A DNA stretch of 39,288 bases from a virus (lineage: Duplodnaviria > Caudoviricetes): the IMG/VR virus record IMGVR_UViG_3300014208_000078, positions 1-39,288 of that record. The stretch is one strand, 5' to 3'. How positions within the stretch are numbered: the stretch's first letter is position 1; each line of letters begins with the position of its first letter. The translations under genes were made by a program, and so were the position numbers. The notes beneath the pieces were generated by a model. The model had not been told where the DNA came from. It was given only the letters and a program-made list of their open reading frames with translations, and searched no databases. This document shows, piece by piece, positions 1 through 39,288 of this stretch.

Positions 1-999
1 AATTCTGGTGGAGCAGTAACTTATAATGATCATGAGTTACTTGTTGGAACTGGTACTGCAACTATTAATACTATTAACAATTCTACTGCTGGGTTGCCAC
101 TACTTACACAAGGTGCTGGGGCTGACCCGACATGGGGAGTTGTTCAAGTTCCTGCAGGAGGCACTGGTACTTCTACTTTTACCGCTTATACTCCAGTTTG
201 TGGAGGGACGACGTCGACAGCAGATCTTCAGTCAGTTGCTTCTACTGGTGTTGTTGGTCAAGTTTTAACTTCTAATGGTGCTGGTACGTTGCCAACATTT
301 CAGGGAACTGGCCCTATTGGAGCTATAACTAATGTTGTAGTACAAGTATTTACTACTCCTGGAGCTGGAACATATACCCCAACGGCTGGAATGGTTGAGT
401 GTATGGTTGAGGCGCTTGGAGGAGGAGGGGGAGGAGGTGGTGCTGCTGCTCCTGGAAGTTTTTCTTATTATTCTGGAGGTGGTGGCGCTGGTGGATATAG
501 TAGAAAAATAATTGATGCAGCAACTATTGGCGTCAGTCAGGCCCTTTCTGTTGGTGCTGCTGGAGCTGCTGGAGCAGCCGCGAGCGGTACAGGTGGAACA
601 GGCGGAGCTACTACATTTGGAGCAATACTTACGGCGAATGGAGGAGTTGGTAGCGTTACTGCTACTGGAGGTAATCCAGGTGTTGGTGGTATTGGTGGTA
701 TTGGTGGTACAGCTTCTGGTGGTGATATAAATATAGCGGGTCAATGTGGAGGTTTTGCAATATCCTCAGGAGGAGGCGGCAGTACAACTTATGCTATGGG
801 TGGAAGTGGAGCTAATTCTATGTATGGATCTGGTGGAATTAATGCTTATTCTGCTAGTGGTGGGTTGAGTGTTGTTGGTAATGCTGGTATTGGTTATGGG
901 TCTGGCGGTAGCGGAGGTGTTGGAGCGACAGGTAGTATAAATGCTGCGGGTGGTGCAGGAGCTGCTGGAATCATAATAATCACTGAATACATTCAATAG
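1..999 (+). CDS. Glycine-rich tail fibre protein, 5'-truncated
   Basis: Frame 1 is open from base 1 (NSGGAVTYNDHELL...) to TAG at 997-999. The C-terminal 'VFTTPGAGTYTPTAG...VEALGGGGGGG...GAAGIIIITEY' is the glycine-rich domain typical of phage tail proteins. Confidence 0.75.
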   Translation, partial: NSGGAVTYNDHELLVGTGTATINTINNSTAGLPLLTQGAGADPTWGVVQVPAGGTGTSTFTAYTPVCGGTTSTADLQSVASTGVVGQVLTSNGAGTLPTFQGTGPIGAITNVVVQVFTTPGAGTYTPTAGMVECMVEALGGGGGGGGAAAPGSFSYYSGGGGAGGYSRKIIDAATIGVSQALSVGAAGAAGAAASGTGGTGGATTFGAILTANGGVGSVTATGGNPGVGGIGGIGGTASGGDINIAGQCGGFAISSGGGGSTTYAMGGSGANSMYGSGGINAYSASGGLSVVGNAGIGYGSGGSGGVGATGSINAAGGAGAAGIIIITEYIQ

Positions 1000-1009
1000 C
1001 GGAGGCTTT

Positions 1010-1195
1010 ATGACAGATATTTTAGCTAAAATAGTCATAGTTATCATGGCTTTAATGGTAGCTGGCGGAGCAAAATATGCTCTACAAATGAAAAATGATA
1101 ACCCAGTTGAACAGATAGCTGAGTCTGTTATTAAGGAAGAGACTGGCGTATCAATAGATCTATCTCCAGATAATATTGACGAATCGAAGCAATAG
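1010..1195 (+). CDS. Small membrane-anchored hypothetical protein
   Basis: GGAGG RBS; N-terminal hydrophobic helix followed by DNPVEQIAESVIKEETG. Confidence 0.7.
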   Translation: MTDILAKIVIVIMALMVAGGAKYALQMKNDNPVEQIAESVIKEETGVSIDLSPDNIDESKQ

Positions 1196-1261
1196 ATGCA
1201 GACTTTGGATGTTGTTAACTATATAAATATATCCAGCTAAGATAATTATTAGTAACAAAAA

Positions 1262-1295
1262 GCCGCTAGATACAGTACCAATGTATTCTAGCGGC
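1262..1295. terminator. Hairpin between the convergent late and early arms
   Basis: GCCGCTAGA/TCTAGCGGC stem; the A-run at 1257-1261 gives a U-tail on the minus strand. Confidence 0.65.
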
Positions 1296-1480
1296 GCATC
1301 GTCGAAGCAAGGAGAAAGCTTCTCAGTTTTAATAAGCAGCCCACTACTATCGCTCCCTATCTTTTTTCGACTCTTATCTGTCAGTTATTTCAAAGGTTTC
1401 ATATCTACGTTTTATGACTGGTTGATATACTCTATGAAAAACAATCACACCGATCAATGGAACTAGTAATATAATTCTTC

Positions 1481-1702
1481 TCATTTATTTCCTAAAATAA
1501 AATCAATTTCTTCTTGAATTAAGCTATCATCGGTAAACGTTCCAATGAATAACCAGTTAGGCTTTTCGCATTCATTCTTAGACGCTTGTACATATAGGTC
1601 ATACTTGTCACCTAAGACAACTTTACAAGCTGTCCCGAATGGCAACTCGTCCATTGGTCCAGGCTCTGCATGACGTATAATTATGCTTATTTCATTACTC
1701 AT
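1481..1702 (-). CDS. Hypothetical protein
   Basis: 73-aa ORF with a GGAG RBS, in the leftward operon. Confidence 0.65.
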   Translation of the reverse strand: MSNEISIIIRHAEPGPMDELPFGTACKVVLGDKYDLYVQASKNECEKPNWLFIGTFTDDSLIQEEIDFILGNK

Positions 1703-1719
1703 AGGTCTCCTATCTTAAT

Positions 1720-1983
1720 TTACCAAGGGTATGAATCGCTTAAATATGACCAATAATCTGGCTCTTTTAGATAAGTATTTTTTTCTTTGAATTGTTCAAT
1801 CCATACATGTTTTTCATTGTTGAGTTCATCGAAGTAGTTTGCTAATACATATTTAAGTGGATTTTCATAATCTTTATAAACATATATTAATAAGACTGAT
1901 TGCATGTATTCTTTTCCGTTTCTGTATTCACTTTCAGGATATTTTTCTAAAGGTTTATACCAAGTTATTTCTTTTTTGATCAT
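1720..1983 (-). CDS. Hypothetical protein, DUF551-like
   Basis: N-terminal 'ITWYKPLEKYP' and C-terminal 'PDYWSYL' pattern. Confidence 0.5.
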   Translation of the reverse strand: MIKKEITWYKPLEKYPESEYRNGKEYMQSVLLIYVYKDYENPLKYVLANYFDELNNEKHVWIEQFKEKNTYLKEPDYWSYLSDSYPW

Positions 1984-1996
1984 AAACTAATCCTAA

Positions 1997-2332
1997 TTAA
2001 GCAACAATCCCAATTAAGTCTTTAGATTTTAAAGCTATTAGGTCTGGTTGATTTGGAATTGCTATGCGATCTCTAATTGAAAACACTAATGGATCTTGAA
2101 TTTCATACTTTAGAAATGAATCTGATGCGTAATCTTTTGCGAAGCATAATGCTTTTGAGCTTATAACTTGCTGTAAGTCATCTTGTTTTATGTATAATCG
2201 CTTTATATTATCTCGTAGATTTAAAATATAAGTTTCGAAGTTATACAAGTCGTTTTCACTTAAGAATTGAATTATATTTTCTTGTTCTGCTTTTTGATCA
2301 TCTATTGAAGGGAATAGTGCGTCTTGATTCAT
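1997..2332 (-). CDS. Hypothetical protein
   Basis: 111-aa ORF with AAGGA RBS, in operon context. Confidence 0.65.
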   Translation of the reverse strand: MNQDALFPSIDDQKAEQENIIQFLSENDLYNFETYILNLRDNIKRLYIKQDDLQQVISSKALCFAKDYASDSFLKYEIQDPLVFSIRDRIAIPNQPDLIALKSKDLIGIVA

Positions 2333-2344
2333 TATTTTTTCCTT

Positions 2345-2821
2345 TTATTTGTTAAAATCATCTTCTTCTAACGTATGCAGTTTTGCAGCAAGTATGTCAA
2401 AGGCTTCATCAATAAATGTAGATAAGTATGATGAGAATTCTAATCTTGTTTCAAGTTTTGTTTCTGCAAATGCTTTTGAAAATAAAACTTCTGTAGTTAT
2501 TTCGCTACAATTTGTTAAGTCATTCTTGCTGTAAAATGATTGAGTTGAGACAGAATTCTCTAGGATAATTCTATATCTTTTTTGGCCTTCATGATTTTTC
2601 CAGCACAACTTCCATTGATTTACTTTTTTAATAGTGTGAAGAGTTGTTGATTCTATTTCCGTTTCAACATCTTCATCTATAATTACTTCTATAGGGAAAT
2701 AAATATTTGCAGATCTGAGTGATTTTTCAACGTCAAGCATCATTCGAGTCTTGCTCTCAAGCTCTTTATTAAATCTTCCGGCTAATGTTGATAGATCTTT
2801 TAATTTGTCATTGATAGTCAT
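2345..2821 (-). CDS. Hypothetical protein
   Basis: 158-aa ORF with AAGGA RBS, in operon context. Confidence 0.65.
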   Translation of the reverse strand: MTINDKLKDLSTLAGRFNKELESKTRMMLDVEKSLRSANIYFPIEVIIDEDVETEIESTTLHTIKKVNQWKLCWKNHEGQKRYRIILENSVSTQSFYSKNDLTNCSEITTEVLFSKAFAETKLETRLEFSSYLSTFIDEAFDILAAKLHTLEEDDFNK

Positions 2822-2842
2822 ATTGGTCCTTTTTGCGGTTAC

Positions 2843-3493
2843 TTACTTTTTATTTCTCAATTCTTGCTCTTGCTGAGTTAATTCTCTTATTCTATTTAAA
2901 GCTTTCAAGAAAGATGGTCTAGGCATATCGCTCAGACGCTCTAAATTCAACGCAGCGATAACTTTTGTTTTAATCTCTGGATAACCATCAAGATCGTGTT
3001 CAAGTTGTTCTAGTTGATCCTTGGATATCTTTTCTACAATTACTTGTTGAATACTACTGGGTGGTTGGTTGTAGTGGTTCACCATGCGTGGTTGTTCTGC
3101 TGCGCTATTGCCATCATCATCAGCTTCACCGGTTGCTATGCCAATAATAGAAGATAAGCATATACGCTTTAAGTAAGTATTGTAGCTACTGAATGCTTGT
3201 ACGTCTTCTTTGGCTGGTTTGATGCGTGCTTTAGATTTTATCCATTGACCAGAGGAGTGCATTACGACAGTGATCAGATAAGATTTATCATCTTCTTCAG
3301 TTATTGATTGGAAAAAGCTGAGACCGTATTTGCTCATTGATGGTACGCATGCATTTGTTATTGATTCAAAGTCTGCATACATACTTTTAAAGAATGGATT
3401 CTTGCTATTTTTGTATGCTACTGGCATTTCGCCTTGGGCTTTAGCTAGTGCAGTAGCGAGTTGATCTATTTGTTCTGACATTAATTGTGACAT
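2843..3493 (-). CDS. ERF-family single-strand annealing recombinase
   Basis: 'LATALAKAQ...KNSKNPFFKSMYAD...HSSGQWI...TYLKR..LSSIIGIAT.EADDDGN' matches the ERF signature. Confidence 0.88.
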   Translation of the reverse strand: MSQLMSEQIDQLATALAKAQGEMPVAYKNSKNPFFKSMYADFESITNACVPSMSKYGLSFFQSITEEDDKSYLITVVMHSSGQWIKSKARIKPAKEDVQAFSSYNTYLKRICLSSIIGIATGEADDDGNSAAEQPRMVNHYNQPPSSIQQVIVEKISKDQLEQLEHDLDGYPEIKTKVIAALNLERLSDMPRPSFLKALNRIRELTQQEQELRNKK

Positions 3494-3494
3494 T

Positions 3495-3737
3495 TTAATC
3501 CTTTATGAAATTTTGTACGTTTGTTTCGTCGGGAGAATCTGGAGTATTGCGCCAATAGACTGGCATAAAATTATCATCGTCATTCAAGCCATCCTTGAAG
3601 TTATCTTTGTCGGGCCATGTAGTCCATGTGAAATCCACATAGTTAAACCAAGCTATCCACATATGACCTTCTTCGTCAGAACAAATAACTTGAAGGCAAT
3701 CTTCTGGCATCTTATCGGAGCACTTAATCCACTTCAT
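3495..3737 (-). CDS. DUF551-like protein
   Basis: 'MKWIKCSDKMPE...PVYWRNTPDSP'. Confidence 0.7.
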   Translation of the reverse strand: MKWIKCSDKMPEDCLQVICSDEEGHMWIAWFNYVDFTWTTWPDKDNFKDGLNDDDNFMPVYWRNTPDSPDETNVQNFIKD

Positions 3738-3747
3738 ATTATTCCTA

Positions 3748-4422
3748 TTAATCCTTTATGAAATCTATGAGAGATTTGAATTTACCTTCTTCTGGAAGAC
3801 CCCAACTTTCATCTTCATTTGAAGTATATCTTTTTGTTTCTTCAGCTGTTTCATCATCTATTTGCATATCAGATACTTCAGGCATTAGATTTCTTCTAAA
3901 GCTATTTAAAAATTCATTGTAAATTTTTACAAAGTGGATTGATATTCTAATAAGATCCTGATCGTTAAGATCTATTATCTTTTCTGCTTTTTTAGATGTG
4001 ATAATATTTGAAATTATTTGGTTTTTATGAAAAAGGCTTTTAAATGGAGTTTTCCATACTTGCTTAGAAATTTGTTCGGTAAAGAAAAGATCCCATTCGT
4101 TATCTTTGTGTTCTGGCCATAAGTTTTCATTTCCAGTATGAATTGCTCTTATCTGCTTATAAGATGTCCATATTACGCATTTATATGTAGTAGTTACATT
4201 TCTTTTTTCTTCTGAATCTATATCTTCTTGTTTTTCTATGTTGCAATAGCAGCTATCTTTTATGTCTTTTGATTTAAACAATTTAATGATTCTAATAATT
4301 GGCATTTTTCGTGTATCTGAAAACTCTTTATACGCAATTACTTTTTCTTCAAGATATTTATACATATCATCAGCAAGAGGAATATACTTATTTAGATAAT
4401 CATCTACATACTCTTTAGTCAT
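3748..4422 (-). CDS. Hypothetical protein
   Basis: 224-aa ORF with a GGAGAG RBS. Confidence 0.65.
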   Translation of the reverse strand: MTKEYVDDYLNKYIPLADDMYKYLEEKVIAYKEFSDTRKMPIIRIIKLFKSKDIKDSCYCNIEKQEDIDSEEKRNVTTTYKCVIWTSYKQIRAIHTGNENLWPEHKDNEWDLFFTEQISKQVWKTPFKSLFHKNQIISNIITSKKAEKIIDLNDQDLIRISIHFVKIYNEFLNSFRRNLMPEVSDMQIDDETAEETKRYTSNEDESWGLPEEGKFKSLIDFIKD

Positions 4423-4431
4423 TGTTCTCTC

Positions 4432-4704
4432 CTAATACTTACAAATCTTACTTTGTCTTTTTTCTAAATCTAATTCCAAGCAAACAGCTGAGCAAGTCCA
4501 TGCGGGCTCATTCATGGGAGCTGAGCATTGATGGCAGTGATAGATTGGATTATCTATAAGATCTTGCATGAGTTCATCATGAAGTTCTTTGGTGATAGCT
4601 TGTTTGATGTCATCTGGTAGTTTCACTCTGTATCCTACTGAAGATTGGTATTGGTAATACTTACTGATAAACATAATAACACATATACAAACATATGTAA
4701 ACAT
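4432..4704 (-). CDS. Hypothetical protein with CxxC...CxxxC zinc-ribbon motif (start uncertain)
   Basis: 'CHQCSAPMNEPAWTCSAVC'. Confidence 0.55.
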   Translation of the reverse strand: MFTYVCICVIMFISKYYQYQSSVGYRVKLPDDIKQAITKELHDELMQDLIDNPIYHCHQCSAPMNEPAWTCSAVCLELDLEKRQSKICKY

Positions 4705-4745
4705 ATATACTATTAATGATGGATTAACTATTGATTGGAATTATT

Positions 4746-4928
4746 ATGTATGAAATAAAAGATTATTTTGAAGTAAAAGAAGCATCTGAGGTATTAGGTG
4801 TTTGCAAAAAGACTATTAAGAATTGGGAGAAGAAAGGTTTTATATCTTCGATCAGGCATCCAGTGAGTAGATATAGGCTTTATAAGAGAGAAGATATACA
4901 AAAGTTATTAAATCAAATTAACATATAA
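4746..4928 (+). CDS. MerR/excisionase-like HTH DNA-binding protein
   Basis: 'VKEASEVLGVCKKTIKNWEKKG.I.SIRHP.SRYRLYKREDI'; first gene of the rightward arm. Confidence 0.82.
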   Translation: MYEIKDYFEVKEASEVLGVCKKTIKNWEKKGFISSIRHPVSRYRLYKREDIQKLLNQINI

Positions 4929-5145
4929 TAAAATATATTAACCTATATAAACATATATAAACCTTATCTAGAGCCAAAATCGCACTTGTAATTTTAAAAT
5001 AGAAGCGTAAGCTTTTCGAATATAAAGAAAAAGACCAGCTTTCGCCGATCTTTAATCTTTAGTTGAAAATATTTTTCCCAACCCCTTTGATAATTCGAAT
5101 TACTAGTTTGAATTATCGATTGTAAATTTCCCCTCTAGGAAACAC

Positions 5146-5883
5146 ATGACTAAGAATATACCAAAAAAAGCCCAGTTGCAAGCGATAATTTCAAAACTCT
5201 CTAAAGAACAGAAAACTTGCGCTAATTACGTACTGAAATTATTTACTTATTTTAACAGTGTTTTTGTTACACAAGCTCGAATAGCTCGTGATATTGGGCT
5301 AAGTCGTAAGACAGTATGTAAATATATGAAGTTGTTTCATGAGATTGGTTTATTTATCAAGAAGCGACGCTTTCACCCGCAATTCAAACTATCTAACGTT
5401 TATAAACTTGCTCAAGACTTTAAGTCTAATCTATTAGACTACTTAAAGTTCTATTTTCCTGCTTTGTTTGGATGGTCAGGAACCCCTTTGTATGCTGCAC
5501 AATCCAATAGGGTTACACTAAGAAGAACAATGCCTACTATTAATAGTGATTTCGAAGGCGCATGCGCCGAAAATTCTTCTTCTTCCCAAGATTTTTTTAA
5601 AAATCCCCTACCCCTTTCCATCCAGTTAGTGGGCACAGAGTATAGTTCAACCAACTATGCCAACAATTTCTCTAGTTTTCATACTTTTGAGGGTTCACAA
5701 GCCCAGACAACTCACTTAGAGTGGGCGCCATCTAGTATGGAAGAAGAACAGGCGTATAATAAATTTATACGAGAAGCAGAAGATATGGATTCGTTGGCCG
5801 ACTATGTCGAACCAACTACACTTGATGAGATAAAAAGTTTACTTACTATTGCAGAGTTACTTGAATGGGTTGAGCAATTATAA
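5146..5883 (+). CDS. HTH-containing putative replication initiator
   Basis: N-terminal 'VTQARIARDIGLSRKTVCKYMKLFHEIGLF.KKRR...SNVYKL' winged-HTH pattern; position upstream of RusA. Confidence 0.6.
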   Translation: MTKNIPKKAQLQAIISKLSKEQKTCANYVLKLFTYFNSVFVTQARIARDIGLSRKTVCKYMKLFHEIGLFIKKRRFHPQFKLSNVYKLAQDFKSNLLDYLKFYFPALFGWSGTPLYAAQSNRVTLRRTMPTINSDFEGACAENSSSSQDFFKNPLPLSIQLVGTEYSSTNYANNFSSFHTFEGSQAQTTHLEWAPSSMEEEQAYNKFIREAEDMDSLADYVEPTTLDEIKSLLTIAELLEWVEQL

Positions 5884-5893
5884 AAGGAGAGAT

Positions 5894-6454
5894 ATGGAGC
5901 ACACATTTTCACCAGCTATAGAAAAAGCAGCTGATCAACTTAACTTAAACTTATGGGGCAAGATTAGTCTTACCATTTATTGTGATGGAGCAATAGAACA
6001 TGGACTTAAGCAATGCAAGTTATTTAAAGATGCTAAAGATCCATATCGATACTTTATGTCTCAAGCAAAGAGCTATAGCAACACTGAGCAGATACCTTTA
6101 AGGTGGTCTCGGTGTTACGACCTGCAAAAAGAGCTTGGAATGCCTGATGATGTTGAGGTGTTTACGAATGCACCCATTAAAGAGAAAGCTGAGCCAACTA
6201 AGTTCTATACGCATAAAGAAGTAGAACTTGACCATAATGCTGAATGTCGCAAGTGGCACGAGATGGTAATGAACTGGGATAACATAGTCGACCCGAAGAA
6301 GAAATGTGCTAAAGGATATGAACTCACGTATCCTGGGTATACTGAGTGGCTAAAGAAGATTCCACTCACTACATTTTTGGACAGTAATCCACCCGATGTG
6401 TTAGTATACATGGATGAATCAAAGTTAACGTTATTGGATGCCATGCGTAAATAG
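5894..6454 (+). CDS. Hypothetical protein (replication module)
   Basis: AAGGAG RBS before ATG at 5894 (MEHTFSPA...). Confidence 0.6.
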   Translation: MEHTFSPAIEKAADQLNLNLWGKISLTIYCDGAIEHGLKQCKLFKDAKDPYRYFMSQAKSYSNTEQIPLRWSRCYDLQKELGMPDDVEVFTNAPIKEKAEPTKFYTHKEVELDHNAECRKWHEMVMNWDNIVDPKKKCAKGYELTYPGYTEWLKKIPLTTFLDSNPPDVLVYMDESKLTLLDAMRK

Positions 6455-6668
6455 GAAATATATGAATGTAAGAGAAGTTGAATTTGAAAAAGGAATGTCT
6501 GCTTTAAGAGAATTAAATCATACGGTAGAAGATTTAGATATAGTTCGCAAATTTACAGACAAATCAGCTGAAGAGCAAAGAAAAGAATATAACTCGCTGA
6601 CAGATTTACAGAAAAAGTTATGGGAAATAGGACTTCGTTGTAGTGTAAATGTTAATTGTTCTAAGTAG
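6438..6668 (+). CDS. Hypothetical protein (start uncertain)
   Basis: ORF in operon context. Confidence 0.5.
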   Translation: MPCVNRKYMNVREVEFEKGMSALRELNHTVEDLDIVRKFTDKSAEEQRKEYNSLTDLQKKLWEIGLRCSVNVNCSK

Positions 6669-6695
6669 CCATTTATATCTGTAATAGGTGTAGTA

Positions 6696-7085
6696 ATGAA
6701 GATATATATAATCCCAGGAGATCCAACACCGCTCGCTCGCCCACGATTATCTCACCGCAAAGTCTATGACTCACAAAAGAATATCAAGCTTTGTGCGTCA
6801 ATTACTCTCCAACAGCAAGTAAATAATGCACCACTACTTGAAGGCCCACTCCACTTAGACGTGACCTTCTTTATGGGTATACCAAAATCAATATCAGCAA
6901 AACGACGTATCGCACTACTAACACAACCTCACATATTTAAACCAGATACTGACAATCTAATAAAATACATATGTGACATATGCTCTGGGTTGTTATATTA
7001 TGACGACTGTATCATTGCAACCATTACTGCAAAAAAGATATACTCAGATGAACCACGAACCGAATTTACACTGAAGAAGATATGA
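6696..7085 (+). CDS. rusA: RusA-family Holliday junction resolvase
   Basis: 'IPGDPTPLARPR...KPDTDNLIKYICD...YYDDCII...KKIYSDEPRT' carries the RusA catalytic D-x-D-N-x-x-K-x-x-x-D motif. Confidence 0.9.
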   Translation: MKIYIIPGDPTPLARPRLSHRKVYDSQKNIKLCASITLQQQVNNAPLLEGPLHLDVTFFMGIPKSISAKRRIALLTQPHIFKPDTDNLIKYICDICSGLLYYDDCIIATITAKKIYSDEPRTEFTLKKI

Positions 7086-7630
7086 AAATCACTAAACGTA
7101 ACACAAACAGTCTTGAGAAGTCGAGCAAAGACCATGCGCAGCTAGGAATCAAACCAGCAGTATATATTGGTGAATATAGAGACTTTAGAGACTTCAAAAT
7201 GAAGCCTGCAACTGAAGGATTTATAGAGCGTCTTGGTAGGGCCTTAATACAATGGGCCGAAGTAGAACCACAAGCTTATAAGCTTAATCAATTTTTGCGT
7301 CTACAAGGTCTTGCAGCTGAACAATTCTATGACTGGGTATTAAAGTATCCCGAACTAAAAGCAGCCCATGGTTATGCTATGAAATGCATAGGTGATAGAA
7401 GAGAACTTGGAGCTCTTGAAAAGAGAATTTCAGAGAACATGGTTCTTAAAACTCTTTACATTTATGATCCAACTCATGCTCAAGCAAGACAAGATGAGAT
7501 AGACGCTAAAAAAGAGATAGCTATGGTCAATAATGAAGCACATACCAGACCAACACAGATCATCTTAGGTGAGCTGCCTGGCATGAAAGAATATAAAGAG
7601 TTACAACAAAAAGAAGATGTTGTAGAATAA
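7082..7630 (+). CDS. Putative terminase small subunit
   Basis: Helical 'QFYDWVLKYPELKAAHGYAMKCIGDRRE' region resembles small-terminase HTH domains; upstream of TerL. Inference only. Confidence 0.45.
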   Translation: MKITKRNTNSLEKSSKDHAQLGIKPAVYIGEYRDFRDFKMKPATEGFIERLGRALIQWAEVEPQAYKLNQFLRLQGLAAEQFYDWVLKYPELKAAHGYAMKCIGDRRELGALEKRISENMVLKTLYIYDPTHAQARQDEIDAKKEIAMVNNEAHTRPTQIILGELPGMKEYKELQQKEDVVE

Positions 7631-7665
7631 AAGCTCAATATCCTTTAATGGTGTTGGAAATACTT

Positions 7666-7704
7666 CCCAGCAGTTTCTTTCAGGTTTCTGCTGGGTTTCT
7701 TTTT
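7666..7704 (+). terminator. Rho-independent terminator
   Basis: CCCAGCAG/CTGCTGGG stem followed by a T-rich tail. Confidence 0.7.
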
Positions 7705-7711
7705 ATCTTCA

Positions 7712-7740
7712 TTGAAAAACATCTGTATATGTAGTAAACT
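7712..7740 (+). promoter_or_regulatory. Sigma70-like promoter
   Basis: TTGAAA-17 nt-TAAACT directly after a terminator and before a GGAG RBS. Confidence 0.55.
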
Positions 7741-7760
7741 ATATTTATATAGGAGATAAT

Positions 7761-7904
7761 ATGAAAAAGAAGATATTAAATGTTTTATTAGATGATGATT
7801 TGCATGCAGACTTTAAGTCTTTATGTGCTAAGAATGGTTTGAATATGACCGAAGTTATAGTCAAGTTTGTGCAAGAGTTTAAAAAGACCTATCAAAACCA
7901 ATAA
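7761..7904 (+). CDS. Ribbon-helix-helix (ParG/CopG-like) regulator; not in ORF track
   Basis: AGGAG RBS; MKKKILNVLLDDDLHADFKSLCAKNGLNMTEVIVKFVQEF fits the RHH pattern. Confidence 0.75.
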   Translation: MKKKILNVLLDDDLHADFKSLCAKNGLNMTEVIVKFVQEFKKTYQNQ

Positions 7905-7931
7905 GGGATAGAATCCCAATAAAGGACCAAA

Positions 7932-8114
7932 ATGACTAAGTCACTATTTCTAGTTGCACTGTTTGGTGCATTCACTATCAATGCTTCATTGCCACAATAC
8001 GGCACTAAAGAGTGTGCTGAACAAGATGGACCTTGTTCAACTGGTGGAACACCAAAAGCACCAACTCCATCTCCAAAAAATACGCCTGCTACTACTCCAC
8101 GAGGTAATAAATAG
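7932..8114 (+). CDS. Small exported protein
   Basis: Signal peptide 'MTKSLFLVALFGAFTINA', a Cys pair and a Pro/Thr-rich tail. Confidence 0.6.
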   Translation: MTKSLFLVALFGAFTINASLPQYGTKECAEQDGPCSTGGTPKAPTPSPKNTPATTPRGNK

Positions 8115-8135
8115 TTAATTAGGGACAGGAGAGTA

Positions 8136-8468
8136 GTGATGAACGGTTTGTTCTTTTGTATTTTGGTTATTGGTTCTTCTGTGCATTGTTCTGCTAAGAA
8201 GAATCACGATGGACCTCCATTGTTTATCAGAGATATCTATACTAATGGTAAGCCTGATCCATATTTCAACAAGCTGCTTATTAATATTCGGAAGTATTAT
8301 CCAATACTCACCGAAAAAGAGATTGTCGATTGTCTTGAGGCTTGTGCTCTTATTAAAGAAGATGTTGATGTTATTGCAGAGTGTCAGGAGTTGATGCTTT
8401 GGAAAGTTACGCATCTTGCTGACATTAAAGATAAAAAGTCATGTTTTAAAGAATATAAACAACAATAA
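8136..8468 (+). CDS. Putative exported protein
   Basis: AGGAG RBS; hydrophobic N-terminus ending 'SVHC'. Confidence 0.6.
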   Translation: MMNGLFFCILVIGSSVHCSAKKNHDGPPLFIRDIYTNGKPDPYFNKLLINIRKYYPILTEKEIVDCLEACALIKEDVDVIAECQELMLWKVTHLADIKDKKSCFKEYKQQ

Positions 8469-8730
8469 GATTAATTTTTTACAAGGATGCATCTTGAATT
8501 ACATAAGACTATGTGCATGTTTAATTGTTTTCACCAGCGCTATTTACTCTTCTTTTAAATCTGTGCAGTATGTAGAGTCGTATAGTGGAGCTAGTACTCA
8601 GTATAGCTTTGTTCGAAGATTTACTGCTGAAGATAATATTAAAAAAGATAAGGATATGCCACAATTAACGAGTCAGAAACAAGAATTGATTCGTCTTTGG
8701 CTTGAAAGTACAGCGAACGCGACAAATTAA
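8416..8730 (+). CDS. Putative exported protein (true start probably near 8494)
   Basis: Internal signal-like segment 'LNYIRLCACLIVFTSAIYS'. Confidence 0.4.
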   Translation: MLTLKIKSHVLKNINNNKINFLQGCILNYIRLCACLIVFTSAIYSSFKSVQYVESYSGASTQYSFVRRFTAEDNIKKDKDMPQLTSQKQELIRLWLESTANATN

Positions 8731-8737
8731 GAATATA

Positions 8738-8851
8738 CTGGATATGATCTAATAATCTATAGAATTCGGCTAACGAAATATAGATAAGATGTAGCTCCCC
8801 GCGGGCGAGTTTGCAATGTAGGTAATCTCTACAGATAGTCCTACTATCCAG
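8738..8851 (+). ncRNA. Candidate four-way-junction structured RNA
   Basis: Closing stem CTGGATA/TATCCAG encloses three hairpins in an ORF-free gap. Confidence 0.35.
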
Positions 8852-8866
8852 ATCTACTATGGAGAA

Positions 8867-9040
8867 ATGATGAATGAGTCTGAAAAATTGATTCAGGATT
8901 TTCGTAGTTCTAATGAAATGTTGTTAAAGGCTCCTTCAAGGCCTGAACTTCAGCTTGGTACGGAGTGGCGAAGCCGTCAAGGTAATTGGGTTTTAGTTCG
9001 TAAAGAAAAAGATCATGATTATTGGAGGGAGATTGAATGA
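8867..9040 (+). CDS. Hypothetical protein (57 aa); not in ORF track
   Basis: GGAG RBS; MMNESEKLIQDF...YWREIE; ATGA overlap with the next ORF. Confidence 0.6.
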   Translation: MMNESEKLIQDFRSSNEMLLKAPSRPELQLGTEWRSRQGNWVLVRKEKDHDYWREIE

Positions 9041-9240
9041 AAACTGGCTTAAATATTGGCAAAAACATGAAGATTAGGCCTAGTATCTTTTATAATGAAG
9101 ATGGAGAGTTTAGTTATTTGATGTTTTCTGCTGCTGATATAGAGAAATTAATGAAATTTCCTAATTTTCACATTGCTAAGGTGTTTAGGGGTATATACGA
9201 CTTAAAGAGTAAAAAGTTAAAAAAGAATAAGGAAGAATAA
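9037..9240 (+). CDS. Hypothetical protein
   Basis: GGAGG RBS; translationally coupled to the previous ORF. Confidence 0.55.
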   Translation: MKTGLNIGKNMKIRPSIFYNEDGEFSYLMFSAADIEKLMKFPNFHIAKVFRGIYDLKSKKLKKNKEE

Positions 9241-9603
9241 GTGAAACGTTTTCTATTAGTTCTATCACTTTTTGGTTCTATGTGTTCATCAAACACACTC
9301 GTGTGTGATGAAGATGATTTTACGCCACTTGAACGACAAAAGATGGGCCAATCAGTTCCCCAGTCAGCTCCTAAGCCTGCTCCAAGAACAGTTAAATTTC
9401 TACCAACAATAGCAGTTAAATTTGATATGCTTATTGATGGTGATTCAATACTTTATGATATGCCTGTATTTACTTTAGATGGCGAGGAAGTTGTCTGCCA
9501 GGTGTGTGGCAGACCTCCATGTCAGATTGAAGTAACGAATGGTAAACTTAAGTGTTTCTGTTTTAATCATATTCCTAGAAAACGTGGTTCATTTTTAGAT
9601 TAA
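9241..9603 (+). CDS. Exported protein with CxxC...CxxH motif
   Basis: Signal peptide 'MKRFLLVLSLFGSMCS'; C-terminal 'CQVCG...CFNH'. Confidence 0.6.
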   Translation: MKRFLLVLSLFGSMCSSNTLVCDEDDFTPLERQKMGQSVPQSAPKPAPRTVKFLPTIAVKFDMLIDGDSILYDMPVFTLDGEEVVCQVCGRPPCQIEVTNGKLKCFCFNHIPRKRGSFLD

Positions 9604-9612
9604 GAGACGATT

Positions 9613-9966
9613 ATGGAATGGATTAAATGCTCTGATAGATTGCCTGTTCAATGGGCTATTGATGGGGTTCCTGGAAAGGATGGCCATACGGTCTTATATA
9701 TTAATAATGATACAGGACTTGATCGTATAGAGTTTGGCAGCTATCTTCCTACTGAAGAAGCTTGGTATGAAAGAGATACTTATTATCCAATTGAATCAAA
9801 GTATGTAACTCATTGGATGCCATTACCTCAACTACCAAAGATACCAGGAGCTTTAGATGAAGATCAACAAAAAGAGTTTGAATGTGATCATATATGTGAT
9901 CAATATGATGAATCAGTAAAAGGTTATTTTTGTAAATGTGGTATTTTTAAAAATAATAAAGGTTAA
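9613..9966 (+). CDS. DUF551-like protein
   Basis: 'MEWIKCSDRLP...VTHWMPLPQLP'. Confidence 0.75.
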   Translation: MEWIKCSDRLPVQWAIDGVPGKDGHTVLYINNDTGLDRIEFGSYLPTEEAWYERDTYYPIESKYVTHWMPLPQLPKIPGALDEDQQKEFECDHICDQYDESVKGYFCKCGIFKNNKG

Positions 9967-9970
9967 TTAT

Positions 9971-10074
9971 GAAGGTGTAAGCCTTGGATTCTTACAAAGT
10001 GCACCTGTAAGAACATTGGTAATGGCGCTTACTGATGGGTTAGAATAATGTGGGTTCGAGTCCCATCGCCTTCA
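9971..10074 (+). ncRNA. tRNA-like element (atypical or pseudo-tRNA)
   Basis: Acceptor stem GAAGGTG/CGCCTTC plus discriminator A; canonical T-arm GTGGG-TTCGAGT-CCCAT; oversized D region; poor anticodon arm. Confidence 0.55.
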
Positions 10075-10093
10075 TATTAAAATAGGAGTAGTT

Positions 10094-10249
10094 ATGAATC
10101 AAAGAAGAAAGAGGCTTAGGTTTGTACATATTCTGGCCTATAAACGATATTGGGATATTGTTAGTGAATATAGGTGGAAGTTTAATGACACGTCTAAAAT
10201 TTTAAATGATAATTGGGCCAATGGTTTAAAAATGACATTTAAGGATTAG
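10094..10249 (+). CDS. Hypothetical protein (51 aa); not in ORF track
   Basis: AGGAG RBS; MNQRRKRLRF...MTFKD. Confidence 0.5.
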   Translation: MNQRRKRLRFVHILAYKRYWDIVSEYRWKFNDTSKILNDNWANGLKMTFKD

Positions 10250-10251
10250 TT

Positions 10252-10482
10252 ATGAAGCTACTAACACTTGCTCTTTTTTTTTCATGTTTATTTACTCCTA
10301 CTCACTCTACTTCAATGAGATATCTTCAGACGATTACGGTTACATTTCCCGGCGAGTTACCTATAGTGTTGGTGGACAATCAGCGCATTAAATGTCATTG
10401 CGGTAAACAGCCTGTACAAGTGCATGTCTTAAATGGTATAGTCTTTGCCAACTGTGCTGATCATCGTATTAGCATTCAGTAG
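10252..10482 (+). CDS. Exported protein, paralog of 9241-9603
   Basis: Signal peptide; 'CHCGKQP...NG...CADH'. Confidence 0.6.
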   Translation: MKLLTLALFFSCLFTPTHSTSMRYLQTITVTFPGELPIVLVDNQRIKCHCGKQPVQVHVLNGIVFANCADHRISIQ

Positions 10483-10523
10483 CCCCAAATGTAATATTCA
10501 CTTTACACTTAGTCGGAGTAGGC

Positions 10524-10958
10524 ATGAGTAAGAAGTATACCGCAAAGCAATATGAACAGATCATTCGAGATGTTTTATGTGGTGCATTAGAGCACATGGA
10601 AGCAATAAAAAGAGAGATTGGTAAAATAGGTCCAATCAAAGAGGATAGCGATCCAAATCTAATGGCTCGCGCAAAAGTAATGCATCTAACGCTTACTTGT
10701 ATCAATGATATCATTCACCCAGCACATAAACTGCTTTATAAGATGTTTTCAGAAGAAGGCTACGAGTCTTACTTTGATGTATTGGTTAAGAACCATAAAG
10801 AGGCTATTGAAAAGAGCATAGTTCCTGCTTGTTATTGTAGTAATTGTGATCCTGACAAATTAAAAGCTAAAGCAAAGTTTGAAGAATTGAGCGCTTTAAA
10901 AAAGGAAGAGAATGACAAAGACATACGTGTCAAAAAGTCTGGAGAAGCAGTTAATTGA
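10524..10958 (+). CDS. Hypothetical protein with CxCxxC motif
   Basis: GGAG RBS; 144 aa. Confidence 0.6.
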   Translation: MSKKYTAKQYEQIIRDVLCGALEHMEAIKREIGKIGPIKEDSDPNLMARAKVMHLTLTCINDIIHPAHKLLYKMFSEEGYESYFDVLVKNHKEAIEKSIVPACYCSNCDPDKLKAKAKFEELSALKKEENDKDIRVKKSGEAVN

Positions 10959-11232
10959 TAGACATGATCTTAGTGGTAAGAAGTTTGGTAGATGGACAGT
11001 TATTTCTTATATAGGGGCTGGTGTTTATGAGACTCAATGTGATTGTGGTCATATGGGCACTAAAAAAACTACTGAGCTTACGCATATGAGATCTATTCAG
11101 TGTGCTCGTTGTAGAAGGAAAGAACTTATTGGTCTTAGAGATAGTAGTAAAGAATCTGGGAATGATGAGTTGGTAAGATCTAAATGGTCTAATTCAATTT
11201 ACTCCATACGCAAAGAGGATTTGGATGAGTAA
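10912..11232 (+). CDS. Protein with the N-terminal Zn-binding module of phage HNH endonucleases and no nuclease domain
   Basis: 'DLSGKKFGRWTVI...CDCG...CARC' resembles the N-terminal repeats of the HNH ORFs at 19129 and 20532. Confidence 0.55.
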   Translation: MTKTYVSKSLEKQLIDRHDLSGKKFGRWTVISYIGAGVYETQCDCGHMGTKKTTELTHMRSIQCARCRRKELIGLRDSSKESGNDELVRSKWSNSIYSIRKEDLDE

Positions 11233-11446
11233 TGTTCAAGTAAAATGGATATCAGTTAAAGATCAATGTCCTAAAGATTATGAAGATGTTTTGTTTGTAG
11301 TGAAGTTTGATGAAGATGAGAGATTTGTAGAAAAAGGTCATAGGCAATCAACAAATAAAGTTTGGGTAGATACATATTTAGCCAGAAATTATCCAAACTA
11401 TATAGTTACGCATTGGGCATCTCTTCCTGAGACTCCATATGAGTGA
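11225..11446 (+). CDS. DUF551-like protein
   Basis: 'KWISVKDQCP...VTHWASLPETP'. Confidence 0.72.
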   Translation: MSNVQVKWISVKDQCPKDYEDVLFVVKFDEDERFVEKGHRQSTNKVWVDTYLARNYPNYIVTHWASLPETPYE

Positions 11447-12803
11447 CGATATAGCTTCTTTCAATCGCTTTGTGCCAAGACCCTATCAAATGCATTTATG
11501 TGATGCGTTCGAATCAGGTAAATATAAGAAATTCTTAACCATATGGCCACGACGAGCTGGTAAGGATATATGTGCATTAAATCTTTTACTTCGTGCAGCA
11601 ATGCGTAAGGTTGGTACTTATTTCTATATCTTTCCTACATTTCAGATGGGACGTCGTATTTTATGGGATGCAATTGATATCTCTGGTAAGCGAATACTTA
11701 CTCATTACATTCCAGAAGAGATAATAGAATCACGCAATGAACAGCAGATGCGTATAAGGTTAGTTAATGGGTCACAAATTCAGATACTTGGTTCAGATAA
11801 TTTTGATAACACTCTCGTGGGTACTAACGCTGTTGGTATGGTCTTTAGTGAGTATGCCTTATCTGATAGTCGTGCCTATTCTTTTTCTATTCCTATTTTA
11901 AAGGCTTCTGATGGCTGGGTACTTATGGTCTCAACTCCTCGGGGTAAAAACTCTTTATGGGATCTATTTAATGTTGCCAAGAAATCTAAAGATTGGTTCT
12001 GTGAGAAACTGTCAGTTGATGATACGAAGCATATTTCAGTTGAAGAGATAGAAAAAGAGATAGCAGAAGGACAGATGTCGCGTGATTTAGCTTTACAGGA
12101 ATTCTGGACAAGCTTTGAGTTGGGTGTTGAGGGATCTTTTTACAGTAAGTACATAGATGATCTTCGTCGCAAGAATCAGATTACTTCAGTTCCTTGGGAA
12201 CCGTATCTTCCTGTTCATACGGCCTGGGATCTTGGTTATAACGACTTAACAGTTATCATATTCTTTCAGCTGTCTGGCGCATCAATTCGGGTCATAGACT
12301 ATTATGAGAATAACAAAAAGGGACTAGATCACTATGCAAAGATCATCAAAGAAAAAGATTATACATATGGTAAACATATTGCTCCTTTCGATATCGCTGT
12401 GCACGATCTTGGTACTGGAGTTAGTCGCTGGAAGATGATGCATGATCTTGGTGTTTCATTTATAAGATATTCAGACAAAGCACCAAGCGTTATGGATGGA
12501 ATAGAAGCAGTTCGTAGAGCATTGCCTAAGATGTGGATAGATGAGCGTTCTTGTAGTCAGCTATTAAAATCACTTGAGAACTACAGACAAGAGTATGATC
12601 ATAAACGTAAGGTCTATAACTTAAATCCACTTCACGACGAGTTTAGCCACGCGGCAGACGGCATGAGATATCTATGCTCAGCATTACCTAAATTGATGAG
12701 CAATAGTGATCCAAAAGAATTAGAAGATAGATATAATAGTGTGATGTATGGTTCAGGTAGCAATCTACCGCCAATGTTTCAAGATAATGGACATAGGTTT
12801 TAG
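11439..12803 (+). CDS. terL: Terminase large subunit
   Basis: PRPYQ adenine-binding motif, Walker A 'WPRRAGKD', Walker B 'MVFSEY', coupling motif 'STPRG', nuclease 'AWDLG' and 'HDEFSHAADGMRY'. Confidence 0.95.
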   Translation: MSDDIASFNRFVPRPYQMHLCDAFESGKYKKFLTIWPRRAGKDICALNLLLRAAMRKVGTYFYIFPTFQMGRRILWDAIDISGKRILTHYIPEEIIESRNEQQMRIRLVNGSQIQILGSDNFDNTLVGTNAVGMVFSEYALSDSRAYSFSIPILKASDGWVLMVSTPRGKNSLWDLFNVAKKSKDWFCEKLSVDDTKHISVEEIEKEIAEGQMSRDLALQEFWTSFELGVEGSFYSKYIDDLRRKNQITSVPWEPYLPVHTAWDLGYNDLTVIIFFQLSGASIRVIDYYENNKKGLDHYAKIIKEKDYTYGKHIAPFDIAVHDLGTGVSRWKMMHDLGVSFIRYSDKAPSVMDGIEAVRRALPKMWIDERSCSQLLKSLENYRQEYDHKRKVYNLNPLHDEFSHAADGMRYLCSALPKLMSNSDPKELEDRYNSVMYGSGSNLPPMFQDNGHRF

Positions 12804-12852
12804 CTAGCTATGACTTAATAAATATCGATATAATTAACTAGCTATGACTTAA
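12804..12852. repeat. 15-bp perfect direct repeat pair, putative operator
   Basis: CTAGCTATGACTTAA at 12804-12818 and 12838-12852, flanking a TATAAT at 12829-12834. Confidence 0.7.
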
Positions 12853-12976
12853 CAAAAAGGACCAAAAATGACAAAAAAACTAAATCACAAATGATTAAAG
12901 AAAAAGAATCTCCAGCAAACAGAAAGAATCAGCTTAGGTTCTTTTGAAAAATATCTTCCAAAGAAAGAAAAAAATA

Positions 12977-13429
12977 ATGTTAAAAGAAGAATTTGAATAT
13001 TTACAAGAAGCAACTAAGCATATTGAAGAGGGAATTGATGATTTATATGGAACATTGCATCAGCTATTAGATATGAAAGATAAGTCTTTTACGATTACTT
13101 TTAAAGGTAAAATATATGACTTTCATCCAGCAACAACTGAAGATGAAGAAGTGAAGATGTATATTCTTGCTAAAATGTTTATCGAGCGTTTATTGATTCA
13201 TGTTATATCGAAGAATGTTAAAACTATTAATAAAGAGCCAGGTACTAGATATGGTTGGGACGATATTTTATCGTTCGCTTCAGGCCCAGATCCAAAATAT
13301 TATCAGTATGAGAAGATTTCGGTAGATCAATTATATGAAGTTAGCGATGAAAGTGGTGAAAAGATAACTTCGTTGCCATTAAATCAAGATAGTTCTTATG
13401 TTAAAGCGCAGGATGAGAGAAATGGATGA
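12977..13429 (+). CDS. Hypothetical protein (start uncertain)
   Basis: ORF between TerL and portal. Confidence 0.55.
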   Translation: MLKEEFEYLQEATKHIEEGIDDLYGTLHQLLDMKDKSFTITFKGKIYDFHPATTEDEEVKMYILAKMFIERLLIHVISKNVKTINKEPGTRYGWDDILSFASGPDPKYYQYEKISVDQLYEVSDESGEKITSLPLNQDSSYVKAQDERNG

Positions 13430-13613
13430 AGTTGTTTGTGGATTTTTAATAATGGGATTTTTGCTTTGGATTGGTAGTTATATTAAGCCGATTGAAAATG
13501 CTATTAACTGGATTGGTTTTTCTTTAATTCTTTTTTGGAGTGCTATAATTTCTATATTTTTATCTATAATATTTCTTCCATTTGCCATAATTTATAAATG
13601 TTTAAAAGATTAA
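13422..13613 (+). CDS. Small protein with two transmembrane segments
   Basis: Two hydrophobic stretches; holin-like size but not diagnostic. Confidence 0.5.
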   Translation: MDEVVCGFLIMGFLLWIGSYIKPIENAINWIGFSLILFWSAIISIFLSIIFLPFAIIYKCLKD

Positions 13614-13625
13614 TGGATAATAGAA

Positions 13626-13934
13626 ATGATAAGCAAGATAGTCAATTGGCTAAAAAATAAAAGATTAATTCGCTCACTTGATGTTACTTCTGTGCCATTT
13701 GTTCCAGTAGCGCAAGAAGATGTTCGTGCTAGGACTGATGTTAAGAACTTTAATAAATCATTTGATGCTCAACAACAGCAGATGCAAGCTAGGGCATTAG
13801 TAGCTCATGAGCCTGGATGCGATGTGATCTCGTGTAAGAAGAAGACTTGTTTTAAGTTTGCAGCTGATAAGATAGTGAAAAAGACTACTGTTAAAATGAA
13901 AAGAAATAAAAAGGATATGCATGGACAGATTTGA
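13626..13934 (+). CDS. Hypothetical protein
   Basis: 102-aa ORF in operon context. Confidence 0.55.
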   Translation: MISKIVNWLKNKRLIRSLDVTSVPFVPVAQEDVRARTDVKNFNKSFDAQQQQMQARALVAHEPGCDVISCKKKTCFKFAADKIVKKTTVKMKRNKKDMHGQI

Positions 13935-14292
13935 ATTAATAAAAGAGACAAGAAATAAATTAAAATCTTTGGGTAAGCATTATACGGGTTCAGATATTTT
14001 TGCTGAAATTAAAGATCTGATACTCAAGCCGCTTCCTGATAGTTATGTCCAAGCTCAAAAGAAGGCTTATGACTGTGCTTCAAGTGCTGATTGTAATATG
14101 AATTTGTTATCTTTTGATAGTTGTGAAATTCATTCAAGCAAGCCAGCATTCTGTAGTATTTGTGAAGAACTTCAGCAAGAATATGAATTAGAGTTACTAG
14201 CTGATTGCTGTCAAATTATAAAAGAAGATAATGCAGAGCTTAATTCAATAAAAAGTCGTAATGCTGCTAGAGTATTATCTGTTAATGGATAA
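13921..14292 (+). CDS. Hypothetical protein
   Basis: 123-aa ORF, Cys-rich, AAGGA RBS. Confidence 0.55.
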   Translation: MDRFELIKETRNKLKSLGKHYTGSDIFAEIKDLILKPLPDSYVQAQKKAYDCASSADCNMNLLSFDSCEIHSSKPAFCSICEELQQEYELELLADCCQIIKEDNAELNSIKSRNAARVLSVNG

Positions 14293-14316
14293 TTATTCTA
14301 TATAAGGAGATTAATA

Positions 14317-16560
14317 ATGTTATTTCCCCAATTGGGCCCGGTCTACTATTCAGAAAAACATCAAAGTATATTGGCCAGAATGGAAGCGTTCTATGCAGAG
14401 AGTATAACCATAAATCAGTCTTTCTGGGCTGAAGCTGATACGGATACTCGATTTGAGACTGGTGATCAGACTTTATGGAATGATTTATATGGCAATCTTC
14501 CGGCTAATCGGGGAAGACAGTTTAATTTCAATCGTATTCGTCGCGTAATCAATATGATCTCAGGTCATCAAAGACGTAATCGTAAATCAACTATCGTTAC
14601 TCCAGTTGAAAATGGTGACGCTGAAACAGCTGATCAGTTTACTAAAGTCATGATGTGGATTAACAATCAAGAAAACGTACTTGATACTATAAGCGAATCA
14701 TTTCATGGAGCACTCGTTACTGGAATGAATCTACTTCAAGTTTGGGTAGATTATAGAAGTGATCCAGTATCGGGTAACATAAAAGTAGATAATTGTTCTT
14801 ATAATAGCTTTTTAATTGATCCCTATTTTCGAAAAGCTGATCTATCAGATTGCAATGCTTTATGGAAACGGTCGTTTTTAACTAAGCGTGAAGTGATCTC
14901 ACTACTTCCTGACCAATCAGAAGAGATCATTGGTCTTGTTGGTAATCAATCAGGTACTGGGAGGGATGGTAAATTTCAGTTCATAAACTAGTGTGAACTA
15001 TAAACCTTCTCTGATTGACTTGGAACTCCTTAGGGACAACAGGGCGGAAGCGAAAGCACCGTGAACGACTGAGTGAGAGGGCGCCGAAAGGTGATGCGAC
15101 AGTCTGAACTCTATAGTAATATAGAGAGGGAGATTCGAAGAAGTCTCCCCGCCACATAAGTGGTCACAAAAGTAACAGATTGGCCAGAATCATACAACTA
15201 CGGATATAAGAACTTACTAACGTATGATGAATTCTATTACCGTGATTATAGAACCCAGAAGATGCTATGTGACGCAGAAACTGGTGAGACCATGGAATGG
15301 AAAAGCGATAATCAAGAAGGTCTTGAAGCTTTTCTTATGCAATATCCATCAGTTACTGTTATAGAGTCTGAAGTACCAACGGTTAATCTTGCTATTGTTG
15401 TTCAAGGCAAGGTTATGTATGACGGTCCAAATCCAATTGGTACTGATAAGTATCCATTTGTTCCAGTGCTCGGTTATTACAATCCCCAGATGCCATATTT
15501 TCCATGGCGTATCCAGGGCGTTGTTAGGGGTCTTCGTGATGCTCAGTATTTATATAACCGAAGACGTATCATTGAACTTGATATCTTAGAGTCTCAAATT
15601 AACTCAGGCTGGATTTATAAAGAGAATGCTTTAGTTAATCCAAAAGATGTATTTATGTCTGGTCAAGGAAGAGGTCTTGCTCTTAAAGAAGATGCACAGA
15701 TGTCAGATGTTCAACAGATTATTGCTCCTCAAGTACCACCATCAATGATCCAATTGTCAGATTTACTCGCTAAAGAAGTTATGGAAATATCAGGGGTCAA
15801 TGAAGAATTACTTGGTTCAGCGATGGATGACAAGGCTGGTGTGTTGTCTATGCTACGACAAGGAGCTGGTCTTACAACGCTGCAAACGCTTTTTGATCAA
15901 CTTGATCGGTCTCAGAAGTTGCTGGGTGAAATAATAATTGATATAGTCCAAGCAAACTTTACTCCTGGTAAAATTAAACGAATCTTAGAAGAAGAAGAGC
16001 CGACTCCTCAGTTTTATAACAAGGCGTTTGGTAAATATAATGCAGTTGTTGAAGATGGTCTTAATACAAGTACACAAAAACAAATGCAATTTGCTCAGAT
16101 GTTACAGTTGCGTGAGGCTGGTGTTCCTATAACAACTCAAGATCTACTTGAAGCGGCTACTATCCAAGGTAAGAAGAAGATTATGGAAAATGCTGCTAAA
16201 CAAGAACAGCAAGCTCAGCAAATGCAGCAAATGCAGATGCAGTCTCAAATGCAACTGCAACAAGCTCAAATGGCAGATATGGAAGGTCGTCGGCAGGCAA
16301 ATATTGGTCTTGCGCATGAACGTGATTCAAGGGTTATGGAAAACTATTCTATGGCTGTTGAGCGCGAACATAAAGCAAATTCAGAAGATTCTGCTGCTGC
16401 ATTAGATCGTGTAAAAGCTCTGAAAGAATTAGAGTCTATGGATCTGACTCATTTACAAACACTTGTTGGATTGCTTTCTGGTTTGAAGGATCAAGAGACA
16501 GCTCAGTCTGAACAGGGAATGAAAAAAGTAGCTGCACAACCACTTCCTCAACAAGGATAA
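14317..16560 (+). CDS. Portal protein (P22-like), spliced: join(14317..14984,15183..16560), 681 aa
   Basis: 'FNFNRIRRVINMISGHQR' and 'YPFVPV..Y...GVVRGLRDAQYLYNRR' motifs, with a Gln-rich C-terminal barrel. Removing 14985-15182 gives in-frame ...KFQF-M-PESYNY... Confidence 0.9.
14985..15182 (+). ncRNA. Group I intron in portal gene (198 nt, no ORF)
   Basis: 5' exon ends in U and pairs AGUUCAU/GUGAACU with a U-G wobble; P3 CCUUCUC/GAGAGGG; P7 GACUG/CAGUC; terminal G; excision restores the frame. Confidence 0.9.
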
Positions 16561-16687
16561 AATAAGAACTTTACTTATTTGAGCGTACGACTTAAAACTA
16601 ATATGTCTCTACCCACTCGTGGGAAAATAGATAGAGGTAATATTATTAACCTTGTAGCTAATGACTACAGTGTCTGAAAGGTCCAAT

Positions 16688-16891
16688 ATGGCAAAACGTA
16701 AATACAGTTCAGAAATCAGTGAAAGCAAATCATCTATTGCTAATCTGCCGCAAAGTGAAGCATATAGACCATGGCCTAAGTCTGGTAACTATGAAGATTA
16801 CGGATTAGACGATACTATTTCAGGTATCGATTCTCAGATGAATGAAGATGGCGCTAAAATGAAAAGACATATTCAACCTGGTAAATATTAG
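16688..16891 (+). CDS. Small hypothetical protein (possible virion component)
   Basis: GAAAGG RBS; MAKRKYSSEISESKSSIANLP... Confidence 0.65.
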   Translation: MAKRKYSSEISESKSSIANLPQSEAYRPWPKSGNYEDYGLDDTISGIDSQMNEDGAKMKRHIQPGKY

Positions 16892-16914
16892 CACACTAAT
16901 GTGTAGGACCTATT

Positions 16915-17079
16915 ATGGCTTCTAAATTTGATGATAATTACAAAGATCCTAGAAGATATCTAGAGCGTAAAGACTTTGAGATGATCCCTAAAAGTAAATC
17001 ATCTCCTGCTAATCTTGATCCATTTGGCTTCCAAAAAGAAGTTGTGTATGAAGATGGCAAAAAGTTTGGTGCAAACTAA
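16915..17079 (+). CDS. Small hypothetical protein (54 aa); not in ORF track
   Basis: AGGA RBS; MASKFDDNYKDPRRYLERKDFEMIPKSKSSPANLDP... Confidence 0.6.
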   Translation: MASKFDDNYKDPRRYLERKDFEMIPKSKSSPANLDPFGFQKEVVYEDGKKFGAN

Positions 17080-17104
17080 CACACTAGTGTGTAAAGGAAT
17101 TACT

Positions 17105-17254
17105 ATGCCAGCTGCTCCTCGGATCAAAGGTAAACCTGCAAAAATAGCTTTTTCTATTTTAGGAATCCCTGCAAACTTGAAATATAAGAAGAATCGATTT
17201 CAAAAAGAATTAGATCGCAAGCTTCTTTCTCAAGAGACTCAGAGAGTTCGGTAA
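17105..17254 (+). CDS. Small basic protein
   Basis: AAGGA RBS; MPAAPRIKGKPAKIAF... Confidence 0.6.
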   Translation: MPAAPRIKGKPAKIAFSILGIPANLKYKKNRFQKELDRKLLSQETQRVR

Positions 17255-17316
17255 TAGAGTATTGGGAGAGATTTACACTCATTGAGTGTCACCTCTCCCT
17301 TTTTATTGGAGATAAT

Positions 17317-17454
17317 ATGGCAAAAATTAAAAAAGTAATTAAACACCTTAAAGGTGACATTGAAACTTTTAAACATGAAGCTCATGAAGATAAAGAGCTT
17401 ATTAAAGATTTGAAAAAGAAATCATCTAAAAAGAAAAAGAAGTCTAAGAAGTAA
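17317..17454 (+). CDS. Small Lys-rich protein (45 aa); not in ORF track
   Basis: GGAG RBS; MAKIKKVIKHLKGDIETFKHEAHEDKELIKDLKKKSSKKKKKSKK. Confidence 0.65.
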   Translation: MAKIKKVIKHLKGDIETFKHEAHEDKELIKDLKKKSSKKKKKSKK

Positions 17455-17487
17455 TCTTTCTTTTTCATTGCTTCATTCTTGCTCTCT

Positions 17488-17522
17488 CTGCCAGCATACT
17501 TACACGTGCTGGCAGTTTTTTT
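17488..17522 (+). terminator. Rho-independent terminator
   Basis: CTGCCAGCA/TGCTGGCAG stem followed by T7. Confidence 0.8.
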
Positions 17523-17646
17523 ATGTTACTATATAATTCGATTGACTCATCTTCAGTCAAGATGGTCCTTTTGGGGGAGTTGTGAGGTCGTTGTGGTGAT
17601 GGCTAGATATCCGCAGCTCCCTTTATATAATTCATAAAGGAGATAT

Positions 17647-18180
17647 ATGAACAATGGCCAGACTATCGGTAAGATCGCTTCAGATCTACTTTTAAAGACA
17701 CCAGAGAGCAATGATCCAATAGAAATACAACGTGCAACTGAGAATGAATATTTACAAAATCTAGAATGGTGTGTTCAGCATGCTTTAAAGAGAGTTGACT
17801 GTAGTTCTGTTGCAGGTCATGATGAGTGTAAGAAGCGAACTGCTCTTGAAGGTGATTTTTATGTGGCTGCGCTCTTAAAAAAGGAGAAGTTACTAGAAAA
17901 TGTTTTGCGTAATTACTTTATTGCAACAAAATCTTGTCCAACTCCAACGTTCGATCAAACGATTTATAAATACAACTCTGCAAAAGACGCAATTGAATTT
18001 TTATGGGTTGTTCCAGATCAAGAAACGGCGCTCACGCTCAAAGAAAATAAACAAATAGTGGTTCCAGCAGAACGTGGTTTACTCCAGTTCGTTTTAGATT
18101 ATTATAATGGTAATCTTCATAGGGTTTGTAAGAAACTTAATGGAGAGACGATGAATGCAGGATCAGCTTTAATAGTATAA
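17647..18180 (+). CDS. Hypothetical head-module protein
   Basis: AAGGAG RBS; 177 aa; upstream of the scaffold gene. Confidence 0.65.
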   Translation: MNNGQTIGKIASDLLLKTPESNDPIEIQRATENEYLQNLEWCVQHALKRVDCSSVAGHDECKKRTALEGDFYVAALLKKEKLLENVLRNYFIATKSCPTPTFDQTIYKYNSAKDAIEFLWVVPDQETALTLKENKQIVVPAERGLLQFVLDYYNGNLHRVCKKLNGETMNAGSALIV

Positions 18181-18193
18181 AAGGATTTTAAGT

Positions 18194-19132
18194 ATGACTA
18201 AAAGACGAGGTCCATCAGTTGAGCAACGTGGTGAAATTGAAATGCCACCATTAGATCATCAATTCCCAGCAGAGATGGGAGTTCCTCAAGCCGCTCAAGC
18301 AGTAGAAGCAAGAGAAGTTGAGCAACTACAACAAGAGTATCAAGATCATGAACAAGAAGTTCTAGTAGAGCAAGACGAGCAATATCTTATTAATGAAGTA
18401 GCTCAAGAAGAACCAGAATTTTCTCCCACGCCAGTGGACCAATCCAGATTGGATTCCAATAAGAGACCAAAAACCAAAGAAGACAACTTCAGAGAAGTTC
18501 GTTTGGCTAAAGAAAGAGCAGAACGGGAACGGGACGCACTTATGTCTCAGATGCTCGAGATGCAGTCCAAATTACAGAACCAACAACAAGTTGCAAAACC
18601 TGTAGCTCCAGTAGAAGAAGAAAAAGATTGGTTTGATGGTCTTGATCCAGAGTCTTTAGTTGAAGGAAAGCAGCTTAAAAACATTGCTCAAGAGATGAAA
18701 GCAATGAAAAGGATGCTTAAAGAGCAACAAGCTCAGTCTCAAGAGATAGCAATGCAAGCAAAGATCAAAGCTCAATATCCAGACTTTGATGATGTGTTTA
18801 ATGCTCAGACTATTAGTAATTTAAATGAACAGTATCCAGATGTGGCTAATGCGCTTCGAGTAATGCCAGATGATTACAATAAAGCGACTGCTGCGTATAC
18901 TATGATTAAAAACTTAGGAATATATAAAGGGAACGAAGTGAAAAAACCTGCATATGAATCAGATATTTTAAGAGCTAAAGTTAATGCTGCTAAGCCAAGA
19001 CCTTTAGCATCAGTTAATCCACAACAAGGTGATAGCCCCCTATCAAAAGCTAATGCATTTGCTAATGGTTTAACACCAGACTTGAAAGCGCAAATGCTGA
19101 AGGAGATGCAGGCCGCGAGACGTGGTAACTAA
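18194..19132 (+). CDS. Putative capsid scaffolding protein
   Basis: Acidic, Gln/Glu-rich coiled coil; lies between portal and capsid; basic C-terminus. Confidence 0.6.
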   Translation: MTKRRGPSVEQRGEIEMPPLDHQFPAEMGVPQAAQAVEAREVEQLQQEYQDHEQEVLVEQDEQYLINEVAQEEPEFSPTPVDQSRLDSNKRPKTKEDNFREVRLAKERAERERDALMSQMLEMQSKLQNQQQVAKPVAPVEEEKDWFDGLDPESLVEGKQLKNIAQEMKAMKRMLKEQQAQSQEIAMQAKIKAQYPDFDDVFNAQTISNLNEQYPDVANALRVMPDDYNKATAAYTMIKNLGIYKGNEVKKPAYESDILRAKVNAAKPRPLASVNPQQGDSPLSKANAFANGLTPDLKAQMLKEMQAARRGN

Positions 19133-19770
19133 ATATTTTTTTTAGTTATTCTTCTATTGTTACAATTTTCTTTTCTGGTCGCCCATCTACAATTGGACGG
19201 TTCGTAATTACCATCATTGTTAATTCGATCTATTTCTTTTTTAGGTGGTCGACTTCCCATATCCTCCAAGAAATTTTCAAATTTAGACCATCTTTCACAA
19301 ACTTTAATTCCACGTCCACCGTAATTATGGTATCCGCTATCTTTTGGATTATTGCACCGTTGTCTCATTTGATGCCAAATGCCATAAATAGAACTTGTTG
19401 AAAGTTTATGAGTTGCAATCCTGCAGTGTTCGCAGCATTTAGAATTTCCTGCTAATAATTCTGATCCTCTTATTGTATAAACTCTTTTACAGTCGCATTC
19501 ACAAATATAAGAAGTTGTGTGCCTTTTTTCTTCAGATTTTTGTAAGACTTTCCATTTACCAAATGATTTTCCAATTATATCAAACGACCTGTCTTTGCTT
19601 TTTATTCGACAATCTAGACACCATTTATACTTTAATATATCTTCCTTTCTTTTGATTGATTCTGATCCACATATACATTTGCATCTATATCTTTTTATAT
19701 TGCTTTTAAGATCTAATCTTTTTGGCTCTTCGCTGATTATTGTCCAGTTTTCTATTTGTTTACTGATCAT
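19129..19770 (-). CDS. Free-standing HNH homing endonuclease
   Basis: Two CxC..CxxC N-terminal modules, then 'W.QMRQRCNNP....YHNYGGRGIKVCERW.KFENFLEDMG.RP....IDRINNDGNYEPSNCRWAT'; own promoter TTTACC-17 nt-TATACT on the minus strand near 19804-19829. Confidence 0.88.
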   Translation of the reverse strand: MISKQIENWTIISEEPKRLDLKSNIKRYRCKCICGSESIKRKEDILKYKWCLDCRIKSKDRSFDIIGKSFGKWKVLQKSEEKRHTTSYICECDCKRVYTIRGSELLAGNSKCCEHCRIATHKLSTSSIYGIWHQMRQRCNNPKDSGYHNYGGRGIKVCERWSKFENFLEDMGSRPPKKEIDRINNDGNYEPSNCRWATRKENCNNRRITKKNI

Positions 19771-19859
19771 TGTTTTCTCATTTTGTTAATACTATTTAAA
19801 TAGTATACTAAATATGTACAAAGTGGTAAATGAATAAATGAATTACCCTAGGAATCTAG

Positions 19860-20201
19860 ATGACTCTTCAACAAAAACAAGTATTTTTTACAGCTAATGT
19901 AGCTTTACTTATTGATCATATTCTTGAGAATAAATATTCAGTTACTTTCGGAGAGGCATTCCGTACTCCTGAACAAGCTGAAATATATGCAAAGTCTGGC
20001 AAAGGTATAAAAGATAGCCTTCATTGTAAAAGACTTGCTATTGATTTAAATTTGTTCGATTCTAATGGTAAGTATTTAACTAATAAAAAAGATTATGAAC
20101 AGTTTGGAGCTTATTGGAAAAGCTTGAATCCTGCTAATAGATGGGGTGGTGATTTTCCTAAGTTAGTTGATTGTGTACATTTCGAAATGCAAGATTTGTA
20201 A
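19860..20201 (+). CDS. M15-family zinc peptidase (endolysin, L-Ala-D-Glu peptidase-like)
   Basis: 'EAFRTPEQ...SLHCKRLAIDL...WGGDF...DCVHFE' = SxHxxxxAxD and DxxH zinc ligands. Confidence 0.88.
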   Translation: MTLQQKQVFFTANVALLIDHILENKYSVTFGEAFRTPEQAEIYAKSGKGIKDSLHCKRLAIDLNLFDSNGKYLTNKKDYEQFGAYWKSLNPANRWGGDFPKLVDCVHFEMQDL

Positions 20202-20470
20202 TGGAAAATAAACGATATTATTATGTAAATTCTGGATTTGAAAGACAGGATATTTGGAAAAAGGTTAATTCAAGAGATGATCTTCCTAAGGATGGAAGAA
20301 GATGTTTCTTGGTAATGTATAAAGGTCTTCATGCTATATGTGAATATAATAAAGAAGAGGATGCTTTTTATATAGATTTTGCTCCCGATGAATATGGAGC
20401 AAATAAAGTTAATAGAGAGCATAAAATTAAATGGTGGATGGACTTACCGGACTTTCCAGAAGATTTTTAA
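20201..20470 (+). CDS. DUF551-like hypothetical protein
   Basis: TAATG coupling with the endolysin; 'WKKV..RDDLP...IKWWMDLPDFP'. Confidence 0.6.
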   Translation: MENKRYYYVNSGFERQDIWKKVNSRDDLPKDGRRCFLVMYKGLHAICEYNKEEDAFYIDFAPDEYGANKVNREHKIKWWMDLPDFPEDF

Positions 20471-20501
20471 AGTGCTTCATTTGTCCTCCTTTTTTGATCG
20501 T

Positions 20502-20529
20502 GGGACGCTCTCATCCGGCGTCCCTTTTT
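20502..20529 (+). terminator. Rho-independent terminator
   Basis: GGGACGC/GCGTCCC stem followed by a T-run. Confidence 0.7.
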
Positions 20530-20531
20530 AT

Positions 20532-21164
20532 TTAGATCTTTTTTTTGTTAATCCTAGTGTTGTTTAGATTTTCTTTTCTTGTGACCCATCTGCAGTTTTC
20601 TAATTCATAGTTTCCATTATTATTTGTTCGGTCTAACTCTAGACCACTGGGTTTTTGTCCCATATCTTCTAAGAAGTTTTCAAATTTTAACCAACGATCA
20701 CAAACTGTAATTCCGCGTCCGCCATAATCTTTAAACTTAGTTTGATTTGGGTTTGTGCATCTTTGTATCATAGACCCCCAAGTGGTATATGTTCTGGAGT
20801 GAACCATTCCATGCTTAGTTGACCCGCATTTTCTGCAGGCTGTTGAATCGCCAAATCTTAATCTTATACCTTTGAGTTGTTTGATAAATCCACATTCACA
20901 TTGAACTTCGTAGCACGATCTTTTATCTTCTGAGGCTACTCGTTTTAAGACGGTCCATTGGCCAAACTTATCTCCTCTTTTTAGTTCTTTGTCTTGATAT
21001 TTGCATGAGCTACAGGATTTAGAAGCTTGTCTTTTTAGTTGATCATCCCTAACTTCTCTTTTAAATCCACAATTACATATACATAGATATAGTATTTTTT
21101 TTTCTTTTCTTCGCGAAAGATTTATAACCTTCCAATTGGCATACTGCTTTCCTATTATAATCAT
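20532..21164 (-). CDS. Free-standing HNH homing endonuclease (paralog of 19129-19770)
   Basis: 'WGSMIQRCTNP....KDYGGRGITVCDRWLKFENFLEDMG.KP...ELDRTNNNGNYELENCRWVT'. Confidence 0.88.
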   Translation of the reverse strand: MIIIGKQYANWKVINLSRRKEKKILYLCICNCGFKREVRDDQLKRQASKSCSSCKYQDKELKRGDKFGQWTVLKRVASEDKRSCYEVQCECGFIKQLKGIRLRFGDSTACRKCGSTKHGMVHSRTYTTWGSMIQRCTNPNQTKFKDYGGRGITVCDRWLKFENFLEDMGQKPSGLELDRTNNNGNYELENCRWVTRKENLNNTRINKKKI

Positions 21165-21177
21165 ATATTCCTTTATA

Positions 21178-21207
21178 TTGATTTTTTATAAGTTAAATGA
21201 CTATAAT
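21178..21207 (+). promoter_or_regulatory. Sigma70-like promoter for the capsid operon
   Basis: TTGATT-18 nt-TATAAT. Confidence 0.55.
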
Positions 21208-21212
21208 ATTGC

Positions 21213-21302
21213 TAAGCGTTATCGAGAAGTCGCTTATCTCAAAAACTTCGGCGTATTCTGAGCTTCGCCATCTCAACGACGTACAAAGATCTCGTCAGTC
21301 TT
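21213..21302 (+). promoter_or_regulatory. Three tandem pseudoknot-like units in the capsid 5' leader
   Basis: Interleaved stems UAAGCG/CGCUUA with GAGA/UCUC; GGCG/CGCC with UGAG/CUCA; GACG/CGUC with AAGAU/GUCUU. Confidence 0.55.
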
Positions 21303-21379
21303 AAGTATATAGTAAAACCCAAAAATGATCCACTAATAAAGTGACAGTTTTGGAAAATATTTAAACTTAAGGAGCCTAT

Positions 21380-23000
21380 ATGGCTATAACTACTACTAGC
21401 TCGTTGCCAGCGCCTGTACAACAGTCGTTTAGCTACAAGCTTTTGTCAGTTCCAGTTCCGTCTATGATTCATTAACTAAATTTGTGAATCTAAAACCCTC
21501 TCTGATTGACTTGGATAGCCGATGGGCCGACAAGGGGCAAGCGTAATGGTAGCCTGAACGACTGAGCGAGAGGGGCTCTTGAAAAAGAGTATGCGACAGT
21601 CTGCTCATGGACTATATATGAAATCCATGAGGCTGGATCGAAGAATCTGGCCCGCCTGAAAAGGTCAGTAAGCGAAAGCTGAAAGTAACAGAATGAAAAT
21701 TCCAGCGATGCTAAAAAACATGCCTCGTAATGGTGGTACAACTCTACGTATGCGTAGATATAATCCACTTGCAACAGCTCTTGTTCCATTAGGAAACACT
21801 GGCGTTACTCCCCCAGCACAACAATTAACTGCTGTGGATATTGATGCTAAAATCTCTTTCTACGGTTTCAATTAGGTGCCGTAGAATTGATTCTGAATAG
21901 ACCTACGTTATCCTTAATGAACAGGTAACGTTACAGAATCAAGATCCCGTTAAGAGAAAAAGCGGGATTAAAACCCTCTCTGATTGACTTGGAAGCCCGA
22001 TGGGGTGACAAGGCGGAAGGCGAAAGCCACCGTGAACGACTTAGCGAGAGGGGCTCTGCAACTTACCAGAGCATGCGAAAGTCTGAGCACGAACTATATA
22101 TGAAATTCGTGAGGTTGATCCGAAGAGGTTGGCCCGCCTAAGCAATTAGGTCACAAAAGTAACAGAATGTTTGAATGAAGCTGCTGCTCGTTTAGGTGTT
22201 TCTCTTCGTCAAACAGAAGATGAACTAACAAGAGATATGCTTGCTTCAACAGCAGCGTTTATCAACTGTACAGCTGGTGTGAACGGCGACAACCCGACTG
22301 AATTAACTCGTTCAGATGTTGATGATGTAGTTCGTGCTTTGCTTGGAAACAATGCATACACGATCTTAGACAACATTGAAGGGGAAGATAAATTTGGTAC
22401 AGCTCCTGTTCGTGATGCGTATTTTGCGCTTTGCCATACAGATCTTACTAAAGATATGGACTCAGTTGATGGATTCATTCAAAAGAATCAATATCCATCT
22501 CCTATGAATGCATTGCGTTCAGAATGGGGTGCAATTGGTAACTTGAGATTCTTAGTTTCATCTATTGGATCAATCACTCAATCTGCTTCAAACTTAGGCG
22601 CGAACGTGTATAACATTTTCTGCGTAGGTATGGAAGCTTATGCTTGTATTGAGCAAGACGGTAAATATTGCTGTCTATAAATTTTCTCTGATTGACTTGG
22701 AAGCCCTACGGGGTGACAAGGGGCAAGCGAAAGCAGCCTGAACGACTAAGTGAGAAAACTCTGAAAAGAGAAGCGATAGTCTGAACTCATATGAAAGTAT
22801 GAGAGGGAGATCCGAAGAGGTTTCCCCGCCCAGAAGTGGGTCACAAAAGTAACAGAATGTATAGCGCAAGCTTTATCTATCGTCCTCCAATGTACGATGG
22901 ACCTTTGGCTCTTAATGCTTCTGTTGGTTACAAGTTTGCTGAAGTACCTCGTATTCTCAATGACCTTTGGGTATTGAATCTACGTTGCACATTAGCGTAA
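21380..23000 (+). CDS. Major capsid protein (N4-gp56-like), spliced: join(21380..21472,21696..21866,21901..21950,22170..22662,22860..23000), 315 aa
   Basis: AAGGAG RBS; exons total 948 nt = 316 codons with no internal stop. Junctions read SMIH|KIPAM, ISFYG|TYVIL, QDPV|LNEAA, EQDG|YSASF. Motifs 'KNMPRNGGTTLRMRRY', 'AYFALCHTDL', 'SEWGAIGNLRFLVS' and 'SVGYKF' are capsid-like. Confidence 0.88.
21473..21695 (+). ncRNA. Group I intron 1 of capsid gene (223 nt, no ORF)
   Basis: P1 GAUUCAU/GUGAAUC with U-G at the splice site; P3 CCCUCUC/GAGAGGG; P7 GACUG/CAGUC; ends AAGUAACAGAAUG. Confidence 0.9.
21867..21900 (+). other. 34-nt core-less mini-intron (P1 + P10 + terminal G only)
   Basis: The guide at 21873-21886 pairs 9 bp with the 5' exon (U-G at the junction) and 5 bp with the 3' exon; the insert ends in G; it contains an in-frame TAG and shifts the frame; excision restores FYG-TYVILNEQV. 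Confidence 0.75.
21951..22169 (+). ncRNA. Group I intron (third insertion) of capsid gene (219 nt, no ORF)
   Basis: P1 AUCCCGU/GCGGGAU; P3 CCCUCUC/GAGAGGG; P7 GACUU/AAGUC; ends AAGUAACAGAAUG. Confidence 0.9.
22663..22859 (+). ncRNA. Group I intron (fourth insertion) of capsid gene (197 nt, no ORF)
   Basis: P1 AGACGGU/GCUGUCU; P3 UUUUCUC/GAGAAAA; P7 GACUA/UAGUC; ends AAGUAACAGAAUG. Confidence 0.9.
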
Positions 23001-23015
23001 CTTTTAGGAGATATT

Positions 23016-24008
23016 ATGGATAATACAATATTACAACAAGGTCGTTTTACAGCTACTGGATCTGCGGTAACTTTACAACTGCGTGCAGATGTAGATTGGA
23101 TAGAAGTTTATAACACTACTATTGGTGCTGCTTCTCAAACTACAGCTGTTGGTGTTAAGTACAAATGGTTCCGTGGGTTTCCTGCTGGTGCTAAATGGAC
23201 TACATTTAAATCTAACGCAGCTAACGCAGCTAACTTAGAGCAGTATTTAACTTCATCTGGATTTACTTTAGTTGATAGCTCAGCAAATCCTAACGGAACA
23301 TTGAATGCTACAATTACAGCTATTTCTAACGCTGCTATTCCTGTTGTTTCAAACTCTGGAACAAACGGTCTATCTGCTGGTGATGTTGTACGTTTATTCA
23401 ACGTTGCATCTGCTCAACAAGTTGGTGGATTTGATTTCACAGTTGGTTATAACACATTAACAAGTGGTACATTCTCTCTTGACTATATGTCACAGATTGT
23501 TGCTGGTACTACTGGTTCATGGCGTAAACTTAGCTTTGATCCATTATTCTACCCACGTCGTCGTTATATTACAAAAATTACTGCAGCTGCTTCAGCTGTT
23601 GTAACATTGTCTGTAACTCATGGCTATACAGTCGGTCAACAAGTTCGTTTTGTTGTCCCTGCTGCGTATGGCATGGTAGAAATTGATGGGCTTCTTGGAA
23701 CAATTACTGCTGTTAATACAACAACAACAAGTGGAAACACAATTACTGTAGATATTGATTCATCAGCGTTTACAGCATTTGCATGGCCACTTTCAGCTGC
23801 AGTTCCATTCTCAGCTGCTGAAGTTGTTCCAGTTGGTGAAAATTCAGCGCAAGCTATCTCTTCATCAGTTGACACACTTGATGATGCTACTTTAAACACA
23901 GGATATATTGGAATGGTTCTTGCTGGTGGCGCAAGCTGTCCAGGTGGTGCTACTTCTGATGTTGTTTACTGGGTTGCTGGTAAATCATTTAGCGTTGATA
24001 ACGCGTAG
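23016..24008 (+). CDS. Virion structural protein with two FCCH-like beta domains
   Basis: Follows the capsid gene; repeated 'ITAISNA..PVV...NGLSAGDVVRL' and 'ITKITAA.SAVVT....HGYTVGQQVRF'. Confidence 0.65.
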   Translation: MDNTILQQGRFTATGSAVTLQLRADVDWIEVYNTTIGAASQTTAVGVKYKWFRGFPAGAKWTTFKSNAANAANLEQYLTSSGFTLVDSSANPNGTLNATITAISNAAIPVVSNSGTNGLSAGDVVRLFNVASAQQVGGFDFTVGYNTLTSGTFSLDYMSQIVAGTTGSWRKLSFDPLFYPRRRYITKITAAASAVVTLSVTHGYTVGQQVRFVVPAAYGMVEIDGLLGTITAVNTTTTSGNTITVDIDSSAFTAFAWPLSAAVPFSAAEVVPVGENSAQAISSSVDTLDDATLNTGYIGMVLAGGASCPGGATSDVVYWVAGKSFSVDNA

Positions 24009-24037
24009 TGTTGGTAACACATAGTTAATAACTATAT

Positions 24038-24061
24038 TCCCCCTACAGCGCTGTAGGGGGA
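24038..24061 (+). terminator. Perfect palindromic hairpin after the capsid operon
   Basis: TCCCCCTACAGCGCTGTAGGGGGA. Confidence 0.6.
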
Positions 24062-24097
24062 CTTATTAAAAGAAACACGCAAGTGTGAAAGGACTTT

Positions 24098-24544
24098 ATG
24101 ACTAATCAAAATTTACATATACCAGAAGTTAATGCTAAAAAGATCAAAGAAGGCAAAGATGCAGTTCAGCACTCCTCTCGACCTTTTATGACTCGTTCTA
24201 AAAAACTGACTAAAGAAGAAAAAGAAGTGATTGCTAAAGATCTTAAAGTTAAACGAGACAAAGAAAGAACTCCGGTACGTGGTATCTTTAAATATCATGA
24301 ATGCCCAGGAGCTATGTTTGAATTTATGTTTAAAAAATACGCAGAAGATCCTTTAGAGAAGTTTTCTATGCTTGATGGTGAAGTGTATACAATTCCACTA
24401 GGAGTTGCTCGCCATTTAAATACTGCTTGCTGGTACCCTGTGCACAAATTCCAGAGCAAAGATTCATCATTGACGACGCAAGAGAAGATTAGAAGAACAA
24501 GTTTCCAAAGCTTAGAGTTTATGGATGAAGCACTAGCTGCTTAA
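24098..24544 (+). CDS. Hypothetical protein (structural module)
   Basis: AAGGA RBS; 'DGEVYTIPLGVARHLN'. Confidence 0.65.
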   Translation: MTNQNLHIPEVNAKKIKEGKDAVQHSSRPFMTRSKKLTKEEKEVIAKDLKVKRDKERTPVRGIFKYHECPGAMFEFMFKKYAEDPLEKFSMLDGEVYTIPLGVARHLNTACWYPVHKFQSKDSSLTTQEKIRRTSFQSLEFMDEALAA

Positions 24545-24559
24545 AATAGAGGTGAGTTT

Positions 24560-24925
24560 ATGTCTATTCTGGCTGATGAAAATCCTGTCTTTCAACGTGC
24601 GATGAGAGTTATATCGTCCATTACAAACGATTATCCTGCCGTTGTAACAACTACGTTCGACCATCAATATTTAACGGGTCTCATAGTGAGGTTAAATATT
24701 CCTAAGGGATATGGCATGACTCAAGCTAATCGATTGTATGCGCCTATTATCGTGACAGGTGATACTACGTTTACAATCGATATCGATACTCGTTATTTTG
24801 ATGTGTTTGCTTATCCTGGAACTTTCCCCGAAAATCAACAATATCCATTAACGATTCCTGTTGGAGAAAGTAATGATACATTGTTAAACGCAACTCAAAA
24901 TATTTTACCATTCCCAGCTGAATAG
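24560..24925 (+). CDS. Small structural protein with FCCH-like domain
   Basis: 'ISSITNDYPAVVTTTFDHQYLTGLIVRL' resembles the domains of 23016-24008. Confidence 0.6.
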   Translation: MSILADENPVFQRAMRVISSITNDYPAVVTTTFDHQYLTGLIVRLNIPKGYGMTQANRLYAPIIVTGDTTFTIDIDTRYFDVFAYPGTFPENQQYPLTIPVGESNDTLLNATQNILPFPAE

Positions 24926-24935
24926 GAGACTAGTA

Positions 24936-26012
24936 ATGGCAACACCCGATTCAACACTTTCAACATTAGCTCAGATTCAAACTAAAGTAAGAAGGCTTAC
25001 TCGTAGTTTGTCTGAAGCGCAACTGACCACTGATCAATTAAATGATTATATAAATACGTTTGTATTATATGATTTTCCAGAACATCTAAGATTGTTCAAT
25101 TTACAAACTACGTTTACATTTTTTACTGAACCATACATAGACACCTACGAATCAAATGATACTGCATCAAGTGTTTTTTATAACTTTAAAAACAAATATC
25201 TAAACATTATGCCGCCTATTTATATAGCTGGTAAGCAATCATTGTTTCTTGAATCAAGAGAGCAGTTCTTTGCTATGTACCCAATGTTTAATAGTATTGC
25301 TTCTATTGGGCAGACTGGAAATGCAGTGGCTACTTCTTTTACTGGAGTTATTAATACCCAGCAAGCAATCATACCTTCAGGGCTTACTCAAATAGTTTTA
25401 CTTCTTAGAAACAATGTTTTGTTTAGCTCTGTTGGTGCTAACGGTGCTAACCTTGCAATGATCGATTATCCTATTAGTCCAACTATAGGGAATTTATATA
25501 TTCCTGGTGGTGCTCCTACTTCAACATCGGTACAAGATACTACTAACTATATCAATTACACTACTGGTGCATTTGTAGTTACATTTACAGCTGGTGCTCC
25601 TGCTAACGGAGTAGCTATCAATAGCCAAACAGTTTCTGTACAGCCAACGCTTCCTCAGTCTATGTTGTTTTATGATGGAAAATTTACCATGCGTCCTGTA
25701 CCAGATCAGGCATATCGAATACAAATGGAAGTGGCTAAAAGACCAACGGAATTACTTGCTGGAACACAATCTCCAGAACTTGCTGAGTGGTGGCAGTACA
25801 TAGCTTATGGTACTTCTAAAAAAGTATTTGAAGACAGAATGGATTTAGATAGCGTGCAGTTGATTATGCCTGAGTTTAAAAAGCAAGAGGCTTTAATTAA
25901 TAGAAGAACTATAGTTCAGCAAACAAGCCAAAGAACTACAACTATCTATTCTAATGAATCAGGTGGTGTTGGATCAACGGCTAGTGGCGCTGGATTTGGA
26001 AGAACGTTTTAA
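24936..26012 (+). CDS. Putative head-tail adaptor (tail tubular A-like)
   Basis: 'TLAQIQTKVRRLT...LNDYIN' N-terminal helix and 'RPVPDQAYRI' near the C-terminus; position before the nozzle gene. Confidence 0.55.
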   Translation: MATPDSTLSTLAQIQTKVRRLTRSLSEAQLTTDQLNDYINTFVLYDFPEHLRLFNLQTTFTFFTEPYIDTYESNDTASSVFYNFKNKYLNIMPPIYIAGKQSLFLESREQFFAMYPMFNSIASIGQTGNAVATSFTGVINTQQAIIPSGLTQIVLLLRNNVLFSSVGANGANLAMIDYPISPTIGNLYIPGGAPTSTSVQDTTNYINYTTGAFVVTFTAGAPANGVAINSQTVSVQPTLPQSMLFYDGKFTMRPVPDQAYRIQMEVAKRPTELLAGTQSPELAEWWQYIAYGTSKKVFEDRMDLDSVQLIMPEFKKQEALINRRTIVQQTSQRTTTIYSNESGGVGSTASGAGFGRTF

Positions 26013-26024
26013 CTAAAAGGAATA

Positions 26025-26591
26025 ATGATGGCATATCAAGCTCAAAAACCACAACCAACTGATGTAAAGAGTCAGTCTCAAGCAGATATTTTAGGTAATT
26101 TTCAAGCTCTGTCACCGTTTGGTAATGGATTTGCAGACTTTACCGTTAAAGTAGCAACTCCTGCAATCACTGCTACAGATACTGGACTTTACACTAGAAG
26201 CAATGCAACGACTACTCAAAATGAAATGTATATTCAGAAAAGAACCAATAACGCTGATGTTCAAGTACCCATGACAGCATCTAGTATGAATAACGTTTTA
26301 CCAGCTACTGATTCGGTTGGTTGGACATATCTTCCTAGTGGAATACTTATGAAGTGGGGGAAAAAAGCGATTACTAATTCACTTATAGCTAACACTATTG
26401 ATATTGATACTATAAGCGGTGGCCCTGCATTTACTCGTGTTTTTTCAGTTCAATTAACTGCTTATGACAGCCTTAACTATATTAGTACATCAGCAAACTT
26501 ATCAATAATAGTAAGTGGATCAGATGTTCGTGTTTGGTTAAATACTGGTAGTGCTACAACAGGTGCTTACTACTTTGCTATAGGGGTCTAA
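26025..26591 (+). CDS. Short tail-fibre-like protein
   Basis: 'GWTYLPSGILMKWG...YYFAIGV' is a common phage fibre C-terminal domain. Confidence 0.65.
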   Translation: MMAYQAQKPQPTDVKSQSQADILGNFQALSPFGNGFADFTVKVATPAITATDTGLYTRSNATTTQNEMYIQKRTNNADVQVPMTASSMNNVLPATDSVGWTYLPSGILMKWGKKAITNSLIANTIDIDTISGGPAFTRVFSVQLTAYDSLNYISTSANLSIIVSGSDVRVWLNTGSATTGAYYFAIGV

Positions 26592-26592
26592 T

Positions 26593-29106
26593 ATGGCTCG
26601 TACTGATCGTTTTATGATTGCACCGCTGACTAGTGGGCAGCAGACAGACCTTAAACCATGGTTAATTCCTGATGATGCGTACCAATCTTTAAATAATGCA
26701 TATGTTTTTCGTGGTCGTGTTCGTAAGCGATTTGGATCTCGGTTTATGGAGGGCTCTACTGCTCCAACTGCTGGTTACGCATCACTACAATCAAGGTTAA
26801 GGGTCAGCCTTGGTACTACTACTGGTGCTGGTGGATTTACTGGGTTTGTTCCAAGAACAGGACTCGTTCCTAATGCTACTGCAGCAATTGGTATGGCATT
26901 TTCTGTTGGAGATCAAATCTATACTTTAACAGTGCTTAGTGGTGCCGCTACTGCATTGAAAAATACTGGCGCTGGAACTGGAACGTATGATACAACAAGT
27001 GGTGGTGTATTCTCTGGCCAATTAGTTATAGTAGGCGCTACTGCTCTTACTGCTGTTTATTTTTATCCAGCATTGCCAGTCATGGGTCTTATTACGTATA
27101 AACAGCTTGCAGTATCTAATGAGTTAGTGTTTGGCTTTGATACGCGATTTGCATATGAGTTCAATACAGCTGGATGGACAAGGCTTGGTACCGCTGTATG
27201 GAAAGGTAATGATACTAATTTCTTTTGGGGCTCTTCTTATAGGGGTCCAAGTGGTGCTAACAATTATCTGTTTGTGACTAACTATAATGCTGCTAACGGT
27301 AACACCATAGCTTTAAGCGATACTATAAAGCTATGGGATAGTGCTACTTGGGTTGATTTTAATCCTAGATTTAGCTCAACTGATGCAACAAAGACTATAG
27401 TGACTTCACGTCTTATCATGTCATATAAAGGTCGACTACTACTGTTGAATGTGGTTGAAAACACAGCTGGTGGAGTTGAAAACGTTACTTTTGTAAATAG
27501 AGTTCGTTATTCAGCGCTTGGAGATCCGACAGATGCAACAGCGTTTTATGCTATTGCTGGTAAAGGTGGATTTGAAGATGCTCCTGTAAAAGAAGCTATT
27601 ATTACTGCTCAATTTTTAAAAGATCGTTTAATAGTTTATTTTGAACAGAGCACCTGGGAGCTTGCTTATACAGGTAACGAAGTTCGTCCATTTAGATGGC
27701 AGCAAATTAACACTGAACTTGGTGCTGAGTCAACATTCTCTCAGGTGCCATTTGATAAAGTAGTTCTTGGTATTGGTAATGTTGGTATCATGGCATGTAA
27801 CGGAACAGGTGTTAATCGTATTGATGAAAAAATACCTGATCAAGTATTTAGCTTTCATAATGCTGATAGTGGTGTTGAGCGTATTGCTGGTATCCGAGAT
27901 TTTTATGTGGAGATGGTTTATTGGGCGTTTCCTGATGTAACTCGTAATGCGACATTTCCCTACAACAATAAAGTCTTAACCTATAACTACAAGACTGGTT
28001 CTTGGGGTATCAATGATGACTCAATAACTACCTTTGGTTATTTTCAGGCTGCGGCTAATGAAGGTGAGACATGGGCAACCGATATGGATACATGGGAGAC
28101 TGATAACTCTACATGGTATGACGGAACATCTGTTCAATCTCTCTTTAGGTCTGTTGTAGCTGGTAATCAAGAAGGCTTTGTATTTATTGTAGATCCTGAT
28201 GAAAATAGAAACTGTCCAGCTCTTCAAATAACTGATATGACTGTTGCCTCAGACACAGTAACTATAGTGGCTGTAAACCATAATCTTAAGCGTGGAGATG
28301 ATGGTGAAGGTGATTATATAGCTATTGAGAATGTTCAAGGTCTTACTGGTATTAATGGATTAATTTTTCCAGTTGATGCCATAGATGCAACGCTGCCTGC
28401 TACTACGTTTACTATAAAAATAGTAAGTGGTTCAGTCACTGGATCGTATACTGGTGGTGGAACAATAGCTCGAGTATCTAATATAGACATCTTAACTAAG
28501 CAATATAACTTCTATGTTCAAGATGGTTATAATGCATCTATTAATAAAGTCGATTTCTTAGTTGATAAGACATCTGATGGTGAAATCACTGTTGATTACT
28601 TCTTGTCTTCTACTTCAACTTCAGTGCTTTCTGAAGGACAAGAGACTGGTGCCCTTATAGGAACTGGAGTACTTGAAACAAGGCCTTATCTATCTTATAT
28701 AGAAATTGGAAACACAAACGCCCTTGGAGCTGCTACTGGTGTGACTAGAGGTGTAATTACTACAAAGTTTGTCATAGGTACTCAAGTGTTTACGGTGACT
28801 GCTGCAAGCGGAGCTCTTACAACAACTGGAACTGGTACTGGTACCTTTGATACTATTACAGGTGCTTATACATTTACTGGCTGTGCTATTTCAAGCAAAA
28901 TACTTGTTAGTCAATATCTAATCCCGCTCGAGTTAGAACAGGATCGTTTATGGCATCCAGTGTATACCATGGCAGAAGGTGAATGTATCCAGTTGAATAT
29001 TTATATGACAGAGAGTCAATTAAGGACTCCATCAATTGCCTGGTCTGATTTTGAACTTAATGCTATGACGTTTTATAGCCAAAAAACTTCATCACGCTTA
29101 CAATAG
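26593..29106 (+). CDS. Tail nozzle / stabilisation protein (P22 gp10 or tubular B-like)
   Basis: 837 aa, beta-rich; 'LNNAYVFRGRVRKRFG' and 'NRVRYSALGDP'; podoviral position. Confidence 0.65.
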   Translation: MARTDRFMIAPLTSGQQTDLKPWLIPDDAYQSLNNAYVFRGRVRKRFGSRFMEGSTAPTAGYASLQSRLRVSLGTTTGAGGFTGFVPRTGLVPNATAAIGMAFSVGDQIYTLTVLSGAATALKNTGAGTGTYDTTSGGVFSGQLVIVGATALTAVYFYPALPVMGLITYKQLAVSNELVFGFDTRFAYEFNTAGWTRLGTAVWKGNDTNFFWGSSYRGPSGANNYLFVTNYNAANGNTIALSDTIKLWDSATWVDFNPRFSSTDATKTIVTSRLIMSYKGRLLLLNVVENTAGGVENVTFVNRVRYSALGDPTDATAFYAIAGKGGFEDAPVKEAIITAQFLKDRLIVYFEQSTWELAYTGNEVRPFRWQQINTELGAESTFSQVPFDKVVLGIGNVGIMACNGTGVNRIDEKIPDQVFSFHNADSGVERIAGIRDFYVEMVYWAFPDVTRNATFPYNNKVLTYNYKTGSWGINDDSITTFGYFQAAANEGETWATDMDTWETDNSTWYDGTSVQSLFRSVVAGNQEGFVFIVDPDENRNCPALQITDMTVASDTVTIVAVNHNLKRGDDGEGDYIAIENVQGLTGINGLIFPVDAIDATLPATTFTIKIVSGSVTGSYTGGGTIARVSNIDILTKQYNFYVQDGYNASINKVDFLVDKTSDGEITVDYFLSSTSTSVLSEGQETGALIGTGVLETRPYLSYIEIGNTNALGAATGVTRGVITTKFVIGTQVFTVTAASGALTTTGTGTGTFDTITGAYTFTGCAISSKILVSQYLIPLELEQDRLWHPVYTMAEGECIQLNIYMTESQLRTPSIAWSDFELNAMTFYSQKTSSRLQ

Positions 29107-29114
29107 GAATAATT

Positions 29115-29504
29115 ATGTATTACAAGTTGCTTTTTATTGTTTCAATGTGTAACTTTATTAATTGCTCTGAGACTAAGAAAGAGGATATTGTCCTGGGAGA
29201 GTTGACTCATGAAAATGATGGGCATCATAACCATTGGGGATCAGAAAAGCATTTATATAATGAGCAACATAGAGAGCATTTACCTGAGCACTTGATACAT
29301 CATGCATCAACATCTGTTGTTTCTCAGAGGGTTGATCATGGTGTTGTTGATCTTCCTGGTGTTAAAAGAGTTGTTAGTGATGATAGCATTCCAGGAACAA
29401 CTGTTAATGTTGCTGCAACTATTGCGGTAAAGACTGAGGCAGAGTGTTGTAATTCTCATTGTTGTATTGATGAAGAAACAACATGTCGATGTGCAATTCA
29501 GTAA
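29115..29504 (+). CDS. Exported His/Cys-rich protein ending in a CaaX-like motif
   Basis: Signal-like 'MYYKLLFIVSMCNFINCSE'; C-terminus '...CCNSHCC...CRCAIQ*'. Confidence 0.6.
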   Translation: MYYKLLFIVSMCNFINCSETKKEDIVLGELTHENDGHHNHWGSEKHLYNEQHREHLPEHLIHHASTSVVSQRVDHGVVDLPGVKRVVSDDSIPGTTVNVAATIAVKTEAECCNSHCCIDEETTCRCAIQ

Positions 29505-29527
29505 CATACTAGTATGAAAAATAAACA

Positions 29528-29551
29528 CCCCAGAGGAGTGAAACTCTGGGG
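29528..29551. terminator. Hairpin between convergent genes
   Basis: CCCCAGAG/CTCTGGGG. Confidence 0.55.
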
Positions 29552-29597
29552 CGAAAAAAGGAAGTAGTACTGTATCCAATGATACATCGTAACTATA

Positions 29598-30143
29598 TCA
29601 TAATAAAAGTTTTCTTTTATGCCTTACTTTATATTTCATATTGATTTCTGAAATTGATGATAGTCCAATATTTAATAATTTTGCTATATCACTTTGAAAA
29701 AGGCCTTCTCGTAACAAATTGACAACTTTTTTCTGTAAGTCTTCATCGATAAAATAACCTGGATGATTTTTACCTTTGTTACTTCTTAGTCCTATCTTAA
29801 AAGCATGCTTTACGTTATCACTTCTAGTGCTTAATTCTAAGTTATCCAAATTGTTATTAGTTTTATTACCATCTATATGATTAATTTCTTCTTTAGTACA
29901 ACCTAAAAATGTTTTAGCTATTAATCTGTGAGATAATTGCATTAATCCTTTTCCGTTTTTCCTTAAATTAACATGTAGATAACCATCTCTTCTGAGAGCG
30001 GGAGATAGTTTTTTTAGCGGCAAATTCCACTCATATCTTCTATCAGACCATCCATTTGTTTTCATAATAGTTCTTGCTAGTGCATATATATTTCCATATA
30101 TATCGCATGCATATATACCTTCATAGCCAGGAATTTGTTTCAT
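29598..30143 (-). CDS. NUMOD4-HNH homing endonuclease with C-terminal HTH
   Basis: 'KQIPGYEGIY....GNI' (NUMOD4) and 'HRLIAKTF...INHIDGNKTNNNLDNLE...N.KHA'; GGAGA RBS before ATG at 30143. Confidence 0.9.
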   Translation of the reverse strand: MKQIPGYEGIYACDIYGNIYALARTIMKTNGWSDRRYEWNLPLKKLSPALRRDGYLHVNLRKNGKGLMQLSHRLIAKTFLGCTKEEINHIDGNKTNNNLDNLELSTRSDNVKHAFKIGLRSNKGKNHPGYFIDEDLQKKVVNLLREGLFQSDIAKLLNIGLSSISEINMKYKVRHKRKLLL

Positions 30144-30187
30144 ATATCTCCCTACGGTTATCATAACTGTTTAGAGTATACACAATA

Positions 30188-30751
30188 CTATAATTGTTTC
30201 AAATACTCTAGCACGCAATATGTAGTAGTGTATAAACTATAATCTATAGCAGTAGTCACTATGACATTCGTATTATCAACTTCTAATTTTATATTTTGAT
30301 TTAATGTTGGACTTGAAAAAGGTAGTGGTATAAAGCTGTCTTGTGTTGCAAGTTTTGATGATGCGCCATATATTCTCGTAAATGAAAATGTGGTGGGCGT
30401 TCCTGGTACTATTTCTATATTGTGAGCAACTGACTTTGTTCCTGCATTTGGTAGTGCGCCAAAATCAACCACAGTGCGAAATACTTGTCTATATGTTTGT
30501 GATTGCTCAGTTAAATCAGTTACTGTCTGTACTGGGAAAAATAGCTGTCCATTAAGAAATTCAGTAGTTGAATAATATCCGACATCTTTAATGTTTAAGG
30601 CTAGGCATATATTGTTTATGTTTTGATAAAGCCTGACGAGAAGTTCTTTAAACTCTTCGCTTTTAACGTCTACTTCTTGAAGTCGTTGTACGTCCCATAT
30701 ATTAGTAGTTGGTACAAATGAACCCGTATTAACTTGTTGATCTTCTGGCAT
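30188..30751 (-). CDS. Probable virion/tail-associated protein on the opposite strand
   Basis: 'YRQVFRTVVDFGALPNAGTKSVAHNI...CVLEYLK' resembles tail-fibre C-terminal domains. Confidence 0.55.
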   Translation of the reverse strand: MPEDQQVNTGSFVPTTNIWDVQRLQEVDVKSEEFKELLVRLYQNINNICLALNIKDVGYYSTTEFLNGQLFFPVQTVTDLTEQSQTYRQVFRTVVDFGALPNAGTKSVAHNIEIVPGTPTTFSFTRIYGASSKLATQDSFIPLPFSSPTLNQNIKLEVDNTNVIVTTAIDYSLYTTTYCVLEYLKQL

Positions 30752-30829
30752 ATTAATCTTCCTATTTTTTTAGGTTTTACTATATCATTGGTATGATAAC
30801 ATAGGTAATTATTAATTAAGGAGTTTAAA

Positions 30830-31456
30830 ATGCCAATTCCAGCGTTACTTTCCACTCTTCTACCGTATATCGGAAGTGCTGCGGCAGGATTTGCAGGTTC
30901 AAAGTTAGCAGGTATGGGCGATTCAAGCAGCCCACAACAATCAGGTGGTGGTGGTAGTCTTAGACCACAGCAGGGTAACTTTTTAACTGGTTATCAGTCG
31001 CAAATGCATCAGTTGCCACGGTATAGTCCACAACAACAAAACATAATGAGTCAAATTGGCCAGCAGGGATTTCAAAATCTTCAAGGCAATAAGTTTGATT
31101 TTGGACCTATTGAACAAATGGCTCGTCAGGACTTTACAAGAAAAACAATTCCATCTATTGCAGAAAGGTATTCTAATAGCGGTGGGTCTAGTGCTTATGG
31201 AGATCAAATGGCTCAAGCTGGTGTTGATTTAGAAACTAATTTAGCTGGTATGAGACAAGGCTACAATTTACAGCAACAGGGCTTTAATAAGGATTTGTTG
31301 GGCTTAGGTTTGCAACCAACATTTGATACTAAAATAGAGGCTGCTGCTCCTGGACTTGCACAAACGCTTCCTGGTAATCTTGCTCAGAGTTTACCTTCTT
31401 TATTAATGTTATTATCTCATTTAGGTTATTTCGGTAAAGCAGAAGGGGCTAAATAA
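30830..31456 (+). CDS. Putative DNA ejection (internal virion) protein
   Basis: Gly/Gln-rich, hydrophobic Ala/Gly termini; follows the nozzle gene. Confidence 0.55.
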   Translation: MPIPALLSTLLPYIGSAAAGFAGSKLAGMGDSSSPQQSGGGGSLRPQQGNFLTGYQSQMHQLPRYSPQQQNIMSQIGQQGFQNLQGNKFDFGPIEQMARQDFTRKTIPSIAERYSNSGGSSAYGDQMAQAGVDLETNLAGMRQGYNLQQQGFNKDLLGLGLQPTFDTKIEAAAPGLAQTLPGNLAQSLPSLLMLLSHLGYFGKAEGAK

Positions 31457-32604
31457 TGCCAGAATTAATACCTAGCCAAAGTCTTGGCTCAATGTTTGCT
31501 CAGAATTTAGGAAGTGGCTTAGGGGCCGGAATTCAAGACCTTGTAGAGCATAAATTAAATGAGGTTAAAGGAATTAAGTTCTGGAAATCTTTAAACTTGC
31601 CTGATGATATCGCTAGATCATTTGCTTCAGCTCCAGAAAAAATGCAAAGAGATCTTTTAGAAAGAATTGAAGGTATTAAATTTGGCGCTATAAGCAATCA
31701 AGGACAACAAAGTCAGCAGCAACAAATGCAAGGTCAGCCCCAACAACAGCAATTAGACCAACAAGGTCAACCTATACCTCAATCTTCTCAGCAGCTAGGC
31801 CAACAACCTGCCCAGCAGGAAGGAGGATTTACGCTTGGTCCAACAAAAGAAGAGCGTCGTCATAGAGAGACTATTACTCAGCAAAAAGAATTGGCTCAAC
31901 ATGCAGCTGCTAAGGATATAATTCACGAGAGTAATCAAAAAGCTAAAGCTGCTAAAGAAGATTTAAGAGATATTGATAGATTAGAAGAGCTTCAAAATAG
32001 TGGGAAGCTCGACAGTCCTGGATTTCATGAATTTTTAACAAGATCTGGTCTTGATGTGTCAGCGCTTCGCTCGCCAGAGTCAGAAGAGTTTCAAAAAATA
32101 CAGGCTAACTTTTTAAGAAATGCTAAAAACTATTTCGGCGCTAGAGTTACCGATAAAGACATAGAATATTTTCTTAAAACCATACCTACGCTTTCAAACT
32201 CAAATGAAGGTAGAGCTAGAATCTTTGCTAATCTTAAGCGCATTGCTCGTGGGGCTGATGAATACAATGAGGCTCTTAATGAGGTGATTAAAGAAAACAA
32301 AGGAGTTCCTCCTTTTAATTTTGAGTATGAGGTTGGCAAAAGGGTTGATAAGCGCCTTGATAGAATAGCTGAAGAATTTAGGAAAGATTTAGCTAAACCA
32401 ATTCCTAAGGAACAAAATAAATACATAGCGGCTTTACAGGCAGGTGCTGGTAAGCTTGCTGGTAATCTTGGAAAGGGTGCTCTTGGAGCAGTAGGTGGTG
32501 CTTATCTTGGATCTCGCGTTGGTCCTGCTGGTGTTATTCCAGGGGCTATAGGTGGAGGTATAGCTGGACTTACTGGAGCTTCTGTTAAAGATTTTTATCA
32601 ATAG
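31456..32604 (+). CDS. Putative DNA ejection (internal virion) protein
   Basis: Gln tract, helical core with 'GARVTDKDIEYFLKTIPTL', and a C-terminal glycine zipper. Confidence 0.6.
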   Translation: MPELIPSQSLGSMFAQNLGSGLGAGIQDLVEHKLNEVKGIKFWKSLNLPDDIARSFASAPEKMQRDLLERIEGIKFGAISNQGQQSQQQQMQGQPQQQQLDQQGQPIPQSSQQLGQQPAQQEGGFTLGPTKEERRHRETITQQKELAQHAAAKDIIHESNQKAKAAKEDLRDIDRLEELQNSGKLDSPGFHEFLTRSGLDVSALRSPESEEFQKIQANFLRNAKNYFGARVTDKDIEYFLKTIPTLSNSNEGRARIFANLKRIARGADEYNEALNEVIKENKGVPPFNFEYEVGKRVDKRLDRIAEEFRKDLAKPIPKEQNKYIAALQAGAGKLAGNLGKGALGAVGGAYLGSRVGPAGVIPGAIGGGIAGLTGASVKDFYQ

Positions 32605-32619
32605 CTCTATTGAACAATG

Positions 32620-32651
32620 TAACAGGGAGGAGATAGTTCTTCTCTCTGTTA
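32620..32651. terminator. Hairpin between convergent genes
   Basis: TAACAGGGAGGAGA/TCTTCTCTCTGTTA. Confidence 0.55.
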
Positions 32652-32795
32652 TTCTATCTTTGTTGGATTTGGCCACATAAATAATAAAGCAACTGGACAA
32701 ACAAAAAATAATATGACTGCTAGTATAGAATGTTGTTTGTCTTTGCATGATTCTTTGCAGTCCATTATGCAATTGGCTATTTTATATTTATCCAT
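32649..32795 (-). CDS. Small single-TM membrane protein (48 aa); not in ORF track
   Basis: AGGGGG RBS; MDKYKIANCIMDCKESCKDKQHSILAVILFFVCPVALLFMWPNPTKIE. Confidence 0.5.
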   Translation of the reverse strand: MDKYKIANCIMDCKESCKDKQHSILAVILFFVCPVALLFMWPNPTKIE

Positions 32796-32894
32796 AATTC
32801 CCCCCTACAGGATTATTAATATTGAAGTAGTATCGTTTTAAATATGCAGTATGTAACTACCGTTCCCCACACTAAACAGGCTACAAATAAAGCC

Positions 32895-33065
32895 TTACAG
32901 TTTAGATTGCTCATATCTATTTTCCTTAATAATCTGCTCATTGATGAGACAAGTGATATATCTAGTCATTGTCATATTTCTCTTTTTAGCTCTTTTTTTT
33001 ATCTCATCATGAAGAACTGAAGAAAGCCTCATGATAAAACGCTTTTCTTGATATATATCTTCCAT
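32895..33065 (-). CDS. Arc/Mnt/HicB-like ribbon-helix-helix regulator (56 aa); not in ORF track
   Basis: GAGGTG RBS; MEDIYQEKRFIMRLSSVLHDEIKKRAKKRNMTMTRYITCLINEQI. Confidence 0.75.
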   Translation of the reverse strand: MEDIYQEKRFIMRLSSVLHDEIKKRAKKRNMTMTRYITCLINEQIIKENRYEQSKL

Positions 33066-33087
33066 ATTTAATCACCTCTTGTAAATA

Positions 33088-33117
33088 AGTATGTACAATT
33101 GTGCATACAAAGTCAAC
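33088..33117 (-). promoter_or_regulatory. Sigma70-like promoter for the leftward RHH operon
   Basis: TTGACT-17 nt-CATACT on the minus strand. Confidence 0.6.
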
Positions 33118-33192
33118 TAGTTCTTGCATTAATTTGTCTCACGACTTTAAATAAGCATGTAAAATTTTTAATAACTCTTTGTGGAGATTTAT

Positions 33193-35334
33193 ATGTCTAT
33201 AAGAAAGAATAGTGCTTATGGGATTAACAATCCCCTTCAAACATTAGCGCCAGAGCCAATTGTTGCTCAAAGAGCACCGACGGCTAGCGACCAGGCTCCT
33301 ATCGGGACAATTTGGATCGTAGAACCATCTAATGCTTATTATGTACTTACATCTAGTGGTACATGGACTACGGCTTCTGCTTCTGGATCATCTGTAGCAT
33401 CATTAACCATTACTGGTGGAGCTGGTGATGTATTAACAGTTAACGCTGGTGGAGACACTGTTTTAGGGGGTACTCTTGACGTTGCTGGTGTATCAGTATT
33501 TGCATCAGATGTAACTGTAACAGGTAACCTTGTAGCTAATGGCGACTTTGATATCTCTTCAGCTTCAGCAATTTCATTTACTTCAACAGCTAACCTTGCT
33601 CCTTCTATTTTGTTTGAAACAAACGGTGGAACAACTGAAACGTTAGAATTGTACGCTAACCAAGGTACTTCTTTAAACTCTATTGATATTCACAGCGATG
33701 CTGGTGGTATTGCTCTTGAAGCTGCTGCTAAGGCTGACGTTAAAGCTATCAATCTTATTGCTGGTGGCGGTGGTATTACACTTGATGCTGTTCTTACTTC
33801 AGCAGTTAACGTTGTTGGTGCTGGACAAGACATTCAATTGAATGCAACAGGTGGTTCTATTGCTTTAACAGCAACTGAAGCAACTGCTGGAGCAATCACT
33901 TTAAGCGCTTCTGATGCTGCTGGTACAATCTTGCTCTCTGGTGTTGGCGGACTTACTGCTCAGACAACTAACGCAACAATGTCTATTCAAACTGGAACAG
34001 GTGCTTTAAACGTCAATACTGTTGGTACAGCAAACGTTACTACTATTGGTAATGGCACAGGTGCTAGCCAAGTTGTCATCGCTGCTGGTACAGCTGGCAT
34101 TAACGTTGGTGCAAACGCTGTTGCTCATACAGTCACAGTTGGTAATAACACTGGTGCTTCTATTGTGGCAATCAATGCTGGTACTGCTGCTGCTGGTGCT
34201 ATCAATATTGGTACAACAGCAAACGATGTGCCAATAACTATCGGTAACTCAACTGGTGCTACTGACATAACAATTGACGCTGGTACATCTGGAGTAGGTA
34301 TTGGAGCAAACGCAATAGCGCATCCTATTACCATTGGAAATCAAACTGGGGCAACTTCTGTAAGTATTGCTGGTGGTACTGCTGCTGCTGGTTTTGTTGA
34401 TATTGCTACTGGAGCGCATGATACACCAATTACTATTGGTAACTCAACTGGTGCAACAGCTATTATCATCGATGCTGGTACTTCAGGGGTTCTTATTGGT
34501 AATAATGCGATAGCGCATCCAGTTACTATCGGAAATCAAACTGGTGCTACCGTTGTAACAATTGATGCTGGTACAGCTGGTGCTGGTGCTATTGATATTG
34601 GACGTAGCTTAAATGATGTTGCTATTACTATTGGTAACGCAACTGGCGCAACTCCTGTAAATATCGTTGGTGGTACAAGTGGTGTTGGAATCTCATCTAC
34701 TGGTACTGGTGATATTTCTCTTGCTAGTGCTGATACAGTTTTAATTGATGGTGTAGGCGTTGTAGAAATTAATTCTTCTGCTGGCGTAATTGGCATTGGT
34801 AACGATGCAGTTGCTCAAAATATAAATATCGGTTCAGGCGCAGCAGCTCGTACAATCACAATCGGTAACGTAACTACAACAACTGGTCTTGTACTTAACT
34901 CTGGTACAGGCGGAATCGCTCTTGCTTCAACAACAACTGGTGATATCACTCTTGCTTCAGCTGACACATGCTTAATAGATTGTGCTGGCGTACTTGAGCT
35001 TAACTCATCTGCTGGAATAATCAGTATTGGTAATGATGCGGTTGCTGCTGCAATTAATATCGGTTCTGGTGCATCAAACAGAGATATCACAATCGGTAAC
35101 ACAACTGCTTCAACAACTATCGTATTAAATACTCCAGTTGGAACAACAGTATCTATTCCTAAAGGTATTGATATTGGCGTAAGCGTTCTTTCAGGTGCTG
35201 GATCACCGAATGGTGTGACCACCGCGGCAGCTGGTTCATTGTGGCTACGTACAGATCCTGCAGGGGCTGCATCAAGAATTTACGTTAACACTGATTCGGG
35301 CACAACTTGGACTAACGTAACTTGCGCTGCTTAG
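33193..35334 (+). CDS. Long repetitive tail fibre/spike protein
   Basis: GGAG RBS before ATG at 33193; many 'ITIGNxTGAT' repeats; C-terminal 'GAGSPNGVTTAAAGSLWLRTD'. Confidence 0.75.
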   Translation: MSIRKNSAYGINNPLQTLAPEPIVAQRAPTASDQAPIGTIWIVEPSNAYYVLTSSGTWTTASASGSSVASLTITGGAGDVLTVNAGGDTVLGGTLDVAGVSVFASDVTVTGNLVANGDFDISSASAISFTSTANLAPSILFETNGGTTETLELYANQGTSLNSIDIHSDAGGIALEAAAKADVKAINLIAGGGGITLDAVLTSAVNVVGAGQDIQLNATGGSIALTATEATAGAITLSASDAAGTILLSGVGGLTAQTTNATMSIQTGTGALNVNTVGTANVTTIGNGTGASQVVIAAGTAGINVGANAVAHTVTVGNNTGASIVAINAGTAAAGAINIGTTANDVPITIGNSTGATDITIDAGTSGVGIGANAIAHPITIGNQTGATSVSIAGGTAAAGFVDIATGAHDTPITIGNSTGATAIIIDAGTSGVLIGNNAIAHPVTIGNQTGATVVTIDAGTAGAGAIDIGRSLNDVAITIGNATGATPVNIVGGTSGVGISSTGTGDISLASADTVLIDGVGVVEINSSAGVIGIGNDAVAQNINIGSGAAARTITIGNVTTTTGLVLNSGTGGIALASTTTGDITLASADTCLIDCAGVLELNSSAGIISIGNDAVAAAINIGSGASNRDITIGNTTASTTIVLNTPVGTTVSIPKGIDIGVSVLSGAGSPNGVTTAAAGSLWLRTDPAGAASRIYVNTDSGTTWTNVTCAA

Positions 35335-35361
35335 TTAGCTTTTTATAAGACAATTGAATTA

Positions 35362-35390
35362 TCAACCCGTGACAAAACCTCACGGGTTGA
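35362..35390 (+). terminator. Rho-independent terminator-like hairpin
   Basis: TCAACCCGTGA/TCACGGGTTGA followed by ATTTT. Confidence 0.65.
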
Positions 35391-35408
35391 ATTTTATGGG
35401 AGACTTTT

Positions 35409-35747
35409 ATGCCGATTACAACTAATGGAATAGTGAGAGCTCGATTTGAAGTTGCTCGAGAAATGGCTTTTGGAGATATTACCAATTCGTTCACCAGAAT
35501 TAGCTCAGTTTTTGCAGATAACTTTAGTGTGCTGTATGTACAAAACTTTACTGATGTAAATATAGATTTTTCTATTAGCTATGCTGGAACAGATGTGAGC
35601 TTTACGCTTGCTCCAAATGGAACACTATCAAGTGATATGGACACTAACCAAGTACAAATAGCTCAAGGAGAGGCTGCTTGGTGTAAATATAGAAGCGGCG
35701 CTCCAACAAGTGGATTCGTTCAAGTATCTGCAATTACTGCTGTTTAG
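35409..35747 (+). CDS. Small tail-associated protein
   Basis: GGAG RBS; beta-rich 112 aa between fibre genes. Confidence 0.6.
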   Translation: MPITTNGIVRARFEVAREMAFGDITNSFTRISSVFADNFSVLYVQNFTDVNIDFSISYAGTDVSFTLAPNGTLSSDMDTNQVQIAQGEAAWCKYRSGAPTSGFVQVSAITAV

Positions 35748-35755
35748 GAGATAAT

Positions 35756-37063
35756 ATGTCAGGTATTTTTAATAGAAATTCAGCTTCTGCTATAGGAGCT
35801 GTTGATAGCCTTACTGGTAACTCAGGTGGCGCAGTTAGTCCAAATATAGCTGGTAATATAACAGTAGTTGGTACTGGTGTTATTGACGTTGTCGGTACTC
35901 CTGGAACCAATACCTTAACTATTAGCTCATCAAGCGTAGCAAGTTCATATGTTACAGATAGCGGCACTGCAACTCCTGCTGGTGGTATTTTAGATGTTGT
36001 TGGATCTCATGGTATCAATACATCAGGTGCTGGTGATACAGTTACCATTGCTGTTAACAACACGTTAACACTTGGTGATCTGTCTCCAGTTGGTGCAGGT
36101 AGTTCTTCTTTAACTTTAACTACTGGTGATCTAACAGTTACTTCAGGTAACGTAAATTTACCAACAACTGCGGACGCTGATAATGGTGTTATTGAAGTTA
36201 ACTCTGCACGATTTATACACTCTTACGGAACTAATAACTCTTTTCTTGGATCTGGTGCAGGTAACTTTGTTTTAACTGGTCTTAATGCAACTGGTATTGG
36301 TAAAAATGCCCTAGCTGCGCTGACTGATGGTGGTTCCAATACTTCTGTTGGTGTTAATTCATCGCTTCTTTTAAATGGTGGTGATAGAAATTGTGCTCTA
36401 GGAGTAGCTTCTTTACAGACTATTACTACGGGCAGTGACAATATTGCACTAGGTTATTCAGCTGGATCATCATATGCAACAACTGATAGTAATAACATTG
36501 CTATTGGAAGCATTGGTGTTGCTGCTGACTCTGGAAGAATACGTATTGGTACTAATGGTACTCATACATCAACATTCTTTGCTGGTATTGAAGGTGTTAA
36601 CGTTGGTTCTGTTGCTGAAGTAGTTACTATAGATGCTGATGAACTTGGTAGTGCTGTCATTACTGCTGGTGCTGGTATTACAATAACACCAGGCGCTAAT
36701 ACAATTACTATTACTAACACAGGTGGTGGTGGTGTGTTTGCATGGACTGAGATTACTGCTGCTTCTGCTGGTATGGCTGTTAACAATGGATATATTGCCA
36801 ATAGAGCTACTTTGGTTACATTGACACTTCCTGCTGTTGCAGCTGTTGGAGAAGTTGTTCGTGTTGCTGGAAAAGGTGTTGGTCTATGGCTTATAGCTCA
36901 AAATGCTGGTCAGACGATACATTTTGGAGCAAGCAATACAACTACTGGTGCTGGTGGTTCTCTTGCAGCTATCTTGCAATATGATTGCGTAGAGTTACTT
37001 TGTACAACTGCTAATACAGATTTCGTAGTGTTGTCTGTTTTAGGTAATCTAACCGTCGTATAG
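35756..37063 (+). CDS. Tail fibre protein
   Basis: Gly/Thr-rich; YadA-head-like 'NxAxGxxAL' repeats; C-terminal 'NNGYIAN...TLTLPA..AVGEVVRV'. Confidence 0.75.
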   Translation: MSGIFNRNSASAIGAVDSLTGNSGGAVSPNIAGNITVVGTGVIDVVGTPGTNTLTISSSSVASSYVTDSGTATPAGGILDVVGSHGINTSGAGDTVTIAVNNTLTLGDLSPVGAGSSSLTLTTGDLTVTSGNVNLPTTADADNGVIEVNSARFIHSYGTNNSFLGSGAGNFVLTGLNATGIGKNALAALTDGGSNTSVGVNSSLLLNGGDRNCALGVASLQTITTGSDNIALGYSAGSSYATTDSNNIAIGSIGVAADSGRIRIGTNGTHTSTFFAGIEGVNVGSVAEVVTIDADELGSAVITAGAGITITPGANTITITNTGGGGVFAWTEITAASAGMAVNNGYIANRATLVTLTLPAVAAVGEVVRVAGKGVGLWLIAQNAGQTIHFGASNTTTGAGGSLAAILQYDCVELLCTTANTDFVVLSVLGNLTVV

Positions 37064-37071
37064 GATAAAAA

Positions 37072-39105
37072 ATGGCAACAAATAATGGTATAAATAATTC
37101 ATGTTTAACTGGTATTACTGTTTCTGGTGGAGCAGTATCGGTTGACTCTGGAACAAGCGCTTGTGGTATTTCTACAGACGCTTCAGCTACCACACTTTCA
37201 ATTGGTACAGGAAATGCTGTTAAAACGATCACTGTGGGATCGACCAATACAACTTCAACTACTAACTTAACCTCTGGTAGTGGTGGGGTTCAAGTTGCTA
37301 CATTTATGGGTCTTCCTGCAACTTCTGCAACAAATGGTCAAATTAAAATGAATTCGATACCTATGTTTCATACATATGGCGTATCGAACACCTTTGCAGG
37401 CCAATCAGCTGGTAACTTTACTACAACTGGTACAGATAACGTTTGTATTGGACGTTTAAATTCAGCAGCTCTTACCTCAGGGATAGACAACGTTATTATT
37501 GGATCTCAAGATAATGGTGGCGGTGGATTCTTTGGAGTTCTAAGCGGTAATTACAATACAGCAATCGGTAAAAATGCGTTAAATACTGCTTCAGGAAGCT
37601 ATAATATAGCTATCGGAAATGGCGCTGGTTATTTTTACACAACTACTGATAGTAGTAACGTTGCTATTAATAATACTGGAAGCGGTTTTACAGGAGAATC
37701 TAATACGCTTCGTATTGGTGATGCTACTGGAACTGGAGTTCGTCAGCTTAATAAATCGTTTATTCATGGTATTTATGGAACAACTGCTGCTGGTACGACT
37801 TCTTCGATTCCTGTGGTTACAAGCACTGGACAATTGTCAACGATTGCCCCTGCTTCATCGACTATTGGTTTTTCTACAGATGCAAATACAGCTACTATTA
37901 ATCTAGGAACTGGAGCTGCTGTTAAGGGCGTTACCCTTGGATCTACGAACTCTACATCTGCAACAACGGTTCAAAGTGGTTCAGGTGCTTTAAATGTAAC
38001 AGCTACTGGAGGTGCACTTACTGTTAACAGTGGTGTGGGCGCGTTAGGTATTTCTACTGATGCTTCTGCAACTACACTTTCAATTGGAACTGGTGGTGCA
38101 GTTAAAACGATCACCATGGGGTCTACAAATACAACATCGACAACCAACTTAACTTCTGGATCTGGTGGAGTTCAGGTAGCTACATTCTTGGGTTTACCAA
38201 CGACATCTTCAACTGTTGGACAGATTAAGGTTAATGGAACTGCTGCTTTTCATACATATGGAACAGATCAATTGTTTGTAGGGGCCGGAGCTGGTAATTT
38301 TACTTTGACAGGAAATAATAATACTGGAATTGGTGATTTAGCATTAAGTGCTTTAACAAGCGCATCGTTTAATACAACTGTTGGATCATCTGCTGGAAAA
38401 TCTCTTACTTCTGGTGGTCAAAATACAGCTATGGGGCTATCTGCTTTATTTGCAGAAACAACAGGAGTTCAAAATACTTCTATTGGGTATGGATCAATGG
38501 TTGCTGCTAATGGAGCAGTTGCTAATACGACTCTTGGATATAATGCATTAAATGGAATTACTACAGGAACTTTCAATATAGCAATAGGTCAATCTGCTGG
38601 CTCTGCTAATACTACAAGCGACTCTTCTAACATTTATATTATGTCATTAGGTGTTGCTGGTGAATCAAACACTATTCGTATTGGTTATCAGACTGGTGCT
38701 GGCGCTTCTCAGCAAAATAAAGCTTTTATAACAGGTGTACGTGGCATTACAACAGTTAACGTTGATGCACTGCCTGTTTTAATTGATAGTGCTGGTCAAC
38801 TCGGTACTATTTCTTCATCTATTCGTTTTAAAGAGAATGTTGAAGACATGGCAAATTCATCTTCTGACATATTAAAATTGCGCCCTGTTACATTTGATTT
38901 AAAAAATCGTCCTACTAGCAAGCGTCAAGTCGGTCTTATCGCTGAAGAAGTTTATGAAGTTATGCCAGACTTGGTTGTTCATAACATTGATGGTGAAATT
39001 GAATCTGTTAAATATCATGATCTTCCAGCATTGCTTTTAAATGAACTTCAAAAAGCTGTTAAACGCATTGAAGTACTAGAAGCAAAATTAGCAGAGAGGG
39101 ATTAA
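37072..39105 (+). CDS. Tail fibre with C-terminal intramolecular chaperone (peptidase S74-like)
   Basis: 'SSIRFKENVEDM...ILKLRPVTF...GLIAEEV.EVMPDLV...VKYHDL...L' plus coiled coil; 'NTAIGxxAL' repeats. Confidence 0.88.
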   Translation: MATNNGINNSCLTGITVSGGAVSVDSGTSACGISTDASATTLSIGTGNAVKTITVGSTNTTSTTNLTSGSGGVQVATFMGLPATSATNGQIKMNSIPMFHTYGVSNTFAGQSAGNFTTTGTDNVCIGRLNSAALTSGIDNVIIGSQDNGGGGFFGVLSGNYNTAIGKNALNTASGSYNIAIGNGAGYFYTTTDSSNVAINNTGSGFTGESNTLRIGDATGTGVRQLNKSFIHGIYGTTAAGTTSSIPVVTSTGQLSTIAPASSTIGFSTDANTATINLGTGAAVKGVTLGSTNSTSATTVQSGSGALNVTATGGALTVNSGVGALGISTDASATTLSIGTGGAVKTITMGSTNTTSTTNLTSGSGGVQVATFLGLPTTSSTVGQIKVNGTAAFHTYGTDQLFVGAGAGNFTLTGNNNTGIGDLALSALTSASFNTTVGSSAGKSLTSGGQNTAMGLSALFAETTGVQNTSIGYGSMVAANGAVANTTLGYNALNGITTGTFNIAIGQSAGSANTTSDSSNIYIMSLGVAGESNTIRIGYQTGAGASQQNKAFITGVRGITTVNVDALPVLIDSAGQLGTISSSIRFKENVEDMANSSSDILKLRPVTFDLKNRPTSKRQVGLIAEEVYEVMPDLVVHNIDGEIESVKYHDLPALLLNELQKAVKRIEVLEAKLAERD

Positions 39106-39106
39106 T

Positions 39107-39288
39107 ATGGCTTACAAAGATCCGCGCGCTTATCTGGGGATCGCCGAAAGGTCCCCAGGTAATCAAATTGAAAATACACGTAGGCCAACTGCTAATGATA
39201 GCCAAACATTCAATATAGGCGATCGTTGGGTCATCCCAACAAGCTCTGTGCCTGGTGCGCCATCAAATGAGCTGTGGCAATTAATGTC
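39107..39288 (+). CDS. Tail protein, 3'-truncated
   Basis: GAGG RBS; MAYKDPRAYLG...RRPTAND...IGDRWV resembles the N-terminus of 33193-35334 (QRAPTASD..PIGTIW). Confidence 0.6.
   Translation, partial: MAYKDPRAYLGIAERSPGNQIENTRRPTANDSQTFNIGDRWVIPTSSVPGAPSNELWQLM

Follow-up and report, generated by a model that had tools for sequence, protein, structure and literature searches.

How does a phage make its major capsid protein from a gene that is broken by a 34-nt insert, when the insert is too short to hold the core of a ribozyme? The window (the whole stretch of DNA that we analysed) is a virus record of 39,288 bases that is estimated to be complete and that encodes tailed-phage genes (terminase, portal, endolysin, head, and tail). 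Its major capsid gene (21380-23000, + strand) has five exons, and according to a spliced alignment with a profile of 104 homologs, these are separated by inserts of 223, 34, 219, and 197 nt. Removal of the four inserts yields a protein of 315 amino acids, of which 309 are identical in an intron-free homolog (P0001), and the codons differ from those of locus L001 by 66 synonymous and 6 non-synonymous changes. The product belongs to PHROG 1357 (major head protein), and N4-gp56 family names are found among its homologs. There is no second copy of the capsid gene in the 39,288-base record. A separately assembled contig of run X1, which may be the source sample, has 0 differences from the window over 21300-22548 (this compares contigs, not raw reads). 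Elsewhere in the window, positions 9971-10074 have a weak, sub-threshold tRNA-like match in Rfam (24.9 bits, E = 0.5). Relatives of the capsid gene include 18 matches in genome bins (L381-L398), with mixed labels (four Chlamydiae, one Babeliales, one Legionellales, and others) and mostly on contigs of phage size or less; there is a weak hint that the hosts are intracellular bacteria of protists.

The capsid gene and the predicted splicing elements are laid out as follows:

21380..21472, + strand: capsid exon 1, codons 1-31 (spliced alignment with the profile of 104 homologs)
21473..21695, + strand: upstream full group I-type intron, 223 nt, without a complement to the tether and not the likely helper
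21696..21866, + strand: exon 2, with last codon Gly88; 21858-21866 is the 5' strand of the mini-intron's P1
21867..21900, + strand: core-less mini-intron, 34 nt, last base G21900 (spliced alignment; at least 79 distinct inserts at this site, including its own)
21873..21886, + strand: internal guide of the mini-intron, with the P10 strand at 21873-21877, the wobble G at 21878, and then the P1 strand to 21886 (based on pair tables with compensatory changes)
21887..21895, + strand: tether strand of the mini-intron, whose first base is 9 nt after the wobble G
21901..21950, + strand: exon 3, 50 nt, with the P10 partner (21901-21905), the tether partner (21934-21942), and the 5' strand of the helper's P1 (21943-21950)
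21951..22169, + strand: downstream full group I-type intron, 219 nt, the likely helper ribozyme, with terminal G22169
21962-21969, 21974/22052, and 22038/22083, + strand: guide, P3, and P7 of the helper intron (covariation of P3-P9)
22170..22662, + strand: capsid exon 4 (PHROG 1357 major head protein)
22663..22859, + strand: third full group I-type capsid intron, 197 nt (spliced alignment)
22860..23000, + strand: capsid exon 5, stop codon included (spliced alignment)

The short insert lies between Gly88 and Thr89, brings in a stop after two codons, and shifts the frame. The initial annotation described it as a candidate group I intron without a catalytic core, and we agree with its account of the parts: the coordinates, the length, the in-frame TAG, and the break in the frame are as it gave them, and so are the 9-bp P1 (21858-21866 with 21878-21886, with U21866-G21878 as the sole wobble), the 5-bp P10 (21873-21877 with 21901-21905), the terminal G at 21900, and the distances to the flanking introns (171 nt to the upstream one, 21473-21695, and 50 nt to the downstream one, 21951-22169). 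In group I introns, P1, P10, and the terminal G set the splice sites, and P3-P9 do the chemistry (accessible text of PMC6155759). P3-P9, with the guanosine site in P7, are indeed absent from the 34 nt, and some members of this insert family are as short as 28 nt. The combination of a 9-bp hairpin capped by U-G and a 5-bp P10 after a G occurs at one place on the + strand of the window, and 30 dinucleotide shuffles of the window gave it once in total (mean 0.03). By itself, the 9-bp hairpin is not rare in the window (3 observed vs. 1.7 expected).

Could the insert splice itself? The PaSSU introns, including the 67-nt intron of Phialophora, are reported to splice in vitro with P1, P7, P10, and a helix that pairs the intron's middle with the 3' exon (accessible part of PMC3160393). 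However, our insert does not fold stably by itself (-1.6 kcal/mol, z = +0.8), and no P7 is possible in the 28-nt members of the family because the loop, guide, tether, and tail use every base. Self-splicing would also leave the strict dependence on a downstream intron (see below) unaccounted for, and we consider its likelihood to be close to negligible. As a class assignment, the PaSSU-type small fungal intron was rejected: the insert has no space for P7, ends in G and not U, and is in phage mRNA and not rDNA.

Related phages have inserts at the same place. Among the best 80 of 595 matches to capsid loci in viral contigs, 14 have an insert of 30-38 nt at exactly the window's site, and none of the 80 has a short insert at any other capsid site. 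We also saw no other short frame breaks in the window's genes in comparison with two relatives (by eye, shared genes only). Further loci came from pattern scans that were keyed on the guide, with P1 and the first two pairs of P10 being part of the patterns (119 of about 220 and 120 of about 2300 matches were used), and from scans that were keyed on the downstream intron. Loci without capsid homology were left out (65 of the 119 and 111 of the 120 from the guide scans, plus L371). The boundaries of one insert (L329) were placed by hand, and an additional insert of 37 nt (L398) is outside all of the counts. The resulting family has at least 122 loci and at least 79 distinct inserts, with lengths of 28-75 nt. 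An exact search of viral contigs for the window's 34-mer gave 0 matches; the insert of L017 has the last 25 nt in common with it.

The gene is disrupted by all 79 of the listed distinct inserts, through a frameshift in 60 and through a stop in each of the 19 that stay in frame. Once spliced, the full-length distinct genes that bear an insert are free of stops and frameshifts in 30 of 30 cases. Homologs align as F-Y-G-T-Y across the junction, on which the initial annotation had made its proposal depend, and the relatives show the three states that it suggested looking for: no insert, a full intron, and a covarying mini-insert. Specifically, L116 and L406 have full introns (706 nt and 731 nt, respectively) with the same guide at this site, and a full intron is likely the ancestral state. 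No insert-free locus resembles an insert-bearing one closely enough to be its spliced copy (the best is 96.4% identical, and the window's best is 90.6%). Some longer mini-introns of 48-75 nt (L333, L334, L339, L344, L355, and others) have extra hairpins in the P1 loop that resemble the loop of the full intron L406; they are mostly on deep branches and are perhaps an earlier stage.

These data also bear on whether the ribosome hops over the insert, as it does in gene 60 of T4, or whether the genes are simply dead. Either would fit with a stop just two codons into the insert. But the codon before the resumed frame is a TAG stop, which cannot be a landing site, and the insert lengths of 28-75 nt cover all three frames; the spliced genes are intact in 30 of 30 cases; and the gene has two further introns that need to be spliced in any case. 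We view hopping or gene death as highly improbable. A translational bypass element was separately rejected, as matched take-off and landing codons around the stop are absent and the codon before the resumed frame is TAG. The insert is real and conserved and is very probably removed by splicing.

We examined the splice signals in 42 inserts from searches that were not keyed on the guide. The U-G pair is present in 42 of 42, as is the terminal G, and the third pair of P10 is Watson-Crick in 42 of 42, with four types of pair. Positions 4 and 5 of P1 have two-sided changes in 3 and 5 divergent rows, respectively. Across the 79 listed distinct inserts, the U-G, P1, and the terminal G are kept in all 79 (the aligner gave a small bonus for G, and we also read the base before the resumed codon directly), and the third P10 pair is Watson-Crick in all 79, with all four types represented (49, 10, 10, and 10). 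The pair depends on the Thr codon's third base, which is free to vary. When mapped on a tree of the DNA of the upstream exon, the base in the guide, its partner in the exon, and the pair itself undergo 23 changes each, which implies that the two bases change jointly; this tree is weak (stars on 9 of 75 branches), which inflates the number of changes and not the coupling. The class of helper is not clustered on this weak tree (23 changes vs. 22 if shuffled). Taken as a comparative result, the splice signals are under selection.

If the insert has no core, which ribozyme might remove it? Among the best 80 of 595 loci, a full intron is present within 90 nt downstream in 14 of 14 loci with inserts vs. 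10 of 66 others, while an intron is present upstream in 4 of 14 vs. 10 of 64 others. The 14 loci amount to about 10 distinct inserts that are kin to each other, so the P value of 1e-9 for the downstream intron (Fisher's exact test) overstates their independence. Searches that were blind to the helper gave 56 distinct inserts, and a helper was called for 54 of these; one more was resolved later, and for the last one, the contig stops exactly at the expected splice site. Among the matches listed, we found no insert that lacks a tethered intron downstream. At 12 of 34 loci, an intron at codon 97 is present and the insert is absent, and the intron at codon 105 (phase 2) is accompanied by an upstream insert at 24 of 24 capsid loci. 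Judging by these occurrences, the dependence is one-way in most helper classes.

The insert and its helper may also move together. The loci L024 and L029 are 97.8% and 99.7% identical in their flanking kilobases, and L029 has neither the insert nor the helper; 16 of the 34 exon differences are in codons 80-106. This pattern is consistent with the gain or loss of insert and helper as one cassette by co-conversion. Furthermore, 28 of 37 helpers of measurable length are over 400 nt, which is long enough for a homing endonuclease gene, and the mini-intron would spread with its helper by homing-linked co-conversion.

Introns of this length could instead encode a protein that removes the insert, such as a maturase-like factor, or a nuclease and a ligase from the host or the phage could do so, with the group I signals being relics. 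However, the window's helper is just 219 nt and has no space for such a gene. Also, compensatory changes preserve the U-G, P10, and terminal G, features that group I chemistry alone is known to need. A pairing of the two splice sites that resembles a bulge-helix-bulge was not seen (by eye). We think that removal by a protein is very unlikely.

A feature that the initial annotation missed suggests how the insert might be linked to one particular intron. The tail of the insert (21887-21895) has a sole perfect Watson-Crick partner on the whole + strand, at 21934-21942, and this partner abuts the 8-bp P1 of the intron at 21951-22169. We call this putative helix the tether. In the minimum-energy fold of 21850-21975, the mini-intron's P1, the tether, and the helper's P1 form three helices in a row (z = -5.6; none of 200 shuffles did equally well), and two relatives show a similar fold. 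In the family as a whole, the usual distance is 9 nt from the wobble G to the tether (57 of 77) and 8 nt from the tether to the 5' splice site of the helper (60 of 77); both counts include four rows that were wrongly labelled as having a helper at codon 93.

In this fixed register, at least 8 of the 9 tether pairs form at 43 of the 52 loci whose helper is at codon 97, 18 of 20 with the helper at codon 105 (phase 2), 4 of 4 at codon 117, and 1 of 1 at codon 105 (phase 0). The exceptions (9 of 52 and 2 of 20) are due to one-base shifts or mismatches. If exon partners are swapped within the codon-97 class, 15% still pair this well, and across classes, less than 1% do; within the 105 and 117 classes, 73% and 100% of swapped partners pair, and much of the pairing in these two classes is common to the members through conservation. 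Sliding the register by 1-3 nt reduces the mean to 2-5 pairs of 9. The total number of Watson-Crick pairs in the tether was 399, as compared to 266 ± 9 in permuted data (maximum 303 in 20,000 permutations), and a second total was 162, as compared to 138 ± 4 (maximum 153). Because the fixed-register pairing follows four helper sites, the tail swaps its entire sequence with the position of the helper. At L405, the tail skips the nearer intron and matches the exon that precedes the second intron downstream.

Alternatively, any group I ribozyme (such as an intron that was cut out of the capsid or portal transcript) might splice the mini-intron in trans, and the tail helix might have another role, for instance to restrain the downstream intron or to shield exon 3. 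The window's genome has four similar full introns. Acceptance of guides and substrates in trans by group I cores is described in the accessible parts of both PMC2709566 and PMC6155759. The intron at codon 105 (phase 2), which is always found with an upstream insert, could also mean that the helix serves the downstream intron. In contrast, the regular 9-nt and 8-nt spacings suit positioning rather than a mere block, no insert was found without the tethered intron among the matches listed, and codon-97 introns do occur without inserts. We consider splicing by a free ribozyme to be unlikely. The initial annotation had left open whether the helper was the upstream intron, the downstream intron, or an excised intron in trans. 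Its helper-dependent reading is supported, with the downstream intron as the likely helper; an upstream or trans helper is disfavoured because upstream introns do not co-occur and because the covarying tether points to one downstream intron.

Is the downstream intron a plausible ribozyme? Across 14 introns, the P3-P9 pairs of the helper are kept in 96.5% of 451 cells, and 20 of 33 core pairs show two-sided changes, with slid controls at 38-49% (the core structure was drawn by hand from 21951-22169, and P4 and P7 are mostly invariant). As expected of a group I intron, 21951-22169 has covarying P3, P4, P5, P6, P7, P8, and P9. There is no match to the group I model of Rfam at E values of up to 1 for the whole window or up to 10 for 21400-22950. 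On the strength of the covarying core, it is plausible that 21951-22169 is a ribozyme. We did not see a feature in the alignment of 14 introns that distinguishes helpers from other introns.

More broadly, the compact introns of about 200 nt (21473-21695, 21951-22169, 22663-22859, and related loci) lack P2 and have a conserved GUAA near the 3' end. Rfam misses these introns, and in this capsid family more than a dozen sites carry introns. The window's portal gene is interrupted as well, by a fourth compact intron of group I type (14985-15182, 198 nt). The window also contains four free-standing genes for HNH-type endonucleases (19129-19770, 20532-21164, and 29598-30164 on the - strand and 10912-11232 on the + strand), two of which are encoded on the strand opposite to the capsid gene and just upstream of it; these enzymes might mobilise the introns that have no endonuclease of their own. 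Among helpers at codon 97, 32 of 52 (L006, L042, L110, and others) have a long P1 loop with an invariant UCUUUGA (32 of 32). In all 32, the loop is also complementary to about 12-18 nt of the intron's own 3' exon (mean of -16.8 kcal/mol vs. -13.1 if swapped, 19 loci), and it looks like an extended P10 and is similar to the tail of the 105-type mini-introns.

Overall, there is a strong probability that the 34-nt insert is a remnant of a group I intron that has no core and is excised in cis by the tethered ribozyme at 21951-22169. The evidence is joint and comes from sequence comparison: three complementarities, fixed spacing, covariation, and co-occurrence. The mini-intron would have arisen from a full intron at its site that lost the core. 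Cores of group I introns cleave P1 hairpins that are supplied in trans. A core can also draw its guide from a second strand (PMC2709566). In the proposed mechanism, the tether and the helper's P1 would stack to form one continuous helix on exon 3, and the base of the mini-intron's P1 would sit where the helper's P1 enters the core. The distance to the U-G is nearly equal for the two (9 vs. 8 nt), so the P1 of the mini-intron could dock in place of the helper's, and the two P1 helices would alternate in the active site. Guanosine would cut after U21866, and P10 would then form; G21900 would enter the guanosine site in the helper's P7, and exon 2 would be joined to exon 3. P10 with exon 3 would direct the joining to exon 3 and not a skip to exon 4. 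If the mini-intron were removed first, with free GTP, the product would be a 35-nt RNA that is capped by G; if the helper were removed first but stayed held by P1 and the tether, it would use its own freed 3' G, which would give a fusion of helper and mini-intron.

We think it probable that these inserts form a natural class of passive, non-autonomous introns of 28-75 nt that consist of splice-site helices and a retargetable address tag and are excised by a neighbouring ribozyme, with one group I core serving two introns and the pair spreading as one cassette. If this is correct, then one ribozyme removes two introns, and catalyst and substrate can separate within the group I lineage. A split of this kind has long been proposed for how spliceosomal introns arose from group II introns, and the mini-intron would be a step, taken with RNA only, on the way from introns that splice themselves to introns with a separate splicing machine. 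The unit is about 310 nt (21858-22169), and the tether rule, with its 9-nt offset after the wobble G and its 8-nt offset before the splice site of the helper, would be a natural design for excising short pieces of RNA in a programmable way. In genome annotation, inserts of this kind give essential phage genes the appearance of pseudogenes.

How does the mini-intron compare to known systems? Self-splicing group I introns are found in phage protein genes such as td, nrdB, and sunY of T4. The mini-insert has the same U-G in P1, P10, and terminal G as the phage introns, as well as the site and guide of the full introns L116 and L406, but it has no P3-P9 core and it has a tether helix to the P1 of another intron. 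Natural group I introns are described as cis-splicing ribozymes that remove themselves (accessible text of PMC6155759). In our search of the accessible literature, we found engineered analogues but no natural helper-spliced group I intron, and the sole match for "mini-intron" was a remark in an annotation.

Ribozymes engineered from group I introns cut out internal segments as long as 28 nt or 100 nt by using P1, P10, and P9.0 or P9.2 (accessible part of PMC4094466). In these trans excision-splicing ribozymes, as in spliceozymes (PMC6155759), a core removes a non-catalytic segment and joins the flanks, as we propose here; but as described in the accessible parts of PMC4094466 and PMC6155759, those systems are designed, act in trans, and bring their own guide. 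The precedent is only partial because the guide there belongs to the ribozyme, while here it belongs to the substrate, which is also predicted to form a natural helix with a helper that is on the same transcript and would also have to splice itself. The nearest natural case that we found is PaSSU, the introns of 63-75 nt in fungal SSU rDNA (PMC3160393), which are also short deletion remnants with P1, P10, and a helix that pairs the intron's middle with the 3' exon. In contrast to the mini-insert, they reportedly keep P7, end in U, and splice themselves, and they are in the rRNA of eukaryotes, and the accessible part of that study proposes no helper intron.

The group III introns of Euglena and MITEs likewise rely on parts from elsewhere, for splicing or for mobility. 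Group III introns derive from group II introns. Trans-spliced (split) group I introns reportedly occur in the mitochondria of Isoetes, and these too obtain parts from elsewhere, but a split intron has one core and one splicing event, whereas here one core would serve two introns.

What the first reader, a model, noticed from the sequence alone, without database searches (positions are those of the whole stretch)
21380..23000. Major capsid gene split into five exons by four intervening sequences
Exons of 93, 171, 50, 493 and 141 nt join into one 948-nt ORF (315 aa). The ORF track shows only two fragments, so automatic annotation would miss most of the gene. Each insertion brings an in-frame stop shortly after its 5' splice site (TAA immediately at 21473, TAG 21873, TGA inside the third insertion, TAA 22678). 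Phage group I introns are best known from nucleotide-metabolism, replication, terminase and lysin genes, so four interruptions in the most highly expressed structural gene is unusual. Inference: capsid output depends on four splicing events and could therefore respond to Mg2+, GTP or ribosome traffic.
Basis: partly seen in the sequence, partly recalled or inferred. Interest (0 to 1): 0.8.

Follow-up and report, generated by a model that had tools for sequence, protein, structure and literature searches.

The report
Capsid mini-intron addressed to neighbour's ribozyme
This phage's capsid gene is split by three inserts with the fold of complete self-splicing introns and by a 34-base stub that has splice-site guides but no catalytic core; the stub is predicted to base-pair right beside the next intron, whose RNA enzyme likely cuts out both.

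Summary
The gene model is right: five exons (93, 171, 50, 493, 141 nt) join to a 315-aa N4-gp56-family capsid protein, 309/315 identical without gaps to an intronless relative. Several introns in a capsid gene are known and common in this phage family (37 of 77 close relatives carry one). The surprise is insert 2 (21867-21900): 34 nt with the P1 and P10 guides and terminal G of a group I intron but no core. 86 distinct such stubs (28-53 nt) sit at the same site in related phages. A full intron follows in 98 of 99 stub-first loci (one is cut off). The stub's tail pairs with the exon stretch ending 8 nt before that intron's 5' splice site (606 of 640 positions paired, with compensatory changes), and the tail changes with the helper's site (290, 314 or 350). 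Most likely the helper's core splices the stub in cis, then itself (about 75%). No RNA or bench data here. The scan noted such mini-introns before on other DNA; I found none in print.

The parts
21369..21374 (+). Shine-Dalgarno-like AAGGAG before the capsid ATG
   Evidence: sequence
21380..21472 (+). capsid exon 1 (93 nt)
21473..21695 (+). insert 1: ORF-less intron with group I core, 223 nt, at coding position 93
   Evidence: same site used in L036, L044, L053, L125
21696..21866 (+). capsid exon 2 (171 nt); its last 9 nt (21858-21866) form the 5' strand of the stub's P1
21867..21900 (+). insert 2: 34-nt coreless mini-intron at coding position 264
21873..21877 (+). P10 half of the stub's guide, complementary to exon 3 bases 21901-21905
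   Evidence: sequence; third-base covariation in 86 of 86 stubs
21878..21886 (+). P1 half of the stub's guide; G21878 pairs U21866 at the 5' splice site; 9 bp
   Evidence: pair probabilities 0.71-1.0
21887..21895 (+). tether strand of the stub, complementary to exon 3 bases 21934-21942
21901..21950 (+). capsid exon 3 (50 nt): P10 target 21901-21905, tether target 21934-21942, helper P1 strand 21943-21950
21951..22169 (+). insert 3: ORF-less intron with group I core, 219 nt, at coding position 314; proposed helper. Guide 21962-21969, P7 22036-22042 with 22079-22084, G-site pair G22038-C22083
22170..22662 (+). capsid exon 4 (493 nt)
22663..22859 (+). insert 4: ORF-less intron with group I core, 197 nt, at coding position 807
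22860..23000 (+). capsid exon 5 (141 nt including stop)
14985..15182 (+). fifth insert of the same intron family, in the portal gene (198 nt); outside the finding

Best explanation
The capsid gene carries three inserts with a complete group I core and one 34-nt stub without a core, and the stub is likely excised by the catalytic core of the intron 50 nt downstream, to which it is predicted to be tethered by base pairing. Shown by sequence comparison: the gene model; the cores; the stub's 5' U.G helix (P1), its 3'-exon guide (P10) and terminal G; a tether helix that starts where the stub's P1 ends and ends where the helper's P1 begins; the stub's dependence on a downstream intron at the site its tail addresses. 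Inferred: stub P1, tether and helper P1 form a stacked junction next to the helper's short linker into P3, so either P1 can dock in the one active site (the stub's guide G lies 9 nt from the tether, the helper's cleavage site 8 nt from it). The core would add free guanosine at U21866, take G21900 into its G site with P10 aligning exon 3, join exons 2 and 3, release a 35-nt RNA, and then splice itself in the ordinary way. The stub would have to leave before the helper does. Inferred history: a full intron at this site lost its core once a neighbour could do its chemistry; stub and helper now spread together, and the tail is swapped together with the helper.
For: Cores: 70 aligned introns pair 93.6% of cells against 71.3% shuffled; P3 99%, P4, P6 and P7 100%, G-site G-C pair 70 of 70. 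nhmmer and BLAST find four cores in the window and none at the stub. Stubs: 86 distinct at position 264, 28-53 nt, all 86 stop or frameshift the gene, and 0 of 46 distinct complete stub-bearing genes keep a stop after joining. P10 third base Watson-Crick in 86 of 86 (C:G 61, U:A 11, G:C 7, A:U 7), a position the search pattern left free. Dependence: of 99 stub-first capsid loci, 84 match a strict core motif within 260 nt, 14 more have a variant intron at the expected site, 1 ends at the exon end. In a protein-picked baseline, 9 of 9 stub loci have an intron at 290, 314 or 350, against 5 of 68 without a stub. Helpers can lack stubs: 7 of 62 introns at 290. Tether: 606 of 640 positions paired in one fixed register over 80 stubs, against 28-46% in shifted registers. 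A stub's tail pairs better with its own exon than with other exons of the same class in 49 of 49 (site 290) and 18 of 18 (site 314), 0 of 10000 permutations as high. Blind scan of the whole downstream coding sequence: best target plus 8 nt is a real intron site in 35 of 44, 0.12 expected. In L381 the tail addresses site 314 across an intron at 278. The same stub head carries different tails with different helpers: this window (314) against L214 (290); L240 (290) against L216/L281 (314), with identical capsid proteins in L240 and L281. Full-length introns occur at the same site with the same guide (L082). A stub at 275 and six at 259 show the same guides and a tail pairing just upstream of the next intron. 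Group I cores can act on guides and substrates supplied from outside in vitro (abstracts of PMC2709566, PMC2532722, PMC4094466).
Against: No RNA or bench evidence of excision was obtained here for this phage. The stub-first pattern forced the 5' U, most of the guide and the terminal G, and my aligner favours U and G ends, so these three features are not independent evidence in those loci (79 helper-first loci were not so forced by the pattern). Introns at 314 had a stub in 24 of 24 loci, so part of the co-occurrence may be linkage by shared descent or co-conversion. Covariation was not significant for the five class-350 stubs (3001 of 10000), and the blind test missed 9 of 44. Stubs lack the conserved 3' motif that precedes the terminal G of the full introns (0 of 86), so how their G reaches the G site is unexplained. 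In the precursor fold P10 is not populated (probability 0), as expected before step 1 but untested. Sequences are related, so counts overstate independent events; the capsid tree is poorly resolved (17 of 122 inner branches well supported).
Confidence: 0.75

Rival explanations
1. The stub is excised in trans by any group I core of the phage (an excised intron or another intron of the transcript); the tether only keeps exon 3 folded.
For: Four similar cores lie in this genome. Engineered cores excise internal segments in trans (abstracts of PMC2532722, PMC4094466).
Against: The tether ends exactly at one helper's P1 and moves with the helper's site. No stub was found with only upstream or distant introns.
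Confidence: 0.08
2. A protein (host or phage nuclease and ligase, or an intron-encoded maturase) removes the stub by recognising its helices.
For: The stub has no catalytic fold. Many helpers in relatives are 700-800 nt and could encode proteins.
Against: This window's helper and its other introns have no ORF. The U.G pair, P10 and terminal G are the recognition elements of group I chemistry (established knowledge). A protein route does not explain the fixed 8-nt register to a neighbour's splice site.
Confidence: 0.06
3. The stub self-splices as a minimal ribozyme, as reported for the 67-nt fungal PaSSU intron.
For: PaSSU-type introns have P1, P10 and a helix between the intron's middle and the 3' exon (PMC3160393, results and discussion read).
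Against: PaSSU-type introns are 56-81 nt and are drawn with a P7 and G site. These stubs go down to 28 nt, and after guide and tether only a few variable bases remain (13-17 nt from tether start to terminal G in 83 of 86). Self-splicing would not need a neighbour at an addressed site.
Confidence: 0.04
4. The ribosome hops over the stub (T4 gene 60-like bypass; recalled), with no RNA excision.
For: A stop codon and a hairpin follow the Gly codon at the 5' junction.
Against: 0 of 86 stubs end in a Gly codon matching the take-off codon. Lengths fall in all three frames. P10 covariation has no role in hopping.
Confidence: 0.02
5. The stub is a dead remnant or an assembly error, and the gene is broken.
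For: No transcript was seen here.
Against: 86 different stubs at one site in independent contigs, intact reading frames in 46 of 46 complete genes, and compensatory changes in P1, P10 and tether.
Confidence: 0.02

Closest known systems
Group I introns in phage capsid genes: LittleE and Tuc2009 (PMC3706429, passages read); three in a crAss-like Zeta capsid gene (PMC10136315, passages read); Twort gene with three introns (title seen in the reference list of PMC11878797)
   Same: Interrupted structural gene, 5' exon ending in U, intron ending in G, several introns per gene. Inserts 1, 3, 4 and the portal insert are of this kind.
   Different: In the passages read, each described intron is a full-size element. 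The family here is not detected by Rfam, and one insert has no core.
Small degenerate group I introns of fungal SSU rDNA (PaSSU 67 nt; Arthonia, Porpidia; PMC3160393, parts 1-2 of 3 read)
   Same: Very short; P1 with G.U, P10, and a helix between the intron's middle and the 3' exon.
   Different: Those are 56-81 nt, in rRNA, end in U, are modelled with their own P7 and reported to self-splice. The stubs are 28-53 nt, in mRNA, end in G, have no room for P7, and their exon helix abuts the P1 of a specific full intron.
Engineered trans excision-splicing ribozymes and spliceozymes (PMC2532722, PMC4094466) and guide-less Azoarcus ribozyme with guide in trans (PMC2709566); abstracts read
   Same: A group I core removes an internal segment of RNA that is not itself; guide and core can be on separate pieces.
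   Different: Those are laboratory constructs, and in the first two the ribozyme recognises the sites. Here the substrate carries its own guide and an address, occurs in nature and is likely acted on in cis.
N4-gp56 family major capsid protein (TIGR04387; PHROG 1357)
   Same: The joined protein's intronless twin P0001 scores 151.5 bits over residues 4-312; exon 4 alone scores 77.
   Different: No cultured close relative: best phage records are under 30% identical.

Membership tests
Group I intron (inserts 1, 3, 4, portal) | [quoted passage not shown] | tested here: met
   U.G in 68 of 70 aligned introns, 6 of 7 P1 pairs with two-sided changes; window folds
Group I intron (inserts 1, 3, 4, portal) | P3/P7 pseudoknot core with P4, P6, P8 | tested here: met
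   P3 99%, P4 100%, P6 100%, P7 100%, P8 99.5% of cells paired, with two-sided changes; top covarying columns are these pairs. P4 is only 4 bp as drawn.
Group I intron (inserts 1, 3, 4, portal) | G-binding G-C pair next to a bulge in P7; terminal G | tested here: met
   G-C in 70 of 70; all four window inserts end in G
Group I intron (inserts 1, 3, 4, portal) | Match to an Rfam model | tested here: not met
   no hit at gathering score in the window, none at E up to 10 in 20500-24000; PMC11878797 notes that available models may miss phage variants; subgroup not assigned
Group I intron (inserts 1, 3, 4, portal) | Guanosine-dependent self-splicing | not testable with these tools
   needs bench work
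Group I intron (34-nt stub) | P1 with U.G, P10, terminal G | tested here: met
Group I intron (34-nt stub) | Own catalytic core (P3-P8) | tested here: not met
   34 nt; no profile hit at the stub; nearly all bases used by guide and tether. It is therefore not filed as a self-splicing group I intron.
PaSSU-type small degenerate introns | Residual P7 with G site inside the small intron | tested here: not met
   13-20 nt from tether start to the end, of which 8-13 pair with the exon; the rest is variable
PaSSU-type small degenerate introns | Helix between intron middle and 3' exon | tested here: met
   tether
Translational bypass (T4 gene 60 type; recalled) | Matched take-off and landing codons | tested here: not met
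   0 of 86
N4-gp56 family major capsid protein | TIGR04387 score above cut-off over the full length | tested here: met
   on P0001 (309/315 identical to the joined product) and on exon 4
N4-gp56 family major capsid protein | HK97 fold | tested here: inconclusive
   model of P0001 had mean pLDDT 40; no solved relative by sequence; no fold search run

The most novel reading that the evidence does not exclude
These stubs are a natural class of addressable, coreless introns: a 28-53-nt RNA that carries only its splice-site guides and a swappable 9-bp address that docks it beside any full group I intron, which then works twice as a small spliceosome-like enzyme. The address has been re-pointed to at least three helper sites, and helpers of different core types serve. 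The same logic may explain the small fungal rDNA introns whose middle pairs with the 3' exon.
Probability: 0.6. Interest if true: 0.9.

Novelty: new variant of a known kind. Interest (0 to 1): 0.82.

Why it matters
If confirmed, it is a natural case of one ribozyme splicing two introns, with guide and catalyst on separate elements. That separation is the step proposed for the rise of trans-acting splicing machines, here testable in a transcript of about 450 nt. It gives simple design rules (guide, 9-bp address ending 8 nt before the helper's splice site, terminal G) for programmable RNA excision. It also shows that 30-40-nt frame-breaking inserts in essential phage genes can be live introns, which annotation would call errors or pseudogenes, and that a large phage intron family is missed by Rfam.

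Tried and rejected
Rfam gave no hit. The look-up of sequencing runs listed no RNA holder, which is no evidence either way, so no reads could be laid. The structure model of P0001 was too poor to use (pLDDT 40) and no solved relative was found. Of the stub-pattern loci, 26 of 111 viral and 106 of 120 metagenome loci had no capsid match and were dropped as chance matches; the metagenome scan covered 10 of 64 parts. Short inserts called by my aligner without P1/P10 pairing (L101, L129, L191, L221, L291 second call, L312 second call, L466, L502, and L617, L623) were dropped as alignment artefacts. An early idea of a hairpin between the stub's 5' loop and its tail was dropped once the tail-exon pairing explained the tail. 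A regular-expression tail classifier mislabelled L252 (45 of 46 matched; the same stub pairs at 314). The host was not determined: 18 genome-bin loci have scattered labels, 4 of them Chlamydiae, mostly on phage-sized contigs. Literature searches that found no description of coreless or neighbour-dependent group I introns: (also 8, 26, 39, 48, 61 for context). The library lacks most subscription papers, and no supplements were read.

Full report
Context. The window is a whole 39,288-base virus record with terminase, P22-like portal, capsid and tail genes. The host is unknown.

The observation. The joined 315-aa protein matches intronless homologs end to end: 309/315 and 311/315 identity without gaps to P0001 and P0002, and no gap near any junction in 104 of 104 full-length homologs among the 120 listed. 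P0001 is an N4-gp56 family major capsid protein (TIGR04387 151.5 bits, cut-off 60; PHROG 1357). The inserts are 223, 34, 219 and 197 nt.

Three inserts have a group I core. Inserts 1, 3 and 4, and a fifth copy in the portal gene (14985-15182; joined product 681 aa), are homologous. I aligned them with 66 related ORF-less introns, kept from 72 that passed filters of length (190-240 nt), two short motifs and under 90% similarity. A P1, P3-P9 structure drawn on insert 3 is paired in 93.6% of cells against 71.3% in shuffles and 38-46% in slid registers; P3, P4, P6, P7 and P8 are at 99-100% with two-sided changes, and the G-site G-C pair is invariant. The structure was drawn from one member, which favours it over slid controls, but the top mutual-information pairs are the same helices. 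Rfam does not detect the family. The family occupies dozens of sites in this capsid gene. In a baseline picked by a 56-aa piece of exon 4, 37 of the 77 loci that cover the site carry at least one full intron (79 loci examined, 2 truncated). Capsid introns are in print (PMC3706429, PMC10136315, passages read). So this part is a new member of a known kind.

The 34-nt insert. It cannot hold a core. [quoted passage not shown] Pattern scans found it is a family: 85 of 111 viral and 14 of 120 metagenome matches lay in capsid genes, each with a 28-41-nt insert at coding position 264. With other scans the total is 86 distinct stubs of 28-53 nt; 65 shift the frame, all 86 stop or shift it, and none ends in a codon that would allow a matched ribosome hop. 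The pattern forced the U, much of the guide and the G, so the free positions matter: the third base of exon 3 and its guide partner are Watson-Crick in 86 of 86, in four pair types, and two stubs found without the pattern show a compensatory P1 change. None of 46 distinct complete stub-bearing genes has a stop after joining. Full-length introns with the same guide occur at the same site (L082, also L101, L119), which suggests origin by loss of the core (inference).

Dependence on a neighbour. In 98 of 99 stub-first loci an intron follows at position 290, 314 or 350 (L381: 278, then 314); the last locus ends at the exon end. In the baseline, 9 of 9 stub loci have an intron at one of these sites, against 5 of 68 without a stub. 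Searching from the helper side, 55 of 62 capsid loci with an intron at 290 had a stub (49 at 264, 6 at 259) and 7 had none; 24 of 24 with an intron at 314 had one. So stubs need helpers and helpers at 290 and 350 do not need stubs. The 24 of 24 at 314 shows that linkage also contributes.

The tether. The stub's tail, starting 9 nt after the guide G, is complementary to the exon stretch ending 8 nt before the helper's 5' splice site, the base next to the helper's own P1. In this window 21887-21895 pairs 21934-21942, flush with the stub's P1 on one side and the helper's P1 (21943-21950 with 21962-21969) on the other; all three helices have pair probabilities of 0.7-1.0 in short and long folds. 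Over 80 stubs with a called helper, 606 of 640 positions pair in this one register, against 28-46% when shifted by 1-2 nt, with compensatory changes at synonymous exon positions. Own exon beats other exons of the class in 49 of 49 (290) and 18 of 18 (314), 0 of 10000 permutations; the five class-350 stubs are too alike to test (3001 of 10000); helper sites of some short loci were inferred from where the exon match ended. Tails pair 8.5-11.5 bp at their own helper's site and 3.6-5.2 bp at the other two. A blind scan of each tail along the whole downstream coding sequence points to a real intron site in 35 of 44 cases, 0.12 expected. In L381 the tail addresses 314 across an intron at 278. Identical stub heads carry different tails with different helpers (this window and L214; L240 and L216/L281; L229 and L209), and the window's tail recurs behind another head (L304), so tail and helper appear to move as a unit. 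The capsid tree is weakly resolved, but well-supported branches alone force at least 6 changes for class 290 and 5 for class 314, consistent with horizontal spread.

How it most likely works. The tether places the stub's P1 at the foot of the helper's P1, beside the 4-nt linker into the helper's core, with both cleavage sites 8-9 nt from the junction. I infer that the core docks the stub's P1 first, cleaves with free guanosine, binds the stub's terminal G, joins exons 2 and 3 on P10, and then splices itself. Group I cores are known to use outside guides and to excise internal segments in vitro (abstracts of PMC2709566, PMC2532722, PMC4094466). Unshown: any excision in this phage (no RNA run was listed), the order of steps, and how the stub's G is positioned without the 3' motif of full introns. 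Earlier notes of this scan report RNA evidence of excision for stubs in other phages; I could not check it.

Comparison and novelty. The nearest natural precedent is the fungal PaSSU type (56-81 nt; P1, P10, a helix to the 3' exon, a proposed P7; PMC3160393). The stubs fail its P7 feature and fail membership as self-splicing introns, but work like the substrate half of a group I intron. My searches found no paper on coreless introns that depend on a neighbour; the library is incomplete. The scan has noted such mini-introns in at least eight findings on other DNA, two with a tether idea (seen in the same turn as the stub table). The register counts, the blind test, the three helper classes and the head-tail swaps are my own tests.

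Verdict. Observation confirmed; interpretation partly supported. The multi-intron capsid gene is ordinary for this family. The addressed coreless stub is the finding of interest: new variant of a known kind, interest 0.82, mechanism about 75%.

Noticed in passing
window 14985-15182: The portal gene is split by a 198-nt intron of the same family; joined ORF 14317-16560 gives 681 aa without stops.
   Followed up: yes
window 19129-19770 and 20532-21164 (minus strand); also 29598-30164: Free-standing endonuclease-like ORFs (PHROG 374 twice, just upstream of the capsid gene; HNH_3 in the tail region). They could mobilise the ORF-less introns in trans; untested.
   Followed up: no
L214, L268, L294, L297, L307 and other introns at position 290: Long P1 loops carry a stretch complementary to the 3' exon up to about position 312, like an extended P10 of 11-15 bp.
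   Followed up: no
L247, L313, L352 (site 290); L219, L227, L248, L283 (site 350): Helpers at the same site have cores of different sequence types, so stubs seem specific for the helper's site, not its core sequence.
   Followed up: partly
L551, L554, L559, L575, L582, L583 (site 259); L128 (site 275): Two further stub families at other sites in more distant capsid genes, each with P1, P10 and a tail pairing 5-7 nt before the next intron (290 and 366).
   Followed up: partly
L611-L628: Relatives in genome bins carry scattered host labels, 4 of 18 Chlamydiae; L628 has a stub with a helper at 314.
   Followed up: partly
window 33181-39105: Long Gly/Thr-rich tail-fibre-like genes with 93/102-nt repeats and a Peptidase_S74 domain at the end.
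   Followed up: no
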